Source of the DNA: Callorhinchus milii
Taxonomy: Eukaryota
Assembly: GCF_018977255.1 (NCBI RefSeq)
Contig: NW_024704742.1
Span: 108,998,001 to 109,062,000 of the forward strand
Reading direction: 5' to 3'
DNA: 64,000 nucleotides
Of this stretch, positions 1 through 64,000 are shown one piece after another; position 1 is the first letter of the stretch; every line of letters starts with the position of its first letter. Below the pieces are notes generated by a model. That model did not search any database and had not been told where the DNA came from. It saw only the letters and a list, made by a program, of their open reading frames with translations. Position numbers and translations under genes: made by a program.

Positions 1-974
1 GTAGTTCAACTATTCAAGTCTTACCATTTGTGTAGTTTTGGACCCTTGCCCTATTAGATTTTAATTCCATTTCTGCTCCCTTGGTGTTGCCAGCCTTCCT
101 CCCCCTTGAGACAAAATATTCAGATTTATGCTAACTCACTAAGTATTACGTACCTCATAGTGTCTTCTATGATGACGCAACTGAAACCAGTTTGTTTGAA
201 GATTGATGCAAGTTGATGCAAATGTCAGATGTCCAGAGGCAGCAACATTGAGGCTACCAGAATAAATGACTTACTGCCACCAGTGTGGCATATTGGCTGT
301 TGTGTCTTTCTTGCCACGGACAAGGTAGTAATGCAGTTTTGTCACCACTGGAACTTCTTTGGATCAGTTGAGATTCTCCTGCCTGAGAGAACTACAAGTT
401 GTCAATGGTTTGGATTTGGCCTCACAACATGCAAGGACCAGCATTTGCAGGATAATATAAAAACATAATAATATAAAACAGTTCTGAACTATCCTGCAAC
501 ATAAAATGCAGGGATTTATCTGCGCAAATATAATTTCTTTATGGTCTAGTCAGTATTAGTATTCTAGTGTACTGCCCTTGAAAACGTGTACTGCCATAAA
601 GCAAAAGGATGCAAATGGAGACAAACTATGAATATCTGTATTTGCAAACAGAATGACCGACTTTAAAGTGCATTACAATAAAACGTAACATTTCTACACA
701 TGTTCTACACTGTCTCAATGCTACTTGGGGCTTAGTTTGTTCCTCTTGTATTAACAGTTATAGAAACAGGATAGGCCAGGGAAATTAATTAAAACTTTCA
801 ATGAGAGCTCCTTCACCTTCACCCCACTTCATGACTTCACTCCTTTTTTAAAAAAAAGTTTACATATCCCAGTTACTTAAGATAGTTCGACTGTCAGCTT
901 CTCTAAAGTATTAAACATTTTAAATAGCTCAAATTGAAAACATGATAGCCTCCAGCTTTAAGGAATATTGTAAT

Positions 975-1690
975 CCCGTACGCAACCTAAGCGTCAGGTT
1001 CGACCCCCAATTATCCTTCCTCCCCCAGATCCGGTCCCTCACCAGCACCGCTTTCTTTCACCTCCGACGCATTGCCCGTCTCCGCCAATACCTCTCCCCA
1101 AAAGCCACTGAAACCCTGGTCCATGCCTTTGTCACCTCTCAGCTGGACTACTCCAACGCCCACCTCGCCAGTTTCCCATTCACTACCATCCATAAAATCC
1201 AAATCATTCAATACTCTGCCGCCCGCATTCGCACCCGCACGAAACTCCGCTCCCCGATCACCCCAGTCCTTGCCAGACTGCACTGGCTGCCTATCCCAGA
1301 GAGGATCGATTTCAAGTTCCTCACCCTTGTATTCAAGTCCCTGCACTCCTCTGCACCCCCCTACCTCTCTGACCTCTCTCCTCCAAACAGTACCCGTTGC
1401 CTTCGTTCCTTCGGGTCTGGCCCCCTCCTCGTCCCCCGAGACCTCCGCTCCACCCTCGGCGGCCGTGGCTTCTGCCACTATGCCGCGAGGCCCTAGAACT
1501 GCCTTCCTCACTCCCTTCGTCTCGCTCCCTCCCTTCCCATCTTCAGGTCTCTGCTGAAGACCTTAATTTTTGACCGCGCCTTTGGTCACCTTCCTCCCCC
1601 TCCCCCTGGCTCGGTCCCGGGATCCGTTACAGTAAAGTGCTCTGAGACGCCATCCGGCGTGGAGGGCGCTATATAAATCCCAGTTGTTGT
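975..1690 (+). mobile_element. L2-clade LINE 3' fragment
   Basis: ORF 942-1496 has the L2 C-terminal motifs (VRNL..FD, ETLVHAFVTS.LDY, LHWLPI..RI.FK); ends gcgctatataaat...gttgttg. Confidence 0.9.
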
Positions 1691-2566
1691 AATCTGTAGT
1701 AAAATGGGAATGATGTGACTTCAGTGGTGATTCATTAAAACTGCTTCCAGCTTCCGATTTGTATTTTTTGATTATCTACCTCATTGTTGCTGTATGTTGC
1801 TGTAAATGACCCAGGCAAGTAAAAAAAAAACCTTTTTATAGAAAAAAATCATGATGGGCCACTAACATTTTCTAATGCTTCATGAAATTACGTTCTCTTT
1901 TGTTTATTTTTAGTTTATTTGTTTTTAATTCTTAATCCCATGTAAATTATGAATTGCATAGTAAGATGAAAAGGCTGACATTCAGCATTTCTTTTGATTC
2001 ATTACTGAATTGTGTGTACATCTATTTCTATGTACATTGATTTGCAAGTCAAGAAGGTCTTTGAACCTGTAAAGAAAATCTGTCCATTGTAGTTTGGAAG
2101 ATTTTCTATTATGTTAAAGAATGAAACATTAATGATTTATTTATTTTGGAGAACAGCTTCCTGAAAAATGGTTCTCCAGTGCCATTTCTTCATTCCACTG
2201 ATTTAGAAACTGCCCTTTTTGTATTCCAGGATTGTTTCTATAGAACCCAGATTAACATTATTGTTTTATATAGCTTCTCTTCTATTTGAGAAATGGTTCA
2301 GCTCAAAATGTTGAGGCCTGAGCTGTTATGTGGAATTTGCCTTGTTTACCTAGTGATGGAGAATTCCAGCCACAGTAAATGCTCGTGTACATTTTTTTCA
2401 GTAACAATTCACAACGTTTCCTGACCACAGATCTTACCCCAATCTCCATGGAAGGGTCAGCAAGATCTAAACCACATTGCTAACATAATATCTTAGTGTA
2501 CTCTGCCCTGGCAACCAGAAATCCAGCAAAAGTTATTTAACGTGATGTTTTGAAAGTTTTGCGTAT

Positions 2567-2835
2567 GCAGCTGAGGAAAAGGTTCATTAGACTCCAGCAA
2601 TACCTTAACGCACACTCTGGGGTCCCCAAGCCTTGATTCTTGCCAACCTGCGCCTAATACTTTTCCGAAATTAGGTTAGTAGGATGTTTCCCTCCAGTGA
2701 GACAGTGCACACTATTCCAACAATCTATCTCTGGAAGTTACATATATAGGTGAGATACATGGAATTCTCAGTTTGGTTTGGATACTCTTAAGCACGGTGA
2801 TGCAAGCGTCGGACCCTCGGATGACCAGAAAAAAA
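2567..2835 (+). repeat. Unclassified ~270 bp interspersed repeat, copy 1
   Basis: Aligns by eye with 28793-29063 (+) and 13415-13772 (-), e.g. aacctgc.cctaatactttt and ttggtttggata.tcttaagca.ggtga. Confidence 0.75.
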
Positions 2836-3096
2836 GGCTCATCCCAGGAACTGATGGTAAATTTATTTTCTGGCAACAAAGTTGCTTCTAAATTTGAGGC
2901 TGACATCAGGTCAGCGAACAACAACAATGGCAGAGTTTGCATATTGCTACTTGTACGGAGGTAGATTAAAATTGACCAGCTCAGTGATGCACGATTTTGG
3001 CTTCCATGTTAAGAAGCTTGAGATAGCATTGCTTTGAAAGAGAGAGTGCAAGCCGCATAAGATAGCTCCTGTAACAGGACCTCTACTTATTTACAG

Positions 3097-3141
3097 ATTG
3101 TTGATGCGGAAGTTTTGCAAGAGTACTGGAAAATTACAAAG
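3097..3141 (+). CDS. ELL2: ELL2 penultimate coding exon (45 nt)
   Basis: ttacAG|...|GTtggt, phase 0/0; translates IVDAEVLQEYWKITK, matching the recalled ELL2 occludin/ELL-domain segment (VHEEVLQEYQKIK); splices in frame to the next exon. Confidence 0.88.
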
Positions 3142-3869
3142 GTTGGTAACCATATTTTTCAAGTAGTCCACATCTTGAGTCCTTTTTGTTCATTTTTATC
3201 AGTTTGAAATTAAAATTCCTCTTGGAATTTTAATTTACTGGATATTTTCAACTGTCCTGATAAGATGCATAAGATATTTTGGAATAAAATAATCACTGCC
3301 TGTCATTGCAATATAGTGGTTTCTGTGGAGTTATCAACATTTGGACTGAACAAATAATTTTAAGTGTTAAATAAGATTGACATACACAAAAATGCACATT
3401 TTGTTCCATGTGTATCATTGCTTCTCATTCTTGATTGTATCCCATTGGCATTCTTTGTTTTAATAGAGGAGAAATAAAGGACATGGATCCCACCTCAAAT
3501 ACTTCTTGCAAGCCTATTTCACACATCAATAATAACTATAGATATAAAAGTAAGAACACATTCACATTTCTGTGAGCAAGAATTGCAGCTCAATGCTAGG
3601 ATTATGTTCAATGTGTACTTGGAACTGGGTAACCCTAACTGACTAATCCACAACTTTCAGGCATTCCTCCACTCCCCCATTTCCATTCTTTATGCATTAA
3701 TCAGCTATCCCAACCTTGGAGGGGAAAAAGATGATGACCAGACCCAACCTTCTCAGCCACACGATCCCCTGCAACACTTCTGCTTTAAGAAAGAAAGGTT
3801 CTTTTCAAACTAATGCTCGCATTAATGTTTTGTGTAAAACTCACATTCTTTTCATTTTTGTATCTACAG

Positions 3870-3986
3870 AACAGCCCCAACTATCATGAAGAGAAACGTA
3901 GGTGTGAATACCTGCACAAGAAACTGGCTCACATTAAGAGACTAATAGCAGATTATGATCGGCAGCGGCAACAATCATGGCATTAG
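3870..3986 (+). CDS. ELL2: ELL2 terminal coding exon
   Basis: Polypyrimidine tract + ctacAG; NSPNYHEEKRRCEYLHKKLAHIKRLIADYDRQRQQSWH*, the ELL-family C-terminus; adjacency to GLRX/RHOBTB3 favours the ELL2 paralogue. Confidence 0.92.
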   Translation, partial: NSPNYHEEKRRCEYLHKKLAHIKRLIADYDRQRQQSWH

Positions 3987-6900
3987 AACTCATTGGACAA
4001 TTTGCAATATTCCTCTGTGACCAGAAGGAGATGTGTAATAACGAAAAGCTAATTTATTTTGAATTTCAAAAATGTTACTCTTGGATTGATGTCTGAGACT
4101 TGTAAAAGTTTTTCAGCAGTTTCATGGTTAGATGATTTAAGTTCTGTTACTACCCTGAAACATATATGCTTTCACCCCCTAGTTTCTTTTGTAAATCAAG
4201 GCTTTAGAACCCTCTTTCTTTCCAATCTTCTACCATTACATTTTTGTTTATCCACACTGATCACATTGAGCAGATCAGCTGTTAAAGCAGATGTTAGTTA
4301 GAGGGTTCAGAGTACCTGAAGTTTCCTATGGTTTCTGATTTGACTTCTATATTTGTCTTAACAAATGATGGCACTAATAAACTCTTAACAGTTGGGGTAA
4401 ACAAAGGTATGTGGTACTTTCTAAATTTTCCTATTAATTTAAACACTTTGCCTTAAGTGGTAGAAAGTTTCTAAGGTAATTTGCACAAAATAGTTTTTAA
4501 AAAAATGTTCATAGGAATGTTAGAGGGTTCAAAGAATGAAATGTATGAAGAAGCACTATGAACTGCCTATCTATTTACACTGTGCTGCAATTTTGAAACC
4601 ATAGCCTAAAAATGCAAACAGCAAAGTCAGCCCCCTATGCTAATGTTGCCTTAAGGTGTTTGCTTGTGTACACTTGGTGTAGTGACTTTCAGCTACACAT
4701 AGCTTCCTTCTGTCCCATACCACTGGGAAGCTAACTGTGGCCTACTCGATATGTGCAAGAGAGTGTGTATGTGTAAGGGTGTGTGTGTGCATCTTGAGGG
4801 GGAAAAGAGGAAACTACTACCTTGTAGGCCAAAATGCTCAGGACAAAACTGATGAGTGTTATTATAGGAATTTTCCTATAAACATACTACTTCCTCTGTG
4901 GAAAAAAGCCTTTCCAGTTCAAGTAATTTATCAGCTTTATTAACATGAAAAAAGTTACTATAATACAAAATTTGAAAGAATCTATAGTTTTGGGGAAATT
5001 AAGAAACTAACCTTCAAGTAGGAGACCTATTTGTATACTAAAGTATTTTTCAAAAAAAAATTATATACAAAGAAGCAGTCACCTGCATGTAATAGTTTAT
5101 TTAAGATTTGTTTCTCCTGGGTGCCAGGAATATAACTGAAAACTGATGTACTTAATTAAAATACTGTGACCATCAAACAGCACAAAAATCATTTGAATTG
5201 ATGTAGTTTCTCTGTTCTTAAAACCAGTGCATTGCATTTCAGTTGACATATTGCCTCGCGAAATGGCAGTTAATTTATCATGTGGGAACATTAAGTTATT
5301 GGGTTGGACAATGCAAGGTTTTGGGATAAATATTAAGAATCCATTTCATCTATGTGAATTTTGTTTGTCTTTTCAAAGTGCTGCCAATTGAAAAGGGAAG
5401 CATTATGTTTACAAATATGAGTGTTGGAAAGTTTGCCAAATTGTTTGGTTGAATCTTTAATAAATTTTTTTGTCTCCAGCTTCACTCCATATTTTGGTTC
5501 TCTTCGGTCATGCTGTAAACCAAGAAGCTTGCTCCTTTTATTCTCGGAGACGAACTTTGTCTAACATTTTGTAGCAGAAGTGACAGCGAAGATGAGAGTA
5601 CATGAATATTTACAGTACCAGTCATTATTTTCAGTAATCCTTATTGCAGGTGAGATGCAATAAGGATTATAGATTTGAATCATCTCATAATTCAAACTCT
5701 TCCAGCTTTCTTAGTCTTTTATCATAGATTCTTTTGGAATATACATGGTTCATTCCATTAATAACAGTTGGATGACTTGTCTCCCTCAATTATGAGGAGT
5801 GGATGTTAATTTGCCAGTTATTTTAGTACACTGCCTGCAATAGTTTAGCTTTGGCCTTTTTGGAAAACCTTTTGATTCTTTTATTTCCAAGTGGATTTTT
5901 TTTAAAACTGTCTTAACTTCACAGCTATCGATAGTGGACAGTGTTTAGCAATGAGATTGTTTGATTCCTGTATATACCTCATAAATGTATTTAGCATTTA
6001 GTGACCTCAACATCTCCCAGTTTAAGTATTCACATATTCCTTGTAGTTACCAGTTTTTTTTTCAGGATTTTAGAATAGTTTTGAACAGTCACCTTATTTA
6101 AAAGTTGAGACAAGAGTATTCATCAATGTATGTCTGCAGCAATTCTTTTCAGATTTTCTATGTTGAAGTTGACCAAAGCTCATTTCATTTGTACCCATGT
6201 ATAAGACAAGCACCTATAGCAATAGACTTATTCTGTATATTATTTTTTAATTTCAGATTACAGTACTTAATTCATATCTGTAAGGTTAACTGAGATTCCC
6301 CGCCTAAAATACATATTCAAATTTGTTATTTGCGAACGATGCAAGTATTTATCACATAGGTCAGTTGAAGTGGGTGCCAAATACTGGGCTTTTTTGACTC
6401 AATTTTTAAAAAAAATCTAATTTTTGGAGATTTTTATCACTTTAAGTAGAACACTAGCTTTACTAAGCTGCCTTTACATTTTTGTTTTATTTCCTAGTAA
6501 ATTAGTAGGGAGATGATGTATTATTGGCAAAACAATCACTATAAAGCTAAGGAACACAACTATCATCTGACTGGTATACAAAGTATATATTCTAGTCTCT
6601 GGTGACATACAGAATGCTAATATCTTCCAGTCCAGGATGCTGTTAGAAAATGAACTTTGGATATGGAGAATTGAAATTTTGGGCCAAAGCTGCACTAATC
6701 CCTGACTTTTGAAAATTAGCTAAACACTTTCAATTGCACTGTTGCATTATCACTCTTCAACAACAAGGATTTCTGGAATTAATTAAAGTACTTGTGCATT
6801 TTAAGGTGAAGGATTGATTTGCTTTACAAATGCTTTCTCTGAGGTTTGCCTAAATCTGTTTAAAATTGTGCAACACATGTACTGCTTTAATATTTAGTCC

Positions 6901-8235
6901 GGAATGTAGTGAAAGTTATTCTTAGTTAATCATTTGATCAGTGTTTAAACACAGTGGTATGAAGATTGCTGCCAGTCTTGCTGTGATTCATTATATTCCT
7001 GGCTGCACAGTTAGGAGGGTACTCGTGAGACTGTCAGCATTCTGTACTCAAGTCTGCATTCAAACATAAAGATAAAATTTACTGTTAGAAATACCTGGTT
7101 TTACAGCCAAAGGATGTTTCAATCATAAAAAGTGAAGATGCTGTCCACTGGAGAAGATATTTATGGAAATCAATTAGAATTTTGATCATTGCATTTTATT
7201 GATGGATTTTTGTAATATGTATTCAATGCAACATGTGATCAACAAGCTTTCAATGTAACTGGCAAACCAAAAGAGCATTTTCGCAGAAAAGCACCCATTC
7301 TAACTCTTAAATTGATTAAAAAAAGAAATTGATGATTTATGATTAGCGCAATGCTCTAATGCAAGTCATTTCAACAGTGGTTGGTATTTTAACAATACAT
7401 AGAGTTCCCAAAGAAAAATCTTATAATACCTTTCTTTATCAGCACAACAGAAATGACTTGTTGATGATGCAAAAGTCATTAGTAAAAGCTAACTCAAATT
7501 TCATATTTCCAAAATATTAAAACTGACAGGTTGACAGGTATCATTACTGTTGCTTCTTGGGTGATTATACTAATATTTATTGTATTAAATTCTGAAATGT
7601 TTTTTTCATTTGCCAGCAGCTTCAGATATTATTGAATTATTGGTAACGTAAAATGTATTTCATTCCATTGTAAAACAGTATTGTCTTGTTTGCAAAGGTA
7701 ACTTTTGTTCAAACCTGTATCATTGCCCGTTTTTGAATGTCTTTATCCTTCCTGCAATCTTGGTATGTGTGCCAGGTAAACAGGTCTTTGCCTCAATACT
7801 TAGAAGTCTTCATATAGCTAATTTGTTGTATCTCTTCCCCACGTGTGCCTAATGGACACAGTTGAAGCCAGCACTTTGAACTGTTTTGCACGGATATGAA
7901 ATGGTATTCAACACTACGGATGACAAAAGGAATGGATGGAATTAAAAGTATAACTGGAACTTGTAAGATTCTCTTAGGAGTTGTGAATGACTTTCTAATT
8001 TCTTGAACTAACGTGGTAAATCTTGTCTACCATCTAGTTTGGACCATTGAAACTGGAAGTGCTGCAGGAGTGCTTTTGCTGATTTAAAGAAAATACAAGA
8101 GCAGAACATTTGAGCCACAATGCCCCCATTTCACATGTAATGCAAGCTGTTTGTAAAAAGAAATTTTACATTAAAATGTCAACTTTGCACATCTAATGAC
8201 AAGTCTTGTTTTATTAAATTTTGCAACAATACGTT
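3987..8235 (+). other. ELL2: Putative long ELL2 3'UTR
   Basis: AT-rich ~4.2 kb with no recognisable interspersed repeat; AATAAA near 4376 and 5459, ATTAAA at 8213-8218 just before repeats resume; 3' end inferred. Confidence 0.55.
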
Positions 8236-8274
8236 TAGCTTTTACTATAAGTAAGAGATAATGTAACTTAACAA

Positions 8275-8445
8275 TATCATAGAATCATACAGCACAGAAA
8301 GGCCATTCGGCCCATCGTGTCTGCGCCAGCTCCGAAAAGAGCAATGAAACTCAATCCCGCTGCCCCGCTTTCTCTCCATAGCCCTGCAATCCTGTCCTCC
8401 CCAAATACCCATCTACTTCTCTCTTAAAAGCTGTTATTGAATCGT
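8275..8445 (-). mobile_element. CR1 LINE 3' end
   Basis: catagaatcatacagcacagaaaggccattcggcccatcg is the reverse complement of a typical CR1 tail; similar to 50930-50990. Confidence 0.8.
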
Positions 8446-9619
8446 GTAATGCAATTTAAATTTATATAGTGTTTTGGAGGATGTCACAAAGCACTTGACA
8501 ATTCTGGCTGGGGACTATAGCTGAGGGGGTGGAGGGGGAAATGACCAAAAGCATAGTCAAAGAAAGGTGTTTTGAGCTGTTCTTTGAAGGAGGGTGGAGG
8601 AGATGTTGGAAGGATCTCGGAATTGAGTCCAGAGAATGGCTAAAACACATTTGTAGAGTAGAAAATAAAGGAACTTTGTTCTCTCAGTGAATGTACAGCA
8701 CATGTCAATTATCATCAGTTATCATGGTGCAATCAGCCAGAAGGATGTATGCTTTGGCAGATAAGATTGATAATGTTAGTTTCTGCAGCTGCTCTGCTCT
8801 GATATGGACTCACTACTTCTGTAAAGGCCAAAAGGAAATTGATAAACGTCTTGCAGTGCAGTACATTCTCGAGACCTGAAATTGCTGTTGCATTCAAACT
8901 ATAACTGCTGATGTCAATTTTCTTTCAGATGGTGCACTCTGTTAAGACTTCTGTTCCATTTGTGCACCAATATAGTATATTCTGTGAAGCACTTTGAGAC
9001 ATCTAGAAGACGTGAAAAGCGCTATATCAAATACAACGATTATTATTCTTCCCAAGTAAGTTCAGTGTTGGGCCTTGGACAACAGGTTTCTCAAATAAAC
9101 CAGTATTATATGTCTGCCCTCGGAGGATAGATACTGACAGTTCTGAATAACTCTGCCCCACTATACAAGTTCAAAGTCCCAACATGAACCTGCAACACTC
9201 TGACTCAGTGGGAGTACTGGTGACCGAGTCAAGCTGACACCTGAATAATAAACGATAGAAGCTCTGTGAGTCACTGATTAGAAACGTTCTAGCTGTGGTC
9301 ACTTGTTTATCCTACTCTAAATGACTTGGTAGGTTATATAAAAATGCTGATATGTAGGCAGGTTAGGGGGCAGTATAAGGAAGACAAATGGTGTGTAAGA
9401 CTAGGTTGACTAATTGGGTCAATGTAGGAGGGAGTCTGGCAAGGAGAATTGAAAAGATGGATGTGATTATTCATTCACTGAGTTTTCATTCAATGTGAAG
9501 AAAAGCTACCCTGGCACATCATTAAAAGTTAAAATAACTTATTCTGACCTACATAGGCCACATTTTGCAATGTGGTGCACAGTTTGGGGAACTCTTAATA
9601 ATAATCCTGCCACCTGCTA

Positions 9620-9985
9620 TAATGCTTATGATGTAGAAATATTTCAAAGCACTTTATCAGCAATTGTTGTCAAATGTGCACTTGTAGACAAAAGCAATCA
9701 CTAATGTGTACACAGCAAGCGGCTACAAACAGCCTCTAAGTGAATGACCAATTGTATCTGGGCGATTGTTGTCCAGATACACCAGGAGAAGCTCTTCTCT
9801 TTTCAAATATCAAAGATCTTTGACGTACATCTGATAAGACAGATGGGACCTGTTTAACATCTCATCTGTAGGACAGCACCACCAATCATGGTCCCCGTTG
9901 CAACAGACTGGGAGCCTGGAGCTCAAGTCCTGACATGAACCAACAACCTTCTGACACAAAAGATCAGAGTGATAGCAACTGACAC
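9620..9985 (-). mobile_element. Old Deu-domain SINE (degenerate)
   Basis: Degenerate tail, Deu core (cacagcaa...acaaacagc, tttaacatctcatc...ggacagcacc) and tRNA-like head. Confidence 0.6.
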
Positions 9986-10264
9986 AAAGGACACTTCAGA
10001 GCAGTGCAAAGTATGTTTTAGTGAAACTAGAATGACTCTAAATCCCAAGGAGAGACTCAGATAATGAATCTATTTGCATAAAAAAAAACAAGTCCCAAAG
10101 TGGGGGAGGGGGGCTTAAACTTAAGAGTCTTTTGACAGAAGCAAGAGTACTGTACCTTTAGGCCTAGAACAAGGGATTTGCAGTGAGTGACGAGCTAAAG
10201 TTTAAGACCTGCCCTTATCTTTATTACAGCGTGAATAGCTCATGGAAGCTTTTGAGAAATACTA

Positions 10265-11060
10265 AATAATAATCCTCACATTTGGTGCAGCACCTTTCAC
10301 ATCAGGAAGATGTCTCAAAGCACTTCAAAGGATATAATGTAACGTGGAGTGACTGTAGGCAAACACAGCAGCTCATTTGTACACAACAGTGTCCCACAAA
10401 CAGCTTAGAAGGTTATGCTGATAGGCTTAGTTGAGGAAGGGAGGGGGAGGCTCATAAACACCAGCATAGACCAGTTAGGCCGAATGGCCTGTTTCTGTGC
10501 TGTATATTTTATGTAAATCCATGAAATGTGAATGACCATGTTTTTTGTGGGATTGTTGGCCAGGACACTGGCCCAGAGCTGACACTTCTTTCTCTTTTTT
10601 TAAAAGGATCTTTAATATTCACCTGAACAGACAGGACCTCAATTTAACATCTCATTCGAAGGGCACCGTCTGGAGTGTCAGCTTAGACTACATGAGTTCA
10701 ATGTAAAGTAAAGCCTCTGTTTACCAAGCAGTAAGTAGGAATCCGGTTGTTAATCAATTGGCGGATTGCTTTCCAGGGGTAATAATCCATCCAGAAAAAA
10801 ATTTTGGTCACTCAATCCATGTCTGTTTGTGGGACACTGTTGCGCACAATTGGCTGTCACACTTCGCCCACAAAATACACAGTCAATTCACTTTACAAAA
10901 TATTCTGTGGAGCGCAGTGAAATGTCTCGAAGACTGGATAAGGCTCTATATCAAATGCAAGTATTATTACTATTATTATAAAATGTCCCAACATGGAGCT
11001 TGAACTCACAACCTGCTGAATCAGAGGTGAGCGTGCTACCAAACCGAGCCAGGCTACACA
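10265..11060 (-). mobile_element. Old Deu-domain SINE interrupted by a CR1 tail (~10450-10520) and a younger SINE fragment on + (~10705-10980)
   Basis: SINE tail, core and head segments flank the inserts; the inner SINE ends in (tat)n. Confidence 0.65.
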
Positions 11061-13414
11061 GTTCAACAAATTGCATGTACAAGTTGTACCACTACAAATT
11101 GGGAAAAGAAAAAATCTGAATTTTAAATGAAGACTACCATCAATCCATTCAAAAAGGTGAATTTAAAACCACGAAAGGTGAAGGCTAAGATTCTAGTGTT
11201 AGGATTCAGAGATAACTGATGTTGCCAAACTGTTGTATTTTATTAGTATCTGGTGCTCTCTGCTGGAATTTTGTTTGTAGTTTTCAGTTACCTCTGGCAA
11301 GTGTTGAATAAATAATTTTGACGACTTCACAGTCAAATATCTCAAGCCTTTCTCCCCAATACAGGAAAGTGCAAGTTATGTATAACCTCTGACAGCCTTA
11401 ACATTACATGACATATCTATGTTGTGCAGCTACATGTTTACCATTGAAGTGTAACAATTTCACAAAGCAATGATAAAGAATAGCAATGATTGAATGGAAA
11501 CTAAATAGAGTTTTACCAGATAGTTGGGGTTATTGGGAGTGGGGGTCAATAATTGAGTTTTAAAGAGGGAAGGAAAAATATCAGCACATCTAATTTTAGT
11601 ATTCTGTAATTGGTTGCAACTACTGTATTGTTAGTACAGCGTGAATTCTCTGGGCCATGTGTTTCTCTTGGACTGAGTTCATTAAATTTGGAAAATGTAA
11701 GTTGATAATGGGAAAAATCTTATGAGAAGTGCACATTGTCAAAATTGCTATTCCATACTTAATAAATAAGTGTGTTAAGTCCTCTGTCTAGTCCCTTCTT
11801 TCAAATCACACCTGAAGACTTTCCTCCACGACAATTACTTCGGTCAACTCCCCTGTCTTTCCAGCTCAGTATCAATCCATACCTCTGTTAAGCGTTCCAA
11901 GAAGCTACCGGCATGAAGGGTGCTATATAAATGTGAGTTGTTGTGTCCAGATAGGGAGGAAAGCTTGGTGGAGCAGTTCTCTGATTCATCAGTTCAAGAA
12001 GTGCCATTTCAATTGGTCTGCTCAATCACTGCAACTTAAGTGGCTCAGATATATTGCCTTTCTTAGCCGCCAGAGTAAATAAATTGATCAAATCTAGATC
12101 ATCAACACCATGAGGGAAAGTGAATTAGCGTTACTGGGATCTGCACACATCTATAATTGATGGAAGGAAAATCTTGCCAGTTTGTGCTTAATTGGCTTTG
12201 TTAGTAACATCCTTACCTTTAAGGCCTGAAGTTTGTAGATTCAAGCCCCATATTGGGATTTGAGTCCATACTTTAAACTCAGACTCCAAATTCAGACTCC
12301 AGTATAGTATTTGGTTAAATCTTGCATTATCGGAAGTGCCAACCTTAAAGTGACATGTTAAACTAAGGTCTCACTTCACACTAACTACCTGCAAATCACT
12401 TTGAGCCATTTGAACATGATGAGACATGATTAAAAAAGTAACTACTTTGTCTTTCTGACAGATGTAAGCAGCCTACATAAGATGAGGTTGTGCTGTAAAA
12501 TGAGTAATTGTTGGGATCAAAGCAATTTGTTGTGGCAGGTTGGAGAGAGATTTCTAAACCTGAATTGGGATTATTTGACAGTGGATGGTTGGGTGGGAAT
12601 ATTCAGTTTCCCAGAACTGGCCTCACCTTGAAACGCACAAAGTCTCCATTTACAGTACAATGTAACCAAGTACAATTGTTTTTATAAATGGTTTAACTGG
12701 ATATAAATCTATTAGCTAATTTGTGGTATTTTGTGACTGTATTCCTTAATAAAGACCTCTATCCAGAAGAAAGATGCATCAGAGCATAGTTTTCCCTTCG
12801 ACCAGTGTGATGTATGGCCAGTTATCATGGAGAGCATTACCTGGCAAGCTTCCCTCTGTTTATCCAGCTGTAATCAACCTACCCATTAAGGTGGGACATC
12901 CTCCTGACGTGAAAGGCGCTATACCAATGAATTTTGTTGTTGTTATTGTGGCTTGCAGGATGAACAAGAGCCGAGTGGAACTATTACCTCAGAAACTTGA
13001 TGGACCTTGCTGTGAGCAAATTGTCTGCTATATCTACCTGCAAAATACAGTCACTTTACAACAATTCCCTGTGAAGTGCTCGGAGATGTTTCAATATTAA
13101 AAGCACTAAATAAAATGCAAAAATTATATTTCTCCACACAAATGACTGTGATACTATGACATGCAACAGGGGTGTTAAAAGGCAGATATACTCTTGATAG
13201 CCAAAGATATTAAAGGGTAAGAATGGGAAAATACATTTAAAAATTAAAAGGTTTAATAAAATGAAGGTTTGATAGGCTACTTGGCCTGTTTCTGATCTCT
13301 AGAGTAGTCATGGGGCTATATATCTAATATGTCTAATTGACATCATTATCTAAGATATAATGATCCTTGGATTTGATAGAGTGCCTTATCACTTTTTTTG
13401 TGGGGGGAGGGGGG

Positions 13415-13772
13415 TTGGTCAGCTGGATATCTGACATTCAGAAATCCATCACCATGTTTACGAGTATCCAAACCAAAGTGTGAGTTCCATGTCTCCCACC
13501 TATTCAAGGAGATTCCCGAGATATAGTAATAATAATAATCCTTGTATTTGATATAGCGTCTTATCACGTCTCTGAGACGTCTCAAAGCGCTTCATAGAAT
13601 ATATTGAAAGTGAATTCACTGTATATTTTGTGGGCGAAACCCAAATATTTATTGGAATGGAATGCACACTCTCTCCCTGAAGGGATGCATCCTGCTTGCA
13701 TAATTCTGCAGGTTCGCAACAGCCAAGGCTTGAAGACCCAGAGTGTGTGTTGGGGTCTAAGCAGCTAAAACC
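13415..13772 (-). repeat. Unclassified repeat copy 2, split by a SINE 3' fragment (~13525-13645)
   Basis: gagtatccaaaccaaa and gatgcatcctgctt are reverse complements of motifs in the other copies. Confidence 0.65.
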
Positions 13773-13794
13773 TTGTCATTGAGATCATGTCATT

Positions 13795-14160
13795 CAGATA
13801 TCTCAAAGATTTTACTATCAAGTGCAGTGCCTTTGTATTTGTAGACAAATGAGGCAGTCAATTTGTGCACAGCAATGTCCCACACACAGCCATGAAATGA
13901 ATGACTATTTTATTTGGGGAACTGTTGGCCAGGACACCAGGAGAAACTCTCTTCTCTTTTCGAATAGTGAGATAGGAATCTTTAATACCCACTTGTTAGA
14001 TGAAAGACAGGACCTCAGTTTAATGTCTCATCCAAAGGAAACCACCTCTAAGCAAGTAGGATTCCCCCCTTCCGCCTTCCCAAGCACTGGAATTTCAGCC
14101 TGTGAGTTTAAAAGTCCCAGTGCAAAACTTTCTGACCAGAAGCAAGAGCCAAGCTGACAA
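13795..14160 (-). mobile_element. Old Deu-domain SINE
   Basis: gcagtcaatttgtgcacagcaatgtcccac core; gagccaagctgaca head end. Confidence 0.7.
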
Positions 14161-14906
14161 CGAATTACACTTAAATTACAATCTCTGATAATTTGGACGC
14201 TGACCTGGACCAACACAATTGACCTTGTGGTCTAAACCGAAACATTTTAAGAAACGTGGAAAATCAGTTTTCGAATTAAGACTGAATTAAAACATTTCCA
14301 AAATTCGACATGATCTTGAACTTCAAGGTAAATATTAAATGTACTGTATCTAAAATGTCAGACCACTTGCTGGGTTACTGAAAATACGTTGCTGCTATCT
14401 AGTGGCTGACATTTTGCAATACAAGTCCATGTTGGTTTCAACAGCCTCACTTTTCATTCTCTCTCTTCCCCCTCTCCCCTCCCTCACCCAGACATTGGAT
14501 TAAACTGATTTTTTTACAAATATACTCTCCTTCACTTTCCCCATATACCACCCACCCCAGGACATATTTTTAAATATACAGCATAAAGTGGTGGGGGAAA
14601 ACCCCACCAGCCCCTAAGAACTCCCCAGCAGTAATTTCAAAATTCCTCACCAATAAATTGCCCTTCCATAATATAATAATAATAAATTCTGTTTAAAATG
14701 GCAATCACTATTTAGGCAGTTTTTACAGAATTTTAGGAAAAATTTTATAAAATATTTAACAATGAAAGACATTGTATGATGGTTACTTATTAGATTCCTT
14801 ATTTCATCTTATTTCAATCATTCTAAGGTTTGAAATATACAAGAAGCATTTCTACAGATGAAGCATTGTTTCATCTGTAGAAATGTTCCCCTTAGTTTGC
14901 TCATGC

Positions 14907-14908
<2 letters not shown>

Positions 14909-14937
<29 letters not shown>

Positions 14938-15242
14938 CCTTGCATTTGATATAGCGCTTTTCACGTCAGGAGGACGTCCCAAAGCGCTTCACAGAACACA
15001 CTGTAAAGTGAATTGACTGTATATTTGTGGGCGAATGCGGCAGCCAATTGCGCACAGCAATGTCCCACAAACAGTCGTAGATTGAAAATGACCAATTTAA
15101 TTATTGTTTTTGTTTTTTGGAGGGATTATTATTAGGCGTGTGGAGTAAGGAAACTTGCCCAAGGTTTTGCCCTGCCTGGAATTGAACTCGGGTCTCTCAC
15201 TTGCAAAGCGAGTGCTCTAACCACTGAGCTACAGGACTCCAC
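14909..15242 (-). mobile_element. Young full-length tRNA-headed SINE
   Basis: Minus strand reads gtggagtcctgtagctcagtggttagagcactcg (A box)...gagttcaattcc (B box), Deu core, L2-like tail and (att)n. Confidence 0.93.
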
Positions 15243-16922
15243 GTCCACACATATACACACTGTGTTCCCCTTAACTTGCTCATGTATATACAGTGTGTTC
15301 CCCTTAGTTTGCTCATGTATATACACTGTGTTCCACTTAGTTTGCTCATGTATATACACTTGTGTTCCCCTTAGTTTGCTCATGTATATACACTGTGTTC
15401 CCCTTAGTTTGCTCATATACACACAGTGTGTTCCCCTTAGCTTGCTCATGTATATACACTGTGTTCCCCTTAGTTTGCTCATGTATATACACTGTGTTCC
15501 CCTTAGTTTGCTCATATATACACAGTGTGTTCCCCTTAGTTTGCTCATGTATATACAGTGTGTTCCACTTAGTTTGCTCATGTATATACAGTGTGTTCCC
15601 CTTAGTTTGCTTATGTATATACAGTGTGTTCCCCTTAGTTTGCTTATGTATATACAGTGTGTTCCACTTAGTTTGCTCATGTATATACAGTGTGTTCCAC
15701 TTAGTTTGCTCATGTATATACAGTGTGTTCCCCTTAGTTTCCTAGTGTATATACACTGTGTTCCCCTTAGCTTGCTCATGTATATACACTGTGTTCCCCT
15801 TAGTTTGCTTATGTATATACACTGTGTTCCCCTTAGTTTGCTCATGTATATACACTTGTGTTCCCCTTAGTTTGCTCATGTATATACACTGTGTTCCCGT
15901 TAGTTTGCTCATGTATATACACTGTGTTCCCCTTAGTTTGCTCGTGTATATACACTGTGTTCCCCTTAGTTTGCTCATGTATATACACTGTGTTCCCCTT
16001 AGCGTGCTCATGTATATACACTGTGTTCCCCTTAGTTTGCTCATGTATATACAGTGTGTTCCCCTTAGTTTGCTCATGTATATACACTTGTGTTCCCCTT
16101 AGTTTGCTCGTGTATATACACTGTGTTCCCCTTAGTTTGCTCATGTATATACACTGTGTTCCCCTTAGTTTGCTCATGTATATACAGTGTGTTCCCCTTA
16201 GTTTGCTCATGTATATACACTGTGATCCCCTTAGTTTGCTTATGTATATACACTGTGTTCCCCTTACTTTGCTCATGTATATACACTTGTGTTCCCCTTA
16301 GTTTGCTCATGTATATACGGTGTGTTCCCCTTAGTTTGCTTATGTATATACAGTGTGTTCCCCTTAGTTTGCTTGTGTGTACACACTGTGATCCCCTTAG
16401 TTTGCTTATGTATATACACTGTGTTCCCCTTAGTTTGCTCATGTATATACACTTGTGTTCCCCTTAGTTTGCTCATGTATATACAATGTGTTCCCCTTAG
16501 TTTGCTCGTGTATATACAGTGTGTTCCCCTTAGTTTGCTTATGTATATACAGTGTGTTCCCCTTAGTTTGTTCATGTATATACACTGTGTTCCCCTTAGT
16601 TTGCTCATGTATATACAATGTGTTCCTTTTAGTTTGCTCATGTATATACAGTGTGTTCCCCTTAGTTTGCTCGTGTGTACACACTCTGTTCCCCTTAGTT
16701 TGCTCATGTATATACAGTGTGTTCCCCTTAGTTTGCTCATGTATATACAGTGTGTTCCCCTTAGTTTGCTTGTGTATATACACTGTGTTCCCCTTAGTTT
16801 ACTCATGTATACACACACTGTGTTCCCCTTAGCGTGCTCATGTATATACACTGTCCCCCCCTTAATTTGCTTATGTATATACACTGTGTTCCCCTTAGTT
16901 TGCTCATGTATATACAGTGTGT

Positions 16923-17234
16923 TAATAATCCTTGCATTTGGTATAGCGCTTTTCACGTCAGGAGGACGTCCCAAAGCGCTTCACAGAACACACTGTAAAG
17001 TGAATTGACTGTATATTTGTGGGCGAACGCGGCAGCCAATTGCGCACATCAATGTCCCACAAACAGTCGTAGATTGAAAATGACCAATTTAATTATTGTT
17101 TTTGTTTTTTGGAGGGATTATTATTAGGCGTGTGGAGTAAGGAAACTTGCCCAAGGTTTTGCCCTGCCTGGAATTGAACTCGGGTCTCTCACTTGCAAAG
17201 CGAGTGCTCTAACCACTGAGCTACAGGACTCCAC
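16923..17234 (-). mobile_element. Duplicate of the 14909-15242 SINE
   Basis: Nearly identical (3 substitutions seen) with the same right-hand flank gtccacacatatacac. Confidence 0.93.
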
Positions 17235-18595
17235 GTCCACACATATACACACTGTGTTCCCCTTAACTTGCTCATGTATATACAGTGTGTTCCCCTTAGT
17301 TTGCTCATGTATATACACTGTGTTCCACTTAGTTTGCTCATGTATATACACTGTGTTCCCCTTAGTTTGCTCATATACACACAGTGTGTTCCCCTTAGTT
17401 TGCTCATGTATATACAGTGTGTTCCACTTAGTTTGCTCATGTATATACAGTGTGTTCCCGTTAGTTTGCTCATGTATATACAGTGTGTTCCCCTTAGTTT
17501 GCTCATGTATATACACTGTGTTCCCCTTAGTTTGCTCATGTATTTACAGTGTGTTCCCCTTAGTTTGCTCGTGTGTACACACTCTGTTCCTCTTAGTTTG
17601 CTCGTGTATATACACTCTGTTCCCCTTAGTTTGTTTGTGTATATACACTGTGTTCCCCTTAGTTTACTCATGTATACACACACTGTGTTCCCCTTAGCGT
17701 GCTCATGTATATACACTGTCCCCCCCCTTAGTTTGCTCATGTATATACACTTGTGTTCCCCTTGTTTTGCTCATGAATTTACAGTGTTTTCCCCTTAGTT
17801 TGCTCATGTATATACAAACTGTGTTCCCCTTAGTTTGCTCATGTATATACAGTGTGTTCCCCTTAGTTTGCTCGTGTGTACACACTCTGTTTCCCTTAGT
17901 TTGCTCATGTATATAGTGTGTTCCCCTCAGTTTGCTCGGGTGTACACACTGTGCTCCTCAGTTTGCTCGTGTGTACACACTGTGCTCCCCAGTTTGCTCG
18001 TGTGTACACTGTGCTCCCCTCAGTTTGCTCGTGTGTACACACTGTGCTCCCCAGTTTGCTCGTGGGTACACACTGTGCTCCCCAGTTTGCTCGTGTGTAC
18101 ACACTATGCTCCCCAGTTTGCTCATGTGTACACACTGTGCTCCCCCCAGTTTGCTCGTGTGTACACACTGTGCTCCCCTCAGTTTGCTCGTGTGTACACA
18201 CTGTGCTCCCCTCAGTTTGCTCGTGTGTACACACTGTGCTCCCCAGTTTGCTCGTGTGTACACACTGTGCTCCCCAGTTTGCTCGTGTGTACACACTGTG
18301 CTCCCCTCAGTTTGCTCGTGTGTACACACTGTGCTCCCCAGTTTGCTCGTGTGTACACACTGTGCTCCCCAGTTTGCTCGTGTGTACACACTGTGCTCCC
18401 CTCAGTTTGCTCGTGTGTACACACTGTGCTCCCCAGTTTGCTCGTGTGTACACACTGTGCTCCCCTCAGTTTGCTCGTGTGTACACACTGCGCTCCCCAG
18501 TTTGCTCGTGTGTACACACTGCGCTCCCCAGTTTGCTCGTGTGTACACACTGCGCTCCCCAGTTTGCTCGTGTGTACACACTGCGCTCCCCTCAG

Positions 18596-18729
18596 TCTGA
18601 TTCCGGTAGGTTGAACAGGAAGCTTCACAGCTTCAGACTCCTCCTCCCAGTGTGTGTGTGTGTGAGGGCAGTGGGAGGTTGTGACGTGTGCTGTGTCATT
18701 GCCCGAGAGAGCAGAAGAAGAGGGAAGGA
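18596..18729 (+). promoter_or_regulatory. GLRX: GLRX proximal promoter / 5'UTR
   Basis: Only ~135 nt of unique sequence between array and ATG; ETS-like ttccgg (18601) and caggaag (18616), (TG)n, TGACGTG (18682-18688, CRE/UPRE/HRE-like); no obvious TATA. Confidence 0.55.
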
Positions 18730-18936
18730 ATGGCCCAGCAATTTGTAGAGAGTAGAATCTCTTTCGATAAAGTAGTCCTTTTCATTAAACCTACGTGTCC
18801 TTTCTGCATATCAGCGCAGAAGGTGCTGAATAAATACCAGTTCAAGGCTGGGCGACTGCAGATCCATGACATAACCAGCCACCCCGAGGCAAGCAGTGTG
18901 CAGGATTATTTACAGCAAAAAACAGGAGCCCGGACG
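18730..18936 (+). CDS. GLRX: Glutaredoxin-1 coding exon 1
   Basis: gaaATGG; MAQQFVESRISFDKVVLFIKPTCPFC...QDYLQQKTGART; donor ACG|GTGAGT, phase 0. Confidence 0.97.
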
Positions 18937-19280
18937 GTGAGTTCGTCTTTAATACTATTTCATCCTCAACCCACATTATTGCTATTAACTTGTGCGCTCT
19001 CTGACGCTGCTCTTGTGCTCTGTGTGCCCCGGGGATGGCACAGTGTTTCAGATCTCTGGCAAATGTTGCCCATGTTTTCACGTGCCTTCAATTGGTTTTA
19101 TATTTTTGAATCACAGCAATCCTTACAATAGTCTCCATAAAGCCTCCTCCTTCATTCACTGAGGGTCACGAAAGGCTGGTGGGGAGGATAGAGAGGGTTT
19201 GGGGGGGCAGTTACATCAGTTACATAATTCCGAAAAATCCTGTTTTAACTCCACCTACTGGTAACTTGGTAAGCTTTAAA

Positions 19281-19605
19281 TAATAATAATAATAATAATA
19301 ATAATCCTTGCATTTGATATAGCGCTTTTCACGTCGGGAGGACGTCCCAAAGCGCTTTACAGAACACTCTGTAAAGTAAATTGACTGTATATTTGTGGGC
19401 GAACGCGGCAGCCAATTGCGCACAGCAGTGTCCCACAAACAGTCGGGGATTGAAGTGACTAATTTATTATTGGTTTTTTTGGAGGAAGGATTATTATTAT
19501 TAGGTGTGTGGAGTAAGGAAACTTGCTCAAGGTTGCGCCCTGCCGGGAATTGAACTCAGGTCTCTCGCTTGCGAGTGCTCTAACCGCTGAGCTGTAGGAC
19601 TCCAC
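19281..19605 (-). mobile_element. Young tRNA-headed SINE in GLRX intron 1
   Basis: Same family as 14909-15242. Confidence 0.9.
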
Positions 19606-19984
19606 GAGTTGGTTACTGCCCCAGCAGTGATGGTGCTTTATTACTCCTCTTCCAGATAGATACCCATCATCAATCATAATGTTAATAATCTTTGCATTTT
19701 TTGATATAGTGCCTTATCACATCTTTGATTAATTTCTCCCCTCCCCTTTCTTTTCTTTCCTAATGTCTCTTTAAGGCACTCTATTTTAACACCACCTACT
19801 GGGGAATAGTTTAACAGATGCTGGTCACTCACTGGTTAATTGTCCAAGTGACAGTACGTGTATGTGATCATTGATGGAAAATGTTGGTTAAGTTATTTAA
19901 TTGTAAGGATTCTTAGAGTTGAACCCAATCCTACCCTCAGCTCTGCACAAAACTACCCCTCCAGTAATTTGATATGGATCCACT

Positions 19985-20421
19985 AATTCAAGATCCTCAT
20001 CCTCACCTACAAGGCCATTCACAGCTTTGCTCCCTCCTACCTCTCCGACCTACTATCCCCCTACTTACCTCCTGTACCCTCCGTTCCTCTGGCTCCGGTC
20101 TGCTCCACATCCCCCGCCCCAACCGCCCTACCATCGGTGGCCGGGCCTTCAGCCTCTCAGCCCCGAGGCTATGGAGCTCTATCCCCCAGTGCCTTCGCCG
20201 CCTCCTCCCTTTCCTCCTTCAAGGCCGGTCTCAAGACCTTTCTCTTTGACCGTGCCTTCAGCTCCCCTCTCGACTCTCTACCCCCTCCTCGCTCCCTCCC
20301 TTCCCTCCCCTCACCCTGACCATTTCCCCCTGCTCGGGTCCTGACCCAACTGTACAGCGCCTTGGGATGTCCACCCGATGTGAAAGGCGCTCTATAAATG
20401 CAATCTTGTTGTTGTTGTTGT
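19985..20421 (+). mobile_element. Young L2 3' fragment in GLRX intron 1
   Basis: Near-identical to the 27813-28608 and 57305-58366 copies; (ttg)n tail. Confidence 0.92.
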
Positions 20422-22458
20422 AATGCATGCTGATCACATCCTTGTGCCAACCTGGTTGTGATCAGTTAAAAGCACAAACCGTTGAGCTTAGCTACTCACT
20501 TAATAAATCCTGAGATATTGTCAAAACTTTTTAATGAATTTGATAAGAACTGTCAGGGAAATTGTCATTCAATTTAATTGCATCACAGAATGGAACAGAT
20601 TCATACCAATACTTCCAAGGATCTGCCTTGAATGTAGCCATTTTAGTTATGGTGTGTTAGATTGTATTTTTAACTGATAGTTTCTCAAACGTCTCAAACC
20701 AGTTAGTACGTGTCTATTCACTACTACCTTCCAGAGTGTAAATTTAATTCTTGATTGAAGATGATAATGAATCCTGCAGGTCCAATGTTACAAGTAGAGT
20801 GTAGTCTCTAAAAGGGAATGTTTACTTTCTTAAATAAACTTTTTCGTAACAAACTAAACCTTGATACTTTCACTTTATTTCTCTCCCCCACTTGTAGTAA
20901 CTTTGAACTTGGTCTAGATACAATACAATGCTGGGAAACACACCATTGTTGGAGGTGCTATTCTTCAAGTGAAACTTTACACTGAGGTCTCAGTTGCTTT
21001 TTTTAGGTAGACGTTAAAGATCCAATGGCACTATTCGGAAGAGAAGGACATTTCTCCCAGTGTCCTGGACAACAATCTTCCAGACAAAACTGGTCACTCA
21101 CTTCATGGCAGTATTGTGAGATGTTACTGTGTGCAATTTGGCTGCACATATAAAATACTGTTTTGCACATATAACAAACACTGTTTGTTACAGTAAATCT
21201 TGTAAAGTGTTTTGAGACAACCTCCTGATGTGAAAGGTGTTGTGTCAAATGCAAGGATTATTTATTGTTTTTTCATGAATATATTAATGAAGAGACCATG
21301 AATTAATGACTAAATGTTGCATTTTATATTACATCACACTGGAGAATAATTGTTTGGTTTTGAAGTAATCAGAATCTATTAGCCAAAGCCCAGGCCAGAT
21401 CGCACACCATAAGTACTTTGCTGATGATCCGAGTCCATGCTCATTATTACTCAATCTTGTGACACTGTAATAGCTAAACATGAGAGCAGAAATCGTTCAG
21501 AATTAAAATCACACACTTAACATGGATTTTAAAGGTTGGGCAAGTTAAATTCCCATAAGCCTCTTGCAAGATTTCATTATGTAACAACCTGCACCTCTGC
21601 CTTTCATCTTTCCAGGATAAAAGTCTTGAAGCAATTCACGAACTGTCATAGAAGGGAGAATTAGGGATGTTGACCAAAAGCAAAGTGGCAGAAGTATGTT
21701 TTTAGCTATGATTTTGAAAGACAGAGAGAGGGAAAGGAAGCAAGGAAAAAGATAAAAAGATTTTCAAAGCACATTGATGTCTGAAAGGCTGTCGATCAGA
21801 ACAGCAACAAACCTGGAAGAAATGAAAGCTGTAGTTAATGTCTGTAAGGATTGGGTGTCAGTTTGTAAATTCAACTAAAGTCTTTGCAAAGTAACCAGAT
21901 TTAACGAATGTATAAATTGCCCAAAACCTGCAATGGGTCAAATAATATTCTGCTATGAAAATAGATTTCTTATGGTTGAAAACATCCGTGTTAAATGCAT
22001 CCATTATCCATTATTCTGGATCTTGCGTGTACCACTTCAGTTTTAAGCCAACTTAGACTGGCTGTCTCTGAGGTGGATTGCCAGCATGCCACATCATCAA
22101 GGGATGAAAGTTTTCCTTCCTCTCAGCAGGCACATCTTTGTGGTATCTCATTAGCCTCTCATCTCAAATGGTTCCCTATGGAGGAGATGCCCCTGTTCAC
22201 CTTCTAGAGTTCTTAACTATGCATAATAAAAACTTTTTAAAAATTGCATGTATATTTCAGTCCTCTATTTTCATTCTATATTTGCCAACTCCAGCGAACC
22301 CTTGGAACATAGCAGTGTTTGGAATGATGAAAACTGGCATATATACCAGTGGATTCAGATGCCTTTAGAGTTGGAAGATTTCTACTAAATAGCTGAGGTG
22401 AATTAAGAGTCATCTTTTGTGTTTCCTGACAGTTCTAGTGAATTCTGTTCTCTTGTAG

Positions 22459-22569
22459 GTTCCCCGTGTCTTCATCGGGGAGAAATGTATCGGAGGTGGT
22501 TCAGATGTTGAGCAGCTGGAACGCAGTGGAAAGCTTAAAGACATGCTGCATAACATAGCTGCCATATGA
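22459..22569 (+). CDS. GLRX: Glutaredoxin-1 coding exon 2
   Basis: ttgtAG|VPRVFIGEKCIGGGSDVEQLERSGKLKDMLHNIAAI*; completes the TVP and GG motifs; 105 aa in total; a donor CAG|GTAAA follows at 22575/22576. Confidence 0.97.
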   Translation, partial: VPRVFIGEKCIGGGSDVEQLERSGKLKDMLHNIAAI

Positions 22570-22766
22570 CACCAGGTAAAATATAAATTGCTGTGTTGAG
22601 ATTTCCTGAGCACGTAGAAAGATGGGGCTCATATCCTTCATTAACAAATTGTCGAGGGATATTTGTGGACAAATTCAATTCCTAAGGAGTCCTATTGCGT
22701 ATTGAATCCATTCCAAACCAACCTACTGAAGATCTTTATGGGTTTGACTGTAAGGGTTCTAGAGTT

Positions 22767-23151
22767 GTGGAGCCCTGTAGCATATTGGTTAGAGCACTCG
22801 TCTCGCAAGCGAGAGGATCCCGGTTCAATTCCTGGGCAGGGTGAAACATTAGGCAAGCTTCCTTACTCCACACGCCTCTTTTTACTAGCAGTAAGTAGGA
22901 ACCCGGTTGTTAGTAAATTGGTGGATCGCTTTTCTGAGAGTAATAATCCCTTCAAAAATAAAATTTTAAAAAATAATAATTTGGTCACTCAATCCACGAC
23001 TGTTTGTGGGACACTGCTGTGCACAATTGGCTGCTGTGTTTTGCCCACAAAATATACAGTGAATTCAATTTACTGTATATTCTGTGAAGCACTTTGAGAC
23101 GCCTTGAAGACTAGATAAGGCGTTATATCAAATGCGAGGATTATTATTATT
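22767..23151 (+). mobile_element. tRNA-headed SINE, longer subfamily
   Basis: A/B boxes, extra internal segment (gcagtaagtaggaacccggttg), Deu core, (att)n tail. Confidence 0.9.
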
Positions 23152-25119
23152 AAAATCCTATGAACTGCTTTAAGTTGCCCTCCCAACATGAAGGCACTAT
23201 ATCAAAGGATTTTTTTTTATAATTTCAACTGTGAGCCATTTAAAGCTGCCAGCCGGACCACCCTGTATTCAACCAAGCCCTGTTTAGATGGACATTAAAG
23301 TTAACAAGAGAAGGGATTTTCTCCTAGTGTCCTGGTATTCATTTCATGGCAGTTTGTGCAACGTTATTATGCATAAACTAGCTGTTGTGCTCCGCTACAA
23401 ATACACAGTCACTGCACTTTACAGTAAATCCCATGAAGTGCTTTGATATGTTTCAATGATGTGATAAAGCACAATATCAAGTGTATGTTTTATTTTGGCA
23501 TTGGAGCGATTGTTGACCTTCTTAGCTTCTGCTGTGGTTTTGGTGTGAAATCACTGGTTCCAGAGTAGGAAGAAGAGCCCAGTGCCTCCTAGTGAGGGAC
23601 TGCTAGCAGCATACCATGGCTGCTGTGGGCATATGGACATGTTTCTCATAACTTGACCTCGCTGAGGGCTGTGTCAGTGGAGACCACACCGTTTCCATTT
23701 GGCTATGACTAAACTGTGCACGTAGTGACAAATTGAGGTTGTTGTAAATTTCTTAGCGATGGGCTCCTGTCTCTCTGGATACTTAGTGCTTAATTTCAGT
23801 GCCTTAATCATCCGGCACCTGGGAGATGGTTTGCAGAGACAGCTGTAAATTTGCTGCTGTTATAGAATTGTCAGAAGTGCTGTATCGTACATTAGACGTG
23901 TGCTGCAAAACAAGGGGTTACAGTCTCAATGTCTAATATATCTACGGTGATTACCAGATGATCCAGTGTATAAATGCACAGTTCCCAGAACACACAGGGA
24001 AACTTTCTTTCGAATCATGATTTTTTTGTTGAAATGGATTATGTTGTGTAATGGTAAATCAATGCAGGAGATGGCGCTGTTTGTTGTTGACGGGTTCAGT
24101 TTCCCATTCATTTGTGTGGCCAGAATGATAGCGAGAGATTTATTTCTCTCTTTCCCCCTGACCCTTATGATCGTTTTGGAGAGATGCAGGTGCAATCACA
24201 AGATAGGATTGTTGTACATTGTATGGTCCCAATCTGCTATTAGAAAGAATGCAACAATCTCAAGTATATTTGATATTGTGCCATTTTAATACTAGCTGGT
24301 TTAATAACTATTCAATGGAGTACAACGTGTACCATCTTAAATGGTAATATATACACTGAACAAAAAAGTAACTCTTAGTGGATGCAGTTTGATAAAGCAC
24401 TATAGGTATTCATTGTAATAATTTTCAGGAGTGGTAATGCCTTAATATTGTGGTGTTAATGCTACTGTTAAAACAATCTGCCAATTATATTTAAAAATAA
24501 GAGTTCCTGCAAGTCCACTTGCATTCCCAATTGTCAGGCTGGGATTGCTGTAGTAATACTTTCCTTTCTCTTATAGCTTGACCTCGCTTCATGGGCCTTA
24601 CGTATTGTGCAGTGACAGATGTGATATAGAATCTTCACATCTTTCACAGTAATTGATCCAGATGGCCAGGATTAGGTGGGATTTTCTGTGTTAAGGATAT
24701 GCCTAGCCCTTTCTGAAATCCAAGGCCTATTTAAAAGAGAAACAAAATGTGTATTTTCAATTAACGTATAGCACTCTAAACATCTTGAAAATATGAGCCA
24801 CAATCTTCATTTTCAAAGGGCCAAAGTAGTCATCGTGACTGTGGTGAAACCCAGCTTGGTTGTCAAATGCAGTGTTCCTAAATTCGTTCAAAGATTGGCT
24901 TAGGCTTGACCCAAAGAACTTCACACGGTATTGTAGAGAAGGTTTCTTTTTCATGCACACACTCCACAGGTTCCCAGCTCACTTGTGCCTGCGAGATACC
25001 AGTTCTTTTAAACTCTCAATGAACTGCCACATCCCACTAGTCCTGTTGAGCTATTTGAGGCTTTTTTTTAAAAAAAATCACATTGGGAGGATGTGCCATA
25101 GTGCTGGACAGCCAAGAGT

Positions 25120-25590
25120 TTGAGCAGGTTGGAATCAAAAGAGCAGAAGATGGGGGTGGGAGGATGACTGAAGGAAGACATGGTCAAAGAGGAAGGTCTT
25201 GAGATGGGCCTTGAGGTAAGGGAGGGGGTAAGATGGAAGGGCTCCTGGATGGAGGTAGAAAGGCTGAAGGCCTGACTGCCAATGGTGGGGCAGGCAGGGT
25301 GGGGGATATGGAGCAGGCCAGTGCCCGCTGAGCAGAGGGAGCAGATAGGTTGGTGTGGTGTCAGTGGGTCAGAATGGTAAGAAGGAGCAAGACCATGGAG
25401 GGCTTTAAAAGCGAGGACTAAACTTGCTCCTCTGGGGGATGGGGAGCCAGGCGAGGGTGGGGGTGATCAGCTTTCAGAGCCTGGTGCGGGAGAGGACATG
25501 AGCTTCAGATTTCTGAATAATCTGCAGCTTGTGGAAGGAAAAGTTGGGAAGTCCAGCGAGAGGGGAATTAGCATAATCAAACCTGGATGT
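25120..25590 (-). mobile_element. Older L2 fragment ~70 nt past the RHOBTB3 stop, sense to that gene
   Basis: Purine-rich on +; ctctgggggatggggagccag and gagcctggtgcggga shared with the young L2 copies. Confidence 0.8.
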
Positions 25591-25660
25591 GGTAAAAAAA
25601 GGTACAAGCTTTAAATGTTCAATCTTTCAACAGGTATCCAAGGGTTGGTTGCTGAGTGAT

Positions 25661-25776
25661 TTACATGAGACTGCAGCGAGACCTCCTGGAGTGCATGTGA
25701 TGTCTGTATTCTGTCAGCTCCTGCAAGTACACACTTGAAGGCCATCTGTGATTCTCCACAAAAGCTTGCTCTTCTT
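25661..25776 (-). CDS. RHOBTB3: RHOBTB3 terminal coding exon
   Basis: tttgtacAG, phase 1; (E)EEQAFVENHRWPSSVYLQELTEYRHHMHSRRSRCSLM*; ends in CaaX. Confidence 0.95.
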
Positions 25777-26834
25777 CTGTACAAAAGAAATATTAAAATT
25801 AATGATCCTATGGCCACTATTGTAACGTGCAGTGATTTGATTTGTTTACCCGCCTGCAGTCAACATGGTTTGTCAGGCTCTCTTCATCTGGCTCAAAACC
25901 AGGAATTATCTGTGACTGACGAGAATGAATGATCAGGTTTCCATAGTAGATATTTTGAATTGTGCTGGTGGTGGCAGAGTAGGAGAGGAAAAGAGATTCA
26001 GGAAATGTAACAATCATTGCCATAGCTTCACTTCTATCATCTAGAGTGCAAAATAAGTGGGAGTTTTCAAAACGTTTTTTCTATGCTAGAAGTACCTATT
26101 TCATAAGAAACTTCATCTGATTTCATTTACAGTATTGCTGAGCTAAGTCAAACACACTATTAAATTTGTTGGCCGGCCTTTTCATACTTGCTGAGCTTAC
26201 CAGGAAGCATAAAATATAGCTCCATGGGCTACCAGTTTTATTAAAACTTTCTTCCCTTCGGAACAATACTGTCGCTTAGTGAATGATCAAATGAGTTCTC
26301 TGTGGAAAAGTAACAGTTGCTACATTGTGGTTGTGATTTCGTTTGAATATGCAACACTGTCATGATGGATCTTTATATCCCAGAGAACAATTAACCATGC
26401 AGCTCCTTCTATTCTAGTTTTTGCTTTTTCACCATAGATCTAGGCATACATTAAGATTGTTTGAAGGAGCATAAGTGAAAGAACATACTTCAATATGTAC
26501 AAAGCATGTCTATCTGTTTTATTCCACCCATCATACAATCCCTACAAATATTCCCTGTAAAATGAAGAATGGAAAATTGCCTCGCTAGCAGAAAACACAT
26601 CTGAAAGGGTTAACACTTTGTTCTTCAAAAGCCAGGAGGATGAGGGTTTTTTCATTTTCTGGCTGGTTTAAAAGCAGCAGAGGTGAGAGTCTTACCAACC
26701 TGTCTATTTAGACATGATATTCCATCGAATTTGTGTATATTTTGAATCCACGATTTAACACATTGAAGAGGTTTTAAGCTGGGTCTATTTACCACTGTTT
26801 AATTCCTCAAAGTTAAGTGGAATTAAAACCTTAC

Positions 26835-26931
26835 CAGACAGCTCCTGAAATTCCACCTTCTGACTGAAGATGAGGTAGTTGCTGGCAATGAAGTGAAGTA
26901 ACCAGGTGGACAAACGAATAGCATTGTGGAA
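26835..26931 (-). CDS. RHOBTB3: RHOBTB3 coding exon (97 nt)
   Basis: FHNAIRLSTWLLHFIASNYLIFSQKVEFQELS; tttcAG / GTAAGG; phase 0/1. Confidence 0.95.
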
Positions 26932-27371
26932 CTGAAAATTAGAGATCCAACATTCAAATACACACAACACAACTGGAAAACAAGATGGAACGTGTAAATA
27001 TAACATCATTTTCCTTTGCTTTGTTAAGTTTCTATCTTCAATCTATGCATGCAAGTTGTGCTCCATACATTCTATTGCAGCATTGACAAAGTAATCACTT
27101 TGTAATTCCACTATGGATAATGTATTAGCATTACAATTGCACTGAATTGTATTTCTCAATGATGTACGGATAAATAAAGGTAGGTGCTTTACTTTTTGTA
27201 TGGCTGTTATATTTAGGTCATAGCGTGTTCTTTTTGGCAACATGAGTTGCATTGACTCGTATTCCAAAATTTGTTTGTGGGTCAACAAATCAAATTTCTA
27301 CATTAAATGTTTGGCTTTATCGCTTGCATCTTGCCACAGTGTGAAATTTAAATTAGTAATGTCAACCTTTA

Positions 27372-27810
27372 TACAACAACAACTTGCACTTATAAAGCAC
27401 CCTCTACTCAGGATAGCGTCTCAAGAGCGCTTAACAGTGGTGGAGCCTGACTCCGAGGCTGGGGGGGGTGGGGGGTGAGGAGCTGACCACAAGCACAGTC
27501 AAAAAGAAAGGTTTTCAGGTGGAACTTGGAAAAGGGGAGAAAGGGGGCAATGCGAAGGATTGAGGGAGAGTGTTCCAGAGTTTTGGGGCATAGTGGTTTA
27601 AAGTGTGACCTTCAATAGTGGAGTGGAGGGCGCGTGGGACAAGCAGGAGGCCGGTGCCAGTCGAACAGAGGCGCCGGGTGGTGGATTGGGGAGTGAGGAG
27701 GTCGGAGAGGGAGGGAGGTGCCAGAGAGTGAAAGGATTTGAACATAAGTGTGAGGATCTTGAAGTCGATCTGTTCGCCAGTGGAGCATAGCCAGAACAAG
27801 CAAGATGGAG
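27372..27810 (-). mobile_element. Older L2 3' fragment
   Basis: QIDFKILTLMFKS...YAPKLWNTLP; truncated where the younger L2 tail begins. Confidence 0.85.
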
Positions 27811-27812
27811 GT

Positions 27813-28608
27813 ACAACAACAACAACAACAAGATTCCATTTATAGAGCGCCTTTCACGTCGGGAGGACGTCCCAAGGCGCTGTGCAGTTGGGTCAGGACC
27901 CGAGCAGGGGGGAAATGGTCAGGGTGAGGGGAGGGAAGGGAGGGAGTGAGGAGGGGGTAGAGAGTCGAGAGGGGAGCTGAAGGCACGGTCAAAGAGAAAG
28001 GTCTTGAGACCGGCCTTGAAGGAGGAAAGGGAGGAGGCGGCGAAGGCACTGGGAATAGAGTTCCAGAGCCTCGGGGCTGAGAGGCTCAAGGCCCGGCCAC
28101 CGATGGTAGGGCGGTTGGGGCGGGGGATGTGGAGCAGACCGGAGCCAGAGGAACGGAGGGTACGGGCAGGTAAGTAGGGGGATAGTAGGTTGGAGAGGTA
28201 GGAGGGAGCGAGGCCGTGAATGGCCTTGTAGATGAGGATGAGGATCTTGAATTCGATCCTCTGGGGGATGGGGAGCCAGTGGAGGCGAGCGAGGGTGGGA
28301 GTGATGTGGTCCCGAAGCCTGGTGCGGGACATTACACGAGCTGCAGAGTTCTGAATGACCTGCAGTGTGGAGGGAGGTGGCGGGAAGGCCGGCGAGGAGA
28401 GGTTCCCATAGTCCAGCCTTGAGGTGATAAAGGCGTGGACCAGAGTTTCAGCAGCGTGAGGGGTGAGGTAATGCGGTAGTCTTGCGATGTTCCGGAGGTG
28501 ATGGAAGGCGGTGCCAGTTGTGGCGCGGATATGAGGGAGAAAGGACAACTCAGGGCCGAACAGAACACCGAGGTTCCTGACTGGCTTTGAGAGGTGGAGA
28601 GTGCAGCT
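27813..28608 (-). mobile_element. Young L2 3' fragment
   Basis: ORF 27919-28710 with L2 C-terminal motifs; (aac)n on +. Confidence 0.93.
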
Positions 28609-28792
28609 TTGGTACAGAGTTTGGTCCGAGCAAGTATACCGATACATTTCAGTATTCTTAATATTATTAATAGAATAAATTATTAAGACTGTCAATAGTT
28701 TCGTGTACATGACTGTAAGAGCTTTTTAATGATTTGTATGTAATTTGTTTATATACATTTTTCCATTTGATACAGTGCCTTTTCAATGGCAA

Positions 28793-29063
28793 GCTATGTG
28801 GTTTTAGCTGGTTAAACTCTAGCAGTACCCCAACGCGTACTCTGAGGGATCTAAGACTTGGCTCTTGTCAACCTGCACCTAATACTTTTTGGAATTAGAC
28901 AAGCAGGATGCATCTCTCCAGGGAGAGAGTACACATTACTTTCCAACAATCTCTGGGATTGCCATGTGTAGGTGGGATGTATGTATGGAAATTTCAACTT
29001 GGTTTGGATATTCTTAAGCATGGTGAGTTTTCCATGTGTCAGACACCCAGCTGACCAAAAAAA
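28793..29063 (+). repeat. Unclassified repeat copy 3
   Basis: Similar to 2567-2835; ends gaccaaaaaaa. Confidence 0.75.
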
Positions 29064-29368
29064 TACAGCGCCTTTTCACACAGCCATGAAGAGAACGGCC
29101 AATTATATTTGGAAAATTGTTACCCAAAACTCTTCTCTTTTTGATTAATACCACAAGATCTTTAATGTTATCTGAACAAGCAGAAGAGACTTTAGTTTAA
29201 CATCTCACACAAAGGGCACAACCTCTGAAAATATAGTTCCCCCAACATGCTTTCAAGTTCAGCTGTGATTAGAGACTCAGGTCCAAATGTAGGCCTTGAA
29301 CCCAGAACCTTCTGACTCCAACATTAAGGTGCTACCTCTGAGCCAAACTGGCACCTGAACATGTTAAA

Positions 29369-29690
29369 CAATAATAATAATAATCCTTCCATTTGACATC
29401 TTCGAAACGTCTCAAAGCGCTTCACAGAATATACTGTAAAGTGAATAGACTATATTTTGTGGGCGGAACGCAGCAGCCAATTGTGCACTGCAGTGCCCCA
29501 CAAACATTTGTGTATTGAGTGTTTTTTTTAAGGGATTATTACGACCAGAAAAGCGATCCGCCAATCAATTAACAACTGGGTTCCTACTTACTGCTAGGTA
29601 AACCGAGGCATGTGGAGTAAGGAAACTTTCCCAACGTTTCGCCCTGCTGTGAATCAAACCCAAGTCCTCACTTGCAAGGCAAGTGCTCTA
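29369..29690 (-). mobile_element. tRNA-headed SINE (an older SINE remnant lies at ~29075-29355)
   Basis: Tail, Deu core and partial head match the other copies. Confidence 0.85.
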
Positions 29691-30887
29691 AAAGTATTGA
29701 ATGTCTGGAGTAAAAATAAATCTCAAAGAACAATGCTTGGTCTAATGTATTCCAAATAAGTAAAATGTTAGGTATTCTCAATATTTATCCTGGCAGAATG
29801 GGTATATAGTAATACAGGAATTTTCTTATTCACATTTTAGGCTGTATTACCCCAGTAAAGGTTCCATTCCTATACTGATGCATATTATATTATACTAAAT
29901 GCCTTAGTCTTCTTCTGCATCATGTATTTTATTTCCTAAATTACTATTTACTGCTCATACATTTGTAATGGTGAATTCACTTTGTCTTTTCAATAAATAC
30001 CCCAATCTAGCAATTATCTGTGATCTGCTTGATACCAGCTAATGAAACATATGATATCAGTGACACCAAAACTGGTTTTGAACTTAACTGATTTGCCATA
30101 CTGATGAAAATCTGATTTTTAATTTAAACATAAAACATAAAAATGAACACTATTTAAATGTTATTTTGTGCAAACGCTGCTGATTCATTATTCTGCTTAT
30201 ACATTAAGATTGCTGAGTGTGGGTTATGTACAATATGTGCACAAAGATATCAAAACCACTCAACTCTCCAAACTAATTCTTTGCCATCTGAGGAAAATTC
30301 TTCAAATTTCACACTTCACACTTATTACAGAAAAGACAGAGGACAGTATTCTATCAGGCCTGATTGGTTGTTGCTGCCTTTGGCACTGCTTGCACTGACA
30401 CCAGAAATATTTTCATTGGGAATTCCAAATCTAAGAAATCCAACTTCACAAATGCTGCCTTTTATGGTTTTTTTTATACTGCCCCAAACTTCATTCACCC
30501 ACTTGGCACAATCACAAAAATGGCTTGCACAGTTCACTGTTGGTTGTGTAGGAGTGTGGAGCTGATATATTGAGATTTCCCATTAACGACAGATCTATGA
30601 TGTTGAAACTTAGTTCACTGTAATGTCCCAAGAGCAACAAGATTTTATTTGTTCGCCCACCTGGAGTAACATCCAATGACCGTACATTTCAGTTCCGGTC
30701 TTGCAACACTTATTAGGTCAATGTGTCCCATGACAAGCAGGCTCTTGTTCACAGTAAACACTTGCTTTTTCCCCAACCAAATATAAAGTTCAGGAAGACA
30801 TTATGCACTTTTTCTTCTATCTGTTTGTTTTATATATCATGAGTAATTCTACTTATGTCACTATTTCGGCACCTGCAAAAGAGCAGT

Positions 30888-31480
30888 AAACAACAACAAC
30901 AAAATTACATTTGTATAGCGTCTTTCACGTCAGGAGGACGTCCCAAGGCACTGTACAGTAAGAGTTTCGGACCTGAGCTGCGGGTCAGGATCGGGGAGGG
31001 AGCGAGCTGGATGGTAGGGGGTTAGGAGGTCACAGAGGTAGGGGGGAGCAAGACCATGAAGGTCCTTGAAGGTGAGGACCAGGATCTTGAACTGTAACCT
31101 ATGTGTGATGGGAAGCCAGTGGAGTCGAGCAAGGATGGATGTGATAGGATCATGGAGCCTGGTGTGGGAGAGGAAACGAGCTGCAGAGTTCTAGATTATC
31201 TGCAGCCAGTGGAGAGAGGAGTTGGGGAGGCCGACAAGCAAGGAGTTTGCATAGACGAGCCTCGATGTAATGAAAGCATGTATGAGGGTTTCGGCAGCCT
31301 ACGGTGTGAGACAGTGGCAGTCGGGCGATGTTGCTGAGGTGGGGGAAAGCAGAGAGGGTCATGGCACAGAACGGATAGTTGAGGGTCAAACAAGACACCA
31401 AGGTTCTGGACTGGCTTAGTAAGGTGGAGTGTGCAACCATGGATGGTGATGCTGTCAGCGCCTGAGGTGTGGAGGTATGT
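30888..31480 (-). mobile_element. L2 fragment with an internal deletion
   Basis: Similar to the 35105 and 58452 copies; (aac)n tail on +. Confidence 0.85.
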
Positions 31481-31796
31481 AAACCTCTAACCATATCAAG
31501 TTTTCCATCTATTTATAAAGGCTCCTGAAGGTGGCTGCAGTGTCTTGTTTAATCCCGAGATTAGGCTTCACCAATTGTACAATATTTTTAACTATTAAAG
31601 TGCTAAGAGTAATGATCCTTTTCATAATACTGTATAGTCATTCATTTTGGAATAATATCTGTTAAGGACTTAAATTAATTTTTGGAGAAAAGAAATTTAA
31701 AATGAATGAACCAGGACCTGGAGTTAGATTAAGTAGATTCCTTGTAAAGTTGACTTCAAGTGTAGCAAATTTGTACCTTTCTATGGATCCCAAGTA

Positions 31797-32480
31797 GGTG
31801 TCAGCTAGACTCAGTTGGTACCACTCTTGGCTTTAAGGTTGTGAGTTCAAGCCCTACATCTTTAAACTCACAGTCTAGGCTGACACTCCAGAGCAGTGCT
31901 GGAGGAACTCTGCATTATCAGAGGTCCCATTCCTTCAGATGAGATGTTAAGATATGTCATTCACTTCAGGCTGCTGTGTGCAAATTGGCTGCCACATTCA
32001 CCTACAAAATTATACCATCACTACACTTTACAGCAAATCTTGTGGTGCATTTTGAAACATTCTCCTGGCTTGAAAGGTGCTATATCAAATAAAAATATTA
32101 TTATTAGGATTATTATGACCAGCTCACGGTCTAAGGTGGCACTCCAATGCGCTATTGGAGGAACACTGCTTTGTTGGAGGTCCCGTCCTTCAGTCAAGAC
32201 ATTAATTTGATATTTGTCTGCCTATTCATGTAGATTTTAAAAGAAGGCAAGACACAATTCAAAAAGAGAAGAGTTTCTCCCAGTGTCCTGGCCAAGAATC
32301 TTCCAGTTAAATTGGTTATTCACCTCCTGGCCATTTGTAGGACACTACTGTGCACAAATTGGCTGCTGTGTCACCTACAAATACACTTGGGTCGTCCTCC
32401 CGATGTGAAAGGCGCTATACAAATGTAATTTTGTTGTTGTTTGTTGTTTACAGAAAGCTCTGTGAAGTGCTTTGAGACAA
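31797..32480 (+). mobile_element. Nested old Deu-domain SINEs plus an L2 tail
   Basis: ggtgtcagctagactcagttggta head, two Deu cores, tail motifs. Confidence 0.65.
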
Positions 32481-33503
32481 TTTAAGTCAGTGATCAGTAA
32501 CTGCTGTTCTGACCCTTTATCCTTTTACTATTGCCAACTAAAAGGGATCCAAAACTTTGTTGGCCCCAGTGCACATCATGAAGTAATCCAACACATTATG
32601 ACCAACTTTTCTAACACCATCGTCTACTCCCAATGCAAACACTCACTTCTGTCACCACCAGTGGGCAGAGCAGATATGCTGACTGACGACATTGGCAGCA
32701 TTACACAACCCACAGAACACTTCCAAGTGCTGTTTACATCACATGCATTTATTAACAGATGCCCTCAGATTCAGTTATGTATATTTAAATTTGTATGTTT
32801 GTAACTAGTAGCATGTAAATTTCCACATGTTTGCTGATGACACTCAAATCTACCTCTCTTCTTCCAGATTCACACACAAGTTCTTTTAACAGCTGCTGAA
32901 AACTTGCAATGTTAAAATAAATTTATGAAGTTGCCTAAATCTGGACAATCTAAAATGCAACATAAAAAATTTAATAAATCTAAAACCCAGATGAAATTTC
33001 TCCGCATAACAAAATCTGACATTTTTGTTCTCTAATGTCCTCTATCCTATTTAGCATCTTGTAAACATGCTTGCCCACAAAACAGTCACTACTCTTTACA
33101 ATAAATCCTGAAAAGCACTTTGGGATGTCCTCCTGATGTGAAAGGCGCTACCACAATTGTAAGGATTCTCATTGTTATTACCTTCATAGGGCCCCTCAGA
33201 GAACTCATTTTCACAGCTCAAAAGCCCTATTTTAACTTGCATCCATATTGTTTCATCCACAAAATACACAGTCAATCCACTTTACTGTATATCCTGTGAA
33301 GAGCTTTGAGATGCGTTGAAGATGTGATAAGGCGCTATATCAAAGGATCATCATTATTATCATTATATCCAAAAGTTTATTTTCAATCAAATGTGTAATG
33401 AAATTCAAACATGTGTGTAAAACAAACGCTATTTTTGCAGAAAAGAAAAAATCGCTACCTGACAAACTAGCCACATATTTCAGTTCCCCAATTGTGTACT
33501 TAC

Positions 33504-33670
33504 TTTGGCCTTTTTCAGTAGATTGACAATACTGAGATTGGTTGATGTCAGCTCTCTGCTGGGCATGCTCTGTAGCTGAGTGACAATGTACGATTCACAG
33601 ATCTGCTGCAGTCTGGGTACTTGATACATTTCTGCGCAAATGAACAGGGCCATGGCCTGGAGAATGCTGG
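33504..33670 (-). CDS. RHOBTB3: RHOBTB3 coding exon (167 nt)
   Basis: (A)SILQAMALFICAEMYQVPRLQQICE...NLLKKAK; ccaccAG / GTAAGT; phase 1/0. Confidence 0.96.
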
Positions 33671-34034
33671 CTGGTGGGAAAAAATTAAACAAGTCGATAA
33701 AGCATAGAACCATCCTGCTAAAAGTATTAAGGTCAACAATACTTAATACACAACTTTACCATCCCCCATTGTTGCCTTGACTTTCATCAGCCAGTTCTGA
33801 TCTTGTCAAGACCCTCAGTACATAACTACATACAACTGAGTCATGGATTTACAAATATTAAACTATTTTTTGACGACAGAGTGTAGTTTTGCTCTTATCT
33901 TCCTAGTGTTTCAGAGCATTAAAATTTGGCACAGGATCTACAGAAAATAGGCTTCAAAGTTGAGATCAAATTATAATAATCCTTTGCATCTGATATAGCA
34001 CTTACTGTAAGACTATAATAAGCCAGACTGATAT

Positions 34035-34385
34035 AGGAACAGAGGCAACAGGCACAGCAGGAGACCATTCAGCCCCCTGAGCCTGTTCCACCAGTTTATT
34101 AGACCTTGTCAGATATTCTAATCCCAATACCCTACGTTGTCACCATCATACGTCAACTACCCAAGTACTATCTATTTTTTAAACATCATCATTGATTCCA
34201 CTTCTACAGCTTTCTGGGGCAGAATCTTCCACACCTTCATAACCTTCTCTGGGAAGAAATGTTACCTGACCTCACATTTAACTCCCTTGATTCTGATTTT
34301 AAGGCAGATAGCAGATCCCTGTAACCAAGTGGAAAAGTTGCCCACTATCTAACCTGTCAATTCCTTTCATTATTTTAAATACTTC
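34035..34385 (-). mobile_element. Degenerate CR1 3' fragment
   Basis: aggagaccattcagcccc, gaatcttccacacct...gaagaaat and tatctaacctgtcaa motifs. Confidence 0.65.
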
Positions 34386-34507
34386 ATTCACCGTCAAATA
34401 ATATTTACATTTGATACAGCGCCTTAATACATTGTTGAGACTTCTCAAAGTGCTTCACAGAATATAAAGTAAAGTGAATTGACTATACATTTTGTGGGCA
34501 AAACATA

Positions 34508-34586
34508 CCAGGCTGACACCTGAGCCAGGCTGACGTCTGAGCCAGGTTGACGTCTGAGCCAGGCTGACATCTGAGCCAGGCTGACA
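34508..34586. repeat. 17-bp tandem repeat, ~4.6 copies
   Basis: (ccaggctgacRYctgag)n directly after a SINE 3' fragment. Confidence 0.9.
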
Positions 34587-35104
34587 GGCTGAATTCAACA
34601 ATTTGCCAAATTCTGGATGCTTTGAAATGCTAAGAAAATCTAGATTCAGATGAAATTTCTTCCCATATGGGTGTGGGAGCCTTAAGGGATCATCTTCAAG
34701 GATTCTCACAAAGAATACTCACATATCCCAAACAAATAAAAATAGCAAGCATGTAAATTTCAGAGAACCCTAGTCATTTGAAGACAACGTTCTGCTTTTA
34801 GCTGCATTTGTGCGCATCTATCTGCATTTGTGACTTTGTGACTTAGCCTCGAGCAGAGAGAGAACCTGGTTTCATCAGTGAAACAGGAAACACAAAAACA
34901 CAGACTTAGAAACTGACTCCCAAATAGGAGGAATGACTATGAAGTTACTTAGCAGATCTGCAGGAACAGATTGGGTTGCGTATGGTGACTCTCAATTACA
35001 TTAAGCTGTAGAAATCCATCCCAAAAAATCATTGTTTATATTTACAGCTAATCCAATGCTTATATTGCTGGCTATTGCTTTGAATGCAGCATTAAAGAAA
35101 GATT

Positions 35105-35890
35105 AACAACAGCCAAATTACATTTGTATAGCGCCTTTCACGTCAGAAGAACGTCCCAAGGCACTGGACAATCAGTTTTGGACCCCGAGCTGGGGGTTGG
35201 AATTGGGGTGGGGTGGGGCAGGAGGTTGACCGAAGGCACGGTGGAAGAAGAGGGTCTTGAGATAGTTCTTGAAGGCGGCAAGGGATGGGGCGAGGCGGAG
35301 GGACTACAGGATGGAGTTCCAGAGGGTGGGAGCAAAGTGGCTGAAGGCCTGCCCGTCAATAATGGGGCGAGCGAGGCGGAGGACGTGAAGCAGGCCAGAG
35401 TCCGCTGAGTGGAGGGAGCGGGCAGGTTGGTAGGGGGTTAGGAGGTTGCAGAGGTAGGGGGGAGCTATGGAGGGCTTTGAAAGTGAGGACCAGGATCTTG
35501 AACTGTATCCTCTGTGCGATGGGAAGCCAATGGAGTCAGGCGAGGATGGGGTGATAGGGTCACAGAGCCTGGTTCGGGAGAGGACATGGGCTGCAGAGTT
35601 CTGGATGATCTGCAGCTTACGGCGAGAGGAGTTGGGGAGGCCGACAAACAGGCTTTGCATAGTCGAGCCTGGATGTTATGAATGAATGTATGAGGGTCTC
35701 GGCAGCCTTTGGTGGGAGACAGTGGCAGAACCGGGCAATGTTGCAGAGTTGGGGGAAGGCAGAGCAGGTCATGGCATGGATGTTGGGGTATGAAGGACAG
35801 TTGAGAGTCGAACAGGACGCTGAGGTTCCGTATTGCTCCGTGAGATGTAGAGTGCATCCAATGCGGGAGATGCTGTCAGCGCCGAAGGTG
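35105..35890 (-). mobile_element. L2 3' fragment
   Basis: KLQIIQNSAAHVLSRTRL motif; L2 tail. Confidence 0.9.
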
Positions 35891-35899
35891 TAAAGAGTT

Positions 35900-36224
35900 G
35901 TGGAGTCCTGTAGCTCAGTGGTTAGAGCACTCGCTTTGCAAGTGAGAGACCTGAGTTCAATTCCAGGCAGGGCGAAACCTTGGGCAAGTTTCCTTACTCC
36001 ACACGCCTAATAATAATCCCTCCAAAAAACCAAAAACAATAATTAAATTGGTCATTTTCAATCTACGACTGTTTGTGGGACATTGCTGTGCGCAATTGGC
36101 TGCCGCGTTTGCCCACAAATATACAGTCAATTCACTTTACAGTGTGTTCTGTGAAGCGCTTTGGGACGTCCTCCCGATGTGAAAAGCGCTATATCAAATG
36201 CAAGGATTATTATTATTATTATTA
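35900..36224 (+). mobile_element. Young full-length tRNA-headed SINE
   Basis: Near-identical to the 14909 copy; ends ~67 nt from an RHOBTB3 donor site. Confidence 0.93.
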
Positions 36225-36291
36225 TAGAATGGCCACCTTGTTATTTACACCTCAACCTCTAGCCTGCATCTCTACAGAATTGTTTCCTTAC

Positions 36292-36465
36292 CTGTGCAGC
36301 AGGCATCAGTGTACAGATACTCCAAGAAAGAGAGGAAGGTTTCCTTGGAAACCCCATGAATAGGCACCAGGCAGGCTTTTGTTTCAGCATAGTTACCATT
36401 GAACATTGCAGCCATTACCTCGCAGCGAGCTACCAGGACTGCTCTGTGAGCATGCACCACCGTAC
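36292..36465 (-). CDS. RHOBTB3: RHOBTB3 coding exon (174 nt), second BTB domain
   Basis: (G)TVVHAHRAVLVARCEVMAAMFNGNYAE...FLEYLYTDACCT; phase 1/1. Confidence 0.97.
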
Positions 36466-36499
36466 CTTCGAGAGACAAAACATGGATTTATTCAGGATT

Positions 36500-36870
36500 T
36501 ATAATAATCCCAGCATTTGATATAGCACCTCATCACGTTGTCAAGGCATTTCAAAGCACTTTACATGAATTACTGTAAAGTGTAGTTACTGTGTATTTTG
36601 CAGTCAAACTCTGCAGCCAATTTGTATGCAAATCTCACAAATAGCCATGGGGTGAATGAACAATTTTATTTGGGGGACTGTGGACCAGGACACCGAGAGA
36701 AACTCCCTTCGCTTTTTCAAATAATGCCATGGGATCTTTAAAGTCCACCTGAAGACGTAAACAGGCCTTGGTTTAATGCCTCATCCGAAGGACAGCAGCT
36801 CTGACAGTGGAGCTTTGCCCCACACTGTGTTGCAGTGTCAGCCTAGACTGTGTGTTCAATGTTCTGACGT
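36500..36870 (-). mobile_element. Old Deu-domain SINE
   Basis: gccatgggatctttaa, tcatccgaaggacagca and gtgtcagcctaga motifs. Confidence 0.75.
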
Positions 36871-38129
36871 GATCCTGCAATGACAGATGGAACCTATCGA
36901 TCGTCACAATAAGGAGGTCAAGAGGGAAACATTCACCTGAGTAAAGTGTAAGTTAGCTTCAGGTGCCAGCCGGCCCAAGCAGTGGCAGTCATGAGAAGGA
37001 AAGAAAATCTTTTTATAAAATCCTATAGATTTTATAAACCGACCAGTGCAACTACAGAGGTAAAACTTAACAACAAATAAAATTTAAAATTAGAAAATAA
37101 AATTTTCATAAAATAAAAAATAAAACAGTAAAATCCTTTTGAAGCATTTTGGGACATCCTCTCAATGTGAAAGGCGCAATACCAAATGCAAGGATTGTTA
37201 TTATTATTTTCAGGGCCACTGGTTACTGTATGCAGCGTAGGGAAATTAGGAATGGATGTCTGAAGTCACAGCCAGAGGCTCAACTTGTTCTGGATGAAGG
37301 TTAGGATGGTACTCAATGAACTGAAAGCTAGAGCAAAGACACGAATAGAACGGGATAATGTTTAGGGCATAGATTCAAGCACACAAGCATCTTGCATGTG
37401 TCCTTTAACATGGGGACAGTATAGTGGAGAAATGAATGAGTTTCGCCCACAAAATATACAGTCAATTCACTTTACAGTATATTTGGTGAAGCGCTTTGAG
37501 ACGTCTCAAAGACGTGATGAGAGGTTATATCAAATGCATTTATTATTGTGAATGCTTTCTTCTCAAGGGGAAATTCTGCACAACTATAGCCGCTGTGCTG
37601 CATAACTCACGCTGAGCTAAGATCTATTTAATGATTTGCACAGGACTATTGTATTGCCAATAAATAGGCACGAACAACTCACAGGAATTTAGGGCTACAA
37701 TTAATGCTAGCCTCCCTATGAACTCCCCAAATTACGTCACCCATCTTAATTTGCATAAGTCATTTTTAACAACAAAATTTAGGACCTCTAGTGTTTGATC
37801 TTTGAACAATTTCTCTCAACACAAATTCACAACTTCTCTGGATAATTTGCATTCCTCTCTTGGACGGTTCAAGTTTCATGTTATTATCATGGAAAGGCAA
37901 CTTTTGCACATGAGCTATCAATTGCCTAGGTTAACACCCGACCAGTGCAACTACAGAGATATGAGGGGCAAAACAAGTTTCATTTTCAAAATGTGTTGGC
38001 AAAAGAAAAAAAGCCGAGTGCATTCAAGCCCCTTAAAATTCATCTGAGATGGAGTAAATATGCCAGATTTTGTCAAAGTACAAAGTAAACCATGTTAGGG
38101 ACAGGCTGCATCAGCATTAGCTCATCAAA

Positions 38130-38473
38130 TCCATTCACTCCCCGGCACCTCCCTACCTCTCTGACCTCCTCACTCCCCAGTCCACCACCCAGCCCCTCCG
38201 CTCGACTGGCACCGGCCTCATGCTCGTCCCTCACACTCTCCGCCCCACCATCGGCCACTTTCAGCCACTACACCCCAAAATTCTGGAACACTTTCCCTCA
38301 GTCCCTCTGCCTTGCCCCCTCTCTCCCCTCTTTCAAGTCCCGCCTGAAAACTTTCCTCTTCAACGGTGCTTACAGCCACCTCCAATTCCCCCCGGCTTGG
38401 AGTCAGGCTCCGCCACTGTTAAGAGTTCTGAGATGCTGTCCTGTATAGAGGGTGCTATATAAGTTGTTGTTGT
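38130..38473 (+). mobile_element. L2 3' fragment
   Basis: PKFWNTFPQSL...FKSRLKTFLF; (gtt)n tail. Confidence 0.85.
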
Positions 38474-39591
38474 AGCTCAGAGATAGATCTCAAGTCAAAA
38501 AAATAAAGTAAGATCACATAAGCTGCTGTTATGTATCCCTTAGAAGTTGACTGCTGCTAAGGAGACCTGGCAGAACATGATTGACTCATCCTCTCATCAG
38601 TGCATATTCAGTAGTTCAAGAGCTTAGTAGGCTTTAAAAGTATAACAAAGAAATTTAAGTGAAATAACTGTATATGGGTTCAAACTGGTATCTCCAGTTG
38701 TAAAGAAGAATTTGCAACAACTAAAATGATGCATTTCGGTTGAAATAACACCAAATGCATGATTTATAAGTCTCTCAGATCAGGCACAACATTGAAATAA
38801 TAAAATACAATGCTTTGTGGATTGATCAAAACACCGCTTAGCATTGTCCAATGCCACTTGCCCAATACAAACACGGCTGTTATTTATTGCCATGTTCTGG
38901 ACTCTTTCTGCCTCTGTAAATAGTACTTTAACTGAGTGGGATTACTGCTACGATGTGTTTTTTGCACATTCAATCACAACTTACGAATTGTACACCAATT
39001 CTTCTTTGCAACTGGTATTTTCTATTTTTCTGATATATAACGCCGCTTATTTATTTAAAGAACACTCCCACCTTTCTTCACAATTCTATTACCGAGTGTT
39101 AAATCCCACGTAATTCCAGTCAGAGAGCTGGATTAGTATTCCAATCATAATGGATTCCACTCAGCCCTCCACCAAGATAAGAGTTAAATGCAGTATTTTC
39201 TGATATTGACCAATTGTTTTCAGATAGAAAGAAAAGTACAAGAAGCACGAGAATCGAACAACACAAACCACCCGTTCCCTGTGTAGTGCAAAAACAAATT
39301 CCTTTACAGAAAGGCTGGCTAGTATTGCACATTTGGACTTTACCTTTTGTTCTTGTTTTACCCCCACATTGTAAGCAGAAACAAATCTGTTAAAGGGATT
39401 TTAGTGCAAGGATTCTTTATCTGAGGAATTAACTCATAAACTATAAGGTTTCATCTGACCACTGCGGTTAGAATTCTTCTGCCTCTGTAAGATACAACTT
39501 TCTAACTGTTTTTTGGATTCACACACACCAGGCTGCCCGTATCCACTGGGGTGAACGGTTTCACTCCTTCAGTCAACGCTGGACTTTGTAC

Positions 39592-39718
39592 CTTGTATTT
39601 TAAAGACCACATCAGCCAAGACGAGCGATTTGAAGAAAAGGCTTAGGGTGCAGCAGTGGCTTTCAGGCAATCTTTTTGCATTTGATCTTCTAGTGGTGAC
39701 AGGGCTGGAACACAGCAT
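39592..39718 (-). CDS. RHOBTB3: RHOBTB3 coding exon (127 nt)
   Basis: cttccAG|MLCSSPVTTRRSNAKRLPESHCCTLSLFFKSLVLADVVFKIQ; G|GTAC; phase 0/1. Confidence 0.9.
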
Positions 39719-41861
39719 CTGGAAGATAGGAAACAAACACAGCTAGATTTCATCATTCCTGTTTCCTCAGACAGCTCTTTCAACTCTGTCGATTGAATCT
39801 TCCAAAATCAGAATTGAGGTTCTAGCAAAATATTTAAGCATGGGTCTGGGAATTATAGTTTCCATGAGTGAGTCTATGTGCAGCTGCACAACGCTGAATA
39901 CTTTTGCTTGTTCCAATACTCCCGTGACCTGGTTGACTGCCCATTCCCTGGGGATACCAGCCTATATTTGTCGAGGAAATAGGATGTGCCACCAGCAGTG
40001 ATCTGAGAGCTATTTGTAACAGTGATTTCCCATTCTGGTGATGCAGTATTATTGTTATTTAAAGAATACTTCCCCAACTATTGCACACAGTTCCATATGA
40101 TCAAATGCCAGATGTTTCACTAGCTACATTATTCATTCGAGTTCAGTGTTAGACAATTCCCACAATTAGAGCAGCCACTTTGTAAATACAATTTGCAGTT
40201 TTCCTTAAAATGTTCCTTAATTTATATAAGGAACACCAACAGTGGTGCCTTTGTCTAGGGATTTCACTTAATGTTACTATCCAAGAATTAATCTGCCAGG
40301 AAGGGCCGAAATGCATGCTCTACTGGGCCAAATCATTAACTTTCATGGATCAGGCAGGCATAAATAAGCCCGTAGCCTCTGGGCTCTGGGCCCATAACAA
40401 ATGTAATTTTTTGGGTCTGGCAGAGCACAAATTTGTGCCTTCCTAGGTAGATATGCTCCCAGAAAATCAACATTCATCAAAGAAAATAACCTTGAGTCCA
40501 ATGTACGCAATATAATCGTAATCACTTCGGGATAACAAAGCACTGGAACCCTGAGCAGAATGTCCCTGGAGAACGTACCTGAGAGGAACGTCCCTGGAGA
40601 ACTTACCTGGCACCCACTAGTGTTCTTTAAAAGGTTCTTTAAACAAGAAACACTTTAAGGAATACTGCAAATTTTGTCCCATTATTATCTGGTATCAAAG
40701 ATATTTTTTAAATTAGTTAGTTACAAATTGTTTCAAATGTTCATTCCATGTGCAGGCTGATCACTAATTACTGTTAACACTGTTTAAAAGTTCCATTATA
40801 CCTTATACATTGTAAAGAGAAAGCTTGCTGCTTTGTGTTAGTTTACACAAAACACACTGTTAAATGACAAAATATTACCAGAATGCAATATCTGATATGT
40901 CTCAAATCGCTGCACAGAATTTAATATAAGGTGTAGTGACTGTGTCCTTGTAGCAAACACAATAGCCAACTTCTGTGAAGTGCTTTGAAGCATCCTTCCG
41001 ATGTGAAAACCACTATATTAGATGCCAGGATTATTATTTATTGTTAATGTCCCACAAACAACCAGTTTGTGAGTAACCAATTTTATTTGCAGGGTTGTTG
41101 GCCAAAAACCTTCTTTTTCTTTTCGAATAGTGCCATGGGATCTTTACATCCACCGGGACAGGTAGACTTGTTGAATATTCTAGTCTAAGGATTGAGGTGT
41201 TTTTTTCATGTAAAAGAGTTTGACGAGCTTGTTGCTGACAAAGGTGAACATGGATCTGAGTGTGAATTTTGATCATGAATTAAATACTTTGAATCAATGA
41301 AGTGAAGTAGGAGTAGGAGACGTTCCAGCGCTTTAGGACGTCCTCCTGATGTGAAAGGCGCTCTATAAATGTAATGTTGTTGTTGTTGATGTTAAAAAGA
41401 TCAACAACGATGATCCCTAAGTGAAGAAATTCCACCTGTATTTAGATTTACTCTGTTTATTTTAGAGTGTTCAGAATTTGGCAAATTCTTATATATTGTC
41501 TTCATTTTGAAGCAAGTCCCACGAAAGGTCATGAAGCGAAGACCAATTAGTCCAGACAAAAATATGTAGAACAGATTCCCAACAGTTTATACTGTTGAAT
41601 AGCTCCCTTAAATAACTACCCAAAATCTGGATAAGCATGGACGTATGTAAGGATGTAGGAAATGTTGCAGAACGAAATGAACAAATACTCCATGGAACGC
41701 GATTTCTATGCTGTTGGGGCCAAGAGGGGGGGGAAGGTTAAAAGAAGTCAGATTTCCTGCTGGTTCTTTCTCTCTACGTTTGATGTGAAAATGTCCACTT
41801 TGGCAGTGCTTTTTCTGCTGCACCAGACAGTAGTACTGTGTAAAATCAATCGACTGCGTAC

Positions 41862-41974
41862 CTTATCATTACATGGGACGAGACATTTTACAATCTCCAG
41901 TACGTGCTTGGCTTGTTCTGCGTTTGTCAGCTTCTTACACAGGGTGGATTCTAGCTCCTCCCAAAGGTCAGCCC
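41862..41974 (-). CDS. RHOBTB3: RHOBTB3 coding exon (113 nt)
   Basis: (G)ADLWEELESTLCKKLTNAEQAKHVLEIVKCLVPCNDK; phase 1/0. Confidence 0.9.
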
Positions 41975-42619
41975 CTAGTGACAGATTGGGAGAAAAGAAA
42001 ATTCAGTTTTATCACCAGCACAATGATTTGAAACAAATGCAAAAAAAAAGAGCGATTCTCTGAGTTTGCAAATGGGGAAGAGGAAGTGGGAGGGGAGAGG
42101 AGAGTGCAACTGGCTGGGCATTAAAATGTCTGGAGATATCATCTAAGAATGGCAAATCTCCTAAACATATGCTCCCAAGGTTGGTAAATAGAATTGTTCC
42201 TCCTATTGTCCTATTGTTTTTAACTTTACAATCTTTCTTTTGATAGGATTCTATTATTGCACATAAAGTTATTCATTTATCTCTTTAATTTTTTTAAGTT
42301 TCTGGCAAGTTGAAACGTTTCGTCATATGCTGTTGTGTAGCAGATCCTTCAGTAGTCCATCAAAGGTCAGCCTCTCACAAGAACTTTTTCCCGCTGCTTG
42401 AGTGGGGAATGATTTATCTTTTTAAAGTACTACGGCACTGTCAATGTGGGAAGATCTTCAAGCTCTCATGACTGAAATAGTCTGACAATATACTGGAATA
42501 ATTTATAACATTCATGTCAAGGAGCATTTTACTCCTACTGTGCAAATGCATGGGAGAGTGTGCATGGGCGGAATGCATAGGAAGTAACATCGACAGTGAC
42601 CTGTCAACCTGGAAGTTTA

Positions 42620-42925
42620 CAAAGATTTACAAAGAATGTACAGCTAGGAAACAGTCTACGCCAGTGTTTGTACTCCATACAAGTCTCCATCCATTCCTTT
42701 AATCCCTCCCATAAGCTTCTATTCCCTTCTCCCTTACATGAAGGTCGAACATCCTCTTGAAACCATCTATACTATTTGATTCAACTTCCGCTTCAGGTAG
42801 CAAGTTTCACCATCTCACTATCATTTCTGTGAAGTAGTTCCTCCTAAATTCTCTTTTAGAGTCCCCCTAGTCACTATCTTATACTTGTGTCCCCTGGTTA
42901 TCGAATCCCAAACTAGTGGAAATAG
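42620..42925 (-). mobile_element. CR1 3' fragment
   Basis: ggtagcaagtttcaccatctcact...tgtgaag, atacttgtgtcccctggtt. Confidence 0.7.
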
Positions 42926-43534
42926 CCACAAATTGACCATTGGACCTAACCAACCGCACTGTAACAAGGTTCCTCTGAATACCTAACCCAAGCCATAAAT
43001 AGAGTTCCTGTGGGTCAGGGTTTCCACATGTGGTCACTAGCAGGAATTACTGTCTGCAATCTCCTGTCACAAACAGCATTTTTTCAAACCCAACAAAGAG
43101 AGTTTGATAATTTTTCTGACTCAGCTCAATGAACAGACATAAGGTAAACACAATGGACCCAAATTTCACCTATTCTTAAACCTTGGAAGACCATTTTGAT
43201 TGCACAGAATGGTGGAAAAGTCTTCAATTCGGGCTTAATTTAGCATCTGCACAAAATATACAAAATACACAGTCAATTCACTTTACAGTGTATTCTGTGA
43301 AACGTTTTGAGACATCTCGAAGACGTGATAAGGCATTATATCAAATGCAAGGATTATTATTATTATCTGTTTTTAGTGTTAGTAAAAATGGGAGTGTTTA
43401 GACAATGCAAAACAACAGCAACAATACATTTGTATAACACCTTTCACGTTGAAGGACGTCCCAAGGCGCTGTGACGCCCACACTCAATATTTTTGATATT
43501 GTTTCTTAAGTGCTCACAGGTACAGTTCACATAC

Positions 43535-43900
43535 CTGTGTAAATGAACTTCAAGATCTCTGGGTAGCTGGCACACAGCAGCGAGTCTCTAATGATAACTC
43601 TTATAGGGTGTCTGTTATAATGTAGATCTTGGTTAGGAGCCAGCTTAATGTCCTTTGGGTCTGTGACAAACAGATCGAGAGTGCTTCTTCCTGAAGAGTC
43701 ATCGAGTTCACAGGCATTCGCCACACCAAACAGGAACATAAAAACCTGGCTCACTGTGCACAGCACAACCCTATGAGCTCTGGCCACTTCTTGTCCACCT
43801 TTGCAACAAAATGCCACATCTGCACACTGAGAGCTATAGAAAAGGCCCAATAGGTCACAGTGGTACCGCGAGTCTTCAATCTTCAAACAAGGCAGCTTGA
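43535..43900 (-). CDS. RHOBTB3: RHOBTB3 coding exon (366 nt), first BTB domain
   Basis: KLPCLKIEDSRYHCDL...CADVAF...AHRVVLC...EILKFIYT; phase 1/1. Confidence 0.96.
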
Positions 43901-44752
43901 CTGTGAGAAAAAGACAAACAGGAAAGACAGTTAATGACAAGCATGCTTAAATACCAAAGATAATAGATAACAACTTGTGAGATTTCTAAAGGGAATCCTT
44001 AGTAAGGAATCTTTGGGAAGTTTGATGGGTAGATGAGTGAGACTAATAATAATAAAAATAATAAAAAGCGCTTCACAAGGTTTTACATTAATGTGCAGTG
44101 AATGTGTATTTTGTATGCGAACAAAGCAACTAATTTGCACGCAGAAATATCCTCCACAAGATATGAAGTTAATGACCAATTTTATTTGGGGAATTGTTGC
44201 CTAGAACACTGGAGAAACTCCCTTCTTTATTTGAAATAGTGCCATGAGATCAATAACTTGAAGGCTACCCTGCGTGATGGGCTCTTTATAAATGCAAGTT
44301 GTTGTTGTTGTTTAACAGGCAGATAGAACCTTGGTTTAACATCTCATTTGAAGGACAGCACCTCTAACAATACAGTGAAACCCCAGCAGTGCACTGGATT
44401 GTCAACAACAAATTACATTTATACAGCATCCTTCACATGAGGTAGTATCGAAGAATGCTTAACAGTGGTGGAGTTTGATGCTGTCCCGGGGAGAGAGGGA
44501 TGGTGACCATTGACACGGTCAAAGAGGAAGGTCGTCTTCAGATGCAATCTGAAAACAGGCAAGGAGGAAGCAAGGCACAAACAGTCATGGATTGAATAAA
44601 AGAAAGGCAAAAAAAAAACTACCTTTCTTTCATTCCATCCCTACTACAGACCCATAAGGCAACGGCATTTCACTACTACATCTCCTCATACCTGTTTCTC
44701 TGAGGTGACCCTCTTACCTGGCTCTGTTACTCACTGTCTGATCTCCTCTTAC

Positions 44753-44864
44753 CTGGCTCTGTCAGTCGAGGTGGTGGTGCTACGTGAAGCCTGCTACTCC
44801 TTTTCTTTTTCTTATCTTTCTGAGAAGATTTTTGCTTCAAGCTCTGAATGATAAAGTATTCCAA
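44753..44864 (-). CDS. RHOBTB3: RHOBTB3 coding exon (112 nt), basic/proline-rich linker
   Basis: ttgcAG|LEYFIIQSLKQKSSQKDKKKKRSSRLHVAPPPRLTEP; CAG|GTAAGA; phase 0/1. Confidence 0.93.
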
Positions 44865-46342
44865 CTGCAAAATTGAACCCAGAAGTATATGAACGAAGAC
44901 TAATATACCATACAACCACTGAATAAAAGAGTGCATATGTAGGTGCCAAGTAATCAGTTGGGAAGATGGGTTCTAGCGCCAATTGGATGATCTCCCAAAA
45001 TGCAAATAAGCAAAACTGTAGAAATCTAAATCTTAGCAAATCAGTGAGGTCCTTTGCAGCAATGAATACATTATCTGCATACCACATTTCATGAAAAAAA
45101 CTATTTGACCTTCAGTTTCTGTTGATACGACCATCCATGTTAAGACTTTCACAAAACTGTAAAATCAATAAACAACAGCAACAACAACAGCAAAATTACA
45201 TTTGTAAAGCGCCTTTCACGTCGGGAGGACATCCCAAGGCGCTGAACAGTCAGGGATCAGGAAACAAAAGCCAAAGTCTGCAGGAATAAAAGGTATTATG
45301 ACCAACACCTAGCAGTCACATGTAAATATGCATTTGCTGACCAACCATAGCCAATAAAATATGATTGGGAAACACTGGATATTTTTAAATGTACTAATAC
45401 TTTATGAAATCAAATGGAGACTCCAATTCCTATTCATTTATGTGACAGATAATCCATTTGATTTAACATTAAAGTTTATGATAGTAATACCAATTTCTCC
45501 CTCCTGCGACCAGAAAAAAAGGGAGTTAGGAAAGGAGTGTTAATAGGAAAATATTAAAAAGCCTTTAATTAACATTAACACACCTTACCATTAAAATATT
45601 TGCAGCCATAAACCTGGCGTCAGAGCTAAAAACATATTTTGATATTATCAAAGCCCACTGTTTGTCCAACATATTTTGTTGTTGTTGATATAATGTATGT
45701 CCCATACATTACAGGGCATTTGTCACCAAATTAAGAAAGAACAAACTCACATACACGTATATCCATCATACTTCCTTTATAATTCTGAACTGTACACACT
45801 ACAATCACTATACACTACAGTCCTTGAACTTCGGCTATCAGTCACTTTAACTCTAATAATGTCTTAATTATACATAAAGTGATCAAAATAGATCTGAGTA
45901 TCAAAAAGCACCTCATAGCAATGACCAGAATTTGTTGCACAATTTAACTAAAATTATGGAAATTGCTGGGGACCAGGCTAAAGCTAAGTTACTGGAGTGC
46001 AAATTTGTTAAACCAAATTAGTTTTAGGTCAATAATCAGGATTCTGGACATAATGCAAATGTGTATATATGTGCAGCATATCAGGTCTTGATAAAAGATT
46101 CATAATGTTGTGTAGATAAAGGATTATAATTGCAGCTTTCTAATTCAGCAATTCAAACAGAGATCTATTTTTAAACAGTTTTGCTCACTGGGGCTCACTT
46201 TTTACATGTTTTGTCCTATTTGAAGGATTTGAAAATAGCTGTTTTGCAAATCTCTCAAATCAAATAACTTCTAAAAGCAGCAATTAACAAACCAATTATG
46301 TGGTTTACAAAGATCACAACTTAGACTCCCATTGGTTTCTCT

Positions 46343-46524
46343 GCTCAAAGCTCAATATAGCCTTATAACAAATAACTGAAACTAGATCACTTGTAAGACT
46401 ACAATACAGCTCATTACAGATTAGTTAGGTCATCTTCAGAAAGGTCTCTGTAATCAGCTGTAATGTATCCTTGCATATGATCTAGTTTCAGCTATTTGCT
46501 ATAAGGCTACATTGAACTTTGAGC
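46343..46524. repeat. Long imperfect inverted repeat (MITE-like)
   Basis: ~76-bp arms gctcaaagctcaatatagccttata... / ...tataaggctacattgaactttgagc, short loop. Confidence 0.85.
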
Positions 46525-47108
46525 TCAAGGACATGGCTAACATACCTGAAGCAGAAGAAAGGTCTTTCAGAGAGTAAGTTGCTAAAAGTCCAAGATAAGT
46601 CAGATCTGAGTTACAACAACAACAATAATAATAATCCTTGCCTTTATATAGTACCTTTGACGTCTGGATGATGTTGCAAATGCTTCACAAGATTTACTGT
46701 TAAGTGTAGCAAGAGTATTTTGTAGCCCACTAATGAATTATAGGTATTAAATTTGAGACTTTTTAAACATTGGATATAATTATCATTTCTGCCAATAAAT
46801 ATCATCACCTAAGCAGAACTTGTAGTATTTAACTTTACTCGGAGGCAGTACAAAACTCCCATAGATTACTGCCTCCCAGATCAGCTTTTACACTTCGACT
46901 GACAGTCATTCTTAGATTTATTTCATTTTACTTTCTAGCCTCTTCCTTTCTTTGGTTTAATACTTGTTTTCTAGGTGGGATTTGCCAACCAGGGACAAAA
47001 TCTGTGCTCTCTCCTAATGCTAGTAACTTTTTTACCATTCAAACGAGAATGCTAAAAGTTGTAGGCCAGAGTTTGCACCCATCCTCACACTTAGAAACCA
47101 AATATTAA

Positions 47109-47353
47109 GTGAAATAAAAACAGAAGTCGCTGGGAATGCTTAGCAGGTCAGGCAGCATCTATGGAGAAAGGAAAGTGAATCAGAGTTTTGGGTCCACGAC
47201 CTTTCGTCAGAACGTTCTGACGAAGGGTCGTGGACCCAAAACGTTGACTCAGTTACCTTCCTCCATAGATGCTGCCTGACCTGCTGAGCGTTCCCAGCGA
47301 CTTCTGTTTTAGTTTCAGATTTCCAGCATCTGCAGTATTTTGAATTTTGTTTA
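47109..47353. mobile_element. Palindromic Penelope-type repeat
   Basis: 97-bp arms centred on aac|gtt (47213/47214); flanked by the direct repeat caaatattaa (47099-47108, 47354-47363); family assignment from recalled shark repeats. Confidence 0.7.
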
Positions 47354-48939
47354 CAAATATTAAATATTTTGTCAATAACTCTGCACAACTATTATCTGCA
47401 TTTCATTTATCAGGGATGTGTGTGATTTACTGGTATCTGGACATGTTTTGAATACACAAAACAATAGCAGGAAATCGGCAGAGACTTTTTTTAATATATA
47501 TTTTCAAATAATTACATAAATTGATTGACAACTATGATTCCACAGGTGTCAGGTACTCGTTTCACTCAAGTGGCAACTATTCATGTGTGAGGTTTGACAA
47601 CGAATGTCAGCAGCTATTCACAAGATCATAAGAAATGTGAGGACAAAGAAGGCCCTTTGATCTTATCCTTCCAAAATTCTTCAATCACGCTTCTTGGCAA
47701 ACCACTTCAGTCGTTAATAATTCTCTCTGTAACAAAATATTTTCCGGCTCCTGGCTTGAAATTGCCCTTTACAACACTGAACCTGTGTCCTCTTGTGCTG
47801 AAAGAAGCGTCTTTACCACTACTGGGGCAACTGCAGAGCTAAACACTAATGAAATATCCAAAGGGGTATTTTGAAACCTGCTCACATGTAGAAAGACACA
47901 CTGTCATAATGATGGATATGTCATAGATTTTTTTTGAAAGAATCTGAGATACAGATAGGAAGTGTTAGAGGAACATCGCCACTGGAAACAGTCACCAAAT
48001 TAAAATTACACTTTGCACTCACGAGTCTCCAAATGTTCCCAGAATAGAAATACTTAGGGATTGAATTACAAACAATATTCAGTACCTGCAGATTCGCAGA
48101 AAGTATTGCTCCCCACAGCAATATTTGTTAAAGGATCTGTGTCATTCCAGCAAATGAAATCTGATTCAATGCTCTCAAAGCATTTTACTGTTTGCTCTCC
48201 TTGACTTCCCTTTCATCCCAGCTAATATGCAGGGAAGCAAGCTATGCCAGCAACGATGAATAAGCAGCTGCTAGGAGGTACATAAGAGCAGCTCAAGGTG
48301 ACTTGTCTCTCTTATTCTTCCTCTCTCGCAGTGGGAAAGTGCCTGTGTCTGAACATGTTGGTCAAAGCAGATCAGGAACTTGCCATGTGGTAAAGGTCTG
48401 AAGCCACATCCCTCCCACTCCATGCCACACTCAGGAGCTCCAACAACTCACAGAATGTGTATTTAAAATGAGTGGCGATTACCAAAATAACTCACCAACT
48501 TATAGTTTAGATTAATATATAAAAATATTAATGAAACATCCACAAATGAACACATCTTATGCAAGGACAGTGTTTCCTTGAATTAACTCCAGGATCCAAC
48601 ACAGGAAAGCTTCCAGTTAATGATCAATATTGTAGTATTACTGAGTAACCAATAAGGTCCAAATAGCCTGAGCTTAGTCACTCCAAATTACAGACGCTTT
48701 CATATAACCAGCTATGTTTAGTTATTAATGCTAGTCTCATTGTTTTCTCTCCTTGAATTCCCATGGTGAAGTATATTTCAGCTAACTGATAACACATACA
48801 CTAACAACATTAGTAAAGAAGAAAGGATGTCTTCTTCCAGCTATTCATCTAATCAGTGAATTATGAGTAAAATAATTAATACTTTGAAACAATGAAAATG
48901 GAAATAGGTTCTCAATGAAAGCATTACACATATACTCAC

Positions 48940-49097
48940 CACACCTCCAAAGTACTTCCCTACATAGAAGTCGTTGAGACTGTGAAGTTCCAGGTAGGTG
49001 GCTCCAATTTCTTTTGAGAGTTGAAGACCCTCACAGGAAGGAACGTAGCTCCCTTTATCTGATGTACACAAGGGGCATGAGCATGGAGGTCCATCCT
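48940..49097 (-). CDS. RHOBTB3: RHOBTB3 coding exon (158 nt), end of the Rho-like domain; most 5' exon found
   Basis: DGPPCSCPLCTSDKGSYVPSCEGLQLSKEIGATYLELHSLNDFYVGKYFGGV; caacAG / GTGAGT; phase 1/0. Confidence 0.95.
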
Positions 49098-50239
49098 CTG
49101 TTGAAAATATTTATATTTGGCTTAGTCGAACGATTTTTGAATCTGCCAAACAAATGCACTTGAACTATTTTGCACAGACAGAAATAAAACTTATAAAATA
49201 AATTGACAGCCTGAAAGCAGAAATGGATGCTGTGTTTATAGCACAATGCTGTCACAGCAATTTGCCAAGAAAAGTGATGTGTAAACCAGGATTGCCAGTG
49301 CCTCACTGCTGAGATGATCCTAAAAAAGAACTTTCAGGAGTACATCTGTTCAAAAATCTACTCACCAAGTACTAGGAAGATTTTGAGCAGAACAAAATAC
49401 CTTTAAAGGGACTTTTACAAAAAAAAATTAATCAACGTGACCAGTTCTTTAATAACAATAAGAAACATACACTTTTCACAGCACTGGCTGTGTGTTCGGT
49501 TGTGCACACTCAGAATGCCAATATGTATCTTAGATTTTTAACAGTGTGACCGGAAACATGAAGTACAACTCAGACCTCCAACGCCACATTGCTGTCCTGT
49601 TGGATACTGCCTCACCTTGCAGTATGAACACAGCGTTAATATATAAACGTGAAGCAAGAGCATCTGATAGACTTGGAAGCATGTTCATTATGAGAAAAAT
49701 TGCATTGGCAATAAACATTACTAATATATTTGTAATAGAGAATATTCATCATTAGCACTAAATTATTGCAAAGCAGTAATTCAATTCAATAGTTTTGATA
49801 AGATTTTTAACACTGAGACCAAAGCTCAAGTATATATATATAGTTCTTATATATTATATATTTTTTATCCTTTATTCTAATGAGCTTTATCACTAACCTA
49901 AGATTAAATTGCTGTCTAAAACCCATTGTCAGAGAATTATTTACCTTGATTATTTACTTTGCAAGGTTCATCCACAGAACACAGCCAATATATCCCGTGA
50001 ATTTTGGGATATCCTCCTGACATGAAATAGCTATACCAATTATTATATTGTGCTACAGGTGCAGTGAGAACTGCTGCTTACAGCTTTGGCGCTCAGGAAC
50101 ACTGACAATTCTGGGCAACTGAATAATAGGTATATAATTGCTCTTGAGAAGGTTGAGTGGTGAGCCATCAAGATAATTGCATCAAGGTATCAGAAATCTA
50201 AGCTACGGGGAGAGGTTGAGGAAGTTTGAATTGTTTTTT

Positions 50240-50470
50240 GGTTTGCACATTTGGTTTGCAAGTCACAGGAAGCTTTGAGGTAACCTGCTTGAAGTTTTCA
50301 TGATTCTGAAAGCGATTGACAGAGTTGATCCCGAAAACGTTTTTCACCACAAACGATAGAATCAATAACAGAGGACCCAAGTTACACATTAAGAAGTTGG
50401 AAGTAAGAGGTAACAAATTTACCTAATAAGTTGCCAGAGAATGTCATTCAAGTAGATACAGTATAAATGG
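50240..50470 (+). mobile_element. Old CR1 fragment
   Basis: gaggtaacctgcttgaagttttcatgattctgaaagcgattgacagagt resembles the CR1 RGDLIEVFKI..G.DRV region. Confidence 0.6.
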
Positions 50471-50481
50471 GTTTATTAAAA

Positions 50482-50528
50482 TCTCAGCCTTTTGGCTAAG
50501 ATCATTGCAGTATCTGTTCTTATCAGTT
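50482..50528 (+). pseudogene. RNU2: U2 snRNA 5' fragment (about nt 7-54)
   Basis: tctcagccttttggctaagatcattgcagtatctgttcttatcagtt vs U2 tctcggccttttggctaagatcaagtgtagtatctgttcttatcagtt; no Sm site or 3' half. Confidence 0.93.
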
Positions 50529-50681
50529 ACCCCTTGTGGGAGCGGCAGGGAAGGAGATAAAGGCTCGCAGTCCTGTAAAATGACAGCAGAGCCGCGGCTA
50601 GCCCACTAAGCGGGAACAGAACCCTGGCAGGGACGCCCTAGTGATGGGTGGGACCGGACGGGTTTCTGCTGGTAGGTGTGT

Positions 50682-50993
50682 CTGTGACCTGTGGTCACAG
50701 TCTTAAGATATCTACCAAAAGAAGCAGAGGGGAGGTTAGAAGAATTTTTTTCACTCAGCGAGTTGTTCGAATTTGGAATGATCTGCCTGAAAGGGTAGTG
50801 AAGTCCGATTCGATAACAGCTTTTAAGAGAGAACTGGAGAGGTATCTGGGGAAGACGGGTTTGCAGGGTTATGGGGAGAAAGCTGGTGATTGGGGTTAGT
50901 GAAAGTGACTTGCTCTGTCAAAGAGCCGGCACAGACTCGATGGGCCGAATGGCCTCCTTCTGTGCCGTAACATTCTACGAATCTAAAATCTAT
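50682..50993 (+). mobile_element. Young CR1 3' end
   Basis: GHSLKI...RRIFFTQRVVRIWNDLPERVV..FKRELERYL, then gatgggccgaatggcctccttctgtg tail. Confidence 0.92.
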
Positions 50994-53302
50994 GTGTTTG
51001 CGAGGTTCCCAGGTGTGTGTTTGGGTAAACATGTGAGCGTACAGTGCACATCGGGGCACCATCCAAAAGTGGCAACTGCACCTTATGAGGCTGTGTGTGG
51101 GCACGCATATGGATGTAGAGCACACAAGGGCGTTTCTTGACTGTCTTAAAGGGAGCGTCCCAAAAAAATGTGTGCACAACCTGTGTGCTGTGATCCTGTC
51201 TACGCTCCTCACTAAGAGGGGAGGGATAGAGAGGTGGGGTACAAGACCCCATTTGTAACTGTGCCCTGCAAAGGAGGGAGAATTCTGAGGCAGAAAAAAG
51301 CCTTGGTCCCTTCACCAAAGCGCCAAAGTGGAGTGCACAGAGTCAACCCCACCACCCACCCCCCACCCTGCGACAAGGGGCGAGTCTGTTTCATTGTGCA
51401 ACAAAATATGTTGTGTCTTCCTTTCTGTAACGGGTTTGATACTGTCTGAGACAAGCGTAAATATATACCAACACATGAACATATACATTTTGAATAAAAA
51501 ATAAAATAAAAAAAAATTCCTTGGGCTCTGTGCCTGCTAGAAAGATCTCCTTTTGAGATTCACTGTGTATATAACAATAATCCTTGCATTTAACATAGCG
51601 CCTCATCATGTCATTGAGACATCTCAAAGCGCTTCACAGAATATACTATAAAATTAATTGACTGTATATTTTGTATATAGCTCCACAACCGAATCCTCCG
51701 TAATACATTACGAGAAGATTGAGCTCCTGGCAGAAGCTTTACCTCTGACCCGCTGTTGGTTGGGATCGGTTTTGCACTACTTCCAATCTGAAGAGTTTGA
51801 TCCGCCCTCATACAGAGGAAGCAGAGATACTGGAATACAGGACTAGCTTGAATACTTGCTCTACGGGCTCAGGCCGGGCTTGCTTGGTTCAGTCGCTTAA
51901 CTTGCTCAGGTGATTGTGAAAACGGTTGTCTGTAGTGACAACCATCAAACCCGTGAGGAACGCATTTCAGTCTGATTAAGCTCTCAGGGGGTAAGTGTGG
52001 CCTAACCTCGCTCACCAAAAAAATGGATGCTTTGCTGAAGAGAAAAGGGATTGAGAACTAGGGAGGTTGATCACATTAAATCTGTTACAGAGCACTGTAT
52101 TTATGAAACATTGCATTTTCAAATCTGTTATGAAATGTTGTATTTTCATCCAATCATGGGAAGACATAGACTGATAGTTGGAAGATAGACTGACATTTTG
52201 GAACTATTGGCTTTGTTCTGTTCCTATAATACTATTAATAAAATATAGCATAAAATAAATCACCCAAGTGTTTCTGAAAAATAAAGCTAATAATAGCAAA
52301 ATTGAGCTTCTGTTATGAACAATGCAAATGTGCGATATCCCGAGAGACCTTGCACATTACTAAAAATAGCTAAACCGTCAACTCTGAATAGGAAGACAAT
52401 GTGATTACTGCTCAACAAATAAACAAGTATAAATTTTTCAGAAGCCGGAAAAAGTTTCAGTGCACTTTGTGAAGTAAGGCAGGAAGTCAAAATAAGGTGG
52501 ATGTAACCAAATAGCAAGAGGATAAACTAATGCAATGAATTGTTTCATTAATTCCTGTTCTTGTTTACCCCCCAGCTCGGTTGCAAACCCATGACTGTCC
52601 AGCACCTTGGGACTTCCTCCCGATGCGAAAGGCATTATATAATTGCAATTTGTTGTTGTTCTTGCTCTTTGTATTTTAAAGTTGTTTCCGTGACATTTGG
52701 TATCTTTTAGCGTTTGGGCAGAAAAATATAGGTAGACTATCACTTTATATCTTCTGAGTAAGTATGAATCACTAGAGCAGCTAAATTCAATTTTAAAGCG
52801 CCTTTACCTCAACACACAATCAATATGATGACAGAATGGAAGAGTGATAGTAATCAAATAATGTATGTGGTCAAACCTCATAACCAAACATCATGGATAA
52901 ATTTATTCGCTAAATGCAACAATGTTAACCATGTGCATTTACAGGGGTTAAATCACAATAATCCTAAAAACTGGCATTTGATATAAAGACTTTCACATCA
53001 GGCAGACATCTCACAGGATTTATTGTGATGGGTAGTGACTGCGCATTTTGTAGGTAACTACTGAAGCCAATTGGCGCACAGCAATGCCCCAATGTCCCTG
53101 AATATGAACAGGCTCCTTGAACCACATCTGTGCTTACATTTTCTCTCTGTATAATATTTAAATGTCATTAAAAATGCACAGCATCTTCCACTAAGATTCA
53201 TAATGACATTCTTTCCCCTCGACTCCCCTTGCTTCATTTCATAACCTATTTAAATTGACTCTGGACATTGATTTAAACATTGGTAAATGTCATGCCTAGA
53301 AT

Positions 53303-53506
53303 ATAATCCCTCCAAAACAAAAAACAATAATAAATTGGTCAACTTCAATCTACGACTGTTTGTGGGACATTGCTGTGTGCAATTGGCTGCCGCGTTCGCC
53401 CACAAATATACAGTCAATTCACTTTACAGTCTATTCTGTGAAGCGCTTTGGGACGTCTAGAAGACGTGAAAAGCGCTATATCAAATGCAAGGATTATTAT
53501 TATTAT
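53303..53506 (+). mobile_element. 5'-truncated young SINE
   Basis: Matches the 3' two-thirds of 35900-36224. Confidence 0.88.
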
Positions 53507-54079
53507 ATTAGCTGATTTATAACCCGTGTTATATTTTTTCACACTGAAATTGTCAATCCCAAACTATCTGAATTTCAGTCACAACATTTGATAACCTTGT
53601 TTTATTGATTTACCTGCAGTGAATGATTAATTCACTGTCAATTCCATACCTCGAAACAATGATAGCTGAAACCAATGACAAGCAGAAACTAATGCAAGTG
53701 ATTTAACACTGAGCAACTGGTGACAATGTGCAATACCCTAGAATTTATTTTCCTTTAGATATATCCATCTGTTTTTTTTCTCTTTTTCTTGTCAAGCTCA
53801 CTGCCATCACTCACTGTTCCTGATGTGTCAATGTTTCTCTGAAATATGAATTGACTATTGGAATACAAACTACTCTAATTTGTGAAGGTTTCTGTTTACA
53901 GTAAGTAGTTGTCTTATGCAGACAACATCACAGACTTGCTGTTGTTCCTTTAGCTATTAGAACATGATATTTAAATATTTCTGTCTTGGATGCAGTCTAA
54001 GTTGTATGAAAGAAGTAGCCACTTGAATTAGCATCATGAAATGCTTAAGCACAAAAGTAGACCATTTGGTCCCTCATTT

Positions 54080-54970
54080 TAATAATAATAATCCTTCCAT
54101 TTGGTATAGCACCTTATCATCTTGGAAGGATGTCTCAAAGCACTTCATAGGATCACTGCAAATTCAAGTGACTGTGCATTTGTAGGCAAAAGTGGCAGCA
54201 TAACAAGGTCCCCCAAACAGCCATGAAACAAATTTTATTTGGGAGATTGTCGGCCAGGACCCTGGGATAAACTCCCTTCTCCTTTCGAACAACAACAACA
54301 AAATTACATTTATAGAGCGCCTTTCACATCGGGAGGACATCCCAAAGTGCTGAACGGTCAGGTGTCGGGGCCCGAGCATGGGGGAGGGGTGGTGAAGGGA
54401 TGAGGGAAGGCAGAAAGGTGGGAGGGAGACCAAAGGCACAGTCAAAGAGAAGGGGGCAAGGGAGGAAGCGAGGCGAAGGGAGCGTAGGATGGAGTACCAG
54501 AGTGCAGGGGCAGAGACGCTGAAAGCCTGGCCACCGATGGTAGGGTGGGTCGGGCGGGAGACATGGAGCAGGCCAGAGCCCACTGAACAGAAGGAGCTGG
54601 CAGGTTGGTAGGGAATAGTACCAAAGGATCGCTGACGTCCACCTGGAAAGGCAGACGGGACCGTGATATAACATCTCATCCGAAGGACAGCACCTCTGGC
54701 GATGCAACGCATCTCCATCACTGAATTGCAGTATCATAATAGTAATCCTTGCATTTGATATAGCACCTTATCACTTCATTGAGACATCTCAAAGCGATTC
54801 ACAGAATATATTGTAAAGTGAATTGATGGTGTATTTTGTGGGTGAAATGTGGCAGCCAATTGTGCACAGCAGTTGTCTTAGACAATGTGAGTCCAAGTCC
54901 AGACGTGGGATTTGAACCCACAAACTTCTGACTCAGAAGTGAGAACGCTACCACTGAGGCAAGCTGACAC
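54080..54970 (-). mobile_element. Nested cluster: old Deu SINE interrupted by L2 (~54288-54620) and a SINE 3' fragment (~54735-54875)
   Basis: The SINE sequence resumes after each insert; head at ~54885-54970. Confidence 0.75.
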
Positions 54971-57039
54971 ACAAAATAATGCATTCCTCCTCACAGTTTA
55001 TCAAATCTGGTAATTTGGCTTCAACAGCAAATCTGGATACCATGCTTCTAAAGCTTTACATATGGATGTGGAAAATAATAAAATTGTCTTTTGTTTTCCT
55101 TCTCTCCTAACAAGAAATGGATTGCTTTCACATTCATTCTGTATTTCCCCAGTTGCTCTATATGGGAACACTCAATGTGGGAAATTTACTGACTGAAATT
55201 TCATTGAACTACTCCAAGGTACGCTGCCAGGCAATCCTTCATCTTTGCCAAGGAAAATGCTTTCATACTCAGAAAAGTAGCATCACAGTTGATGGATTCA
55301 TCCTGCATGTTGTTCTTTCCTCTGAATTTTAAGTTAATATCATTATTCGAGTTAAACCAAATTCACATTTGTCTCTGTAAACTGCGGCACTATTTCTACA
55401 GCCAAAATCTAACATTTCACAAGATTACAGTTGTTTAGTATTCTACTGTAATTGTAAATTAAGAATTGCGCTTTGGAACTGAAGACTCCTCTAATTCACT
55501 GTCAGGATCAGAGTTTAAACAGAAAACTATTTCTGCTGCTCTTCTGTGAAAGAAAGTCATTGTTTAATTTAAAAGGCCTTTCACACCACAAAGGACTCAT
55601 CACAAAAGGCATGTGATGAATGCCCAAAGCTTGTTTGTCTCCCTGAAAGATTATGTAAACTTCACAAATAGATTTGTTTTCATGCTTTGTCGGGTTTGTA
55701 GACTAACTGTCACAGATTTGCACCCAAATTCTCAACTCTAAAGTACTAACACGTACACAGTAAGTTTCAGACTTTTTTATTCTTTAATCCCACAAACTGC
55801 ACAACCTATCGGAAAAATAGGTTTGGGGTGCAAAACTGCAAAAGGATCTTTATCTGAACTTCAAAATCATGTTGCCAAGCCAGTATTTTTAAACTCCCAA
55901 GTACGGCCTCCTGACATGAAAGGCATCATACGACAACAACAACAACAATAAGATTGCATTTATAAAGCGCCTTTCACGTCGGGAAATCATAGAAATGTAA
56001 GTTTGTAGTATTATTGTATTGTTTTTTAAGATAAAGACGAATATAAAACAGGTCCTCAAATGGGCTGGTAGATAAAACTTGCTCTTCTTTGTGGGAAGAT
56101 AAGCAGGGATTCCTCGGGACTGAGATGGTTGCAAGGTGATACAAGTATTCAGGGGAAAATAAAGCGACAAAATTAAATTAAAAGATCTATTATGATCTAA
56201 GAAATTGACTGAATTGCCTCCTCTTGTTCCCTTGAATGTTGGTAAGCAGCAGGTGGTAATGGAAAGCAATAAAACAGGGAAGGACTTTGGTCATCATGTG
56301 TTTACTGCTAAATTACAAGCAGTATGAAACCTATCCTTGCAGTGTATCTAGTCTATCTTAAAACTTGCACAGCTTTCAGTGGCAAATAGTAGCTGAACTT
56401 TGAGTCACATATTGATCTGACGAGAGCAAAGGGCTCACCTTCACCAATTGCCATAAGACGCAACAACAGATGTAATAAAAGATGCTAATCTAAAATGACG
56501 TTTAACATGATGATATTTTGGCATAAACATTTTCCTGGCTAGAGTAAATAAAACTCAGAGATGAATAGAAAAGCTACGATATTCATTCCATCCTACTGAC
56601 ATTGCCAGCTGAAAGAGAAGTGCAGTACTAGTTCTGTACTGGGAGGAAACCTCGGTTATTTATTAACTTTCCCACGGGAAAGTCACACATCATGACAGGG
56701 TTCCCATTTGCGTTGAGAAAATGTTGCGTTCACGTCGCTGTCAGTAGTTCCCCCAGTCAAGAGGTACTCCAGTTGAGGAAGTAATTGAACAACTGCCAAG
56801 GGTTATAAATGTTTTCAGGACTGTAGTACTTTACTGTTTTGTGCCACATCAATGGAACAAGATTCAAAATTCCCAACGCGTTAAACTCACGCACTTTATG
56901 GTAAAGGGGTTATTTCCTCATTCATCTTTACTGTATCCAGTATGAGTCTGAGGATAATGGACACTTAAAGATGTGGTTCAGAGATGTCGGAGAGATTGAG
57001 AGCAGTTGCACAAACACCAAGGCATATTAAAACTTAGAA

Positions 57040-57290
57040 CAGCCTTAAGACTTCTCTCTTTGTTGGAGGGTCGAAAACAAGGGTACATACTCTTAAAATT
57101 ACAGCTAAGATAGTTAGATGCAATATTGGAAAACATTTCTTCACACAGGGGGTTGTGAGTTGGTAAAATGCATTGTCCCAGAGACCTTAATGGCAGGATC
57201 AATTGGGATGTTTATAAGTGAGATAGATATTTAGGGCACAGAGCATCAAGGGTATATAGAAAAGGGAAACTGAATTAAGTGATGTGCCAT
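57040..57290 (+). mobile_element. Degenerate CR1 3' fragment
   Basis: acaagggtacatactcttaaaat...ggaaacatttcttcacacagggggttgtg. Confidence 0.7.
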
Positions 57291-57304
57291 GATCTGTTAA
57301 ACTT

Positions 57305-58366
57305 CATTTATGAGCGCCTTTCATGTCGGGAGGACGTCCCAAGGCGCTGGACAGTTGGATCAGGACCCGAGCAGGGGGGAAATGGTCAGGATGAGGGGAG
57401 GGAAGGGAGGGAGCGAGGAGGGAGTACTGATTCGAGAGGGGAGCTGAAAGCACGGTCAAAGAGAAAGGTCTTGAGACCGGCCATGAAAGAGGAAAAGGAG
57501 GAAGCAAGGAGAAGGCACTGGGGGATGGAGTTCCAGAGCCTAGGGGTTGAGAGGCTGAAGGCCCGGTCATCGATGGTAGGGCAGTTGGGGCGGGGGATGT
57601 GGAGCAGACCGGAGCCAGAGGAACAGAGAGTATGGGCAGGTAAGTAGGGGGATAGTAGGTCGGAGAGGTAGGAGGGAGCAAGGCCGTGAATGGCCTTGTA
57701 GGTGAGGATGAGGATCTTGAATTCGATCCTCTGGGGGATGGGGAGCCAGTGGAGGTGAGCGAGGGTGGGAGTGATGTGGTCCCGAAGCCTGGTGCGGGAC
57801 AGTACACGAGCTGCAGAGTTCTGAATGACCTGCAGCTTGTGGAGGGAGGTGCCGGGAAGGCCGGCGAGGAGGGAGTTCCCATAGTCCAGCCTTGAGGTGA
57901 TAAAGGCGTGGACCAGTGTTTCAGCAGCGTGAGGGGTGAGGTAGTGCCGTAGTCTGGCGATGTTCCGGAGGTGATGGAAGGCGGTGCCAGTTGTGGTGCG
58001 GATATGAGGAAGAAAGGACAGCTCAGGGCCGAACAGAACCCCGAGGTTCCTGACTGGCTTTGAGAGGTGGAGAGTGCAGCCTTGGATGCTGATGCCGTCA
58101 GCGCCTGAGGTGCGGAGGCGCTGACATGACCCAATCAGGAGGGCCTCAGTTTTGCGCACATTGAGCTGAAGAAAGTTGTCTCTCGTCCAGGACTCGATGT
58201 CGGACAGACAGGCTGTCAGGACATCGGTGGTCGTGGAGTTGAGGGCAGAGGAGGAAAGGTAGAGTTGGACGTCATCCGCATACATGTGGAAGTTAACCCC
58301 ATGTCTGCGGATGATGTCACCAGGGGGAGCATATAGAGGGTGAAGAGGAGGGGACCGAGGACAGAG
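57305..58366 (-). mobile_element. Young 5'-truncated L2 with partial RT (YADD) and C-terminal region
   Basis: ORF 57386-58402: HMYADDVQLY...NFLQLNVRKTE...[14 protein letters not shown] lies in another frame. Confidence 0.95.
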
Positions 58367-58451
58367 AACAACAACAACAACAAGATTACATTTGTATAGC
58401 ACCTTTCACTTCGGGGGGACGTCCTAATGAGGGAGCAGTTTAAGAACAAAG

Positions 58452-59520
58452 ATAGGGTGTTCCTCAGGACTCTGTCCTTGGTCCCCTCCTCTTCAACATC
58501 AATATGCTCCCTTTTGGTGACATCATCCGCAGACATGGGGCCAACTTCCACATGAATGCAGATGACACCCTCTCTGCCTCCACCCTTGACTCCAGGACCA
58601 CTGCTGTCCTGACAGAATGTCTGTCAGACATCAAGTCCTGGATGAGAGCTAACCTTCTTGAGGTGAACGTCAACAAGACCGAGGCTCTCCTGATTCGCTC
58701 CCGTCAGCGTCTCCACACCTCAGGCGCTGACAGCATCACCATCCATGGTTGCACACTCCACCTCCACCTCCACCTCACTGAGCCAGTCCGGAACCTTGGG
58801 GTCTTGTTTGATCCTCAACTATCCTTTCTACCCCACATCTGCTCCATGACCCGCTCTGCCTTCCCCCAACTCCGCAACATCGCCCGGCTCTGACACTGTC
58901 TCACACCGCAAGCCGTCGAAACCCTCATACATGCTTTCATTACATCGAGGCTCGACTATGCAAACTCATTGCTTGTCGGCCTCCCCAACTCCTCCCTCCA
59001 CAGGCTGCAGATCATCCAGACCTCTGCAGCCCAGGTCCTCTCCTGCACTAGGCTCCACGACCCTATCACCCCCATCCTCGCCCAACTCCATTAGCTTCCC
59101 ATCACACAGAGGATAGAGTTCAAAATCCTGGTCCTCACTTTCAAAGCCCTCCATGGTCTTGCTCCCCCTTACCTCTCCAACCTCCTAACCCCCTACCACC
59201 CTGTTCGCTCCCTCTGCTCAGCGGGCTCCAACCTGCTTCACATCCCCCGCCTTGCTTGTCCCTCTAGTGGTGGGCGGGCACCCACCCTCTGGAACTCCAT
59301 CCCGCAGTCCCTCCGTCTCACCCCCTCCCTCGCCACCTTCAAGACCCACCTCAAGACCCTCCACTTCGACCGTACTTTTGATCTCCCTGCTTCCCCCCTG
59401 TCCTCCACCCTCCCCCACCCCGACCCCCAGCTTGAGTCCATAACTCTGTCTGTCCAGTGCCTTGGGACGTCCTCCTGATGTGAAAGGCTCTATACAAATA
59501 TAATTTTGTTATTGTTGTTA
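58452..59520 (+). mobile_element. 5'-truncated L2 (related subfamily) with stops
   Basis: gggtgttcctcaggactctgtccttggtcccctcctcttc ([13 protein letters not shown]), NADD, C-terminal motifs, L2 tail. Confidence 0.93.
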
Positions 59521-59998
59521 GCAATTGCAACTCCAAATACACCACAATTTACATTATATAGCGTCTTTCATGTTGGGAGGATGATTCAAACACCCCCAAC
59601 ACCACCAGATGTGCACCCGAGCTCAGGTGGGAGGCTATGAAGGTGGGGGAAAGATGACCAAAAGCATGAGGTAGATTTCGAGATGTGCCTTGAATGAGGG
59701 AGGGGGGGAGGAGCAAATTAGAGTGCCCCCGGGATGGATTTATACAGAACTCTCAGTGTCTGACACTCTAGAAAGAGCATTAAGGAATATCACAGAATGA
59801 CTGCAGGTTTACCAAGCAATAATCATTGANTTTTTGCCACATAATTCTAGCTTCAGGATATACTACCAGGATATTGATGAAAATATTGACAATTGCGTTA
59901 GAGAAGGTTTCTTGCAACATACAGAAATCAGAGTAAATTCCATACTCGCCCAAAAAGCTTTTTCAGTTATCAGATTGAAACATTAAAGTACTCCTGGA

Positions 59999-60107
59999 TA
60001 AAAATTCCATTCAGTTTTGCCTTTGGTGATTTCGGCCATTAATGGGATTTTCCTGTATAGTCGCACATCTCCAAAGGCACTGGCTGTAATGCTGAATGGA
60101 ATTTTTA
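59999..60107. repeat. Small foldback (MITE-like)
   Basis: Perfect 16-bp IR taaaaattccattcag / ctgaatggaattttta plus inner tgcctttggtgat / atctccaaaggca. Confidence 0.75.
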
Positions 60108-61291
60108 CCCCTCTGAAATTTGCAGAAAATAAATGCATGTCATGAACCACCATAGTGGGAACTATTTCAAGGAAACCCAAATATTTCCTAAGAGAGCAGT
60201 TAATAGTAGACATTTTAAGTTTTTAAGCAGTCATATTACTTGCTTGAGCAAACCACCTTCCTGTGAGACTGGGAGTAGCATTATAATAAAGCTTTGTGTT
60301 TTTTTAACTGCCAAGTCAGAAATGAAAACAACAGTGTTTCCTTCGACATGTTTTTTGAACAAAATACCAGAAGATTATCCAGCCATGTGAAATGTTATCT
60401 TCTGTGTTCTGCCATTAGTTAAATGAAGGAAACCTTGTGACTGAGCATAGCTTGCTAAAGTGATATTCTGGCCTCCAAATCCCTTTGTATCCAAGTAAAA
60501 CAACTTAATCTGATGGCAACAGAAACAGATTCAGTTTCCCTCTCCTTTATCTTATGTTATCGGTGAATATAAGTTATCCCACAAAGTGGACGATACACCA
60601 TAAAGGGTGCAAGCCAACCTCAGACCACAGTAACATCCCAGTTTGTGTTGAGTCAGCAGCACGAGGTCCCAAAGGGTTATTCTGTTTCATTCGCTTAGGG
60701 CAGAGTATTTGTGGATGAGGTCTGGGCTTAGTTTGAAATTATAAAAGAAAAAAATAGTTAGGAATTTATGGGTAATTATACTTATGTATAATGACAAAAT
60801 CATTACACACTTTGTGAAAGGCCACACCCACTTACATTTAGGGAAATGAGAATAAGGATTCTCCCAAAAGGTGGGTCCCCACTTCAGGGAAGACAAAAGG
60901 AGATGAAAAGATCGGTGGTTTAACTGCTTTACAGCAATGATTCAGGCAGACAGCTTGAGCGAGAGAAGCAATGTTGCTCACCAGGAAGGAATTTTTATTA
61001 CTATAACTGACAAACAAAACTGAGGGTCGCAACAGGAAGGAATCTTTTAAAAAAATAGGTGAGAAAAGATCCAAAAACAATTTTAAAAAATACATTTCAT
61101 AAAGTGAATGGAAACTGGAAATAAAAAGAATCTCCATATCAATCTACTTCTGGCCACTGAATATTCTTATTTGCAGATTTCCATGATCCCTTTGAAGACT
61201 GAAAGATCTTTCAAGCTTTAAAATCATGCAAATCTATGCATTCATGTAATATCAGAAAACTACTTGCTATTGTAATGTTGAATACTATAAA

Positions 61292-61657
61292 AGCCTTGCT
61301 CAGTTGGCAGCATTCTCAGCTCTGAGTCTCAAGGTTGTGGGTTCAAGCCCACATTGGGATTCTGAGTTCATAGTCTAGGCTGACCCTTCAGTGCATTGTT
61401 GGGGAGCACAGTACTGTTGGAGGTGCCATCCCTCAGATGTTAAATCAAAGTCCCACCTACTTGTTCAGGTCATGTTAAAGATCCTGTAATGCTATTCAAA
61501 AAGAGAAGGGAATTTCTCCCGATGTCCTGGGAATTCACTTCATGGCTGTTTTGTGGGGCACTGCTGTGTGCAAATTGGCTGCCTTGTTTGCCTACAACTG
61601 CACTGCACTTTATAGCAAATCCTGTAAAGTGCTTTGAGACATTTCAATAAAGTGATA
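61292..61657 (+). mobile_element. Old near-full-length Deu-domain SINE
   Basis: gctcagttggcagca...ggttgtgggttcaagccc head; tgtgtgcaaattggctgcc core. Confidence 0.8.
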
Positions 61658-62165
61658 ACAGCAACTTGCATTTATATAGCGGTCCTCACTCAGGATAGTG
61701 TCCCAGAGCCCTTGACAGTGGCAAGGCGTAACTCCGAGCCGGGGGTAAGGGGAGTTGACAGTAGGCACGGTCGAACAGGAAGGTCTTCAGATGCGGGAAG
61801 GAAGGGCCAAGGCGGAGCGACAGAGGAAGAGTGTCCCAGAGTTTCGGGGCGTAGTGGATGAAAGCACGGCCAGCAATGGTGGAAGGGAGGGCATGGGAGC
61901 CATGTAGAAGGTCGGAGCCAGTCGAGCGGAGGTAGCAGATTGTGGGTTGTGGAGGTGCGAGAGCATAAAGGTATTTGAAAACAAGTGTGAGGATCCTGAA
62001 ACTGACCCATTTAGTGATGGGGATCCATTGGAACTTGGCTAGAATGGTGTGATGGGGGTACGGAGTTTAGTACAGATGAATATGCGGGTGGCGGAGTTTT
62101 GGATCAGTTGGATCCTGTGCATGGTGGAGCTGGGGAGACTGGCAAAGAGGGCATTTGAGGTAGTA
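61657..62165 (-). mobile_element. Old L2 3' fragment, tail-to-tail with the SINE
   Basis: IQLIQNSATRI...LRTPITP; L2 tail. Confidence 0.8.
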
Positions 62166-62809
62166 CATCCTATGCAAGGATCATTATTATTAACTGGAAT
62201 AACTGTGGCCAGCTGCAGATGCTTTTCAGCTTGTGATATGATCTTACATTTTTGAGGTTGGTGCAGAATCTTAATGTGGTTCGAGTTTTTGCCCAAATTA
62301 CCCATTTAGCCAAGTTTATCTTTTCAAGCCCCAGTGAAGCTCAACATCACATGCCACAATTATTAACGGCTGCAGTAATTTACACTCAGCCATATATTTC
62401 TCAAGTAACTTGACTGTGTCTAGTGAATAAATATTGTTGGCACATAAATAAGAATGAAAAAAATGTGTAAATTAACCCAAACTTGCAAATCACATTTATT
62501 GACAAAAAGAAGGCTGCATGTATGACTAAATGTTTCCATGATATCAGAGCAAATTAAATCAAATATTCCTAAGGGATGTTCAGGGGCAAATGTTAAGAAT
62601 CCATCCAGTCTGACTCCACTGTGCTAAATGCACTTTGAGCTCCCCCACCCAGTTCCCCATCCCAGTTTCTTTCAGTACTCTCTGAAGTTATCAAATTGGC
62701 TCTCTTTGCAAATTATTTTAGGAGGACACAAAGTACTGCACTGAAAATAGTCCTGAGAATTTTATAGAGAATTCTCCTATCACTGGTGCATTTCATCATT
62801 GTTACCTAA

Positions 62810-63075
62810 ATGGTAATGACTAATGACATGACAGCCTTGAAAGATATCTCAGAGGAGATCTTAGTAAGATACTAAAAGGGAAAAGAATCGGTAAACCTTG
62901 AAAAATATCGAATACACCTAGGTCACAGACAAGAGGAGAACACTGGTTTAGGGTTTGTGAAGGCAAACTTAGGACAAAAATCAGGAAGTATTTCTTTACA
63001 TAGAAGATAAACAACAGCTGAAATGAGTATTAAGGATTGGTGTTTGAGGTCAGGATACTCATCTCACAGTTTGAT
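62810..63075 (+). mobile_element. Degenerate CR1 fragment
   Basis: gacaagaggagaacact...atcaggaagtatttctttacatagaag. Confidence 0.6.
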
Positions 63076-64000
63076 GCTATCATGAGTAGACAGTAGAGTT
63101 AATAGTCTGAAAACACGAGAACAGCAACAACAACAAATTATATTTTATAGTACCTTTCACGCCGGAAGGATGTCCCAAAATGAGACTGAATAGGCCAAAT
63201 GTGAAACTATTTTCTGGATTTATTCTCAATCCCATTTAGCACCTTATACAGGTCCCTTTCGAGACATCTCTTTTCAAGGCTGAAAAGCCCTTTATCCAAA
63301 TCTCTCTTGTGAAAAAGCAGCATTTCCTCTATTCCAACACATTACGTCATTCTAGACAGCGAAAAACAACCCTAAATCAAAGAAATCTTTCATTAACATC
63401 CTGGGTTATTCTACCCCAGTGATTTAGAACATCTTAAAGCTACTGCAGACCTTTTAATCATTCTTGGTCTTTAATATTTTCTAAACATTTACTCAGTGTC
63501 ACCAAACCATTGAAGAAATGGTTCCCTAAATTCAAACCAGGATATGAAATAAATTAAGAGGCTCTTCTTGAAGTTAACATCTCACTTTTTATATTGTCCT
63601 ATTAGATCACCTAAAGTTTTACTCTGTAAATCTTTTCTCTGTTGTTTAGATCTATGTTCAGGACACATTGTATTCTTTTTTTGCCTCCTTCCCTCATCTC
63701 TTTACCCTCTGCTGAACATTTTGTATATTTTAATCAAATTCTAATAAGTATCTAGAAAATGTCTAGGAGTCTAGACCAACATACAATCAATGCACAAGAG
63801 CTCCAGTATGAATGCCTGTGAAAGGACCTGTTGATGCTAGAAAATATAAGATCAAAGATGAATATCAGCACAATTCTTCTAGACCTTCTAGAACAAGGTG
63901 GTCCAGCTGGCGGCCCATGGGCCGATTTCATCCAGCCAACTACTCCCTCATTTCACCTGGCCCACCACCTCCCTCCATAACCTGTAAATGTTATGTTTCT

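Follow-up and report, generated by a model that had tools for sequence, protein, structure and literature searches.

The repeat array in the proximal promoter of GLRX in Callorhinchus milii is a modular, block-structured minisatellite: variants of the unit are grouped into blocks, among which a few converted or intermediate units occur. This arrangement was probably shaped by ordinary amplification and conversion at the locus, and the pattern is explicable without any function. The analysis covered a 64,000-nt stretch of DNA (hereafter the window), the relevant features of which are listed in Table 1.

Table 1. Features of the array and of the adjoining GLRX gene, with positions within the window.
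Feature	Positions	Strand	Evidence or remark
Inverted repeat, 39 nt, 17-bp arms; right arm continues into the 5′ edge of the array	14847..14885	.	Self-BLAST
Partial AT-type unit (25 nt), 5′ edge of the array	14884..14908	+	
SINE copy 1: tRNA-Ala head (15167-15238), body, (TTA)n tail	14909..15242	-	ARAGORN, Rfam tRNA
Distal block A: 49 full AT-type units plus partial units	15243..16922	+	
SINE copy 2, duplicate of copy 1	16923..17234	-	
Distal block B: 20 full AT-type units	17235..17928	+	Unit code strings, exact matches
Proximal block: 17 GC-type units, 31/33 bp, 95-bp higher-order repeat	17929..18467	+	191-nt exact match at offset 95
Terminal four units, two CpG each, abutting unique promoter DNA	18468..18596	+	
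Unique core promoter and 5′ UTR of GLRX	18597..18729	+	
GLRX coding exon 1	18730..18936	+	ATG 18730, donor GT 18937; RNA-like contigs depart at 18938 with exon-2 letters
Third copy, same SINE family, GLRX intron 1 (89% to copy 1)	19279..19606	-	
GLRX coding exon 2, stop codon included	22459..22569	+	

The repeat runs head-to-tail with a unit of 31/33 bp, for which TRF reported period 33, about 102 nominal copies and a score of 3519 over 15252–18596. The whole array holds 90 full units of 31–35 bp, assigned by block to 69 AT-type, 17 GC-type and four terminal GC-type units, with four intermediate units inside the distal blocks. Unit lengths agree with the initial annotation, which had described a mixture of 31 and 33 bp proximally (14 and seven of 21 units, respectively) and 33 bp with some 34 bp distally (58 and seven of 69 units, the rest being three of 35 bp and one of 31 bp). 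A single CpG is present in 16 of the 17 units of the proximal block, and block B is a colinear, shortened copy of block A, to which the most decayed units at the junction are added. The unit contains a 12-bp palindrome, and inter-unit hairpins were found in the proximal units (z −5.2) and in one distal pair (z −4.2); one distal three-unit stretch folded no more stably than shuffles (z −1.2). The inverted repeat at the 5′ edge folds at −16.1 kcal/mol, a stability equalled by 0 of 200 shuffles. Elsewhere in the 64-kb window the unit was not found, the best outside match being 12 nt, and derivation from a dispersed repeat was rejected on that ground. Open reading frames in the array were discarded as protein-coding candidates, their translations being periodic like the repeat, and the search for RNA families within the array returned only four SINE tRNA heads from Rfam. 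Published work on this locus was absent among the matches listed, which came mainly from open-access texts.

The array had been described as one continuous 3.7-kb tract, but 646 of the 3713 nt of the span (17%) belong to two SINE copies, which split it. Both inserts are tRNA-derived, with a tRNA-Ala head, a (TTA)n tail and dispersed copies, and the family has 24 matches of at least 80 nt in the window. Copy 1 (11 CpG) lies within a unit, has a candidate 6-nt target duplication and is 97.8% identical to a copy at 35900–36212. Copy 2 (12 CpG), with its tail reduced to two TTA, is 99% identical to copy 1 (three differences in 317 nt); its right-hand junction and the units after it match those of copy 1, with sequence identical over 303 nt at offset 1992 across SINE and units. 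Judged from these matches, the second copy arose by a 1,992-bp duplication of SINE plus units. CpG survival in the SINEs was dropped as an argument against methylation, the copies being too young (one CpG change among the three differences); it shows only that the six block-defining changes described below are older than the insertion.

It is very unlikely that SINE copy 2 and block B are an assembly artefact in which two alleles were placed in tandem. Block B could pass for a shortened allele of block A, from which it differs by about 1%, and it lies in the distal 3.6 kb, beyond the part covered by reads. However, the left joint of SINE copy 2 is a new unit-to-tail junction, absent at copy 1 and without the unique flank of the latter, and overlapping alleles would not yield such a joint. 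Neither the block switch nor the terminal units rely on this segment.

The gene 3′ of the array is glutaredoxin-1 (GLRX; Pfam PF00462, E 8.8e-10), found in an ELL2–GLRX–RHOBTB3-like neighbourhood. Its product matches human/pig thioltransferase at E 4e-19 and is 100% identical to a protein labelled Callorhinchus milii glutaredoxin-1. A donor-like GT is found 6 nt past the stop codon of exon 2, where contigs have loose ends. RNA-like contigs from two studies end at 18649 and 18650, past which DNA-like contigs continue, and this weak hint places the likely start of GLRX at about 18649–18650. The array abuts the promoter as initially proposed, its end at 18596 lying 133 nt 5′ of the ATG (~135 nt had been given) and ~52 nt 5′ of the likely start, which is itself a weak hint from contigs. 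In the motif scan, the putative start fell on what we take to be an initiator-like hexamer, and a presumed ARE-like core was located on the minus strand of the 5′ region at 18690–18699. A short (GT)n follows the putative start.

Along the array, units switch abruptly at 17929, with 69 AT-type units on the far side and 21 GC-type units on the promoter side. The initial annotation had reported a C/G-to-T/A gradient, but one step at this position fits better (R2 0.87, BIC −359) than a linear trend (R2 0.57, BIC −256). Comparison of the units by position upheld a non-random order, the observed step being reached in 0 of 2000 permutations, in the form of a step and not of a slope. Taken singly, neither distal block shows a significant trend (rho 0.21, p 0.16 for the 49 units of block A; rho 0.36, p 0.12 for the 20 of block B); the pooled 69 distal units gave a weak residual trend (rho 0.28, p 0.02), and block A a weak distance effect (Mantel rho 0.12, p 0.016). 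Private differences number 2.33 per unit at 17529–17928 and 0.68–1.14 in the far block, and the last 14 units have none; decay is greatest at the block junction. In the minimum spanning tree, the intermediates nest in a single chain with the terminal GC form at one end and the AT form at the other. Outward growth from the promoter, also suggested initially, would as a conveyor place the most decayed units at the far end, whereas decay peaks at the junction. Under the mutation bias of the window, the GC form beside the promoter is more likely to be ancestral.

Six positions separate terminal from distal units, and all are C/T or G/A, as had been claimed for the substitutions in general; the claim fails for the 32 distinct other variants of the distal units, which comprise only eight C>T/G>A changes, together with five in the reverse direction, 15 transversions and four indels. 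Block-defining positions account for 6/19 C/G positions versus 0/14 A/T positions (Fisher p 0.027), and just two of the six are in CpG context. The outcome at these two CpG sites was near one-sided (CA 50 versus TG 3; TG 83 versus CA 0), and change frequencies per column were all-or-none, with six at 0.84–0.99 and thirteen C/G positions at ≤0.16. Because CpG context is limited to two of six sites, the outcomes are nearly one-sided and 13 C/G positions are almost unchanged, about six ancestral mutations appear to have been spread by amplification, not by unit-by-unit deamination. Homogenisation, as first suggested, gains support in the form of block-wise amplification of a few unit types. The claimed proximal concentration of CpG holds among units, the proximal block having 24 of the 62 across the span, but not over the span as a whole, as 23 are in the SINEs.

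A boundary of germline methylation near 17929 or 18468, with outer units deaminating and inner ones protected by the promoter, would also produce losses of CpG away from the gene; distal units do lack the two CpG sites of the terminal unit, and none but the last four units before the start retain the second. About 70% CG methylation has been described for the elephant shark, in which start sites are hypomethylated while SINEs are hypermethylated (PMC5437953), and the remaining four changes lie in CAC, CAG or TGCT contexts, which correspond to non-CG methylation motifs of other vertebrates (PMC7736785). We nevertheless consider such a boundary unlikely, and the proposal that it was the main cause finds no support in the two-in-six share of CpG sites, the one-sided outcomes, the all-or-none columns and the step. 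Changes are not concentrated at CpG, and TpG and CpA decay is neither independent nor graded, as a record of CpG decay would require. Moreover, new CpGs emerged and survive in distal units, and the GLRX promoter region (18501–19000; CpG o/e 0.58, GC 0.50) is a marginal CpG island only. As to the non-CG contexts, CpA is the commonest in the unit regardless (7/19 C/G), and non-CG methylation was ≤0.8–1% in the elephant-shark liver data as reported in PMC5437953. According to PMC7736785, the TGCT methylase Dnmt3ba arose in the actinopterygian ancestor, whereas the host is a chimaera, and Dnmt3ba/TGCT methylation was rejected as a cause.

The 24 runs listed all belong to one organism, leaving no outgroup among them, and polarity was assigned with a rate model for which a SINE consensus of mixed subfamilies was used. 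In the SINE copies of the window, S>W changes are about twice as frequent as W>S changes (224/1510 versus 151/2186), and this mutation bias gives a rough likelihood ratio of ~117 in favour of a GC-type ancestor. Under the model, the GC form is probably ancestral, unless GC-biased conversion acted. In the latter case the AT unit would have come first, and a recombination hotspot centred on the promoter would have fixed A/T-to-G/C changes near the start through GC-biased gene conversion. This reversal is compatible with all six differences being W/S transitions and with the AT-type unit at the 5′ edge, which predates the SINE insertion. PRDM9, moreover, is of doubtful status in the elephant shark, with SSXRD absent and testis expression not found according to the passages of PMC5519329, but its orthologue was scored as complete in the corresponding part of a later paper (10.1101/2021.06.08.447603). 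A clear GC shift is not seen in the SINE of intron 1, which lies 0.65–0.95 kb from the start, with 15 W>S versus 10 S>W against young copies (unpolarised) and 11 versus 8 against the window consensus (small numbers, mixed subfamilies). The model prefers the GC ancestor ~100-fold if conversion bias is absent, and we regard the reverse polarity as improbable.

Contigs of runs X2 and X3, which come from two other animals, contain the joint between array and promoter, and the two proximal unit types are also seen in contigs from other runs. Terminal-unit contigs have 1.1–1.3x the depth of unique contigs in X2 and X3, compared with 3x predicted from the window (contig depth is not a copy number), and X2 has a contig break that the path of the window does not predict. 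Together these provide a weak hint that the terminal block differs between alleles. The RNA-like run X6 contains two 61-nt array contigs, plus intron cover, with none at 18592–18649, which is compatible with DNA carry-over; these contigs were therefore given no weight either way on whether the array is transcribed.

The array might, as first suggested, be a length-variable regulator of GLRX. Specifically, the terminal units could have been kept or amplified for an MTF-1 site (MRE core) in each, the number of which would tune zinc/cadmium induction of the gene, and a single C>T change would abolish the core in all other units. The MRE core, with consensus TGCRCNC (PMC9820605), occurs in 4/90 units (18489, 18520, 18551 and 18582), ~60–165 nt 5′ of the likely start. 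Cadmium raised GLRX up to 2.8-fold in human bronchial cells (PMC13566881), the 33-bp promoter VNTR of TRIB3 offers a precedent (PMC7425993), and the hinted difference of the terminal block between animals would fit. We still find this reading unlikely, as the four cores represent one event that was copied, and a core appears by chance in 980/5000 unit shuffles (20%) and in 41/299 200-nt tiles of the window. Furthermore, the GC-rich 3′ flank of strong MREs is only partly matched in the terminal unit, the cadmium induction was ascribed to NF-kB in PMC13566881, and no MTF-1–GLRX link was found among the matches listed in the literature or in the review passages. Equally little weight is given to a broader proposal, in which the array end would be a working copy-variable metal-response module: a CpG-containing MTF-1 site in the GLRX promoter would have seeded the repeat and been retained only by unmethylated units beside the start, with block boundaries marking the limit of germline methylation or of promoter-directed GC-biased conversion. 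Were it true, the unit types of different alleles could be read for the position of that boundary and for how inducible GLRX is.

In the history by amplification and conversion that we favour, the repeat would have begun from a GC-type sequence on the margin of the GLRX promoter, and one unit lineage would then have gathered about six C>T/G>A changes. Two of these would have come from CpG deamination and two form a mutually compensating pair in the palindrome, so that perhaps five events, not six, were needed. The derived AT unit would have been amplified into the distal blocks prior to the arrival of the SINE; thereafter, SINE and units were duplicated, and the two copies are now unlike in unit number. 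Promoter-side GC-type units would have expanded separately, and recently because the last 14 units are without private changes. The palindromic core, which allows pairing of adjacent units, probably drives slippage and short conversions, and the GC-to-AT polarity would stem from normal mutation bias in a few founder events and would not read out methylation position by position. All six changes run one way, and the CpG-richest units lie directly beside the promoter, which runs counter to amplification and is what a methylation boundary predicts. Human MSY1 and other VNTRs have been described with block structure, hairpin units, switches of boundary and turnover by deletion and duplication (PMC2599865, PMC8327921).

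Block-structured minisatellites beside promoters are already known, and the array as such is of little import. It is, however, a tidy illustration of how about six founder mutations, once amplified, can pass for a methylation gradient. A young SINE and its duplicate serve as two time marks inside the array. Were the terminal units active MTF-1 sites of varying number, they would provide a natural allelic series for metal induction of a redox gene in a cartilaginous fish. Should the GC block turn out to be derived, promoter-directed biased conversion could be tested on a compact locus, in an animal of disputed PRDM9 status.

Among known systems, zebrafish MOSAT is likewise a TGCT-containing tandem repeat, and one block-defining C>T of the array sits in TGCT, but MOSAT is methylated at this motif by Dnmt3ba, an enzyme arising in ray-finned fishes (PMC7736785), and the other TGCT of the unit is intact in 67/69 distal units. 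Human MSY1 (DYF155S1; PMC2599865) shares with the array base-substitution variants in blocks, a hairpin-forming unit, lone converted units within blocks and shifting block boundaries. It differs in being haploid, 75% A+T, of 25 bp without length variants and away from a promoter, whereas the array has units of 31–35 bp, blocks unequal in GC, and an internal SINE insertion plus duplication. Segments with distinct motif composition and small higher-order groups also characterise the human VPS53 (33 bp) and directional WDR7 VNTRs, and internal deletions and duplications are common to the array and the human multi-segment VNTRs (PMC8327921). Clear directionality is rare in that set, which was typed over many long-read alleles, compared with one allele for the elephant-shark array. 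The TRIB3 promoter VNTR (PMC7425993) resembles the array in its ~33-bp unit, proximal-promoter position, transcription-factor-like site and possible copy-number variation, but it is a conserved, reporter-tested element of 1–5 copies, as opposed to 90 units and a predicted motif with a 20% chance rate. Together with the expression/methylation VNTRs (10.1101/2020.12.16.423078), TRIB3 provides the nearest promoter-type parallels.

The span 14884-18596, read in the initial annotation as a single continuous 3.7-kb array, is broken by two SINE copies that account for 646 of its 3713 nt and for 23 of its 62 CpGs. Its 31-35-bp units are of an AT type distally and of a GC type on the promoter side of GLRX.

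Components of the array and exons identified around it
Feature	Position	Strand	Remarks
Occludin/ELL domain exon	3789-3983	+	
Partial unit, 25 nt	start of span 14884-18596		
SINE 1	14909-15242	minus	tRNA-Ala
49 full units	between SINE 1 and SINE 2		
SINE 2	16923-17234		
20 units, then 21 units of the other type	after SINE 2		
GLRX (glutaredoxin-1) exon 1	18730-18936		Pfam Glutaredoxin; mammalian thioltransferases
GLRX exon 2	22459-22569		
BTB exons	36275-36487 and 43530-43946	-	

SINE 1 and SINE 2 differ at three of 317 positions and have their right-hand junction and subsequent units in common, with a 303-nt exact match at an offset of 1992, and the units downstream of SINE 2 are a shortened colinear version of those downstream of SINE 1. 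These few differences, the common junction and the colinear units identify SINE 2, as judged from sequence, as a copy of SINE 1 duplicated with its units and not as a second insertion; the SINE 2 tail is reduced to two triplets at the new junction. SINE 1 shares 97.8% identity with a copy 21 kb distant and is thus young, and the AT-type units flanking it imply that this type predates the insertion. A 39-nt near-perfect inverted repeat (14847-14885; -16.1 kcal/mol, 0/200 shuffles) overlaps the 5' edge of the array and may be the trace of a template switch or of a deletion that trimmed it.

When six diagnostic sites were scored across the 90 full units, one change point, at 17929, outperformed a line (R2 of 0.87 vs 0.57; 0/2000 permutations equal), so that the gradual gradient proposed initially gives way to a step. 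A smaller second step follows at 18468, from which the terminal four units carry an extra CpG. Trends inside block A (15243-16922; p = 0.16) and block B (17235-17928; p = 0.12) were not significant; pooling the two blocks left a weak trend (rho = 0.28, p = 0.02), and a Mantel test gave a weak effect of distance within block A (p = 0.016). The reported C/G-to-T/A polarity is real, all six block differences being C/T or G/A (6/19 C/G positions vs 0/14 A/T positions, p = 0.027), but it rests on at most six events; among variants other than these, 8/32 distinct ones are C>T/G>A, without comparable polarity. The same 13-nt phase recurs at the array start (14884-14896) and end (18584-18596) and holds three of the six diagnostic sites, which could have been present from the outset as differences between a pair of short seed repeats, in place of arising by later mutation.

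Independent decay unit by unit would affect CpG first, yield TpG and CpA in similar numbers and leave a few changes in each of many columns. By context, the diagnostic sites comprise two CpG, three CpA and one CpT; the outcome was CA in 50 units vs TG in three at one CpG, and TG in 83 vs CA in none at the other; and the six columns are altered in 84-99% of distal units, the remaining thirteen C/G columns in at most 16%. Unit-by-unit deamination is contradicted by this CpG share (2/6), the one-sided outcomes and the all-or-none columns, and all three, together with the step, also tell against the array as the record of a methylation boundary. Intermediate units fall into a single nested chain, with the terminal form at one end and the most frequent distal form at the other. 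Private decay peaks at the block junction, at 2.33 per unit; the far block shows 0.68-1.14 per unit, and the last 14 units, within which a 95-bp higher-order repeat is found, show none. Given this junction-peaked profile and the lack of decay in the last 14 units, the array is probably two blocks amplified separately around an older core and not a conveyor from the promoter, as the suggested outward growth had implied.

Two of the six block-defining changes, at unit positions 14 and 17, are partners in a 12-bp palindrome that is intact in both unit types, and the four distal units that have G at the first of these positions all lack T at the other, which suggests templated correction. Folding indicated that neighbouring units can pair via the palindrome (z of -5.2 and -4.2; -1.2 in a third stretch); any repeat whose unit has a palindromic core should fold in this way, and the pairing is no sign of function. 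Such pairing between units might be a source of array instability; unit folding was put forward as an instability mechanism for MSY1 (PMC2599865).

Substitution rates were taken from 24 SINE matches within the window (S>W 224/1510, W>S 151/2186), and they favour a GC over an AT ancestor by a factor of ~117, a rough figure that assumes no conversion bias and uses no outgroup; on this rough reckoning, the GC form is probably ancestral. The PRDM9 of the species is reported to be without SSXRD, with testis expression undetected (PMC5519329), and is tallied as complete in later work (10.1101/2021.06.08.447603). The intron-1 SINE (19279-19606, minus strand) showed no clear GC shift. Because the species is ~70% CG-methylated with hypomethylated start sites (PMC5437953), the two CpG changes may well stem from methylation, which here is a mutation source and no positional record. 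In PMC7736785, the enzyme that methylates TGCT in zebrafish satellites is described as confined to ray-finned fishes.

The gene downstream of the array is identified by sequence match as glutaredoxin-1, exon 1 showing 100% identity to a protein with the label Callorhinchus milii glutaredoxin-1 (one hit, one candidate). It is preceded by an ELL-type exon and followed by BTB exons (112/118 candidate frames scanned), consistent with the ELL2-GLRX-RHOBTB3 order known from human. Further along, a second marginal CpG island-like stretch (50501-51250), largely outside repeats, may be where the BTB gene begins; the single N in the window is at 59830.

Two RNA-like contigs from two studies end at 18649 and 18650, past which DNA-like contigs continue, and both depart from the window at 18938 into exon-2 letters; their ends are a weak hint of a transcription start near 18649-18650 and coincide with an initiator-like hexamer. 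From the end of the array at 18596 it is 52 nt to this likely start and 133 nt to the ATG, in agreement with the closeness to the ATG noted initially. The final hexamer of GC-type units (18591 and proximal units) resembles the one at the likely start, is likewise initiator-like, and is lost from most AT-type units; neither of the two spliced RNA-like contigs begins at a unit-borne copy. The 5' UTR holds an ARE-like core at 18690-18699 (minus strand), beside a CRE-like half site at ~18682; a motif scan found 21 ARE-like cores across the window. A donor-like GT lies 6 nt past the GLRX stop codon (22570-22581). The RNA-like contigs run 255 letters past exon 1, exceeding exon 2; the gene therefore likely has either a third, non-coding exon or an exon 2 that extends further.

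Contigs from four of 24 listed sequencing runs, all of one organism, were compared over 18530-19275 only. The array-promoter joint is present from 18562 in both DNA-like runs, with 1-2 substitutions, and these runs contain short contigs equal to the terminal unit or 1-5 differences off. Terminal-unit contigs had 1.1-1.3x the depth of the unique contig vs 3x predicted by the window, and run X2 has a contig break at a point without a branch in the window's path; since depth does not equal copy number, this is a weak hint that array alleles differ between animals. T>G at 19138, seen in all three covering runs (DNA-like X2 and X3, RNA-like X6), is a window-specific allele or an error, and A>T at 18608, confined to X3, is a promoter variant.

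An MRE core, the MTF-1 site motif as defined in PMC9820605, is found in each of the terminal four units and is removed elsewhere by the CpG change; it arises in 980/5000 unit shuffles and 41/299 window tiles, and the four cores are copies of one event. In one study, cadmium raised human GLRX up to 2.8-fold, which was credited to NF-kB (PMC13566881), and no MTF-1 link to GLRX was found among the papers listed in our literature search or in the available part of the review PMC8102999. As promoter VNTRs can alter expression (PMC7425993; 10.1101/2020.12.16.423078), a role of the array in gene regulation is possible.

No publication on the locus was among those listed in the literature search. In the features tested, the array matches a modular minisatellite and departs from a CpG-decay record, and it behaves like human MSY1, as described in PMC2599865, and like the multi-segment VNTRs of PMC8327921.
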